Part shown: positions 1-12,886 of the stretch, one piece after another | Position numbering within the stretch: position 1 is the first letter of the stretch | How the letters are laid out: each line of letters starts with the position of its first letter | Virus record (IMG/VR): IMGVR_UViG_2703718860_000015 | Source: a virus | Taxonomy: Duplodnaviria > Heunggongvirae > Uroviricota > Caudoviricetes | Length of the DNA stretch: 12,886 bases | Strand: one strand, 5' to 3' | Notes under the pieces: generated by a model | The model's input: the letters and a program-made list of their open reading frames with translations, nothing else | What the model was told of the DNA's origin: nothing | The model's database searches: none | Program-made: the position numbers and the translations under genes

Positions 1-2056
<2,056 letters not shown>

Positions 2057-2248
2057 GCTTACCTTCCCTGAACGAGCTAACATAAATGCGCCCTTTCTAG
2101 CACAGCGAAAAAATGTAAATCCTGATAGCAATATGATTGAAAATTAATAACTTTTCGTTAGGCAGTTTTGGGTGTGAGTTGCAAGAGGGGAGACTACTGA
2201 ATAACTCAAGTTTTATAATCGAGGGGAAAATGGTGATGGCGTTCATAG

Positions 2249-2280
2249 CAAAACGCCCTCAACCATAAAGGTCGAGGGCG
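2249..2280 (-). terminator. Candidate intrinsic terminator downstream of asnT
   Basis: Inverted repeat CGCCCTC...GAGGGCG at 2254-2280 (7 bp stem, extendable with one mismatch); on the minus strand it is followed by UUUU (forward aaaa 2250-2253). Lies about 90 nt past the tRNA 3' end. Confidence 0.4.
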
Positions 2281-2368
2281 CTTAAGATGTTAAAAACCCG
2301 CTATCCGTTAATAAACAATGTTCAACTAAGGTTAGTGACATTGCGCTAAGAAGCGAATTTTTAGAATT

Positions 2369-2444
2369 TGGCTCCTCTGACTGGACTCGAACCAGTGACA
2401 TACGGATTAACAGTCCGCCGTTCTACCGACTGAACTACAGAGGA
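2369..2444 (-). tRNA. asnT: tRNA-Asn (anticodon GTT)
   Basis: 76-nt reverse-complement match to the E. coli tRNA-Asn sequence (UCCUCUGUAGUUCAGUCGGUAGAACGGCGGACUGUUAAUCCGUAUGUCACUGGUUCGAGUCCAGUCAGAGGAGCCA), including encoded CCA. Which asn tRNA copy it is follows from the mtfA/serU neighbours. Confidence 0.95.
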
Positions 2445-2462
2445 ATCGTGTGAACGGGGCGA

Positions 2463-2491
2463 ATATTACTTAGCGGTACCTTGTCTGTCAA
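2463..2491 (-). promoter_or_regulatory. Candidate sigma70 promoter of asnT
   Basis: On the minus strand: -35 TTGACA (2491..2486), 17-nt spacer, -10 TAATAT (2468..2463), then GC-rich discriminator (TCGCCCC) typical of stringently controlled tRNA promoters. The tRNA 5' end is at 2444. Confidence 0.5.
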
Positions 2492-2544
2492 CACTAAATT
2501 TCATAAGTCATTTCAATTGGTTAATTAATCTGCAAAGTTGTTAA

Positions 2545-3342
2545 TTAATGAACATTCGTCGCCGAAAACGAGTCTGTATCATTAGTGCGATGCAGTCTCT
2601 GCAAAGGATCTTGTTGATAAAATTGGCAGAAACGTTGCCACAATGAAGGGAAACGAGGAGCAAAAAGTTCTGGGGCGCTAAAGAAATATTCAGAAAGTAC
2701 GGCAAAACATTCAGCAGGATCACTGGCAGCATAAGCATCAATGCTCGCCGCATTCTCGCCAACCAATTCGATTTCTTCCTGAATGTTGTTCATTGCAGCA
2801 TGAAGATCGTGTTCCCAGCCAGCAACCTCACGCAACGGAATAAAGGGAACTCCGCTGGCGCGATCGCCGTTACGGGTGTCCAGCTTATGAGCGACTTCAT
2901 GAATAATCAGGTTAAAACCAGAAGCATCAAAAGAATCTTGTATATCCAACCAGTTCAAAACGATAGGCCCTTGCTGCCAGCTCTGACCTGACTGAACAAT
3001 ACGTTGGTTATGCACCAGACCGATATCGTCTTCCCATTCATCATCGACCACAAATGGCGCAGGATAAATTAAGACTTCATGAAAACCATCCAGCCATTCC
3101 AGTCCTAACTCCAGAACGGGTAGGCAAAATAGAAGTGCTATCCGGCAGCTTCTTAATGAATCCAGTTCAAAGCCCTGTAAAGGAACAAGCCGCTTTTGCT
3201 GTAAAAAACGTTCGGCAAGAGTGACTAATTTGCTTTGTTCCTGTTCCGTCAGACACGTTAAAAGGGGGATCGATAGTGCTTCCTGCCAGGGAAGGGCAGT
3301 TTGATGTGCTGATTCTTGTACTTTCCAGGGCCACTTAATCAT
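2545..3342 (-). CDS. mtfA: MtfA (Mlc titration factor A, YeeI), 265 aa
   Basis: ORF-track protein contains [28 protein letters not shown]...HEVAH (zinc-metallopeptidase motif). The track ORF starts at GTG 3381; I place the start at the in-frame ATG at 3342 (MIKWPWK), matching my recollection of the K-12 MtfA N-terminus. Stop TAA at 2545-2547. Confidence 0.93.
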
Positions 3343-3435
3343 CGTTTTGCTCGCAAACTCGTCACTTGAACAAAATTGCACGGACAGGGACTGTTAAAAT
3401 GCCAAATTTCCTGGCATCATGGCAACCATCTGAAC

Positions 3436-3525
3436 GGAGAGATGCCGGAGCGGCTGAACGGACCGGTCTCGAAAACCGGAGTGGGGGCAACTCCACCGGG
3501 GGTTCAAATCCCCCTCTCTCCGCCA
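3436..3525 (+). tRNA. serU: tRNA-Ser (anticodon CGA)
   Basis: 90-nt sequence GGAGAGATGCCGGAGCGGCTGAACGGACCGGTCTCGAAAACCGGAGTGGGGGCAACTCCACCGGGGGTTCAAATCCCCCTCTCTCCGCCA: long variable arm, CGA anticodon, encoded CCA. Confidence 0.95.
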
Positions 3526-3571
3526 GAATTCAATCACTTACACATCATTAAGTCAATGATGAAAATCACAC

Positions 3572-3606
3572 TTGGAATTACTTGGAATATTTTGTTGGAA
3601 TATTCT
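3572..3606. repeat. Three direct repeats TTGGAAT(A/T)T, candidate integrase arm-type (P'-like) binding sites in attL
   Basis: cTTGGAATTA (3571-3580), cTTGGAATATT (3581-3591), TTGGAATATTc (3596-3606), 47-81 bp from the tRNA 3' end, overlapping the int stop codon and last codons. Placement is analogous to lambda P' arm sites. Confidence 0.35.
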
Positions 3607-4603
3607 GGGGTAATGGTACATCCAGTGTGGGTGAGATCTTTACTTTTCTATCATAGATTAGCACCTGTCCTTCGGTCTTGTGACCAGAGAAAAGTTGCTT
3701 ATCCCGGCTACTACCTTCGTAATCTGATATCCCCTTGGCTTTAAGGTCATGGAATGTAAAATCCGTCGCGATCCCTGATATTTGTCCAGCCAAATTTCTT
3801 GCCTCAACCCACATTTCATTAAATCCTTTATACATGTAACGGTTGCCGTACTGATTGCTGATTACATAGGCTGACTTGGGTAGCTGTTTAGCTTTTTCTA
3901 TAACTGATTGCAGACGGGGAGTCCAGGCTTTTATCTGTTTTTTTCCTGTTTTACCTTGCTGGATAAAGATCCCGTCGTTTCCGATCTGTTCCCATTTCAG
4001 AGACAACACATCGGAAATCCTTGCTGCGCACAGGTATGCAATTTCCATTGCGATAAAAACAGGCACAGGAGCCACGCTTAATACGGCCTGGTATTCTTTG
4101 TCAGTCACATAGCGCTCTCGGTTTTTGGCCTTGAATTTACTTACACCGGCACAAGGATTAGCCTTTACATACCCTCGTTCATACCCCCAACTGTAAACGC
4201 GTGACATGCTGCTTTTTTCATGGTTTGCCTGCGTTTTACTCTGCTCGCCCCTTTTGTCCATGTATCGTCTGATGTGCTCTGGTTTTACAGAATCGGCCAG
4301 CACCTTACCGAATACGGCCAGCAGTTTTTTTTGATGTTGCAGATAATCTTTTTGCGTTCTGGGACTAAGATCGCTGTAATAGGCGCTGGCGAGAAATTTT
4401 TCCCACAAACGCCCAAATGTCATTGCGTGATCATGATGGTTAACCGTTTCTTCATATTTTTTCCATAATGCGGCTAAACCATCCTTGATTGCAGTTAAGG
4501 TTACAGATTCTCTGGATGTTGGTTTCCATACATAACTATATTTATTGGGATATACCTTTGGCGGTAATTTTTCGTGTTCGGGATTTTTCCTTCGTCTTCC
4601 CAT
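3578..4603 (-). CDS. int: Phage integrase, tyrosine recombinase of the lambda Int family, 341 aa
   Basis: ATG at 4603; N-terminus MGRRRKNPEHEKLPPKVY resembles lambda Int MGRRRSHERRDLPPNLY (arm-binding domain). C-terminal catalytic region has R (CAARISD), K (QQGKTGKK), H (FHDLK), H (SGHK) and Y (LIYDRK). Adjacent to tRNA and reading toward it. Confidence 0.95.
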   Translation of the reverse strand: MGRRRKNPEHEKLPPKVYPNKYSYVWKPTSRESVTLTAIKDGLAALWKKYEETVNHHDHAMTFGRLWEKFLASAYYSDLSPRTQKDYLQHQKKLLAVFGKVLADSVKPEHIRRYMDKRGEQSKTQANHEKSSMSRVYSWGYERGYVKANPCAGVSKFKAKNRERYVTDKEYQAVLSVAPVPVFIAMEIAYLCAARISDVLSLKWEQIGNDGIFIQQGKTGKKQIKAWTPRLQSVIEKAKQLPKSAYVISNQYGNRYMYKGFNEMWVEARNLAGQISGIATDFTFHDLKAKGISDYEGSSRDKQLFSGHKTEGQVLIYDRKVKISPTLDVPLPQNIPTKYSK

Positions 4604-4806
4604 TAGATCGCACCGAAATCAGGTTCAGCCTCACGTGGTGGTAAAGTGTTTCTACAGGTAAACAGTTCCCGACTGACGATCGGTTTTCCACTACGATTGG
4701 TATAGAACGGAAGCCCATTTTTTATTAACCAGTTGCGCTGGTGGCTTGCATATTTGCAGCCCGTTAATATTAGCAATTCATCTTCGGTTAAAAATAAGCT
4801 GCTCAT
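4603..4806 (-). CDS. xis: Excisionase-like protein (small DNA-binding, DUF4224-like), 67 aa
   Basis: ATG at 4806; protein MSSLFLTEDELLILTGCKYASHQRNWLIKNGLPFYTNRSGKPIV. Its stop TAA (4605..4603) overlaps the int ATG by 1 nt (TAATG), implying translational coupling, as is typical for xis-int pairs. Confidence 0.7.
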   Translation of the reverse strand: MSSLFLTEDELLILTGCKYASHQRNWLIKNGLPFYTNRSGKPIVSRELFTCRNTLPPREAEPDFGAI

Positions 4807-4864
4807 AGCTATATCTCATAACCGCCGCTAACTATATGCGGTTAGCGGCGATCAGGGTTGAACA

Positions 4865-7309
4865 TTAAAAATCAGCCTGATTTGGGAACAGTTTTTGCCA
4901 GATAGCTGAAACGTATTTTGCCTGGTAACGCGCATCGTGCAGGGCATTATGGCGTTCACCCTCAAATGTGGTGACGTTGCGGGCATCGAAATCCATCACC
5001 AACCCCAGAGCGACCATCGTTCTTACATCGCGATCATTGGTGTAACGCCACGGGCAGGGGATCTCCTGCCGTTCATATGAACGGCGTAAAATCACGTTGT
5101 CGAAGTTGGCTCCATTTCCCCAGACCTGAACAAAAAACTCACCGGAGTTTTCGTCTATAAATTCCCGTAATTGTAAAAGCGCATCATCAAGCGGTATTCG
5201 ATCAGCTAAAATGGCGGCACGGGCTTCGCCAGAGCGTTGAAGCCACCATTCGATGGTGCTTATGTCTACAGTGCCGCCACATGTACCCATATCAATTATT
5301 TTGCTGAATTCAGGCCCCTGCTCTCCGGTTTGTGGATCGAAAAATACAGCGCCTATTGAGGCTATTGGCGCATCAGGATTTTTGCCCATTGTTTCAAGGT
5401 CAATCATCAGATGGTGCCACAACCTGCTGGTGGATGTGATTTCACGATGACCGTTCACCTTAATTAAGGGATTTGCTGTCTCGCCTGTTTCATTATTGCC
5501 ATTGGCATGTTGATCGCCTTCGGTGCACTCCTTGTTCGGGAGTCCGGCACTTTCCATTTCCTCCGGATCTTTTTCCCGGGCTTCATCCTGGCTTTCTTCG
5601 TTGAATGTCTCCTGGTATGTTGCGTCGCCCATCACCGCGCCACAGTCAGGACAGTTGCCGCCGCCGGTCTGACCGCAGGCTGTGCAGACTTTTTCCGGTT
5701 CCTGTTGCGCTACTGGTTCAGGCTGTTTCGTTTCTGGCTCGTTTTGTTGCGCATTTGGACTGTGTTGTTCCGCTTTATGGCCTTTCTGTTCCGTTTCTTG
5801 CTGGTTATGGTTCACAGAATCGCGGGTTTCAATCCCCTTCACCCATTTTGGATCATTCGGGTCGCTAATCCCTTCAACAAATTCTCCGTGAGAAGCAGCC
5901 AGTAATTTATCTGCATCGACAGGATTTTTGGGTGGAATGTTTTTCCTGGCTTCATAGAGTTCTGCACGCAGTTTCTGATATTTCGCATCAACAGAATTTA
6001 TCTGTGGCTGAGCATCCATCGACTGCGTGTCCTGATTATGTTCAGTTGTATCCGGTTCCACTGCTTCAGTCGTTGCCTGTTCATCTGCCATTGCGCCAGA
6101 TGGCTGCGGTTTTTCTTCATCATCCTGTTTTCCTTCTTTTGTTACACGCTGCGGCATTGGAGCAGAGGAGCGACCGCAGGCAATATCCACGATTTCTGGA
6201 TCAGGGTTGGCATGGTCGGTTTCGGTCAGTACTTTGTTCAGATATTCGGTAACACGGTGGGGAGTAGCCTCGATACCAATTGGTGCTTCTTTCACGGACG
6301 CAACCACTATCGCGCGGGAATAATCCAGGTGACCAGGCATGGCGATGAATTTGTCACGAAAAACAGAAAAGGGCGGCTTATTCTCTGAAACGATTTCTTC
6401 AATGCGTTTGGCGTGTGCCGGATGTGGATTGTAAATATCGATGTCCATTGAACGGGCCAGAACGCCAGCGGCAACGTCACGTTCCACTGACGCATCATCG
6501 TGGACAAAACCTTCACCGCGATCGGTAAGAATTCCTCCGCCAGCATTAGCGCCGGATGGCGTGCGGCTGATGCGTAAAACACGATTTCCTTTCATCCACT
6601 CTTTTGTCAGCAGACCTCGATCGGTATAGTCAGCGTCCAGGTATGCTTCGAAAAAAGCAGTCATTAACCCCAGACTGGAATTAACGGGATTAGGGAAAAC
6701 TTTGTCTGTGTCGCGTACCAGTTTGTGAAGGTCGCGAATCTCCAGCGGGTCGAGCAGCTTTGTGTTGTGGGAAATAGCCAGGGCAGTAACAGCAGGCAGT
6801 TCTTCAGCTCGTGCGATATGTAATGCCTGAAGTTCTTCCCGTGAAACGTGCGTTACCGGTTTTTCGCTGCCATGTTGCGCAAGCCAGCGAATGGGCAGTT
6901 CCTGACCGGAAATCGGCAGGAGCATATTATCCTCAATCTCAGCCATGTCTTCGCCATTGACGTTGGTATTGTCAGTGCTGGCTGGTTTGTCCTGAACTGA
7001 GGGGGAAGGCGCTATAAATATCATTGTGATGCCATCTTCTCCGCCTTTTTCATAGCGGTTGCAGAATTCGGTATCAAACACACCTTCAGGCGGCAGGTCA
7101 TTAACAATGGGCAAATTCACGCGAACAGGTTTTTTGAAATCCTCTTCGTCAAATCCAGCATCGTCCATTGCGACAACACCCCGTGATATTGCAACCGATA
7201 ATTTTTTTGCTGTGCGCCAGTAAAAACCGCCTTTAATCCCAAGGCGTTTTCTGACTTTGTCATTTTTGGCTTCGTAATACAGTGCAATTTCTTCTTTATC
7301 AGTGCTCAT
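4865..7309 (-). CDS. Large phage exonuclease (exodeoxyribonuclease VIII / RecE-like N-terminal region, C-terminal DnaQ-type DEDDh 3'-5' exonuclease domain), 814 aa
   Basis: ATG at 7309 preceded by GAGG. C-terminal about 190 aa carry Exo I (MIDLETMG), Exo II ([13 protein letters not shown]) and Exo III (HNALHDARY) motifs. A CxxC-x9-CxxC zinc-ribbon-like motif ([18 protein letters not shown]) and a long acidic low-complexity linker precede it. Occupies the exo/recE position of the early-left operon. Confidence 0.85.
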
Positions 7310-7401
7310 TGATAAACCTCATAACTATTTTAAGGTTGTACGAATCCCTGCCATTGCTGGCATACTTAATCAACGGGTATGGCGTTAATATGGCTGGCGG
7401 G

Positions 7402-7590
7402 TTATCCAGCCGGTATTTCGTTATTCAGGTACAGCGATACTTTGTTTAACGGGAGACATTCACCGGAAATTTTTTGCTCGTCTCTTGCCTGATGGCAGGA
7501 TTCTTTACTGGCATAAATTCCGGTAATCACATTCTGTGGCTCACCCGTTATAAGAAAAACAGTCATTACCAGTGCAAATGCAGAAGTCAC
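7402..7590 (-). CDS. Hypothetical small protein with hydrophobic N-terminal segment (62 aa from GTG 7590, or 54 aa from ATG 7566)
   Basis: ORF-track protein MTSAFALVMTVFLITGEPQNV... The GTG start overlaps the upstream ORF stop (GTGA, 7590..7587). No recognisable homolog from memory. Start codon uncertain. Confidence 0.4.
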   Translation of the reverse strand: MTSAFALVMTVFLITGEPQNVITGIYASKESCHQARDEQKISGECLPLNKVSLYLNNEIPAG

Positions 7591-7775
7591 TGCTGCCCCC
7601 CGAAAATACCAAGTTTAAGAAGGGCAATTCTGGAGAGTATGGAATTATCATTGAGAAGATAAGGCTCATATTTTCTCATCTTAATGGCATCTTCAGTAAA
7701 CTCCCGGTTACTGAGCAGAACACCAATATCAAAACACCCTTCAGACGTATTAACGTTTGGTAATAACGTTTCCAT
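7587..7775 (-). CDS. Hypothetical small phage protein, 62 aa
   Basis: ATG at 7775 with GAGGA 7-8 nt upstream; protein METLLPNVNTSEGCFDIGVLLSNREFTEDAIKMRKYEPYLL.... Coupled to the downstream small ORF. Confidence 0.45.
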   Translation of the reverse strand: METLLPNVNTSEGCFDIGVLLSNREFTEDAIKMRKYEPYLLNDNSILSRIALLKLGIFGGQQ

Positions 7776-8576
7776 TATCGCGTCCTCAACAATGAATTTT
7801 GTGATGTGGTGCCTGGTGCCTCCAGGTGACGTTAACCAGTTAACAATTAACGCCGGAATACAGAATCACCCATAACGCTGTTTTTAGCTTTAACTGTTCC
7901 GCGTGCGCTTAGCCGCATTCACCGCATCACAAAATACACTTTAAAAATGGCGGATATCCATTTCCACCGAATCACCAGAAAAGTGATAACAGAGGTTGTT
8001 GTGGCGGTGTTGTCACTCAGGCGTATGGTCAACCTGACAACCCGGTGCATTTTCTGGAGCAATGGAGGAAGCCCCAGCCATACTTACCGCCGCGCCATTT
8101 CGCGGATTGCCACAACCGGAAGCGCACGATCGAATTACATTTAACGACGACATATACAGAGAGACTAACTTCGCCGAGCGCTTTCGTGTTATGCCCTGAC
8201 TTTTCAGGGATATGTTCTTTCAGTAAACTGTCAGTGCCGGATTCTTATCCGTGTCCGGCGCACGACCACACGTGACAGCGTGTTGGTCTCCATCATTAAC
8301 CCGGAACCTCTATGGAGGATAATATGCAAGTTGATATTATTAGCCCTGTAATGATCCATATGCTTGCGCACATCAGGCTCTTCTGGCACTAATCAACGTC
8401 GGAAAAATTGAAAATTCCGCTATGTGCTTTGAAGAGTTGAAACAACTTGTGCGCTTGTATGAATATATTAAAAAACAATCACAAGATACGGCGTAATATT
8501 TAAAATACTTTCTGTTATATGGGCCTGCTATAATGCTGGCCCATATTTCTAACCCCTCTATAAGAAAAACATATTA

Positions 8577-8990
8577 TTATGGCAATTTCTTCGGTAGCTC
8601 TTCAGAATGCTGAGTTGTTTTAATTATGGTTTTTAAATAATCATCGCTTTCATATTTGAGTGATTCTATGGCAATCCAGATGCGGGCTTTGGTGCCTGCA
8701 TTTGGTTCCAGTTGCTGTAGACGTTTTGCATCTTCCAGTAGTAAGGCGATAACGTGTTTCAGCTTCTCATCATTCGCTTGATTCTTGTTTTCAGGCGAAT
8801 TTTGTCCGCCGAATGGCCACTTTTCTTCGTACAGCCCGATAAAGGTTCGACGCACGTTACCGGATATATTATCGATGGTTTCTTTTTCTACGGTACTCAG
8901 GTCAAGAGTCGCCAGTTGAGAACGAACTATATTCGCTGCCATTTCCTGGAATGGTACTGGTAAATCTTTAAATTCCATCGTCAACCTCAT
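8577..8990 (-). CDS. Hypothetical early-left protein, 137 aa (133 aa if started at ATG 8978)
   Basis: ORF MRLTMEFKDLPVPFQEMAANIVRSQLATLDLS.... ATG 8990 overlaps the stop of the upstream 50-codon ORF (TGATG); the alternative ATG at 8978 has a GAGG 6 nt upstream. Sits where lambda carries N / early-left accessory genes; no homolog recognised. Confidence 0.6.
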   Translation of the reverse strand: MRLTMEFKDLPVPFQEMAANIVRSQLATLDLSTVEKETIDNISGNVRRTFIGLYEEKWPFGGQNSPENKNQANDEKLKHVIALLLEDAKRLQQLEPNAGTKARIWIAIESLKYESDDYLKTIIKTTQHSEELPKKLP

Positions 8991-9142
8991 CAGTCAGTGT
9001 TTCTGGCTAACCAGCGACGCGCGCCAGCTTCGGTTTTAAACTTTTTACTTTTGGTATACGTCATCGCGGTAAACGTGCCGTCCTGGTTGGGAAACACGCC
9101 GCATACCAGAGATTCGTTGTTGCCAAGATTGAGCGTATCCAT
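8990..9142 (-). CDS. Hypothetical small protein, 50 aa, first gene after the candidate PL
   Basis: Not in the ORF track (under 60 aa); translated by hand: ATG 9142..9140 preceded by GAGG (about 5 nt spacing), protein MDTLNLGNNESLVCGVFPNQDGTFTAMTYTKSKKFKTEAGARRWLARNTD, stop TGA 8992..8990 overlapping the next gene's ATG. Confidence 0.35.
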   Translation of the reverse strand: MDTLNLGNNESLVCGVFPNQDGTFTAMTYTKSKKFKTEAGARRWLARNTD

Positions 9143-9319
9143 GTTGACCTCATTTACCCTTAACGCCGGGTCGCGGAACTAAAAACCTGCTGCGCTGTTA
9201 TACAAAGTATTCCCGCCGTCATGTTCATACGCCTCGGGCTGGCTACTTAACCCCTGACCACTGCCGGGTAACTCGAAGTATTGCCTGGCGTTCTGTGGGG
9301 CGGGGGGGTTGATGAATGA

Positions 9320-9368
9320 ACAATACCACTACTATTTAATTATGTAAATAGCAGTGCTATTATCGTGG
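9320..9368 (-). promoter_or_regulatory. Candidate OL/PL: leftward promoter with overlapping operator palindrome
   Basis: Minus strand: -35 TTTACA (9348..9343), 17-nt spacer, -10 TATTGT (9325..9320). A perfect 6+1+6 palindrome ATAGCAGTGCTAT (9348-9360) overlaps the -35. The motif TGCTATTA..TCGTG (9356-9368) recurs in the cI/cro intergenic region. Confidence 0.35.
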
Positions 9369-9372
9369 CAAG

Positions 9373-9393
9373 AAAAAAACCACCCGAAGGTGG
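9373..9393 (-). terminator. Rho-independent terminator ending the repressor-antitoxin-toxin operon
   Basis: Minus-strand RNA CCACC-UUCG-GGUGG followed by UUUUUUU (forward aaaaaaa 9373-9379), 17 nt downstream of the toxin stop codon. Confidence 0.75.
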
Positions 9394-9409
9394 TTGTTGA
9401 CAGGAAGGA

Positions 9410-9700
9410 TTAACAGGTTTTGTTTGGATACTGTCTTCGTGAGTGAACTACATTTACGATCTCGATGTTAGATGCTGTTACTCGGTAAAGTATTATGTAG
9501 TTAGGATGAGTCACTATCTCACGAAGACTTGGAACTCTTTCGCTCGGTGGGTACAGATAAGGGTGTTCAGTAAGTGACAAAACTGATGTTTCAATGCGTA
9601 TTTTTAGTCTACGTGCAGCGGGAGGGTTTTCCTTAGCAATATAGGCTACGATCTGACGTAAATCATCACGTGCAGAAGGTAGCCATAAAATGGGCAGCAT
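9410..9700 (-). CDS. parE: ParE-family type II toxin (ParE2-like), 96 aa
   Basis: Protein MLPILWLPSARDDLRQIVAYIAKENPPAARRLKIRIETSVLSLTEHPYLY...YIILYRVTASNIEIVNVVHSRRQ has the ParE/RelE-fold pattern. ATG 9700 overlaps the antitoxin stop (TAATG). Confidence 0.9.
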   Translation of the reverse strand: MLPILWLPSARDDLRQIVAYIAKENPPAARRLKIRIETSVLSLTEHPYLYPPSERVPSLREIVTHPNYIILYRVTASNIEIVNVVHSRRQYPNKTC

Positions 9701-9891
9701 TACTCACTCCTGTTCGTTGCAGCTAATTGAGCAATAAGGTTTTCCATTTCAGCCATTACTTCGTCATGTGGAATTGCAGGACGGGGATCTGAGAGGCTTG
9801 CTGCCACTTTGGCTCGCAACCATTCGTTATAGCTGTTTTCTTGTTCGACTGTTTCAAATTCAGAAATTATCGGGGAAAGGGCTGTACTCAT
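9700..9891 (-). CDS. paaA: PaaA-type antitoxin of ParE (PaaA2-like), 63 aa
   Basis: Small acidic protein MSTALSPIISEFETVEQENSYNEWLRAKVAASLSDPRPAIPHDEV... directly upstream of and coupled to the ParE toxin; GAGGAGG 7 nt before the ATG at 9891. Resembles the PaaA2 antitoxin of E. coli O157 prophages as I recall it. Confidence 0.85.
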   Translation of the reverse strand: MSTALSPIISEFETVEQENSYNEWLRAKVAASLSDPRPAIPHDEVMAEMENLIAQLAATNRSE

Positions 9892-9908
9892 GTTTTGACC
9901 TCCTCAGA

Positions 9909-10409
9909 TTAGGCGCGACGACCCTTTTGCGCGGCTAGCCATCGCGCAACGATTTCTTCAATTGATTCTTTTTTCTCCTTCATTTCCTTAAGCATTTTCT
10001 CTTTATCTTCTTTGGGGAAAGCCCTGAACGTCTGGAGCAAATCCCGCTCCATGGGGTCTATATTAAACGGAAGTTCGTTTTCCGATTGTTCCATATCTGC
10101 AGATATAGTGACAACATTGTCCTCCCCAGATTCTTGGGGATACATCCTTACAATTTGTAACAACTCGGCCATATCTGGTCTGATTGACTCGGGAGGAACT
10201 TGCAGCAACCCTGCGAACTTGATAACAGCCTCAAGATTTAAAGGTGTCTGACCATTTAGATAATGGCTTACAGCTCCCTGTGTCGAAAATCCCAGAATTT
10301 CTGCCGCACGCTCTTGGGTTAACCCTAGTTGATTTTTTTTCGCCGTCCAGATTTCTTTCAGTCTCTGGGCGGCTTGCAGGTCGATCTCTGACAGGGATTT
10401 TCTTTTCAT
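9909..10409 (-). CDS. paaR: cI-like prophage repressor, XRE-family HTH regulator (PaaR2-like), 166 aa, no S24 peptidase domain
   Basis: N-terminal HTH (LTQERAAEILGFSTQGAVSHYLNGQ) and a C-terminal charged helical region (KEDKEKMLKEMKEKKESIEE); no LexA-like Ser/Lys autocleavage domain. Divergent from the cro-like gene, and 17 nt upstream of the antitoxin gene on the same strand. Confidence 0.88.
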   Translation of the reverse strand: MKRKSLSEIDLQAAQRLKEIWTAKKNQLGLTQERAAEILGFSTQGAVSHYLNGQTPLNLEAVIKFAGLLQVPPESIRPDMAELLQIVRMYPQESGEDNVVTISADMEQSENELPFNIDPMERDLLQTFRAFPKEDKEKMLKEMKEKKESIEEIVARWLAAQKGRRA

Positions 10410-10516
10410 ACCTTCAATTCTAATAAGATTATTAATCTCTTTGAAATAGTGATGCTATTTACTTTTAAAAATAACAATGCTATTAATGATCGTGATGACA
10501 TCACATGAGGTGAACA
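10410..10516. promoter_or_regulatory. Divergent promoter/operator region (OR-like) between repressor and cro-like gene
   Basis: AT-rich 107-bp intergenic region with palindromes TAATAAGATTATTA (10421-10434) and GTGATGACATCAC (10492-10504), repeated ATGCTATT motifs (10452-10459, 10477-10484), and a candidate rightward promoter (-35 TTTACT 10458-10463, -10 TATTAA 10481-10486) ahead of the cro-like GAGGTGA ribosome-binding site. Confidence 0.5.
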
Positions 10517-10792
10517 ATGAATCTTGGAGAATATTTGCATCATTCCGGTATAACTCAGAAGCATTTTGCTGAAATTGTTGGGGTAACCCAAGGGATGGTA
10601 AGCCATGTCATTACCGGACGGGCGAAACTTACGGGGGAAAAAATTTTACGCTGGTGCGAAGCAACAGGCTGGATAGTAACTCCGCACGAGATTGATAGCA
10701 GTACTTATCCCAACCCAACCGACGGCTTACCTGTCGAGTATCAGGCTAACACACAACCAGAGGCGGGGGTGATTCATGAAAATCAAGCATGA
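10517..10792 (+). CDS. ydaS: Cro-like HTH regulator (YdaS-like), 91 aa
   Basis: ATG at 10517 with GAGGTGA upstream; HTH signature ITQKHFAEIVGVTQGMVSHVITGR; divergent from the repressor gene. Confidence 0.85.
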   Translation: MNLGEYLHHSGITQKHFAEIVGVTQGMVSHVITGRAKLTGEKILRWCEATGWIVTPHEIDSSTYPNPTDGLPVEYQANTQPEAGVIHENQA

Positions 10793-11201
10793 ACACATCC
10801 GCATGGCAATGAATGCCTGGGCGTATCCAGACGGTGAGAAAGTTCCAGCAGCTGAAATAGCCCGGACTTATTTCGAGCTGGGGATGACGTTCCCGGAACT
10901 GTACGACGACAGCCATCCGGAAGCCCTGGCTCGTAATACCCAGAAAATTTTCCGCTGGGTGGAGAAGGACACGTCTGATGCTGTTGAAAAAATTCAGGCG
11001 CTGTTACCGGCGATCGAAAAGGCGATGCCGCCTTTGCTGGTGGCCCGTATGCGCAGTCACAGTTCTGAATATTACCGGGAGATCGTCGAACGACGGGATC
11101 GGCTGGTGAAAGATGTGGATGATTTTGTCGCTGTAGCGATCGCCTGGGGCACCCTGACTAACAGTGGTGGTCAGCCTGGTAATGCAGTTGTTGTGCATTG
11201 A
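10776..11201 (+). CDS. ydaT: YdaT-like protein (functional CII equivalent in Rac/CP-933P-type prophages), 141 aa
   Basis: Protein begins MKIKHEHIRMAMNAWAYPDGEK, as YdaT-family proteins do; overlaps the 3' end of the cro-like gene by 17 nt; sits in the cII position. Confidence 0.85.
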   Translation: MKIKHEHIRMAMNAWAYPDGEKVPAAEIARTYFELGMTFPELYDDSHPEALARNTQKIFRWVEKDTSDAVEKIQALLPAIEKAMPPLLVARMRSHSSEYYREIVERRDRLVKDVDDFVAVAIAWGTLTNSGGQPGNAVVVH

Positions 11202-11269
11202 CCAACAATATTTATACCGGATTTCTTCCGGAAGTTCGTGGGTAAAGTTCGGTATCAGAAGAGGTGAGT

Positions 11270-12307
11270 ATGGCTAATGCCTGGCTCAGATTGTGGCATG
11301 ACATGCCAAATGACCCCAAGTGGCGAACGATTGCCAGGGTATCAGGACAGCCAATCGCAACAGTGATGGCAGTGTATATCCATCTTCTGGTGAGCGCGTC
11401 ACGAAATGTCACGACATGTCACGGCGTGTCACTACGTGGTCACATTGATGTCACGACGGAAGATTTAGCAAGTGCGCTTGATGTGACGGAAGACGTAATT
11501 GATTCAATTTTGCATGCAATGCAGGGGCGGGTTCTGGATGGTGACCTTATTTCCGGATGGGAAAAACGTCAGGTGCTGAAAGAGGACAATGGTAACGTTT
11601 CGCAAACGGCAAAATCCCCGGCAGAGCGCAAGAGAGCGCAGCGGGAGCGCGAAAAGCTGCGGAAATATGATGCTGATTGTCACGATGAGTCACGACGTGT
11701 CACGCATCTGTCACGACAAGTCACGACAGATAAAGATACAGATACAGAATTAAACCCCACACATAACGCGCGCATGCGCGAGAGTGCTCCAACCGGTGAG
11801 TCGAATGGTGCGTCGTTGCAGACAGCCGAACCTGAATTCCTGGACGGCCTGAGCGAACCGATCGGGAAATTTTCGATGACCACTGTCTGGCAGCCGTCGC
11901 CGGATTTTCGACAACGGGCAGCAGTGTGGGGTATGGCTCTGCCTGAGCCGGAATTTACACCTGCAGAGCTTGCCGCATTCCGGGATTACTGGATGGCGGA
12001 GGGGAAGGTTTTCACGCAGGTTCAGTGGGAGCAGAAATTTGCCCGCCACGTGCAGCACGTCAGGGCACAGGTAAAACCAGTCAGCAAGGGGGTAAGCCAT
12101 GCAGCATCAGGTGGCACGGCATCACGGGCAGTTCAGGAAATCCGGGCAGCACGCGAACAGTGGGAACGTGAAAACGGATTTATCAGCAACGGAAACGGCC
12201 TGGAAGCTGTGGGAGCTTATGGGGGAGGTGTATTCGAACCGCTGGACACAGAAGAACGGGGCCGCACCTTCGAAGCTCTGGATTGCCCAGATTGGCGCGA
12301 TGACTGA
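11270..12307 (+). CDS. Phage replication initiator (O-like), contains the origin iterons, 345 aa
   Basis: ATG at 11270 preceded by GAGGTGA (the track ORF begins at GTG 11264). N-terminal W/R-rich DNA-binding-like region (ANAWLRLWHDMPNDPKWRTIARV). Two clusters of GTCACG iterons lie within the coding sequence, as in the lambda O gene. Confidence 0.85.
   Translation: MANAWLRLWHDMPNDPKWRTIARVSGQPIATVMAVYIHLLVSASRNVTTCHGVSLRGHIDVTTEDLASALDVTEDVIDSILHAMQGRVLDGDLISGWEKRQVLKEDNGNVSQTAKSPAERKRAQREREKLRKYDADCHDESRRVTHLSRQVTTDKDTDTELNPTHNARMRESAPTGESNGASLQTAEPEFLDGLSEPIGKFSMTTVWQPSPDFRQRAAVWGMALPEPEFTPAELAAFRDYWMAEGKVFTQVQWEQKFARHVQHVRAQVKPVSKGVSHAASGGTASRAVQEIRAAREQWERENGFISNGNGLEAVGAYGGGVFEPLDTEERGRTFEALDCPDWRDD
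11398..11459 (+). repeat. Origin iteron cluster 1: six GTCAC(G) repeats at 10-11 bp spacing
   Basis: GTCAC starts at 11398, 11408, 11418, 11428, 11439 and 11450 (spacings 10, 10, 10, 11, 11), inside the O-like gene. Confidence 0.7.
11679..11757 (+). repeat. Origin iteron cluster 2 (five GTCACGA repeats) plus adjacent AT-rich element
   Basis: GTCAC starts at 11679, 11689, 11699, 11710 and 11720 (spacings 10, 10, 11, 10), followed by the A/T-rich ATAAAGATACAGATACAGAATTAAA (11730-11755), consistent with a DNA unwinding element. Confidence 0.7.
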
Positions 12308-12761
12308 ACAGCAAATCCGGATGGTCTGCCGTCAGTGCATGGACCGCTGCCGGGCGGGTGAAACGTGGCCCCCGGACCTGGCTGAGTTTGTTGCACTGAT
12401 TTCGGAGAGTGGGGCAAATCCATTTGGTCTTACGGTGGATGCCGTGATGGAAGAGTACCGGCGCTGGCGCAATGAATCCTGGCGATACGACGGGAGTGAT
12501 AAATACCCGTGGCCACAGCCTGTGCTGTACCACATCTGCCTCGAAATGCGTACCAGAGGGATTGAGCGCCAGATGACGCAGGGTGAGTTAAAACGACTTG
12601 CGGAACGGCAACTGACGAAATGGGCAAAGCATGTTGGTAACGGGATGAGTGTTCCGCCAGTGCGACGACAACTGGAAGGGGCGAAACACCCTCAAGGGCC
12701 AACGCCAATTGAACGGCTGAAACAGGAATACGAACGCCGGAAGGCAGCTGGTTTTATTTGA
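12099..12761 (+). CDS. Replication protein P-like (helicase loader), start uncertain (12099, 12219 or 12300)
   Basis: Central and C-terminal region (AMTEQQIRMVCRQCMDRCRAGETWPPDLAEFVALISE ... YPWPQPVLYHICLEMRTRG ... ELKRLAERQLTKWAKHV) resembles lambda P as I recall it (FLPSPGQFVAWCRE ... YPWKSNAHYWLVTNLY ... ELRRKAADELVHMTARI). AAGGGGG lies 6 nt before ATG 12099; ATG 12300 overlaps the O-like stop. Confidence 0.65.
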   Translation: MQHQVARHHGQFRKSGQHANSGNVKTDLSATETAWKLWELMGEVYSNRWTQKNGAAPSKLWIAQIGAMTEQQIRMVCRQCMDRCRAGETWPPDLAEFVALISESGANPFGLTVDAVMEEYRRWRNESWRYDGSDKYPWPQPVLYHICLEMRTRGIERQMTQGELKRLAERQLTKWAKHVGNGMSVPPVRRQLEGAKHPQGPTPIERLKQEYERRKAAGFI

Positions 12762-12794
12762 ATCTGAGAAACGATTTTGTCGGAGGAAATTTTA

Positions 12795-12886
12795 ATGGAA
12801 ACCGTATTTGACGCACTGAAAGCACTGAAAAAAGCCTCTTCACAGGTAGTGGCATCGCGCCTTGGAATCAGCCGTGAAGATGCGGT
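12795..12886 (+). CDS. Hypothetical phage protein, 5' fragment (continues beyond window)
   Basis: ATG at 12795 with GGAGG 8 nt upstream; open to the window end (METVFDALKALKKASSQVVASRLGISREDA...). Confidence 0.4.
   Translation, partial: METVFDALKALKKASSQVVASRLGISREDA

Follow-up and report, generated by a model that had tools for sequence, protein, structure and literature searches.

The gene that occupies positions 4865 to 7309 on the minus strand of the window (the whole stretch of phage DNA analysed here, 12,886 nucleotides long) is, to judge from its sequence, a natural fusion in which a 3′-5′ exonuclease of the T4 DexA type has been attached to the N-terminal ~616 residues of RecE, in place of the nuclease that RecE normally has. 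The gene is real and intact and has no annealing partner, and both its open reading frame of 814 aa and its place in the early-left “recombination” slot beside xis and int are exactly as the first-pass annotation had them. The features on which the argument depends are these:

4865..7309, minus strand: RecE-N::DEDDh chimeric exonuclease (predicted), whole gene, 814 aa, from the open reading frame and domain searches
6110..7309, minus strand: RecE N-terminal module (aa 1–400), a small alpha/beta subdomain and a large helical domain
5426..6109, minus strand: acidic linker (aa 401–628), common to Rac RecE and the Tritos-type genes, with disorder predicted for about aa 493–627
5642..5686, minus strand: zinc-ribbon-like CxxC-x7-CxxC (C542, C545, C553, C556), also in Rac RecE, of low model confidence
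4868..5425, minus strand: predicted DEDDh (DnaQ-like, PF16473) 3′-5′ exonuclease domain (aa 629–814), from Pfam, Foldseek and the catalytic residues
5463, no strand: nuclease-swap joint, where DNA homology to Rac recE ends (about codon 615, RecE residue ~591; blastn and BLASTP)
4603..4806, minus strand: DUF4224 excisionase-like gene (xis), directly downstream of the chimera gene
3578..4603, minus strand: tyrosine integrase, from the open reading frame and Pfam
3436-3525: tRNA-Ser(cga), the prophage integration site
7402..7775, minus strand: ydfD-like gene (DUF1482) and dicB, operon neighbours upstream of the chimera gene

Residues 1–616 match positions 1–602 of the 877 in the NCBIfam RecE equivalog NF007259 with 1078 bits, a whole-protein score that stays below the curated cut-off of 1269; residues 58–616 share 74% identity with Rac RecE, the similarity ending at RecE residue 591 (BLASTP), and the DNA is 82.5% identical to Rac recE over window positions 5463–6971 (blastn against the Rac locus). 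The earlier description of a “RecE-position” protein was thus right as to place and an understatement as to kind, since this part is RecE itself. Rac RecE (exodeoxyribonuclease VIII of K-12) is alike throughout its N-terminal ~600 residues, with PF06630, the linker and the paired CxxC motifs, and its gene has the same operon position upstream of xis and int. The linker is as acidic as had been claimed (net charge −25 and 37% E/D/Q/P over aa 380–630), with a pLDDT below 50 for aa ~493–627, and the cysteine motif reads C542-x2-C545-x7-C553-x2-C556 (its Rac RecE counterpart is CNACGQTGGDNCPDCG), so that the two CxxC pairs stand and the spacer of nine residues first given for them becomes one of seven. 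Because Rac RecE has both, the zinc ribbon and the acidic linker are ordinary RecE features; their reading as novel additions is ruled out, and what had been singled out as special is inherited and predicted to be disordered.

The RecE N-module has no function assigned to it (PMC11611040), and its fold found no match among solved structures. A large-database search with this module returned near-identical E. coli copies only, identical chimera proteins being present on hundreds of E. coli contigs, and its diversity was judged instead from a search of 50%-identity representatives; in the 82 representatives that reach 400 aa or more, the effector is a PD-(D/E)xK nuclease in 19, a DEDDh domain in 13 and RecT in 2.

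Beyond the joint, the protein matches PF16473 (Rv2179c-like 3′-5′ exonuclease) at aa 632–804 over the full profile (1–177 of 177; E=1.5e-62, far beyond chance; 210.9 bits against a curated cut-off of 27), and the three motifs quoted for a C-terminal DEDDh exonuclease are present, IDLETMG at aa 636–642, the second motif at 730–741 and HNALHDARY at 787–795. The predicted catalytic pentad, formed by D637 and E639 (IDLET), D737 (NFDN), and H787 and D792 (HNALHD), aligns with D7, E9, D119, H186 and D191 of DexA; these columns are invariant in 20 homologues, apart from a single D-to-E substitution in the D119 column, and the pentad is kept over ~60% sequence divergence. The AF2 model gives the domain a pLDDT of roughly 70–95, and Foldseek places T4 DexA (8KEL) as its top match with a probability of 1.00, a value reached likewise by Cas2-DnaQ and RNase T, as befits an RNase-H-like DEDD fold, with oligoribonuclease and the CBASS-associated exonuclease Cap18 as further structural neighbours. 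Rac RecE, in contrast, ends in a PD-(D/E)xK 5′-3′ nuclease (PF12684, residues 592–866): PF12684/DUF3799, which Rac RecE matches with E=4e-28, has no match in the chimera protein, and neither Pfam nor Foldseek finds at its C-terminus a canonical RecE or lambda-Exo fold, but rather a DexA-like DEDDh one, which bears out the earlier view that this nuclease is not of the RecE/lambda-Exo type. The 3′-5′ polarity and the substrate of the chimera nuclease are what we infer from these likenesses.

The window gene is a recombinant of the Rac and Tritos lineages, because a Rac-like N-module stands in a Tritos-type gene. The DNA segment 5463–5917 has homology to Rac recE as well as to gp27 of Tritos, and the gene is a mosaic, Rac-like towards its 5′ end and Tritos-like towards its 3′ end, with the two parts overlapping in a common linker segment of ~450 bp. 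Tritos gp27 and the “exonuclease” of E. coli O157/ST131 prophages (PHROG 2082) have the same three-part architecture and occupy, like the window gene, a slot in the order dicB, ydfD, exonuclease, xis, int that holds no annealase; they are 77–82% identical to it in the DEDDh domain and 64–82% in the linker, but differ in the N-module, where identity is about 19–21%, PF06630 finds no match, and the relationship (hhalign, 99.8%) is seen by profile comparison only. A 2025 paper treats DnaQ-like nucleases within lambdoid Rec modules as genuine members and already describes a nuclease-only, annealase-less, Chi-rich “Tritos” class (PMC12315714, Table 1, class B). The chimera architecture is very common in E. 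coli lambdoid prophages and already catalogued, and the arrangement, neither rare nor puzzling by itself, is standard in DicB/Qin-type lambdoid prophages and is also that of active phages, Tritos among them.

A recombination event, illegitimate or homologous, that removed the RecE nuclease and recT could also have left nothing more than a non-functional relic, a decaying gene of a cryptic prophage. Fragments of this sort exist: K-12 Qin ydfE is truncated, as are many database entries, the copy in PPompW_EH2246 is frameshifted, and one representative (P0165) lacks two catalytic residues. The window gene, however, is an unbroken reading frame with a conserved pentad, its dN/dS relative to Tritos is 0.18 in the DEDDh domain and 0.40 in the linker, and its architecture persists both where the N-module is only 26–33% identical and in Tritos and other phages that form plaques. 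The gene is under purifying selection, and decay, which the conservation of the sequence largely refutes, is highly improbable.

Among complete E. coli genomes, the DEDDh segment is found in 60%, as against 32% for the canonical recE-nuclease/recT; one genome can carry as many as 7 copies, and the segment is always flanked by ydfD/dicB and xis-int, active phages included. The order ydfD/dicB, chimera, xis is repeated, again with no annealase, in four other E. coli loci that are divergent and occupy three att sites, and the annealase-less layout is also that of the fusions with the distant N-modules mentioned above. In the window, the early-left operon is of the Qin/DicB type, because a ydfD-like gene and dicB lie upstream. 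The claim that no annealing-protein gene accompanies the nuclease holds on a wider view: Pfam, NCBIfam and PHROG scans of the window detect nothing of the RecT, Bet, Erf or Sak kinds between repressor and int, and the PGAP annotation of a 99.9%-identical prophage shows no annealase from int to the lysis genes. Nor is there space for one, because the DUF4224 excisionase-like gene follows at once; Rac RecE has its RecT partner, whereas here recT is absent and xis is directly next, and in the relatives of PD-(D/E)xK type the RecT slot is still occupied, by RecT itself in L017 and by a 271-aa protein with no assigned function in L016. The early-left operon thus contains a nuclease and lacks genes for an annealase (SAP), an SSB and an anti-RecBCD protein, although its small ORFs with no assigned function could include a novel anti-RecBCD.

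The 53-kb JNEC-KY202 prophage, which is the 99.9%-identical one, carries 11 Chi sites on the top strand and 4 on the bottom strand, where ~1.4 and ~0.6 would be expected; the stretch from int to cos contains all 11 of those on the top strand, and three Chi sites fall within the window (4737, 5426 and 11036). The Tritos genome is Chi-rich as well. This enrichment is a sign of reliance on RecBCD, from which the participation of the chimera gene does not follow, and a Chi-rich, annealase-less prophage fits the nuclease-only “Tritos” class (PMC12315714).

The function that we propose tentatively, at something short of an even chance, is that of a tethered nuclease that trims 3′ ends in aid of host RecBCD/RecA recombination. 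The steps would be: (i) a modular variant of RecE, in which the N-module and the flexible acidic linker carry a DEDDh domain instead of the PD-(D/E)xK 5′-3′ nuclease, would be transcribed with the early-left (pL-type) operon upon induction or infection; (ii) the N-module, to which a targeting role is given here as a conjecture, would take the enzyme to RecE's own substrate or partner, presumably DNA ends or recombination or replication intermediates; (iii) the tethered domain would there trim 3′ termini (3′ tails, non-homologous flaps), in the manner of T4 DexA, whose 3′-5′ activity serves recombination in intron homing (PMC12153337); (iv) and finally, the phage, which has no exonuclease/annealase pair of its own, would use the host RecBCD-Chi-RecA pathway with the chimera nuclease as an accessory.

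That the nuclease would be linked in this way to host recombination is suggested by the pairing of the N-module with alternative effectors and by DEDDh kin within an Erf-SSB-Abc2 module, and also by the conserved catalytic residues, the low dN/dS and the annealase-less layout, the enrichment in Chi, and DexA as the closest solved structure. The kin in question are the standalone lambdoid DEDDh proteins (ST64B Sb30, mEp460 gp26, mEp235 gp30 / epsilon34 “DnaQ”), 55–57% identical to the C-terminal domain, which differ in being 183–190 aa long and without the RecE N-module or linker. One of them, mEp235 gp30 (55% identity), lies inside a compact canonical Rec module made up of Erf, SSB, DEDDh and Abc2; ST64B Sb30 and mEp460 gp26 stand directly upstream of xis, as the window gene does, and these two tell against recombination, being standalone homologues beside int in phages that have no Rec module. 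DnaQ genes close to int are not necessarily recombination genes, and 3′-5′ exonucleases generally inhibit homologous recombination (PMC12315714).

The main rival, which we consider somewhat unlikely, is that the gene serves anti-phage defence or superinfection exclusion, with the DEDDh domain degrading foreign nucleic acid and the RecE N-module as an auxiliary domain. T4 DexA (PDB 8KEL/8KEN), which also belongs to PF16473, comes first among solved structures in both sequence and fold comparisons, although it is only about 20–22% identical to the window domain and has specific loops that the window protein lacks; and EcD (GenBank HAK9828821.1), an E. coli homologue of DexA, guards E. coli against T4 in the “HREX” defence by digesting 5hmC-modified T4 DNA (PMC12153337). 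DexA and EcD are standalone, whereas the window domain is fused to the RecE N-module. In this respect the TONDO exonucleases offer a general likeness, by description only, as a prophage DEDDh domain with an auxiliary domain: these ISG20-like enzymes, borne by prophages, trim the 3′ ends of RNA phages and mostly depend on auxiliary domains that vary (PMC13344964). The column equivalent to DexA W152, the base-contacting residue that recognises 5hmC, is the second most variable of the 179 in the domain (T/Y/C/R/W/V/H) and adjoins an invariant motif, as would be expected if substrate specificity were diversifying, and the abundance of the gene in E. coli, in both genomes and copies, is also in favour of defence. 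The HREX signature itself is nevertheless not reproduced, since W152 is replaced by T757, the tetramer-forming D90 (Ala in EcD) is kept as D709 in a loop alignment of modest reliability, and the equivalent of D169 depends on the alignment, being V771 with MAFFT or D773 with HMMER. The PADLOC match is weak and of a generic Cas-associated DEDDh kind (E=1.8e-4), and the gene is deep inside a repressor-controlled early-left operon rather than in a moron-like cassette. The homologous genes of Rac, recET, are not expressed in lysogens, which we count against defence; a promoter scan upstream of the chimera gene found nothing above shuffled controls, and expression in the lysogen can be argued neither way from it.

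Counter-defence, or the processing of RNA or oligonucleotides during lytic growth, seems to us distinctly unlikely; the nuclease would then attack nucleic acids of host immunity that have a free 3′ end, such as retron msDNA or signalling oligonucleotides, or would trim RNAs. The substrate of the chimera could be RNA and not DNA, because Pfam and PGAP name the family as exoribonuclease, PF16473 being defined by the 3′-5′ exoribonuclease Rv2179c of Mycobacterium tuberculosis. This founder has the domain in common, matched at full length, but is a single-domain bacterial housekeeping exoribonuclease, and a direct PDB sequence search with the window protein did not recover it; the labels that PGAP gives to the chimera gene are “exonuclease” or “3′-5′ exonuclease”. 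RNase T, oligoribonuclease and Cap18 among the structural neighbours would suit such a role, as would expression from an early operon, which has the timing of anti-defence, and the spread of the domain through lytic and temperate phages alike (725 of 50,697 records). On the other hand, a scaffold derived from a recombination protein and the occurrence of the domain in Erf/SSB/Abc2 modules point to DNA transactions, and the chimera gene shows no consistent association with any defence system.

Beside the accessory role in recombination that we favour, an unlikely but more radical reading would take the RecE N-module as an exchangeable platform that brings nucleases of opposite polarity, or RecT, to one common target; its DEDDh version, the commoner in E. 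coli, would then serve immunity or counter-immunity and not recombination, with its specificity diversifying at the W152 equivalent. RecE/RecT is a workhorse of recombineering, and the chimera offers a handle on the RecE N-terminal region, because whatever this region binds must serve nucleases of either polarity. In nature the region is joined more often to a DEDDh domain without RecT than to the canonical nuclease, and the pairing of N-module and DEDDh has been maintained across deep divergence. The chimera is also a concrete candidate for an accessory factor of the Chi-dependent, annealase-less lambdoid phages described recently, and it lends itself to asking whether the DexA-like nucleases of prophages serve recombination or immunity.

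Some minor features of the element may be added. Where Tritos annotates a DicF, Rfam gives no match at the gathering threshold, only a sub-threshold STnc100-like one. The 137-aa ORF at 8577–8990 was considered as a hidden annealase or SSB and rejected, having no Pfam, NCBIfam or PADLOC match and being too short for the known annealases; PHROGs of unknown function are the only ones that it matches. The 99.9%-identical prophage carries an att repeat of 31 bp.

The 814-codon reading frame at 4865-7309 (minus strand) holds as first annotated, and the core observation of the first-pass annotation, that a protein in the position of RecE ends in an exonuclease of the DEDDh type, is right and concerns a real feature. 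In Pfam, PF06630 ('Enterobacterial exodeoxyribonuclease VIII') falls on aa 56-189 (E=7e-34) and PF16473 ('Rv2179c-like 3'-5' exoribonuclease') on aa 632-804, where the entire profile is matched (1-177/177, E=1.5e-62). The three DEDDh motifs that had been quoted are located at aa 636-642, 730-741 and 787-795, the catalytic residues being D637, E639, D737, H787 and D792. These align with those of T4 DexA, and their columns are invariant in an alignment of 20 homologues, except for one D-to-E change at the D119 column. The PD-(D/E)xK signature reported as missing is indeed lacking, PF12684 matching Rac RecE, the exodeoxyribonuclease VIII of the K-12 prophage (E=4e-28), and not this fusion protein. 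The acidic linker is likewise found (net charge -25 over aa 380-630), as is the cysteine motif, with a spacer of seven residues and not the nine described (C542-x2-C545-x7-C553-x2-C556). AlphaFold2 predicts aa ~493-627, including this motif, to be disordered, and the DEDDh domain with confidence.

The first-pass annotation missed that the fusion is a RecE in which the nuclease has been swapped. NF007259, the NCBIfam equivalog of RecE, aligns aa 1-616 with profile positions 1-602 of 877 at 1078 bits, and falls short of the cut-off of 1269 for want of a match to the final third of the profile. By BLASTP, aa 58-616 are 74% identical to residues 50-591 of Rac RecE, and the similarity stops at '...ETGE(T/V)A(N/D)P(L/V)I', the boundary of the C-terminal nuclease of RecE, whose domain comprises residues 564-866 (PMC11611040). 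Since Rac RecE carries both a zinc ribbon (CNACGQTGGDNCPDCG) and an acidic linker, these are inherited RecE features in the fusion.

At the DNA level, the 5' part of the gene (5463-6971) is Rac-like, with 82.5% homology to Rac recE that ends at 5463, while the 3' part (4857-5917, DEDDh and linker) has 82-83% identity to a gene of the PPompW prophage and to gp27 of Tritos, an active phage. The two homologies overlap in a linker segment of ~450 bp (5463-5917), and since this segment is common to all three genes, it is plausibly the crossover region. The Tritos-type proteins of O157:H7, ST131 and other strains (823-830 aa) are 64-82% identical to the fusion in the linker and 77-82% in the DEDDh domain, whereas their first ~460 residues show only about 19-21% identity and are without a PF06630 match. 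By profile comparison, this N-region is nevertheless a remote homologue of the RecE N-terminal module (aa 1-400 of the fusion; hhalign 99.8%, E=1e-27, 11% identity over 332 columns). Against Tritos, dN/dS is 0.18 in the DEDDh part and 0.40 in the linker, and the DEDDh part is thus under purifying selection; that the gene is a dead relic is contradicted by the conservation data and is very improbable. Some fusion-type copies may be altered in activity or inactive: the allele of ST131 strain 4224 (L013, exonuclease gene 4501-6972) has Glu for Asp at the Exo II catalytic position (DexA D119 column), and in the representative protein P0165 two of the catalytic residues are replaced (E to K, D to A).

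The N-module is rare: when 1.84 billion representative proteins were searched, it was found in 229 clusters. Of the 82 representatives with a length of 400 aa or more, 19 have a C-terminus of the PD-(D/E)xK (RecE) type and 13 a DEDDh one, while RecT accompanies two and DUF3799 one; the remainder show no other Pfam domain and may be fragments or truncated copies. Alternative nucleic-acid enzymes are thus carried by this module. RecT and RecE-N lie in one polypeptide in two of the 50 proteins of alignment A2, which could be a RecE-N::RecT fusion or a gene-calling artefact.

The fusion architecture is widespread and already present in the Pfam, PHROG (phrog_2082, phrog_20376, phrog_14078) and PGAP catalogues, within a class described in 2025. 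PF16473 is found in 725 of 50,697 phage records, lytic and temperate, and identical proteins occur on hundreds of contigs under the names 'exonuclease' or '3'-5' exoribonuclease'. Of 5,426 complete E. coli genomes, 3,253 (60%) contain the DEDDh-coding segment by megablast, and a single genome may have as many as 7 copies. The Rac recE-nuclease and recT segment is present in 1,750 (32%), and the Rac-like/Tritos-like recombinant of the window in 197 at a coverage of at least 80%. In the literature examined we found no explicit statement that the nuclease of the 'Tritos' class is a RecE N-module fusion, that the window allele is such a recombinant joined in the shared linker, or that in E. coli the DEDDh form is commoner than canonical RecE/RecT, as it is (60% against 32% of complete genomes).

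The early-left operon of the window has the following order:

9909-10409, repressor
9410-9891, minus strand, RelE/RelB pair
DUF1391 gene
8577-8990, minus strand, 137-aa gene
dicB
ydfD-like gene
4865-7309, minus strand, fusion gene
xis-like gene
int

The annealing partner, which had been noted as absent, is not there, the fusion gene being directly followed by the xis-like gene and then int. In the ~53-kb JNEC-KY202 prophage, 99.9% identical to the window, no RecT, Bet, Erf, Sak, SSB or known anti-RecBCD gene was found from int to the lysis genes, where a RusA resolvase is the sole other recombination gene. This absence is a conserved feature and not decay; the same gene order without RecT is found in four divergent E. 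coli loci at three integration sites, in phage Tritos, and around the distant fusions P0147 and P0226, whose N-modules are only 26-33% identical to that of the window. Where distant RecE-N proteins retain PD-(D/E)xK, a gene in the RecT slot follows. At one locus (L017) this gene is RecT, its start codon overlapping the preceding stop codon; in a distant prophage (L016, 6565-7380) it comes immediately after the RecE and encodes a 271-aa protein of unknown function (phrog_3657), a candidate unrecognised annealing protein.

The features of the integration site and the Chi sites in the window are:

2369-2444, minus strand, tRNA-Asn
2545-3381, minus strand, mtfA
3436-3525, plus strand, tRNA-Ser(cga), with the prophage integrated at its 3' end
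4737, plus strand, Chi (GCTGGTGG)
5426, plus strand, Chi
11036, plus strand, Chi

The far end of the JNEC-KY202 prophage is marked by an att repeat, 31 bp of the tRNA end, and a related prophage of O157:H7 occupies the same tRNA-Ser(cga) site. One Chi site lies in the nuclease gene, where DEDDh is encoded, and another in the xis-like gene; the bottom strand of the window has none. Over the whole prophage, Chi occurs 11 times on the top strand and 4 times on the bottom strand, where base composition would predict about 1.4 and 0.6, and all 11 top-strand sites fall between int and cos. In lambdoid phages, DnaQ-type genes have been noted sporadically near int, and the four phages of the 'Tritos' class, which have a nuclease without an annealase (SAP), SSB or anti-RecBCD, are all rich in Chi on the top strand (7-21 sites); phages that lack an anti-RecBCD function are argued to use host RecBCD and Chi (PMC12315714). 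The JNEC-KY202 element fits this class by the Chi prediction.

As regards function, the solved structure nearest to the DEDDh domain is T4 DexA (PDB 8KEL/8KEN; sequence E=4.7e-7, Foldseek rank 1), of the same Pfam family, a 3'-5' DNA exonuclease of host-DNA scavenging and of the recombination step of intron homing (PMC12153337). Standalone homologues, 55-57% identical to the domain, lie directly upstream of xis in ST64B and mEp460, and in mEp235 within a tightly packed Erf-SSB-DEDDh-Abc2 recombination module. The reading with the best support, which we tentatively propose at somewhat less than even odds, is a modular Rec-module nuclease accessory to host RecBCD-Chi-RecA recombination: the N-module and flexible linker would tether, and presumably target, a DexA-like, putatively 3'-5' exonuclease. 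On intermediates of recombination or replication this enzyme might trim flaps or 3' ends, and it would help the host pathway and not form half of an exonuclease/annealase pair. The main rival, immunity, seems rather unlikely. It recalls EcD, an E. coli DexA homologue that digests only 5hmC DNA and protects against T4 (PMC12153337), and the prophage ISG20-like DEDDh nucleases with auxiliary domains that defend against RNA phages (PMC13344964). In addition, T757 (5039-5041), equivalent to the DexA W152 that contacts the base and is required for 5hmC-DNA cleavage (PMC12153337), ranks second in variability among the 179 columns of the domain (T/Y/C/R/W/V/H in close homologues, next to an invariant NDRDVRT motif), and this hypervariability may reflect diversifying substrate specificity. 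However, the gene lies within a repressed early operon, the upstream promoter signal is not above chance, the HREX signature residues are not found (W152 to T, D90 kept) and the PADLOC match is weak and generic. A role in counter-defence or RNA processing is improbable and, like the dead relic, less likely than either of these readings.

Among the other genes of the early region, the RelE/RelB pair, between the repressor and the remaining operon, consists of a toxin of the RelE/ParE family (96 aa) and an antitoxin resembling RelB (63 aa), and a second pair, ParE/ParD, is found in the nin region of the JNEC-KY202 prophage (L004 30942-31504). For the 137-aa product, Pfam, NCBIfam and PADLOC gave no match, and the PHROGs that it matches are all of unknown function (phrog_1363); the protein seems to be mosaic, since different PHROGs match its N- and C-terminal halves. 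Just upstream of dicB and overlapping its start, a sub-threshold Rfam match to the sRNA STnc100 (7743-7950, minus strand) scores 34.5 bits (E=1.2e-5), short of the gathering score of 47; DicF, annotated in the homologous stretch of Tritos, was not detected there by Rfam. On the plus strand, an O-like ORF (11264-12307, DnaT-like ssDNA-binding domain) and a P-like ORF (12099-12761) share ~200 nt as mechanically called, but only 8 nt with the later P start of PGAP, and PHROG 15931 joins both as one 482-aa family.

Follow-up and report, generated by a model that had tools for sequence, protein, structure and literature searches.

The window, which is the whole stretch of 12,886 nucleotides analysed here, contains 136 ORFs of 30 aa or longer in its 12.9 kb, and short ORFs are frequent by chance. 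Four minus-strand ORFs lie where the original prediction had placed them, at 8990-9142 (50 aa), 8577-8990 (137 aa), 7587-7775 (62 aa), and 7402-7590 (62 aa). The dN/dS values of all four genes range from 0.16 to 0.45, indicating purifying selection, and three of them have full-length Pfam matches; thus these ORFs are real genes. The original prediction could name none of the four proteins. Based on Pfam, NCBIfam, and identity to K-12, three of them are DicB, YdfD (DUF1482), and YdfA (DUF1391), and RefSeq records with 100% identity over 7300-9400 were already annotated with dicB, DUF1482, and DUF1391.

Upstream of these genes, a promoter scan and an operator pattern search identified a predicted PL-type promoter with two operators (9320-9361, minus strand). 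The -35 element TTTACA (9348-9343) and the -10 element TATTGT (9325-9320) are separated by a spacer of 17 nt, and the operators, both ATAG-N5-CTAT, are at 9348-9360 and 9323-9335, overlapping the -35 and -10 elements. The same pattern also occurs twice at the repressor/cro promoter; the spacing is 25 bp at both promoters, in mirror image. Moreover, the PL-type promoter stretch is 70% complementary to positions 10445-10484 at the repressor/cro promoter, with which it makes up an inverted repeat of 40 nt. The immunity repressor (9909-10409, minus strand) has an HTH_3 domain (PF01381, 9.9e-10) and a DicA-like C-terminus, with 27% identity to DicA over the C-terminal 51 aa (E = 2e-5). It is presumed to control the operon via the predicted operators common to its own promoter region and PL. 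None of the searches named an N homologue.

The first gene after the repressor-controlled promoter is a ydfA homologue (8990-9142, minus strand). Its product matches PF07151 (DUF1391) at 1.5e-29 and 101.8 bits, against a gathering score of 27.3, and is 86% identical to YdfA of O157:H7 EDL933 and 84% identical to that of K-12, with a dN/dS of 0.16 against the latter. There is a GAGG 6 nt upstream of the ydfA ATG. One member of the DUF1391 family is labelled 'YdaF family protein' by its source, and the functions of K-12 ydfABC have been stated to be unknown (PMC11430063). The original prediction saw translational coupling between this gene and the next at 8990. The letters of the junction are indeed CTGACTGATGAGG, but the overlap does not hold, since the larger gene likely starts at the ATG at 8978 and encodes 133 aa. 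A GAGG precedes 8978 by 6 nt while nothing resembling a Shine-Dalgarno sequence precedes 8990, the PGAP gene call is the 133-aa form, and all relatives examined start with M-E/Q/K-F/L-K-D/G-L-P. With the start at 8978, ydfA and the 133-aa gene are 11 nt apart and do not overlap.

The 133-aa protein (8577-8978, minus strand; the former 137-aa ORF) is hypothetical and matches phrog_1363 (3.7e-41). It consists of two modules, an N-module of residues 1-55 and a C-module of about residues 69-113. Both are widespread among E. coli and Stx prophages, and each was also found separately heading many small prophage ORFs. Compared with a copy with 90% DNA identity, the dN/dS is 0.22 in both halves of the gene. 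The protein has no match in Pfam, NCBIfam, or PADLOC and only unnamed phrogs in PHROG, PDB profile searches with both modules returned nothing below E = 0.2, and every relative is labelled hypothetical. The AF2 model is all-helical with a mean pLDDT of 56 (about 77 for the N-terminal helical hairpin alone), and at this quality it is unsuited to further fold searches. Foldseek of the model against viral structures (BFVD) gave no significant match, and the sole return was a 52-aa homologue of the N-module. We rejected the idea that the protein is a fused or diverged YdfB or YdfC, because the hhalign probability was at most 0.2% and because the gene lies alongside ydfB and ydfC in other prophages. 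A polymorphic effector with a cognate convergent immunity gene was also considered, as the tails and the opposite-strand ORFs differ among proteins whose N-module is conserved; this was not supported, since one and the same C-module is followed by one convergent gene in the window and by a different one in another locus (L006). Our best guess is that the protein is a small helical host-binding accessory of the moron type, put together by recombination from two mobile modules shared among enterobacterial prophages, and it may be a new host-targeting or anti-defence effector.

The small ORF that converges on the 133-aa gene (8312-8496, plus strand) is intact in a relative (57 aa, WP_001376375.1). 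In the window, one C is missing between 8352 and 8353, and the resulting frameshift leaves two pieces, of 26 and 24 aa. The ATG of the ORF at 8324 is preceded by a GGAGG Shine-Dalgarno sequence at a distance of 5 nt. Between this ORF and the 133-aa gene, a hairpin can be read from the sequence (ATATGGGCC ... GGCCCATAT, 8517-8546), and it lacks an evident T-run on the minus strand.

Blastn aligned the 800-bp "gap" that separates the two gene pairs with the K-12 ydfC-dicF-dicB spacer at 84% identity (8264-7671). The original prediction had missed the dicF-type RNA locus that lies here. A conserved leader (7982-8264, minus strand; blastn, alignment A1), homologous to the K-12 ydfC-dicF spacer, includes the region that yields the 190-nt DicF precursor (from about 8122). 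It is followed by a short dicF-like allele, TTTCTGGTGATTCGGTGGAAATGGATATCCGCC plus ATTTTT (7943-7981, minus strand; alignment A1 and terminator scan). The allele consists of a 5' decamer, UUUCUGGUGA, which is identical to that of DicF and in the homologous position, and a terminator hairpin (7968-7949) with a 6-bp stem and then ATTTTT, which forms the 3' end. The fold has an energy of -14.3 kcal/mol (z = -2.7). Compared with those of EDL933 and K-12, the terminator is weaker, as its stem includes a G-U pair and its T-run is preceded by an A. Even with E allowed up to 10, the window gave no match to Rfam DicF (RF00039), and neither did two other short-allele loci (L003 of EDL933, and L005), while the positive controls scored 76.7 bits (K-12) and 61.1 bits (L006).

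The 3' region of DicF pairs with the ftsZ ribosome-binding site (PMC5069750). In the short allele, which is 19 nt shorter, the ftsZ-pairing segment is replaced by a short loop. Its predicted duplex with the ftsZ start region (-15 to -17 kcal/mol) is no better than shuffled, whereas that of K-12 DicF reaches -38.5 kcal/mol. The allele retains the xylR-type 5' seed and the terminator, and the segment that targets ftsZ and pykA is lost. Short alleles are present in 442 of the 5426 complete E. coli genomes (about 8%), including O157:H7 EDL933, and in O157:H7 they add to three to five canonical dicF copies. They are unannotated in the genomes that carry them, and our literature searches found no description of them. 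Judged from the sequence, the short allele most likely serves as an attenuator and processing site, and is at most a small RNA with a reduced target set. We consider it possible, but doubtful, that it is not a decayed DicF but a functional small RNA in its own right.

The dicB leader (7776-7942, minus strand) is nearly invariant among the window, K-12, and EDL933 (alignment A1) and contains a long-range stem in which 7920-7938 pairs with 7793-7811, a 19-nt inverted repeat that is 89% complementary. The only Rfam match of note, STnc100, covers this leader below threshold (7743-7950, 34.5 bits, E = 1.2e-5). The following gene (7587-7775, minus strand) is dicB, encoding a cell-division inhibitor of 62 aa. 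Its product matches PF05358 over residues 1-62 of 62 (1.4e-36; 124.4 bits, cut-off 27) and NF049927 at 111.2 bits (cut-off 100). The synteny is also that of dicB, as the gene is downstream of the dicF leader and its stop codon overlaps the start of ydfD. DicB is 61% identical to K-12 DicB and 90% identical to that of EDL933, with dN/dS of 0.35 and 0.11, respectively. K-12 DicB is a MinC- and ZipA-dependent division inhibitor and a ManYZ-dependent phage-exclusion factor (PMC6832061), and we infer that the DicB in the window probably acts in the same ways.

The last of the four genes (7402-7590, minus strand) starts with GTG and encodes a YdfD homologue of 62 aa, which matches PF07358 (DUF1482) over profile positions 1-57 of 57 (1.6e-15; 57.2 bits, gathering score 25). 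It is 48% identical to K-12 YdfD and 92% identical to that of EDL933, and the dN/dS against K-12 is 0.45. The hydrophobic N-terminus that the original prediction noticed is present (MTSAFALVMTVFLITG; MTSAFALVMTVFL in the comparison among homologues). C32 and C45 are invariant, and the N-terminal segment and the C-terminal EIPAG motif are conserved with K-12. K-12 YdfD is a lysis protein reported to bind IspG, and its cysteines have been noted as conserved (PMC8835842). The YdfD allele here would be expected to bind IspG as well. The predicted junction at 7590 was borne out, as it reads CAGCAGTGACTTC, and the same 4-nt stop/start overlap of dicB and ydfD is kept in K-12 Qin (CAATGAAT) and in the prophage of O157:H7 EDL933 (CAATGACT). 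Since this overlap is conserved despite protein identities of only 48-61% to K-12, it is not due to chance.

Downstream of ydfD is an exonuclease gene (4865-7309, minus strand; PGAP annotation) encoding 814 aa, with an N-terminal Exonuc_VIII domain (PF06630) and a C-terminal Rv2179c-like 3'-5' exonuclease domain (PF16473). It matches the NCBIfam exodeoxyribonuclease VIII model over residues 1-616 with 1078 bits, which is under the cut-off of 1269. The gene has the position of the K-12 pseudogene ydfE and is transcribed in the same direction, towards xis and int. The full order is therefore promoter and operators, ydfA, the 133-aa cargo gene, the dicF leader with the short dicF allele and its terminator, the dicB leader, dicB, ydfD, the exonuclease gene, xis, and int. 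The prophage is inserted at a tRNA-Ser gene beside mtfA/yeeJ.

Taken together, the interval 7402-9142 is very probably an operon of the dicBF type that forms the early-left transcription unit of a Qin-like lambdoid prophage. Its content is largely ordinary, a copy of a well-studied operon of E. coli prophages with YdfA, a shortened DicF RNA locus, DicB, and YdfD, and one protein is without a name. The original prediction was right about the lambdoid early-left context, and this repressor-controlled operon carries functions in host takeover and exclusion. Its main candidates for uncharacterised functions are reduced to the 133-aa protein, the sole unnamed one, as DicB, YdfD, and YdfA belong to named families, and DicB and YdfD are homologous to characterised prophage early proteins, a finding that the original prediction itself had named as evidence against it.

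The functions of DicB, DicF, and YdfD and the RNA processing of the operon have been described (PMC6832061, PMC5069750, PMC8835842, PMC10448788). Following the K-12 literature, the HTH repressor would hold the operon off in the lysogen, and derepression would give one polycistronic RNA. RNA that reads through would then express dicB and the translationally coupled ydfD. DicB would bind MinC and bring it to the septum via ZipA, so that FtsZ rings are blocked, and via MinC it would also block ManYZ-dependent entry of lambda-like phages. YdfD would bind IspG and cause lysis of dividing cells, which DicB would mask.

It is also conceivable, but unlikely, that DicB and YdfD have diverged so far in the window that their partners are no longer MinC/ZipA and IspG and the operon works in another way than that of K-12. 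The C-terminal halves are far from K-12 (residues 32-62 of DicB are strongly diverged, and YdfD is 48% identical overall), and the loss of the ftsZ-pairing region from the dicF allele beside them shows that the locus is able to change targets. However, the first 31 residues of DicB hardly vary, the cysteines, N-terminal segment, and EIPAG motif of YdfD are conserved, and both proteins match their families in full length above the cut-offs. Even less probable is that the operon is an inactive, decaying remnant whose ORFs are intact by chance or recent descent. The frameshifted convergent 57-aa ORF, the GTG start of ydfD, and the location of the counterpart K-12 operon within a cryptic prophage are consistent with decay, as is the dicF hairpin, which has two changes compared with the common short allele and whose exact sequence is in only 4 genomes. 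Against this, dN/dS is well below 1 in all four genes, the dicB/ydfD overlap and the Shine-Dalgarno sites are conserved, the window has intact genes for integrase, xis, the repressor, cro, and replication, and the operon has a match in 4748 of 5426 E. coli genomes. Finally, that the four are novel accessory proteins without relatives, and the best takeover or anti-defence candidates in the window, is very improbable and already refuted for three of the four, because DicB and YdfD match in full length above curated cut-offs with conserved synteny and YdfA is 84% identical to its K-12 counterpart, so that, although YdfA has a family name only, this view holds only for the 133-aa protein, for which Pfam, NCBIfam, PADLOC, and PDB gave no match and whose relatives are all labelled hypothetical.

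The practical value of the dicBF assignment is a correction, as the interval should be labelled a dicBF operon and not four unknown proteins. What remains new is the short dicF allele, which is unannotated, and the cargo protein of 133 aa, whose two-module helical family is frequent in the early regions of Stx and other prophages and is a lead. If the short allele is functional, DicF-type metabolic regulation would be separated from the control of division in these prophages, and should it be expressed, a paralogue with a different range of targets is overlooked when "DicF copies" are counted in EHEC. The operon is also modular. The slot that separates ydfA from the dicF leader is filled by ydfB and ydfC in K-12, by these two plus the 133-aa gene in other strains, and by the 133-aa gene alone in the window, and EDL933 has nothing there.

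The dicBF operon of K-12 Qin has the order ydfA-ydfB-ydfC-dicF-dicB-ydfD-ydfE. In the window, ydfA, the dicF leader, dicB, ydfD, and the exonuclease gene are ordered and oriented as in that operon. Also shared are the 84% DNA identity over the dicF/dicB leader, the 4-nt dicB/ydfD overlap, and a location shortly downstream of an HTH repressor whose C-terminus is DicA-like, with operators preceding the operon. Unlike K-12 Qin, the window lacks ydfB and ydfC and has the 133-aa gene and the frameshifted convergent ORF in their slot, its dicF is the short allele that lacks the ftsZ-pairing segment, a PaaA2/ParE toxin-antitoxin pair lies between the repressor and the promoter, and the exonuclease gene is intact, while ydfE is a pseudogene in K-12. 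The EDL933 prophage carries the same short dicF allele and similar proteins (DicB 90%, YdfD 92%, and YdfA 86% identical), but its ydfA is followed directly by the dicF leader, and its repressor belongs to the LexA family and is not DicA-like. No lambda-named families were among the Pfam, NCBIfam, and PHROG matches. The lambda PL operon (kil, cIII, ral, sieB), which the original prediction had brought up, has the same position and follows the same logic, being a leftward, repressor-controlled early operon that ends at xis and int. Like the operon in the window, it encodes both a division inhibitor, with Kil as the counterpart of DicB, and an exclusion function.

The original prediction placed four small early-left proteins of no recognizable identity here, in two translationally coupled pairs. 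All four ORFs were present in the ORF listing of the window, on the minus strand at 8990-9142, 8577-8990, 7587-7775, and 7402-7590, and the observation was confirmed overall. Nevertheless, three of the proteins can be recognized from their sequences. The product of 7587-7775(-) had a full-length Pfam DicB match (1.4e-36) and exceeded the curated cut-off of NCBIfam CellDivInhibDicB (111.2 against 100 bits). We assign it as DicB; its identity to the K-12 protein is 61%, and residues 1-31 hardly differ. The product of 7402-7590(-) matched the full DUF1482 profile (57.2 bits, cut-off 25) and is 48% identical to K-12 YdfD, with both cysteines and the hydrophobic N-terminus kept; we assign it as a YdfD homologue. 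The product of 8990-9142(-), assigned as a YdfA homologue, matched DUF1391 (101.8 bits, cut-off 27.3), a family with one member carrying the source label "YdaF family protein", and is 84% identical to K-12 YdfA. Over 7300-9400, the window is essentially identical to four complete E. coli genomes, in which the RefSeq labels are DUF1391, hypothetical protein, dicB, DUF1482, and exonuclease. The prediction was thus right about the context but wrong in its main point, since clear homology to characterized early proteins was found for DicB and YdfD. Of the four, only the 133-aa protein encoded within 8577-8990(-) cannot be named.

At the GTGA junction (7590), the dicB stop and the ydfD start overlap by 4 nt, as predicted. 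The same overlap occurs in K-12 Qin and in a prophage of O157:H7 EDL933, although the proteins are only 48-61% identical to those of K-12, and its retention despite this divergence is far beyond chance expectation. The TGATG sequence at 8990 is also present, but translation of the larger gene probably begins 12 nt downstream of it, at 8978, and yields 133 aa. This start is favored by a Shine-Dalgarno-like GAGG 6 nt upstream of 8978, by the PGAP annotation of the 133-aa form, and by the N-terminus M-E/Q/K-F/L-K-D/G-L-P shared by all relatives examined; no Shine-Dalgarno-like sequence was found upstream of 8990. Since short ORFs are frequent by chance (136 ORFs of at least 30 aa in the window), coding constraint was tested by dN/dS. 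The values against K-12 were 0.16 for ydfA, 0.35 for dicB, and 0.45 for ydfD. The 133-aa gene gave 0.22 against a copy 90% identical in DNA, with both halves of the gene similar. These values indicate that all four ORFs are real genes.

The 133-aa protein had no family match in Pfam, NCBIfam, or PADLOC and no match in profile searches of PDB sequences. An exhaustive HMMER search revealed a fusion of two modules, an N-module (residues 1-55, from MEFKDLP to about GLY) and a C-module (residues 69-113, containing ELKHVIALLLEDAKRLQQ.EPNAGT.ARIW). Each heads many small enterobacterial prophage ORFs with unrelated tails. Of 5426 genomes, 168 have the full-length gene and 934 have the N-module. The gene is not a substitute for ydfB or ydfC, as it co-occurs with both and is unrelated to them. 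It follows ydfA-ydfB-ydfC in other prophages, while its slot is empty in EDL933, and thus it is optional cargo. The AF2 model is all-helical and confident for the N-terminal hairpin only, and a search with it against viral structures gave just a 52-aa homologue of the N-module, which was uninformative. The YdfA model has three strands and a helix (pLDDT 69), and a structure search with it gave no credible neighbor. Our best guess, weakly held, is that YdfA and the 133-aa protein are both small host-binding accessory proteins. A small ORF with a strong GGAGG Shine-Dalgarno, 8312-8496(+), is convergent to the 133-aa gene. It is intact in E. coli strain 4 (57 aa, WP_001376375.1) but frameshifted in the window, where one C is missing between 8352 and 8353. 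Two other prophage loci have different convergent ORFs of 91-92 aa in the same place (L006, 2862-3140; L007, 2799-3074), and these overlap the N-module gene at its 3' end.

The ~800 bp between the gene pairs had been treated as empty, but 8264-7671 is 84% identical to the K-12 dicF spacer, which stretches from the ydfC end across dicF and into dicB. The dicF position holds a shortened allele (7981-7943(-)), 19 nt shorter than K-12 DicF in the alignment. Its first ten bases (UUUCUGGUGA) and its stem base (GGYGG/CCGCC) are those of DicF, whereas an 8-nt loop takes the place of the internal segment with which K-12 DicF pairs to the ftsZ ribosome-binding site, so that the segment for ftsZ and pykA pairing is absent. 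The predicted fold is a terminator hairpin with AUUUUU behind it. The Rfam DicF model (RF00039) did not match it even at E up to 10; the same tool gave 76.7 bits for K-12 DicF and 61.1 bits for the DicF of another prophage. Duplex energies with target start regions were estimated by a crude calculation that ignores intramolecular structure, with shuffles as control. K-12 DicF gave -38.5 kcal/mol with ftsZ, -37.2 with pykA, and -33.7 with xylR. The short allele gave -15 to -17 with ftsZ and -19 to -20 with pykA, no better than shuffles, and -23 to -25 with xylR, where 2-4% of shuffles were as good. These energies fit the published division of labor between the two DicF ends (PMC5069750).

Among 5426 complete E. 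coli genomes, the short allele is present but unannotated in 442, EDL933 included, and canonical DicF is present in 4011, with 3-5 copies in sampled O157:H7 strains. The O157:H7 records listed have one copy of the short allele, e.g., EDL933 (3001-3057 of its dicB locus, L003); a further locus (L005) also has it. In the window's copy, the terminator is additionally weakened by two changes: one stem pair is G-U, and an A precedes the T-run. In the window, the dicF element is probably mainly an attenuator and processing site before dicB. The dicB leader (7776-7950(-)) hardly differs between the window, K-12, and EDL933, so a role in the control of dicB translation or of RNA processing is possible. 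It contains a 19-nt long-range stem (7920-7938 with 7793-7811) ending 18 nt upstream of the dicB start, and Rfam gave a sub-threshold match there to STnc100, a Salmonella sRNA family (34.5 bits, E = 1.2e-5). In the related prophage locus L006 (3463-3937), a Rha-family regulator gene interrupts the leader; this locus also has canonical DicF, a second dicB fragment that is truncated, and matches to the Rfam families isrK and C4 antisense RNA.

A promoter scan found a promoter-like TTTACA-17-TATTGT at 9348-9320(-), upstream of ydfA, where the terminator of a PaaA2/ParE toxin-antitoxin pair immediately precedes it. It is overlapped by two ATAG-N5-CTAT sites with a spacing of 25 bp, and the same two sites with equal spacing overlap a TTTACT-17-TATTAA promoter before a cro-like gene. 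Together, the clusters make up a 40-nt inverted repeat flanking the repressor block, the arrangement of OL and OR in lambdoid immunity regions. The repressor (9909-10409(-)) combines an HTH_3 domain with a DicA-related C-terminus; no peptidase domain was detected. We infer that it binds these predicted operators. The repressor is followed on the same strand by the PaaA2-type antitoxin and ParE toxin (9410-10409(-)). This block presumably resembles the three-gene paaR2-paaA2-parE2 module of O157:H7 prophages, in which case one transcript would carry the repressor, antitoxin, and toxin genes. At the cII position, 10776-11201(+) encodes a YdaT-family protein (PF06254) and overlaps the end of the cro-like gene, a YdaS/YdaT arrangement as in Rac-type immunity regions.

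The working of the operon has been shown in K-12 and is inferred for the window. [quoted passage not shown] Likewise, the window repressor would hold the predicted promoter off, and a single RNA from upstream of ydfA would be processed around dicF, with read-through reaching dicB and ydfD. DicB, once bound to MinC, delivers it to the septum by way of ZipA and so blocks Z rings; again acting through MinC, it blocks the ManYZ-dependent entry of lambda-type phages (PMC6832061). YdfD binds IspG and lyses dividing cells, and co-expression of DicB prevents lysis (PMC8835842). The window DicB and YdfD would be expected to act in the same ways, with YdfD lysis masked by DicB, and the tight dicB-ydfD coupling fits this protection.

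After ydfD, an 814-aa gene (4865-7309(-)) encodes an N-terminal RecE-type region (Exonuc_VIII) and a C-terminal Rv2179c-like 3'-5' exonuclease domain, while the counterpart position in K-12 holds the pseudogene ydfE. The short dicF allele and the two-module 133-aa cargo protein are the two modest leads left here. The locus as a whole is a member of a well-described operon family, and the variability of dicBF-type operons among prophages has been noted before (PMC5069750).

Follow-up and report, generated by a model that had tools for sequence, protein, structure and literature searches.

A putative short DicF-like RNA in the untranslated region upstream of dicB in a prophage early operon

The DNA analysed here, the window, is a stretch of 12,886 nt from the tailed-phage record IMGVR_UViG_2703718860_000015. 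The 0.8-kb block at positions 7776–8576, in which few open reading frames (ORFs) are found, is probably a long untranslated region within an early operon of the dicBF type, in a Qin/Rac-like prophage at tRNA-Ser, and a 39-nt relative of the small RNA DicF lies inside it. The block is a variant of a known arrangement, the untranslated stretch before dicB being common to many E. coli prophages. Its sole novelty is the short DicF-like RNA; the rest consists of the dicF–dicB region and a rare inserted module.

DicF is a classic prophage small RNA that ties together cell division, sugar metabolism and virulence gene expression in EHEC. Counts of DicF copies rely on similarity to the K-12 sequence or on the Rfam model, and the short form, which hundreds of Shiga-toxin-producing strains carry at the dicF place of the operon, evades the Rfam model. 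If the short form is expressed, a strain deleted for "all" dicF copies would still possess it, and its predicted targets differ from those of DicF. For genome annotation, the block accounts for the recurrent "gene-less" gap of 0.5–0.8 kb in prophage early operons.

Operon setting and coding content of the block

The order of elements along the minus strand is the ydfA-like gene, the 137-aa gene, the block, dicB and the ydfD-like gene (Table 1). The gene adjoining the block on its downstream side matches the Pfam family DicB over 62 of 62 residues (124.4 bits, E = 1.4e-36), and RefSeq names the identical sequence dicB. It overlaps the ydfD-like gene by 4 nt, in agreement with the tight packing of the flanking genes noted in the preliminary description of this DNA. 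Since dicB is found immediately downstream of the block, flanked by the ydfD-like (DUF1482) and ydfA-like (DUF1391) genes on the same strand, the operon is assigned to the dicBF type of Qin/Rac-like prophages. An identical sequence with the same annotation is present in RefSeq in strain FHI_NMBU_10, where the prophage adjoins tRNA-Ser, mtfA and tRNA-Asn. An Rfam scan of the window at gathering threshold returned two tRNAs only. A permissive scan gave nothing further beyond a sub-threshold match to STnc100, considered at the end of this paper, and, at the TATAAT hairpin, a spurious match to the IsrM terminator (16 bits, the gathering score being 376).

Table 1. Features of the block and of its flanking genes in the window
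Feature	Positions	Strand	Remarks and basis
ydfD-like gene (DUF1482)	7402–7590	-	Pfam, 57.2 bits
dicB, cell-division inhibitor gene, 62 aa	7587–7775	-	Pfam DicB PF05358
Structured dicB leader (dicF–dicB spacer)	7776–7942	-	Fold, consensus, conservation
Short DicF-like RNA, 39 nt	7943–7981	-	UUUCUGGUGAUUCGGUGGAAAUGGAUAUCCGCCAUUUUU; aligned dicF position of K-12 Qin and Tritos
Short RNA, 5′ single-stranded tail	7981–7969	-	
Short RNA, terminator hairpin	7968–7949	-	
Short RNA, U-tract	7947–7943	-	
Conserved untranslated stretch before the small-RNA position	7982–8264	-	Homologous to the Qin ydfC–dicF spacer
Remnant of an ORF of 57 aa (61 aa if started at an upstream ATG), frameshifted	8324–8496	+	Intact relatives
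Terminator-like hairpin, loop TATAAT	8517–8546	+	Fold, compensatory change
137-aa gene, upstream of the block	8577–8990	-	phrog_1363, E = 3.7e-41
ydfA-like gene (DUF1391), 50 aa	8990–9142	-	Pfam, 101.8 bits

According to the ORF listing, the minus strand between 7775 and 8577 has no ORF of at least 60 aa, just as had been stated earlier. The ORFs that it does have in the block are of 47 aa (7919–8062), 46 aa (8013–8153) and 52 aa (8231–8389). Two mechanical ORFs on the plus strand, of 65 aa (7947–8144) and 76 aa (8045–8275), had been missed, and the alignment shows that the frames of both are broken in relatives by indels of 2–4 nt. A conserved coding frame in 7982–8264 was ruled out on either strand by frame-breaking indels among homologues. 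The lack of long ORFs is the chance expectation for noncoding DNA; what goes beyond chance is the homology of the block together with the RNA folds of a 495-nt region (z = -3.56) and of the 147-nt dicB leader (z = -4.2). It had been suggested that the block is a decayed gene, in which case related prophages would show intact longer genes here. This is correct for a single element, the 22-codon ORF on the plus strand, which is intact in relatives as an ORF of 57/61 aa, and not for the block as a whole, the remainder being noncoding in every relative examined, including K-12.

Positions 7776–8264 are ~85–90% identical to the ydfC–dicF–dicB spacer of K-12 Qin, which is also untranslated, and ~84% identical to sequences of many E. 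coli prophages and temperate phages (query bases 1–489). In phage Tritos, DicF is annotated beneath the match to the block. Collinearity with Tritos and with K-12 Qin, whose dicF is b1574, begins at the dicB start codon and holds as far as ~8270. Positions 8265–8576 lie outside this homology, are found in 48 of 5426 complete E. coli genomes (~1%) and are part of an inserted module.

The short RNA at the dicF position and its predicted targets

At the aligned position K-12 DicF reads UUUCUGGUGACGUUUGGCGGUAUCAGUUUUACUCCGUGACUGCUCUGCCGCCCUUUUU. The first 10 nt of the short RNA, UUUCUGGUGA, are identical to those of DicF (10/10), and the GGYGG/CCGCC base of the stem, the U-tract and both flanks are also common to the two RNAs. 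Nucleotides 11–15 differ, and within the hairpin the inner 26 nt of DicF have given way to 10 nt of unrelated sequence; with the U-tract included, the short RNA measures 39 nt against 58 nt for K-12 DicF, i.e. 19 nt less. It folds into a 13-nt tail and a hairpin with 6 bp in the stem and 8 nt in the loop, after which comes AUUUUU (-9.2 kcal/mol). The hairpin alone folds no better than its shuffles (z = -0.9). It is listed by the terminator scan, which found 2 sites in the region where 1.5 are expected by chance.

The Rfam DicF model (RF00039) gave no match to the short RNA at the gathering threshold of 48 bits, at E <= 1 in a search of 1.6 kb or at E <= 10 in a search of 91 nt, while K-12 DicF as the positive control scored 76.7 bits. 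Because the model is silent, the homology rests on the position, the 10 nt at the 5′ end, the base of the terminator and the flanks. Among the features by which RF00039 is recognized, the short RNA has the homologous flanks, the distance of ~175 nt from dicB, the 5′ end, and the terminator hairpin with its U-tract, and it lacks the score. The earlier idea that the block contains a small RNA is therefore upheld as regards the DicF-homologous hairpin and terminator at 7981–7943 of the minus strand, and not as regards any of the features to which that idea had been attached. A search of the published literature with the sequence string of the short RNA gave no paper; this search did not reach the main papers on dicF copies, of 1994 and 2019. 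The lack of annotation under the short form is not taken as meaningful, canonical DicF copies being equally unannotated in the same RefSeq records.

The short form is present in 442 of 5426 complete E. coli genomes (~8%), mostly of STEC and including O157:H7 strain 86-24, which is cited in PMC7873438 as the strain for work on DicF in EHEC virulence. Canonical DicF is present in 3975 of the same genomes. None of 50,697 deposited phage genomes has the short form. From the viral contigs, 80 dicB loci were compared; one was left unclassified, and the RNAs at the dicF position of the other 79 fall into at least four types between near-invariant flanks. Canonical DicF, above the Rfam threshold with 72.5–76.7 bits, occupies 40 of the 80 loci. 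A second type, in which a new 5′ tail is joined to the retained 3′ part of DicF, occurs in 22 loci (58–62 bits), other forms occur in five (29–36 bits), and the short form, which the model does not match, occurs in 12. All these 12 copies have one sequence, reading GGCGG where the window reads GGUGG, so that the window's copy has a G.U pair in place of their G-C pair. Loci of the Rac type combine the same leader and an RNA of the "other" type, placed before kilR instead of dicB. It is the case for all copies that they come from closely related E. coli prophages; identity among them is thus no proof of selection. Sequences resembling dicF were reportedly described in Rac and other prophages by Faubladier and Bouché in 1994.

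Does the short form retain the means by which DicF recognizes its targets? Balasubramanian et al. found that the 5′ part of DicF pairs with xylR, at a site within the first 10 codons, and the 3′ part with ftsZ and pykA (PMC5069750). We measured pairing as the longest exact complement to each target. For xylR, nucleotides 6–15 of K-12 DicF form a 10-nt perfect complement to +10..+19 (codons 4–7); the short form, which retains only GGUGA of this segment, reaches at most 6 nt, at unrelated positions. For the ribosome-binding site of pykA, nucleotides 30–37 of K-12 DicF form an 8-nt complement, against at most 6 nt at unrelated positions in the short form. For ftsZ, K-12 DicF places a CGGAG patch on the Shine-Dalgarno sequence, and this patch is absent from the short form. 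The DicF 3′ segment CUCCG / UACUCCGU is likewise absent, and the longest complement of the short form to ftsZ or pykA, 5–6 nt elsewhere in the RNA, is at chance level. Energies of the RNAduplex kind, computed for the variants against ftsZ, xylR and pykA, were set aside as non-discriminating, even K-12 DicF with ftsZ being within 1 sd of shuffles. As the short RNA is without all three validated pairing segments, it is predicted not to repress xylR, pykA or ftsZ, and division inhibition by the operon would then rest on DicB alone. If active, the short RNA would act on other mRNAs by means of its 13-nt 5′ tail.

The dicB leader, the upstream region and the plus-strand module

The 147-nt leader of dicB has a minimum free energy of -51.3 kcal/mol. 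A predicted long-range stem (7929–7920 with 7811–7802) encloses two hairpins, one at 7854–7828 with the GTTAAC repeat and one at 7826–7812 with CCTGG/CCAGG, and the central loop at ~7890–7851 is hypervariable. Outside this loop, the leader is 97–100% conserved among 50 distinct sequences. In the RNAalifold consensus of 15 distinct homologues, all leader pairs are kept, with one-sided G-C/G-U or A-U/G-U changes only; as the paired columns are invariant, there is no two-sided covariation, and the structure is neither proved nor contradicted by the alignment. Both repeats had been pointed out in the preliminary description. GTTAAC-CA-GTTAAC is located at 7831–7844 exactly as given there, and CCTGG-TGCCT-CCAGG is present one base away, at 7812–7826. 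The proposal of a regulatory site in the block finds support insofar as the mRNA leader is structured, and the two repeats are hairpins of the conserved dicB leader.

In K-12, DicF is made by partial termination and release by RNase E, according to the scheme of Faubladier 1990 as given in PMC5069750 and PMC9438474. The K-12 region holds mapped processing sites of RNase E and RNase III, and a 72-nt form of DicF made by RNase III ends 19 nt past the 53-nt form (PMC5069750). Because this end corresponds to the 5′ foot of the predicted long-range stem, the stem is probably an RNase III site in the leader of the window as well. By analogy with K-12, the operon transcript would partly terminate at the hairpin 7968–7949, RNase E would cleave just 5′ of UUUCUGG to give a small RNA of ~34–39 nt, and transcripts that read through would be cut in the long-range stem and then express dicB. 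The same terminator may also restrain the expression of the toxic DicB. For the short RNA, we infer termination, processing by RNase E and RNase III, and binding of Hfq from this analogy.

Upstream of the small-RNA position, the region 7982–8264 is composed of near-invariant blocks and a replaceable hairpin at 8077–8054. This hairpin exists in two unrelated sequence types, CUGGGGC/GCUCCAG here and CGGGG/CCCCG in K-12, both of which fold. A comparison across related prophages had been proposed earlier as a means of deciding whether the block is conserved or variable, and the answer is that it is partly each: the conservation profile alternates between blocks of 96–100% and patches of 64–78%. 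Some loci have an insert of ~880 bp that separates the leader from dicB.

The inserted module comprises a plus-strand ORF, a hairpin and a convergent gene of 133–137 aa (phrog_1363), which move together upstream of dicB or kilR. The 22-codon ORF reported previously is at 8324–8392 and reads MQVDIISPVMIHMLAHIRLFWH, and the spacer from GGAGG (8314–8318) is 5 nt rather than the 6 nt reported. It is the N-terminus of the 57/61-aa ORF, which in the window lacks a C (between 8351 and 8352), so that the 22-aa peptide results from a frameshift and the ORF of the window is a pseudogene. The ORF is intact in loci L003, L005, L009 and L010–L012, and also, e.g., in strain 2014C-3097 (NZ_CP027449.1, 4,506,903–4,507,076), and its product is the RefSeq hypothetical protein WP_001376375.1. 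The same frameshift occurs in five of nine viral-contig copies and is combined with either of two RNA types at the dicF position, and in a spread sample of 25 genomes a gene is called at the ORF in 14 and none in 11. Between two haplotypes, 9 nt apart, the ORF stays open with 2 synonymous and 6 non-synonymous codon changes, which is the expectation without selection. A homologue search with the 57-aa ORF returned E. coli proteins only, with at least 88% identity. Searches of Pfam, PHROGs, NCBIfam and PADLOC gave nothing of known function for this ORF or the 137-aa protein, the latter matching phrog_1363 and no family of Pfam, NCBIfam or PADLOC. A type I toxin-like locus, one of the earlier suggestions, finds no support. 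The intact product is mostly polar, its C-terminal half is charged, and it has no hydrophobic run of 18 residues or more that could span a membrane; no overlapping antisense RNA gene was found, no type I antitoxin RNA was detected in the Rfam scans, and the ORF has no PADLOC or Pfam family.

The TATAAT hairpin lies 21 nt past the ORF stop codon and is separated by 31 nt from the stop of the 137-aa gene, which is convergent. Its inverted repeat, ATATGGGCC/GGCCCATAT at 8517–8525 and 8538–8546, is exactly as described before; the loop is really the hexamer TATAAT, not the 12 nt assumed, and the stem extends by GC/GC past a T.T mismatch. Both strands were folded, as had been recommended, giving z = -5.5 for the plus and -5.2 for the minus strand; the energy is -19.5 kcal/mol, and none of 200 shuffles is as good. 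In the haplotype of the L009 type, a C-G pair of the hairpin is changed to U-A, a compensatory change, and the T.T mismatch to A-U, with TATAAT kept in the loop. Of the two strands, only the plus strand has a U-rich tail; it reads UUUCU in the window and UUUUU in L009-type copies. Given its placement after the ORF stop, the compensatory change and the tail on one strand, the hairpin is best read as a putative terminator of the plus-strand unit. It is not listed by the consensus terminator scan. TATAAT was also considered as a promoter element and rejected: it sits in the loop of a hairpin, and the promoter scan shows no -35 partner.

Alternative explanations and comparison with known systems

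Two questions are raised by these observations: what is the role of the short RNA, and why are the sequences around it so well conserved? As a tentative answer to the first, the dicF position could be an exchangeable small-RNA cassette in a fixed scaffold, with the short form as a functional DicF paralogue that has its own targets. The scaffold would consist of the conserved block upstream together with the base of the terminator and the RNase III leader, and prophages would swap the 5′ and 3′ targeting parts within it independently; canonical DicF has both parts, one variant the 3′ ftsZ/pykA part only, and the short form the first 10 nt only. If this is true, EHEC would have the short form besides the four DicF copies of the Rfam type that have been reported there, and the locus is an example of one processing scaffold hosting different small RNAs. 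It is possible, though we would not expect it, that the short DicF-like element is instead a non-functional remnant, in which case the region would hold only an intra-operon attenuator and the dicB leader, with no action in trans. The loss of all three experimentally validated pairing segments agrees with a remnant, as do the blindness of the Rfam model to the short form and the weak hairpin, in which the window's copy has a G.U pair where others have G-C. However, the 10-nt loop region AAAUGGAUAU is no sub-string of DicF and argues for replacement rather than simple decay. The RNA also retains its processing context, with 10 nt of the 5′ tail, and both the stem base and the U-tract. The short form is, moreover, widespread and uniform, and the alternative RNAs at the same position elsewhere still fold as terminator hairpins, which suggests a turnover of functional RNAs.

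With regard to the second question, the near-invariant blocks may be kept mainly as homology junctions for module exchange among lambdoid prophages and not for RNA function, an explanation to which we give rather little credence. The modules swapped would be the small-RNA position, dicB or kilR, and the upstream cargo. That one leader precedes either dicB or kilR fits well with such exchange, and so do the pairing of the frameshifted ORF allele with two RNA types, the sharp alternation of conserved and variable blocks, and the ~880-bp insert between leader and dicB in some loci. Yet shuffled sequences fold far less well than the conserved blocks, the different sequences that take the place of the variable patches still form hairpins, and the corresponding region of K-12 has the mapped RNase E and RNase III sites mentioned above (PMC5069750). 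Junctions and RNA function are not mutually exclusive as explanations. A very improbable alternative is that the block functions through the plus-strand ORF, either in its 22-codon form or as the 57-aa parent, which would encode a small protein or a toxin and be expressed against the direction of the operon. The ORF is frameshifted in the window and in more than half of the viral-contig copies, with no gene called in about half of the listed genomes, its substitutions are those expected without selection, and its homologues are confined to E. coli at 88% identity or more, with no family match. There is also no convincing promoter, the sole candidate -10 abutting the ATG, and the intact product, unlike type I toxins, has no membrane-spanning hydrophobic segment. 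In favour of such a gene are the strong Shine-Dalgarno sequence, 5 nt before the ATG, and the terminator-like hairpin behind the ORF, which combines a compensatory change with a U-tail on the plus strand; the frame is also open in two haplotypes 9 nt apart, and the module occurs in three contexts.

Among known small RNAs, SroC and CpxQ, which arise from 3′ UTRs or within operons, resemble the short RNA in the proposed combination of an intrinsic terminator inside an operon and a processed 5′ end (PMC9438474); what is shared is the biogenesis only, with no sequence relationship. The dicB leader of the window has the GGUGAAU motif and the GUUAAC and CCUGG-AGGCA-CCAGG hairpins in common with STnc100 (RF02076), to which it gives a full-length match of 34.5 bits (E = 2e-5, 7743–7950, minus strand) against a gathering score of 47. 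The dicF–dicB spacer of K-12 gives the same sub-threshold match, and homologous leaders score 29–38 bits. By the Rfam criterion, the leader is outside STnc100 and may be a distant relative of it. The described copies of STnc100 are not dicB leaders and are located elsewhere in prophages, e.g. downstream of stx2 or beside genes of the Fels-1 type (PMC12370729; bioRxiv 10.64898/2026.05.13.724894).

The short RNA can also be compared with the other RNAs that precede dicB or kilR in E. coli prophages, which have the same near-invariant flanks and the GGYGG...CCRCC hairpin followed by UUUUU. They differ from it in what they retain of DicF: one type replaces the 5′ tail and keeps the ftsZ and pykA segments (58–62 bits with the Rfam DicF model), and the Rac/kilR-type and other forms still score 29–36 bits, whereas the short form alone, keeping only the 5′ tail, gives no Rfam signal. 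The nearest known system is DicF in the dicBF operon of K-12 Qin (RF00039). The RNA of the window departs from it in having no Rfam match, against 76.7 bits for K-12, and in being without the xylR, pykA and ftsZ segments, and the operon departs from it in having the 137-aa gene and the antisense ORF where K-12 has ydfB–ydfC. The two systems agree in the gene order, from ydfA through an untranslated region to dicB and ydfD, and in the location of the RNA ~175 nt upstream of dicB between flanks that are 85–100% identical.

Integration site and the early-left operon

The gene for integrase starts 56 nt past a tRNA-Ser gene, and this arrangement is consistent with integration of the prophage at serU. 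The minus-strand, dicBF-type early-left operon also carries a toxin-antitoxin pair, with the repressor gene on one side of it and the ydfA-like gene on the other. The 137-aa protein encoded in the same operon is a mosaic, with residues 5–58 and residues 73–119 matching different PHROG families, both of unknown function; in some relatives (L006 and L007) RefSeq calls a 119-aa product for this gene. In the related locus L003 (strain 2012EL-2448), an IS1A element takes the place of the genes upstream of the module formed by the plus-strand 57/61-aa ORF, the TATAAT hairpin and the convergent 137-aa gene, and the operon is truncated by it just above the hairpin.

Locations of features in the window and in related sequences
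Feature	Sequence	Position	Strand	Details
tRNA-Asn	window	2372-2444	minus	
tRNA-Ser	window	3436-3522	plus	
Replaceable hairpin	window	8054-8077	minus	
137-aa gene	window	8577-8990	minus	
RelE/ParE toxin + RelB antitoxin	window	9410-9891	minus	96 aa + 63 aa; RefSeq annotation, identical sequence
IS1A	L003	2886-3583		
Insert	IMG/VR loci L019, L020, L069	about 450-1500		isrK (64 bits); C4 antisense RNA (78-79 bits); ORF, 232 aa
dicB-leader piece	MT713136.1	249963-250142		180 nt

A hairpin and an insert upstream of dicB

Upstream of the DicF-like small RNA, the minus-strand RNA contains a replaceable hairpin with UUCCUCC within its loop, the K-12 counterpart being UUAUUCCUU. The UUCCUCC motif is complementary to a Shine-Dalgarno sequence, for example GAGGA of dicB at ~7782–7786, and it is conceivable that dicB could be regulated in cis. 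In 10 of the 80 dicB loci from viral contigs, the conserved leader, a structured untranslated RNA, is separated from dicB by an insert of ~880 bp, which resembles an immunity or antirepressor cassette of the P1/P7 type sitting within the dicB operon.

The leader outside dicB loci

A piece with 93.9% identity to the E. coli dicB leader is found in the 254 kb record of Aeromonas phage AP1, and stems either from a transfer or from contamination of the assembly. In Rac-type prophages (L010–L012), the conserved leader is the same and the gene behind it is kilR rather than dicB; at the DicF position there is likewise a hairpin RNA, which scores below the Rfam DicF threshold. The leader and the RNA at the DicF position are thus common to dicB and kilR, as one upstream RNA scaffold preceding two different division inhibitors.

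Follow-up and report, generated by a model that had tools for sequence, protein, structure and literature searches.

The window analyzed here, i.e., the whole 12,886-nt stretch of DNA, belongs to a prophage of E. coli whose insertion adjoins tRNA-Ser and mtfA. Its ORF listing and sequence contain three intact, co-oriented genes on the minus strand that encode a repressor, an antitoxin, and a toxin, together with the following features:

Positions 9909-10409, minus strand: repressor, 166 aa.
Positions 9892-9908, minus strand: intercistronic spacer of 17 nt (TAATCTGAGGAGGTCAAAACATG) bearing the antitoxin ribosome-binding site GAGGAGG.
Positions 9700-9891, minus strand: PaaA-family antitoxin, 63 aa.
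Positions 9410-9700, minus strand: ParE-family toxin, 96 aa.
Positions 9370-9395, minus strand: intrinsic terminator of the three-gene operon, with a 7-bp G+C-rich stem, a TTCG loop, and a T-run.

The stop codon of the antitoxin and the start codon of the toxin share one base (TAATG; GAGTAATGCTG) and are preceded by AGGAG, so that the arrangement put forward in the earlier note, i.e., three genes on one strand with a 17-nt and a TAATG junction, is borne out. The terminator begins 14 nt past the toxin stop codon as the hairpin AACCACC-TTCG-GGTGGTT followed by TTTTTTCTT (9395-9370), and both diverged alleles, L007 and L008, keep it with a substitution in the loop. It had been placed at 9373-9393, which is right within 2-3 nt. 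Its predicted fold of -10.4 kcal/mol is only modestly better than that of shuffled sequences (z = -1.8). Downstream of the toxin lie a DUF1391/ydfA-like gene, dicB, and an exonuclease gene. The DicF sRNA expected upstream of dicB gave no Rfam match; the Rfam matches were a sub-threshold one to STnc100 and chance-level ones to isrK and IsrM.

The assignment of the two smaller proteins to a ParE-family toxin-antitoxin (TA) pair is upheld by Pfam and PDB searches. The toxin matches the ParE_toxin family (PF05016; 6.6e-18, 65.5 bits at a cut-off of 23) and aligns over residues 1-92 with ParE2 in the PDB (5cw7_B; 5e-36), much stronger than its match to TIGR02385 (RelE/StbE), which stays just below the cut-off (27.6 versus 27.9 bits). 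The antitoxin matches PaaA2 in Pfam (PF21217; 1.1e-22, 80.2 bits at a cut-off of 27), NCBIfam (NF050103; 3.8e-27), and the PDB (3zbe; 5e-23), i.e., family and structure searches point to PaaA2 instead of ParD. Searches of Pfam and NCBIfam detected no HTH or RHH family and no DNA-binding domain in it. Both proteins are full length relative to their crystallized homologs. Their matches in Pfam, NCBIfam, PHROGs, and PADLOC are to ParE and PaaA only, with no homology to RexA or RexB, and none of the three operon proteins matched a PADLOC defense-system model.

Judged by its homologies, the repressor is a lambda-cI-type N-terminal domain fused to a PaaR C-terminal domain. The five-helix N-terminal part (residues ca. 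2-90) is connected through a disordered linker (ca. 90-118) to a helical part of the PaaR/DicA type (ca. 119-166). The former matches HTH_3 in Pfam (9.9e-10) and the N-terminal domain of lambda cI in a phmmer search (9e-10) at ca. 35-39% identity, and residues 2-90 are 51.7% identical to the CI of Stx2 phages. A structural model with five helices across residues 8-89 (pLDDT ca. 85-90) superimposes on the lambda domain in Foldseek with a TM score of 0.88-0.93 and an rmsd of 1.1-1.7 Å. By contrast, the repressor shares with PaaR1 and PaaR2 only its last ca. 60 residues, in which LLQ.F.AFP...ARW.AAQK.RRA is invariant across the three proteins. Its C-terminal 48 residues are modeled as two helices and its C-terminal domain is 47% identical to that of the PaaR1 type, while an alignment of the N-terminal domain with PaaR1 or PaaR2 yielded nothing beyond a generic HTH. 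The label "cI-like" therefore fits the N-terminal domain and the position of the gene but does not extend to an S24 autocleavage domain, for which Pfam returned no match (PF00717). A relative, P0031, has the same kind of N-terminal domain together with an S24 domain. We rejected a reading of the protein as a truncated CI because purifying selection acts on its C-terminus, which has homology to PaaR1, PaaR2, and DicA.

Both flanks of the operon carry 15-bp palindromes of the form AATAGCAnTGCTATT, arranged as pairs with 25-bp spacing and interleaved with promoter-type elements:

Positions 9322-9336, unstranded: promoter-proximal OL operator (AATACCACTACTATT), two mismatches to AATAGCAnTGCTATT, overlapping the PL -10.
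Positions 9347-9361, unstranded: distal OL operator (AATAGCAGTGCTATT), a perfect palindrome 25 bp from its partner, abutting the PL -35.
Positions 9320-9348, minus strand: candidate PL-type promoter (TTTACA-17-TATTGT, TG-extended), reading into the DUF1391/ydfA-like gene and dicB operon.
Positions 10417-10445, minus strand: PRM-type promoter (TTCAAA-17-TAGAAT), its -10 ending 7 nt before the repressor ATG.
Positions 10445-10459, unstranded: OR operator in OR2-like position (AATAGTGATGCTATT), adjoining the -35 of PRM and overlapping that of PR.
Positions 10470-10484, unstranded: OR operator in OR1-like position (AATAACAATGCTATT), overlapping the PR -10, 25 bp from its partner.
Positions 10458-10486, plus strand: candidate PR-type promoter (TTTACT-17-TATTAA), read from the sequence, serving the ydaS-like gene and ydaT.

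The window contains six matches to AATAGCAnTGCTATT where 0.76 are expected, a number reached in 0 of 200 shuffles, and four of the six form the two pairs around the operon. In the diverged alleles L007 and L008, the operator half-sites are kept while the centers vary; the proximal OL site is aligned in position in both, though its L007 copy misses the two-mismatch threshold. Allowing up to two mismatches, the motif was found in every locus with this repressor N-terminal domain (L007-L014), while the same scan found none in PaaR1-type and PaaR2-type loci or in L015-16, i.e., the operators co-vary with the repressor domain. We found two operators per side: a visual search at a distance of 23-25 bp outside the pairs gave no OR3 or OL3, and the best candidate (10422-10436) has five mismatches and is not claimed as such. 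Similarly, a perfect 13-bp palindrome at 10492-10504 (GTGATGACATCAC) was dismissed as a Cro/YdaS site since neither L007 nor L008 conserves it, and a 66-aa ORF that runs through the operator region (10406-10606, minus strand) was treated as spurious. With operators on either side of the operon, the TA pair sits between the repressor gene and OL/PL, which confirms the rexAB-equivalent position that had been proposed for it.

The promoter scan as a whole performed at chance level (four found versus 3.3 expected), and the assignment of PL therefore rests on geometry and conservation: L007 and L008 keep both of its hexamers unchanged, and the order operator/-35/operator/-10 is identical at PR and PL. 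PR is likewise invariant in these alleles; it was missed by the scan since its non-canonical -10 (TATTAA) lacks the final T. The PRM hexamers are invariant as well. No Shine-Dalgarno sequence for the repressor lies in the interval between PRM and the ATG; with the -10 ending 7 nt from the start codon, a leaderless repressor mRNA is therefore predicted.

TA pairs of the classical type II kind form self-contained modules, and the scan did report a promoter-like match within the repressor gene (10114->10085; TTGTCA-18-AACAAT, TG-extended), from which the two genes could be expressed as an autonomous unit that merely lies beside the repressor instead of forming one operon with it. We consider this very unlikely. 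Promoter-like matches occur at chance level, the gap between repressor and antitoxin is just 17 nt, and neither the scan nor the sequence gives any promoter-like or terminator-like element in this spacer. Of the 72 E. coli genomes that have this repressor domain, all but two contain the whole module (70), and L007 and L008 carry the pair as well. Furthermore, PaaA has no DNA-binding domain of its own, as is also described for the family (PMC8630535), and the homologous operon is co-transcribed from a promoter upstream of paaR (PMC4803016).

Among 5,426 complete genomes of E. coli, 70-72 (ca. 1.3%) carry the module, and near-identical copies (99.7%) occur in O104:H4 strains. In the phage collection that we searched, the 1.2-kb module had no DNA match, and a protein search recovered a ParE2-like toxin in one record only, Escherichia phage Evi, whose regulator is of the PaaR2 type. 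Compared with alleles at a dS of up to saturation, all three operon genes have a dN/dS of 0.03-0.21 (0.03-0.17 for the toxin and 0.07-0.21 for the antitoxin) and are under purifying selection. Because strong family matches exist for all three ORFs in addition, a chance arrangement is excluded. These values also argue against the view that the genes are decaying in a cryptic prophage and have lost their function. Prophages of this kind are often defective, and in CP-933P ParE2 activity is undetectable at steady state, but here the three ORFs are intact and the regulatory sites conserved, which makes decay a far-fetched explanation.

Opposite the operon lies the divergent part of the immunity region:

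Positions 10517-10792, plus strand: YdaS-like HTH protein, 91 aa, Cro analog (HTH_3, 3.7e-6; phrog_35, 6e-21).
Positions 10769-10786, unstranded: OM-like inverted repeat (GTGATTCATGAAAATCAA), the YdaT operator, spanning the ydaT start codon in the PRE region.
Positions 10776-11201, plus strand: YdaT, 141 aa, CII analog (PF06254, 3.3e-10; phrog_163, CII-like activator, 2.4e-45).

The YdaS-like protein is 41% identical to its homolog from an O157 locus and YdaT 79-87% identical to its homologs. The site GTGATTCATGAAAATCAA differs by one mismatch from the experimentally defined TTGATTN6AATCAA (PMC9986795) and begins 7 nt upstream of the ydaT start codon in each of the E. coli loci that we compared, that of the CP-933P type among them; this conservation could also be explained by coding constraint.

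Experiments on the homologous prophage CP-933P offer a frame for how the locus may work. There, PaaR2 acts as a CI analog from an mRNA that was shown to be leaderless, with YdaS in the role of Cro and YdaT in that of CII (PMC8630535). From these data and the sequence, we infer that transcription of the operon would start from the weak PRM-type promoter (10445->10417) at or beside the repressor ATG to give a leaderless mRNA, a single transcript of ca. 1.05 kb that would encode the repressor, PaaA translated from its own GAGGAGG site, and ParE translationally coupled to PaaA via TAATG, and would end at the hairpin at 9395-9370. The N-terminal domain of the repressor is predicted to bind the paired AATAGCAnTGCTATT sites at OR (10445-10484) and OL (9322-9361), and its PaaR/DicA-type helical C-terminal domain would mediate oligomerization. 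Bound repressor would shut off PR (the ydaS-like gene, ydaT, and replication genes) and PL (from the ydfA-like gene to dicB) and probably autoregulate PRM, while the YdaS-like protein may take the role of Cro and YdaT that of CII via the conserved site at 10769-10786. Since the repressor has no S24 domain, this switch should not respond to RecA, and since PaaA has no DNA-binding domain, expression of the TA pair should depend on the prophage switch.

PaaA would neutralize ParE through direct binding. If the operon were lost or silenced, degradation of the labile PaaA would free ParE to damage DNA, induce the SOS response, and kill or arrest the cell, so that the immunity region would become addictive. 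This scenario mirrors the toxicity, the specific neutralization, the ClpXP/ClpAP-dependent post-segregational killing, and the SOS induction by ParE2 reported for the homologous system (PMC8630535; PMC4803016). In CP-933P, toxin activity was not observed in either transcriptional state (PMC8630535), and ParE2 is reported, according to a citation in PMC10886550, neither to bind GyrA59 nor to inhibit gyrase. Altogether, we consider it highly probable that the three genes form the operon for lysogeny maintenance (immunity) in a lambdoid prophage of E. coli, a heteroimmune PaaR-PaaA-ParE allele, with transcription, regulation, and addiction as outlined.

The position of the TA pair between the repressor gene and OL/PL also invites a different view of its role, i.e., that it chiefly serves phage exclusion (abortive infection), is driven by the lysogenic promoter, and acts as a functional analog of RexAB instead of, or besides, providing addiction. 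Among relatives that share the repressor domain and the operators, the slot at this place is empty (L009-11) or filled with HipA_2 and DUF3037 proteins that match the PADLOC candidate PDC-M66A/B, and the distant relative L015-16, which lacks these operators, carries HigB and an HTH protein (HigA) behind the repressor that match PD-Lambda-2 A/B. However, this is guilt by association: PaaA and ParE themselves match no PADLOC model, and published work on the homolog describes addiction and plasmid stabilization and reports no phage phenotype. We therefore regard exclusion as the main function as possible but unlikely. Also unlikely is the broader idea that the stretch between repressor and OL in PaaR/DicA-type lambdoid immunity regions might be an exchangeable slot for cargo, driven by the lysogenic promoter and taken up by different toxin-based modules from phage to phage, in which PaaA-ParE would act in RexAB-like exclusion of superinfecting or recombining phages and not just in addiction. 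An anti-recombination idea has been put forward by Jurenas et al.

By homology, the locus is a heteroimmune allele within the known PaaR-PaaA-ParE family, and its proposed mechanism is carried over from its homologs. It adds a third immunity type to this family besides the two from O157:H7. In published work on PaaR2, the analogy to CI is functional only and comes without sequence similarity, whereas the regulator described here has real homology to the DNA-binding domain of lambda CI; it would be a convenient natural chimera in which to study how a CI-type DNA-binding domain and a PaaR oligomerization domain work together in a switch independent of SOS. Loci that share the immunity type but have an empty or differently filled slot offer a clean natural experiment on TA or defense cargo behind a prophage repressor. 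These results do not overturn current understanding, and their value lies mainly at the level of annotation and in providing a testable lead.

Among known systems, canonical ParD-ParE pairs (RK2, Vibrio, Caulobacter) share the fold and family of the toxin but use an RHH-type ParD antitoxin that autoregulates its operon, unlike the PaaA and separate regulator found here. DicA of the Qin prophage resembles the repressor in its C-terminal match to NF007257 (positions 75-130) and in having dicB and a ydfA-like gene downstream, though the score of 31 versus 101 bits is far under the family cut-off. In the K-12 map, dicA of Qin is not known to have a TA pair behind it.

The likeness to lambda cI-rexA-rexB comprises the homologous N-terminal domain of the repressor (ca. 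35-39% identity, rmsd ca. 1.5 Å), co-oriented accessory genes between cI and OL/PL with a terminator at their end, paired operators 24-25 bp apart, and cargo transcribed with the repressor as well as a leaderless PRM mRNA (both predicted in our locus). However, the rexA/rexB cargo is non-homologous, the lambda repressor has an S24 autocleavage/oligomerization domain, and just two operators per side were found in the window.

The earlier note had likened the locus to paaR2-paaA2-parE2 of the cryptic prophage CP-933P in E. coli O157:H7 (Hallez 2010; Jurenas 2021, PMC8630535), which holds for family and synteny, but the other paralog of O157:H7 is the nearer relative of the TA pair. This paralog, paaR1-paaA1-parE1, has been placed in CP-933M (PMC8630535) and corresponds to L002/L003 in our data, with L002 equated by inference as the non-ParE2 locus in O157:H7 genomes. 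It has the closest toxin (85% identity) and antitoxin (83%), a YdaT with 79% identity, the same flanks (DUF1391/ydfA, dicB, exonuclease), and a regulator with a 47% identical C-terminal domain. In contrast, its regulator has an N-terminal domain of unrelated sequence, and the operators of this paralog do not occur in the window.

The PaaR2 type itself is represented by L004, whose regulator begins with MQKKE as in PMC8630535 and whose toxin is identical to ParE2 in the PDB over 92 aligned residues; O157:H7 genomes contain this locus at 99.9%. It resembles the window in the order and orientation of regulator, PaaA, and ParE, in the immunity region opposite ydaS-ydaT, in a YdaT operator placed at the start of ydaT, in the DUF1391/dicB synteny downstream in O157:H7 loci, in a PRM geometry that predicts a leaderless mRNA, in operators on both sides, and in a regulator with the conserved C-terminal domain and no S24 domain. 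Our protein comparison with PaaR2, PaaA2, and ParE2 thus matched the antitoxin (63% identical, with an unrelated C-terminal third), the toxin (65%), and the C-terminus of the regulator but not its DNA-binding domain. The repressor shares the conserved C-terminal domain and the position of PaaR2, whereas DNA-binding domain and operators are not orthologous: the repressor of 166 aa has a lambda-cI-type DNA-binding domain and AATAGCAnTGCTATT operators, while PaaR2 (123 aa) has a different domain and CP-933P carries 18-bp repeats with the consensus GTTTAGTAA. Given these different DNA-binding domains and operators, the phage of the window should therefore be heteroimmune to CP-933P.

The ORF listing of the window places the three co-oriented genes exactly where the earlier note had put them, and the terminator that it had claimed was found behind them:

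9909-10409, minus strand: repressor, 166 aa
9700-9891, minus strand: antitoxin, 63 aa
9410-9700, minus strand: toxin, 96 aa
9395-9370, minus strand: terminator hairpin AACCACC-TTCG-GGTGGTT and T-run, 14 nt past the toxin stop

The tight junctions on which the note had relied are also present, with 17 nt containing GAGGAGG between repressor stop and antitoxin start, and one base shared by antitoxin stop and toxin start (TAATG), immediately preceded by AGGAG. The hairpin has a fold energy of -10.4 kcal/mol (z = -1.8), and two diverged alleles of the operon (L007 and L008) keep its stem with one altered loop base. All three genes show dN/dS of 0.03-0.21 against alleles with synonymous divergence up to saturation, and this purifying selection argues that they are functional genes and not debris. 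The observation is thus real and its interpretation is supported.

Over the 1.2-kb module, the window matches E. coli FHI_NMBU_10 at 100% identity and O104:H4 strains at 99.7%. In these genomes, a lambdoid prophage is integrated next to tRNA-Ser and mtfA, with the window as its left arm, in the order integrase, exonuclease, DUF1482, dicB, DUF1391/ydfA-like gene, toxin, antitoxin and repressor, with a small HTH gene, ydaT and replication genes diverging from the repressor side. A further RelE/ParE-family toxin, unrelated to the one above, is encoded with a ParD antitoxin in this prophage, from replication genes to Q region (L001:18042-18604, ca. 2.5 kb past the right end of the window) the only interval concerned. 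A 137-aa ORF of the PL operon (8577-8990, minus strand), "hypothetical" in RefSeq, has no Pfam or NCBIfam match, and the gene at this place varies among related prophages. Rfam searches gave a sub-threshold match to the sRNA STnc100 (7743-7950, minus strand; 34.5 bits against a gathering score of 47, E = 2e-5) overlapping the dicB start and the region upstream, and no match to DicF anywhere in the window.

The toxin (96 aa) belongs to the ParE family (PF05016, 6.6e-18) and can be aligned along its full length with the crystallised O157:H7 protein ParE2 (5cw7_B, 5e-36). The antitoxin (63 aa) is of the PaaA family (PF21217, 1.1e-22; PDB 3zbe, 5e-23), and family and PDB searches detected no DNA-binding domain in it. 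The earlier note had matched the operon to PaaR2-PaaA2-ParE2, which stands for the toxin and antitoxin families, but direct comparison with both O157:H7-type loci places the pair nearer to the other paralog. The PaaR2-type locus (L004), present in O157:H7 genomes at 99.9%, encodes a toxin identical to the PDB ParE2 across 92 aligned residues and a regulator beginning with MQKKE, the N-terminally sequenced start of PaaR2 (PMC8630535). Identity of the window's toxin and antitoxin is just 65% and 63% to their ParE2 and PaaA2 counterparts, but 85% and 83% to those of the second O157:H7 locus (L002/L003), which we infer to be paaR1-paaA1-parE1 of CP-933M. For the toxin gene (9410-9700 against L002:4960-5247), the 85% protein identity goes with only 73% DNA identity, so synonymous sites are saturated; against the same allele, dS is ca. 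0.77 for the neighbouring antitoxin and ca. 0.72 for ydaT. This pattern suggests a recombination breakpoint at the toxin-antitoxin junction or a separate history of the toxin gene. As far as cited in PMC10886550, ParE2 is reported neither to bind GyrA59 nor to inhibit gyrase, and we therefore do not assert gyrase poisoning for this toxin.

The repressor is "cI-like", as previously described, in its DNA-binding domain and position, but a domain-family search found no S24 peptidase domain. Sequence comparison identifies residues 2-90 as a genuine N-terminal domain of the lambda-cI type (lambda repressor structures matched by phmmer at 9e-10; 51.7% identity to CI of Stx2-converting phages). The AlphaFold model comprises five helices (8-89, pLDDT ca. 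85-90), a linker modelled as disordered (90-118) and a C-terminal domain of two helices, and its N-terminal domain superposes on lambda cI with TM 0.88-0.93 and rmsd 1.1-1.7 A. Only the last ca. 60 residues are common to PaaR1 and PaaR2, with an invariant LLQ.F.AFP...ARW.AAQK.RRA; this stretch is 47% identical to the PaaR1 type and also matches the DicA C-terminus. Like PaaR2, the repressor should be insensitive to RecA. Database relatives show the family to be modular, since the same cI-type domain is also paired with another short helical C-terminal domain, with an S24 domain, or with a PaaR1-like HTH plus PaaR C-terminal domain. The latter proteins (P0013-P0022, 244-255 aa; e.g., L009:4001-4768 and L012:4001-4735) carry the two HTH domains in tandem, the cI-type one first. 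The repressors of 166 aa and 133 aa resemble single-domain derivatives of these proteins, or the latter resemble a fusion of the two.

The window contains six copies of a 15-bp palindrome, AATAGCAnTGCTATT, at up to three mismatches (0.76 expected; six reached in 0 of 200 shuffles), and four of these are arranged as two pairs with a spacing of 25 bp. Candidate regulatory sites are as follows:

10445-10459 and 10470-10484: putative operator pair (palindrome match), repressor/ydaS-like intergenic region
9322-9336 and 9347-9361: putative operator pair (palindrome match), just past the terminator
10458-10486, plus strand: PR candidate TTTACT-17-TATTAA
9348 to 9320, minus strand: PL candidate TTTACA-17-TATTGT
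10445 to 10417, minus strand: PRM candidate TTCAAA-17-TAGAAT, ending 7 nt 5' of the repressor ATG
10769-10786: YdaT operator match with one mismatch, starting 7 nt before the ydaT ATG

Alleles at 81% and 92% identity retain the outer half-sites AATAG/CTATT and vary in the central bases. At up to two mismatches, all fetched loci with this repressor N-terminal domain (L007-L014) contain the motif; loci of the PaaR1 and PaaR2 types lack it, and so does a more distant relative (L015-16) with just 50% identity in that domain. That motif and domain vary together is the strongest evidence available for the palindromes as operators of the repressor. A promoter scan was overall at chance (4 matches against 3.3 expected), so the promoter assignments rest on geometry and conservation: PR and PL are built alike (operator, -35 overlapping by 2 nt, operator, -10 overlapping by 4 nt), and the hexamers are invariant in diverged alleles. 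Given where PRM ends and that no Shine-Dalgarno sequence precedes the repressor ATG, a leaderless mRNA is predicted; the cI mRNA is leaderless. The same has been found experimentally for paaR2 (PMC8630535).

The interval from the PR -10 to the ribosome-binding site of the ydaS-like gene contains a perfect 13-bp palindrome, GTGATGACATCAC (10492-10504), that is conserved in neither L007 nor L008. From the PL candidate to the DUF1391/ydfA-like gene runs a 177-nt non-coding leader (9143-9319), very well conserved where genes of the same alleles have diverged to ca. 81-92%, which could contain a regulatory RNA element or antitermination site. The plus-strand genes encode a YdaS-like HTH protein (Cro analog) and YdaT (CII analog; phrog_163, 2.4e-45), whose operator TTGATTN6AATCAA is experimentally defined (PMC9986795). 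All E. coli loci compared, the CP-933P type among them, have this site at the same position, and coding constraint may contribute to this conservation.

The operon thus lies between OR/PRM and OL/PL, the place of rexAB in lambda, as had been claimed. Related loci fill this slot differently:

L009, 4769-4981: empty except for a terminator hairpin
L012, 4787-6360: HipA_2 and DUF3037 (PDC-M66A/B-like)
L015, 4612-5339: HigB and HTH (PD-Lambda-2 A/B-like)

L009-11 and L012-14 share repressor domain and operators with the window; the former have only the hairpin in ca. 190 nt from repressor to OL, and the latter carry the pair matching PADLOC candidate PDC-M66A/B. The more distant L015-16, without these operators, match PD-Lambda-2 A/B. 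The slot looks like an exchangeable cargo position, and its variability supports insertion of the toxin-antitoxin pair as cargo, as proposed by Jurenas et al. (PMC8630535). A RexAB-like exclusion role for the pair, whose PaaA and ParE have no PADLOC match, is given a modest probability. By homology with CP-933P, the operon would most likely work as follows: in the lysogen, the repressor would shut PR and PL and keep PRM running, and one transcript would yield PaaA and ParE as an inert complex. Were the immunity region lost or replaced, labile PaaA would decay and ParE would damage the cell (SOS induction), which would make the region addictive.

Of 5,426 complete E. coli genomes, 842 have some PaaA/ParE homolog, 595 the PaaR2 type and 70-72 the cI-domain type of the window. 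Among the 72 genomes whose repressor has this domain, 70 contain the entire module, and both diverged alleles inspected (L007, L008) have the toxin-antitoxin pair. The sole record of a ParE2-like toxin in a collection of 50,697 phage genomes is Escherichia phage Evi (L017; LR597642.1: 24332-25192), with PaaR2-type regulator and antitoxin and an unannotated toxin gene. The locus adds a new, heteroimmune member to the described system, with a chimeric regulator and newly defined, putative operators, and the surprise in this finding is moderate to low.

Follow-up and report, generated by a model that had tools for sequence, protein, structure and literature searches.

GTCAC iterons in two clusters within the initiator gene of a Rac-like prophage are very probably initiator-binding sites of its replication origin

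The stretch of viral DNA analysed here (12,886 nucleotides, hereafter the window) carries two clusters of GTCAC repeats inside a single reading frame, and comparison with related sequences suggests that these repeats very probably serve as initiator-binding sites for a prophage origin of replication that lies inside its own initiator gene. The second cluster together with the A+T-rich tract that follows it would most likely form the origin core, with the first cluster an auxiliary array of the same sites. Taken as a whole, the account of a Rac-like prophage origin built on this core, with cluster 1 as a cooperating array, is one that we hold to be probable; the binder of the repeats, the site of unwinding and the role of cluster 1 are the parts of it that we infer. 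Origin iterons within this gene had been proposed in the initial annotation, and the proposal is supported by selection at synonymous sites, by the use of three reading frames, by concerted change of the repeat core among relatives and by the tract itself. Furthermore, the arrays are the only phased runs in phage Evi and the N-terminal domain of the initiator is the sole protein shared by the loci that carry them.

The gene runs on the + strand from an ATG at 11270 to a stop codon at 12307, encodes 345 aa and is positioned in a lambdoid early-right operon, 3' of cro- and cII-like genes; its product is the initiator of replication for a lambdoid, Rac-like prophage of E. coli. The layout of the protein is a predicted winged-helix N-domain and a DnaT-like C-domain, joined by a basic helix and then a disordered linker. 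When the full initiator was scanned against Pfam, DnaT was the sole match, and the N-part alone matched zero Pfam models, even at E values of up to 10, whilst residues 1-134 have no match to any NCBIfam profile and no sequence relative in the PDB. The sole profile match for these 134 residues is to PHROG 10469, 'DnaD-like helicase loader' (E 8.3e-07), and the name given to relatives by NCBI is 'phage replisome organizer'. The DnaT-like ssDNA-binding domain (aa 201-267) is encoded at 11870-12070 on the + strand, and the NCBIfam model of full-length DnaT, NF002770, reaches 94.1 bits against a cut-off of 201, with the match limited to aa 194-269; the initiator borrows a DnaT domain and is not itself DnaT. 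An earlier description of the gene as 'O-like' is appropriate for its role and layout, but does not extend to homology with lambda O since DnaT, corresponding to the C-domain, is the only Pfam match. The next gene, at 12300-12761 on the + strand, encodes a lambda-P-like helicase loader (Pfam Phage_lambda_P PF06992, E 6.9e-16; PHROG 109 'P-like helicase loader'), its probable start being the ATG at 12300, which overlaps the initiator stop codon and is equivalent to the start of ydaV in Rac-SA53.

Cluster 1 (11396-11457, + strand) consists of six head-to-tail iterons with the core GTCAC(G) and lies 128 nt from the start codon, its GTCAC copies starting at 11398, 11408, 11418, 11428, 11439 and 11450 (spacing 10, 10, 10, 11 and 11 bp). 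Cluster 2 (11677-11727, + strand), the proposed initiator-binding array of the origin core, has five head-to-tail iterons with the core GTCACG, starting at 11679, 11689, 11699, 11710 and 11720 (spacing 10, 10, 11 and 10 bp). The count of six and five units at 10-11 bp spacing is as first described, and so is the separation of about 280 bp, the cluster starts being 281 bp apart and the last cluster 1 copy lying 229 bp from the first copy in cluster 2. GTCACG accounts for 9 of the 11 units, the others being GTCACT (11428) and GTCACA (11439), and the iteron unit of 10-11 bp is made up of an asymmetric 6-bp core with near-random flanks, the core profile being alike in both clusters. The core also occurs in reverse orientation at 11483-11487 on the - strand, 33 bp after cluster 1, and at 11541 (GTGAC on the + strand), two copies which the initial annotation had missed; the former is kept in most relatives and the latter is not conserved. 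Those relatives that retain the DVT peptide at the 11483 site all encode the valine by GTG, so that the + strand reads GTGAC.

The phased runs do not arise by chance. In dinucleotide-preserving shuffles of the window (2000 for GTCAC and 300 for any 5-mer) GTCAC at 10-11 bp spacing never ran beyond 1 copy in 1936 of 2000 shuffles and reached 2 in the other 64, against an observed run of 6; for any 5-mer at this spacing the longest run in 300 shuffles was 2-3, again against 6. Both clusters are in frame and translated, as had been claimed, with the reading frame containing ...RNVTTCHGVSLRGHIDVTTE... and ...DCHDESRRVTHLSRQVTTD..., and it could be argued that the periodicity is that of a repeated peptide motif or of codon usage with no function as DNA, given that VT and SR recur in the translation. 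We find this scarcely credible, since a period of 10-11 bp is not a multiple of 3 and the cores consequently fall in all three frames, encoding VT, (C/G)H and SR, so that there is no peptide repeat. In 24 gamma- and beta-proteobacterial sequences the four-fold-degenerate third positions within the cores of cluster 1 are frozen, with an entropy of 0 to 0.25, whereas such sites outside the array region are near saturation at 1.3-2.0 and the four-fold codon between iterons 2 and 3 reaches 1.72; this comparison indicates that the repeats are under selection as DNA. The encoded segments are moreover a low-confidence loop and a disordered linker: in the predicted model cluster 1 encodes a surface loop or hairpin of the N-domain (aa 43-62, pLDDT ~70 between helices of >90), and cluster 2 with the tract encodes aa 137-162, a disordered linker (pLDDT <50) that connects the basic helix to the DnaT-like domain. 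By this model both arrays occupy parts of the coding sequence where the protein structure is tolerant.

Immediately after cluster 2 comes a purine-rich, A+T-rich tract of GATA(A/C)A hexamers, AGATAAAGATACAGATACAGAATTAAA (11728-11754, + strand), which is the proposed DNA-unwinding element. An A+T-rich stretch had been noted here previously, and it is indeed ~70% A+T against 52% in the window and the least stable 30-bp window within the gene, with a nearest-neighbour dG of -32.1 compared to a mean of -40.4 (sd 3.4). A comparable tract always comes 3' of cluster 2, as seen in 48 loci, where its mean purine content is 77% and its mean A+T content 69%, the locus background for A+T being 44%, and the number of hexamers ranges from 3 to 9 among near-identical prophages. 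The tract is also a mosaic junction between a module of N-domain plus iterons and a C-terminal module; as the breakpoint is exactly at the tract, the N-domain and both arrays travel together whilst the C-domain and loader are swapped. A G+C-rich palindrome, CGCGCATGCGCG (11769-11780), lies to the right of the tract; it was considered as a conserved origin element and rejected, being variable or shortened in close relatives. No IHF sites were found between clusters 1 and 2, and DnaA boxes (TTWTNCACA, one mismatch) number 21 against 27 expected, with none in or beside the arrays. Promoters and terminators around the arrays do not exceed chance, and a lone promoter-like match on the minus strand in cluster 2 was discarded as a consequence of the resemblance of GTGACA to TTGACA.

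Comparison with related prophages had been suggested as a check, and the arrays and the tract are shared by relatives, which fits the origin reading. In relatives above ~57% identity the GTCAC copies lie ~128-159 and 386-417 nt from the start codon; more distant relatives have another core at both places (CGAACGC, GTAACG or GTGACG), and this is always common to the two clusters. Two of them, L024 and L027, have GTAACG and a third, L026, has GTCACG on one protein backbone with equal iteron positions, every copy being different. Both arrays change core together across the initiator family. Cluster 2 has between 3 and 7 copies in 48 related loci, and in four lineages cluster 1 is absent with cluster 2 and the tract kept, their copy numbers for clusters 1 and 2 being 0+7 (L041), 0+4 (L055), 0+5 (L064) and 0+3 (L045). 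Cluster 1 is thus not essential to the family, and it is the retention of cluster 2 with its tract in these lineages that points to cluster 2 as the core. A further four relatives (L032, L033, L044 and L049) have no arrays of the four core motifs that were scanned. The two-array layout occurs not only in Enterobacterales but also in Bordetella, Pseudomonas, sphingomonads and Acidobacteria MAGs. In phage Evi, the complete genome of which is 40 kb long, GTCAC forms phased runs nowhere outside the two arrays.

Two explanations had been offered for a bipartite arrangement, duplication of an origin or a pair of initiator-binding arrays, and the sequence data favour the latter suggestion, which appears to hold. 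It would seem very improbable that the two clusters arose when a single origin array was recently duplicated: they are alike in core and orientation, as a duplication would have them, but their flanks are unrelated, cluster 1 lacks an unwinding tract, and two arrays stand at matching codon positions in gamma-, beta- and alpha-proteobacteria and in Acidobacteria MAGs, making the layout family-wide. The only recent change in the window is a 21-bp expansion inside cluster 1, an insertion of two iterons (seven codons) relative to the common four-copy form, seen in comparison with the relative L001.

With regard to what binds the arrays, the 26 loci of the GTCAC class all share the N-domain and no other protein; cro-like, cII-like, DnaT C-domain, P-like and repressor proteins each occur in 1-4 of the 26. 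This linkage is physically forced, because the arrays lie within the coding sequence of the N-domain, and by itself is no proof that the N-domain binds them. Binding by the initiator is deduced from sequence, and the helix of the winged-helix fold that is usually used for reading DNA (aa 74-84, TEDVIDSILHA) is acidic and atypical for DNA recognition, both of which leave room for some other factor, whether a host protein or a Cro-like or CII/YdaT-like regulator, that would bind the repeats for regulation and not for replication. We consider such a factor improbable: cro-like and cII-like proteins are present in 2 of the 26 loci and a repressor in 1, compared to 26 for the N-domain, and no promoter-like site in or near the arrays rises above chance. 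Furthermore the core follows the lineage of the N-domain even amongst the hosts of one order (L024, L026 and L027), which argues against a conserved host factor, and the presence of an unwinding-type tract alongside, in the interdomain linker of an initiator, is the anatomy of an origin.

If the initiator is the binder, the basic helix encoded at 11618-11671 on the + strand (aa 117-134, AERKRAQREREKLRKY, a helix in the predicted model) is a candidate specificity element, as its sequence pattern differs between iteron classes (ERKRxQRER, ERAKAWRE and ERAREYRER). Attempts to name a determinant from residues that co-vary with iteron class were set aside, as class and phylogeny are confounded, and the comparison of L024 and L027 with L026 leaves several candidate residues and names no single one.

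We therefore propose the following scheme only as the one most consistent with these features. The winged-helix N-region, probably with the basic helix, would recognise the 6-bp core GTCACG, and since this core is repeated once per helical turn several initiator molecules could align on one face of the DNA. At the origin core, cluster 2 (11677-11727) with the GATAAA tract (11728-11754), the bound array would destabilise the tract, after which the DnaT-like C-domain and the adjacent lambda-P-like loader may recruit the host DnaB helicase. Cluster 1 and the reverse copy at 11483 would form a second array ~230 bp upstream without an unwinding tract of its own, and most likely cooperate with cluster 2, for example by looping the DNA between them into one larger initiator-DNA complex. 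The helical phasing that had been reported is present within each cluster but does not extend between them: measured between the last copies in clusters 1 and 2, the calculated distance is 249, 258-261, 267 or 270 bp in relatives, a constant phase between the clusters is accordingly rejected, and a rigid looping model is weakened.

An opposite role for cluster 1, as a negative control array that throttles initiation by titration, by handcuffing with cluster 2 or by blocking RNA polymerase, in the manner of regulatory arrays on iteron plasmids and Vibrio chromosome 2, is possible if on the unlikely side. Cluster 1 has the core of cluster 2 yet no unwinding tract, it is dispensable in some lineages, and it lies 128 nt past the start codon of the initiator gene and is transcribed with it; regulatory iteron sets that titrate or handcuff are documented for ori2-min/ori2-inc of Vibrio cholerae (PMC6090056) and for plasmids (PMC5397158). 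Lytic phage replication would however gain little from throttled copy number, the extra upstream iterons of Stx phages are needed for efficient replication and are not inhibitory (PMC7466680), and no sequence feature separates positive from negative action. A bolder version, which we regard as doubtful, would make the upstream array a built-in control element, a plasmid-style brake or switch on replication that senses initiator dosage, either because bound initiator pairs cluster 1 with the core array, within a molecule or between sisters, or, by an alternative route, because cluster 1 blocks transcription of the initiator and loader genes. If true, such a switch would lie in the coding frame of the same domain that recognises it, and would be widespread in lambdoid prophages. 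A cooperating array remains our preferred reading of cluster 1. Separately, in the distant relative L058 the upstream array is at a different position in the gene, which could mean that it was gained independently and hence that there is selection for a two-array design.

The N-domain family comprises at least 880 protein clusters from Proteobacteria and beyond, and of 5426 complete E. coli genomes, 651 carry at least 80% of the region 10400-12886, STEC strains included. Despite this the gene is currently annotated only as 'DnaT-like domain protein' or 'primosomal protein I', and no description of this type of origin was found in the openly accessible literature that was searched. As sequence comparison indicates, the two-part layout is common to a large and so far uncharacterised family of phage initiators and is not a one-off. 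The comparative data amount to a specificity code, with GTCACG, GTAACG, GTGACG and CGAACGC classes that include near-isogenic pairs, and the family is a natural test for the role of a second iteron array in a phage origin. Such a code could be used to predict replication incompatibility or cross-activation of co-resident prophages, to annotate prophage origins and to build lambda-dv-like vectors whose origins are orthogonal. The arrays also illustrate cleanly how protein sequence can be dictated by a DNA signal, here in three reading frames.

Among comparable known systems is the Rac prophage, as the right half of the gene, from the GATAAAGATACAGAT tract onwards, and the loader are ~88% identical to ydaU/ydaV of Rac-SA53. 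The YdaU protein of Rac-SA53 differs in having an unrelated N-part and no GTCAC arrays, with an inverted repeat, TGTTCAAACA/TGTTTGAACA, just 5' of the shared tract. Rac has an active origin, oriJ (PMC3945230), the map position of which was not found at sequence level in the literature searched.

The placing of an iteron origin inside the reading frame of an initiator has precedents. RepA_N replicons have an iteron origin inside the rep reading frame, between two domains. The system described here differs from these and from DnaD-like replisome organizers, which belong to phages and plasmids of Gram-positive bacteria, in its proteobacterial hosts, its DnaT-like C-domain, its P-like loader, its two arrays, and an N-domain without a match to the Pfam or NCBIfam N-domain profiles. 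Separate auxiliary or regulatory arrays are likewise known from P1 (incC/incA), F (incB/incC of ori2) and the oriV of RK2. Separate origin and regulatory iteron sets are also found in ori2-min/ori2-inc of V. cholerae, and the likeness to iteron replicons is in having two sets of one repeat, only one of which adjoins an A+T-rich unwinding region, with the other lying some hundreds of bp off and capable of titration or pairing (PMC6090056). In contrast, the arrays of those replicons are intergenic and flank the rep gene where here both are in the initiator frame, their initiators are of other families, and they serve copy-number control of stably maintained replicons, whereas the present case is a lambdoid prophage.

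Finally, much of the anatomy is shared with lambda and the Stx phages. The iterons of lambda are units of ~18-19 bp with internal dyad symmetry that are bound by dimers of O, unlike the 10-11 bp head-to-tail units with an asymmetric 6-bp core found here. The lambda origin lies mid-initiator gene, between the DNA-binding N-part and the C-part, and cluster 2 fits this, but cluster 1 falls within the stretch that codes for the DNA-binding domain and not in the interdomain link. In lambda and Stx phages direct iterons are followed immediately by an A+T-rich tract (PMC7466680), and here too there are direct iterons within the initiator frame with such a tract adjoining cluster 2. The number of iterons is 6 in Stx phages against 4 in the single array of lambda, with 13 extra residues in the protein (PMC7466680), and in the same way the variation in iteron number seen here lengthens the protein, 21 bp giving 7 residues. 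Whilst there are two arrays 230 bp apart here compared to one in lambda, both systems have the gene for a P-family loader directly downstream of the initiator, and in both the N-part and origin form one exchangeable module and the C-part and loader another.

The initiator gene (11270-12307, plus strand) carries two arrays of GTCAC units on its coding strand, six in cluster 1 (11398, 11408, 11418, 11428, 11439 and 11450) and five in cluster 2 (11679, 11689, 11699, 11710 and 11720), as the initial annotation had described, with a spacing of 10-11 bp (mean 10.4 bp in cluster 1 and 10.25 bp in cluster 2), approximately one helical turn, and a distance of 281 bp from the start of one cluster to the start of the other. 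The extended core GTCACG is found in 9 of the 11 units, the bases flanking the core being near random. Both clusters are in frame and translated within the initiator, and the translations originally quoted for them are correct. A chance origin of the repeats is excluded by shuffling: GTCAC never exceeded a phased run of 2 when the window was shuffled 2000 times with dinucleotides preserved, and no 5-mer gave a run above 3 in the shuffled window, against the run of 6 observed. Two reverse-orientation copies (GTGAC on the plus strand), absent from that annotation, are found at 11483 and 11541, only the former being conserved in relatives.

The N-terminal part of the initiator defines a large family of at least 880 protein clusters (E <=0.001), which was sampled through 63 diverse genomic loci, 80 near-identical viral contigs and several phage records. 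All relatives of more than ~57% identity, whose hosts include Enterobacterales, Aeromonas, Pseudomonas, Bordetella, Chromobacterium, Acidovorax, Stenotrophomonas and others, have GTCAC in both places, the usual count being 4 + 3-4 copies. In a gap-free codon alignment of 24 sequences of this identity class, four-fold-degenerate third positions inside the cluster 1 cores have an entropy of 0 to 0.25, against 1.3-2.0 bits at such positions outside the array region; the four-fold codon between iterons 2 and 3 of cluster 1 has an entropy of 1.72. At the cluster 1 cores purifying selection acts on the DNA itself. As a 10-bp step moves the frame by one, the same core is read as VT, (C/G)H or SR, which explains the conserved peptides SRNVTRGHxxVT and CHxxSRxVT; that the clusters are peptide repeats is excluded by this use of three frames together with the frozen synonymous sites.

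Cluster 2 is recognisable in 48 loci, and in 42 of them the cluster 1 region also contains two or more phased copies of that core. Two further loci (L024 and L027) were missed by this count since their four copies each in that region are 21 bp apart, and four loci have cluster 2 only (L041, 0+7; L055, 0+4; L064, 0+5; L045, 0+3). Phage Evi, with a complete genome of 40 kb, has no phased GTCAC runs other than the two arrays of its initiator gene. The window and locus L004 carry a 21-bp (10 + 11) insertion in cluster 1 when compared with the four-copy form, equal to two iterons and seven codons, so that the change in copy number keeps the reading frame; in nearly identical E. coli prophages the number of cluster 2 copies ranges from 4 to 6. 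In a MAG contig (Gemmataceae, L058) the upstream array, of CGAACGC, occupies start-codon offsets 192-222, which is ~60 bp deeper in the gene than any other relative has it, and overlies the code for the second helix of the winged-helix motif. The second array may have been gained independently or relocated here, a reading to be taken with caution as it comes from one MAG contig.

GTCAC is absent from more distant relatives, whose cores at the same two places are CGAACGC (19 loci), GTAACG (5) or GTGACG (1). The core class is always common to both clusters of a locus, and the core profile is identical between clusters 1 and 2. L024 and L027 (GTAACG) share one protein backbone and the same iteron positions with L026 (GTCACG), yet every copy is switched; these Pantoea, Enterobacter and Erwinia prophages form a natural specificity-swap pair with few consistent residue differences (GKPAKSGA…REY versus GRPALTAA…RKY). 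It is unlikely that a protein other than the initiator binds the repeats, given that the core class changes among hosts of one order and that, of the proteins encoded up to 2.5 kb away on each side, none but the N-part occurs in all 26 loci of the GTCAC class, against just 1-4 loci for each of the cro-like, CII-like, DnaT C-part, P-like and repressor proteins. The most parsimonious candidate for the binder is the initiator N-part, perhaps acting through its basic helix, the pattern of which differs with iteron class, a correlation that can only be suggestive as it is confounded with phylogeny. DnaA boxes are not enriched, and promoter signals do not rise above chance.

Cluster 2 is always followed by AGATAAAGATAAAGA or, in high-G+C hosts, by a purine-rich equivalent, with two bases between the last GTCACG core and the tract. 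Across the 48 loci the tract has a mean of 77% purine on the coding strand and is 69% A+T versus 44% for the locus. In the window the tract is the AT-rich stretch of the initial annotation, and no other 30 bp of the initiator gene are as unstable. In E. coli prophages that are otherwise nearly identical (L067-L146), the hexamer tract (11728-11754 in the window) has between 3 and 9 units, each change in the number of GATA(A/C)A units adding or removing DK/DT dipeptides in the linker. A G+C-rich palindrome, CGCGCATGCGCG, is located at 11769-11780, ~15 bp to the right of the tract; in close relatives it is replaced by CGCGCACGTGCGCG, CGCGCGCGTGCGCG or a form 6 bp shorter, and it looks like slippage-prone (CG)n and not a fixed element.

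The window spans the early region of a lambdoid, Rac-like E. coli prophage and has genes for an integrase (3578-4603), excisionase (4603-4806), RecE-like exonuclease (4865-7309) and repressor (9909-10409) on the minus strand and, on the plus strand, a cro-like gene (10517-10792), a YdaT/CII-like gene (10776-11201), the initiator gene and a lambda-P-family helicase loader (probable start 12300, to 12761); 651 of 5426 complete E. coli genomes contain at least 80% of the region 10400-12886. The mechanical start of the loader ORF at 12099 is probably unused, the most likely start being the ATG at 12300, which overlaps the initiator stop codon (ATGACTGA), and the overlap at 12300-12307 suggests translational coupling of initiator and loader. 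The initiator N-part has no match to any Pfam model, NCBIfam model or PDB sequence. Its AlphaFold2 model has a confident winged-helix domain (residues 1-100, pLDDT >90 except the loop) with a hairpin or loop of lower confidence at residues 46-60, a basic helix (117-134) and disorder at ~135-200, followed by a DnaT-like domain. Cluster 1 encodes loop residues 43-62, and cluster 2 with the A+T-rich tract encodes residues 137-162 of the disordered linker, and therefore both arrays lie where the modelled protein can tolerate sequence imposed by the DNA.

The gene is mosaic. Phages such as vB_EcoS-640R1 and Evi, with initiators that differ from that of the window in the C-part, are ~84% identical to the window over 11205-11748, and the ydaU/ydaV genes of phage Rac-SA53, where the initiator has another N-part and lacks GTCAC arrays, are ~88% identical over 11728-12400. 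Similarity passes from one to the other at the common ATAAAGATACAGAT tract, and thus the N-part and both arrays are one travelling module and the C-part and loader another; C-parts are freely exchanged within the family. Where vB_EcoS-640R1 (2569-3639 of its locus) and Evi (22368-23438) join the window-type N-part and arrays to a different C-part, no P-like or DnaC-like loader is found directly downstream of the initiator gene, the next gene being lygF, so the helicase-recruitment route differs between modules. In Rac-SA53 (2441-2473 of its locus), ydaU has the purine tract and C-terminal module in common with the window, and an unrelated N-part. In place of the GTCAC arrays, a perfect inverted repeat of 10 bp (TGTTCAAACA/TGTTTGAACA) stands shortly upstream of the tract; that other type of initiator may bind there, and the repeat is perhaps also part of oriJ, an active origin of Rac (PMC3945230). 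In two loci (L050 and L061, N-part from 2501 onward) the N-terminal domain is joined to a C-part of quite another kind (…YVYYVATTDG…GISRNPWAR…) that looks like a GIY-YIG/T5orf172-type nuclease; neither has detectable iteron arrays, and the domain may therefore have a non-origin use there.

Cluster 1 has the same sites as cluster 2 without the putative unwinding tract, and on sequence grounds it is selected as DNA, co-evolving with cluster 2 and dispensable in a few lineages. The bipartite arrangement had been attributed either to origin duplication or to two initiator binding arrays; the latter is supported, and a recent duplication is excluded by the family-wide layout, the lack of a tract at cluster 1 and the unrelated flanks of the clusters. 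Cluster 1 may be a helper, through cooperative assembly or looping, a role that the Stx-phage data on extra iterons favour (PMC7466680), or it may be a restraint, through titration, handcuffing or transcription block, for which regulatory arrays of plasmids and Vibrio ori2 are precedents (PMC6090056). The distance between the arrays, computed from iteron positions, is 249-270 bp across relatives with no constant helical phase kept, and no IHF-like site is found between them.

That a phage initiator gene can contain an iteron origin is textbook knowledge. In the literature open to search without subscription, the N-part initiator family, its short one-per-turn iterons and the conserved two-array layout, with one array within the coding sequence of the putative DNA-binding domain, appear to be undescribed. 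We infer binding, unwinding and the function of the family from comparison of sequences. The likeness to lambda lies in cluster 2, the tract, the interdomain linker and the downstream P-type loader, and on this lambda-like anatomy cluster 2 and the tract are taken as most likely the origin core: the lambda ori has four iterons and an AT-rich tract in the middle of gene O, and in Stx phages extra iterons make the protein longer by 13 residues (PMC7466680).
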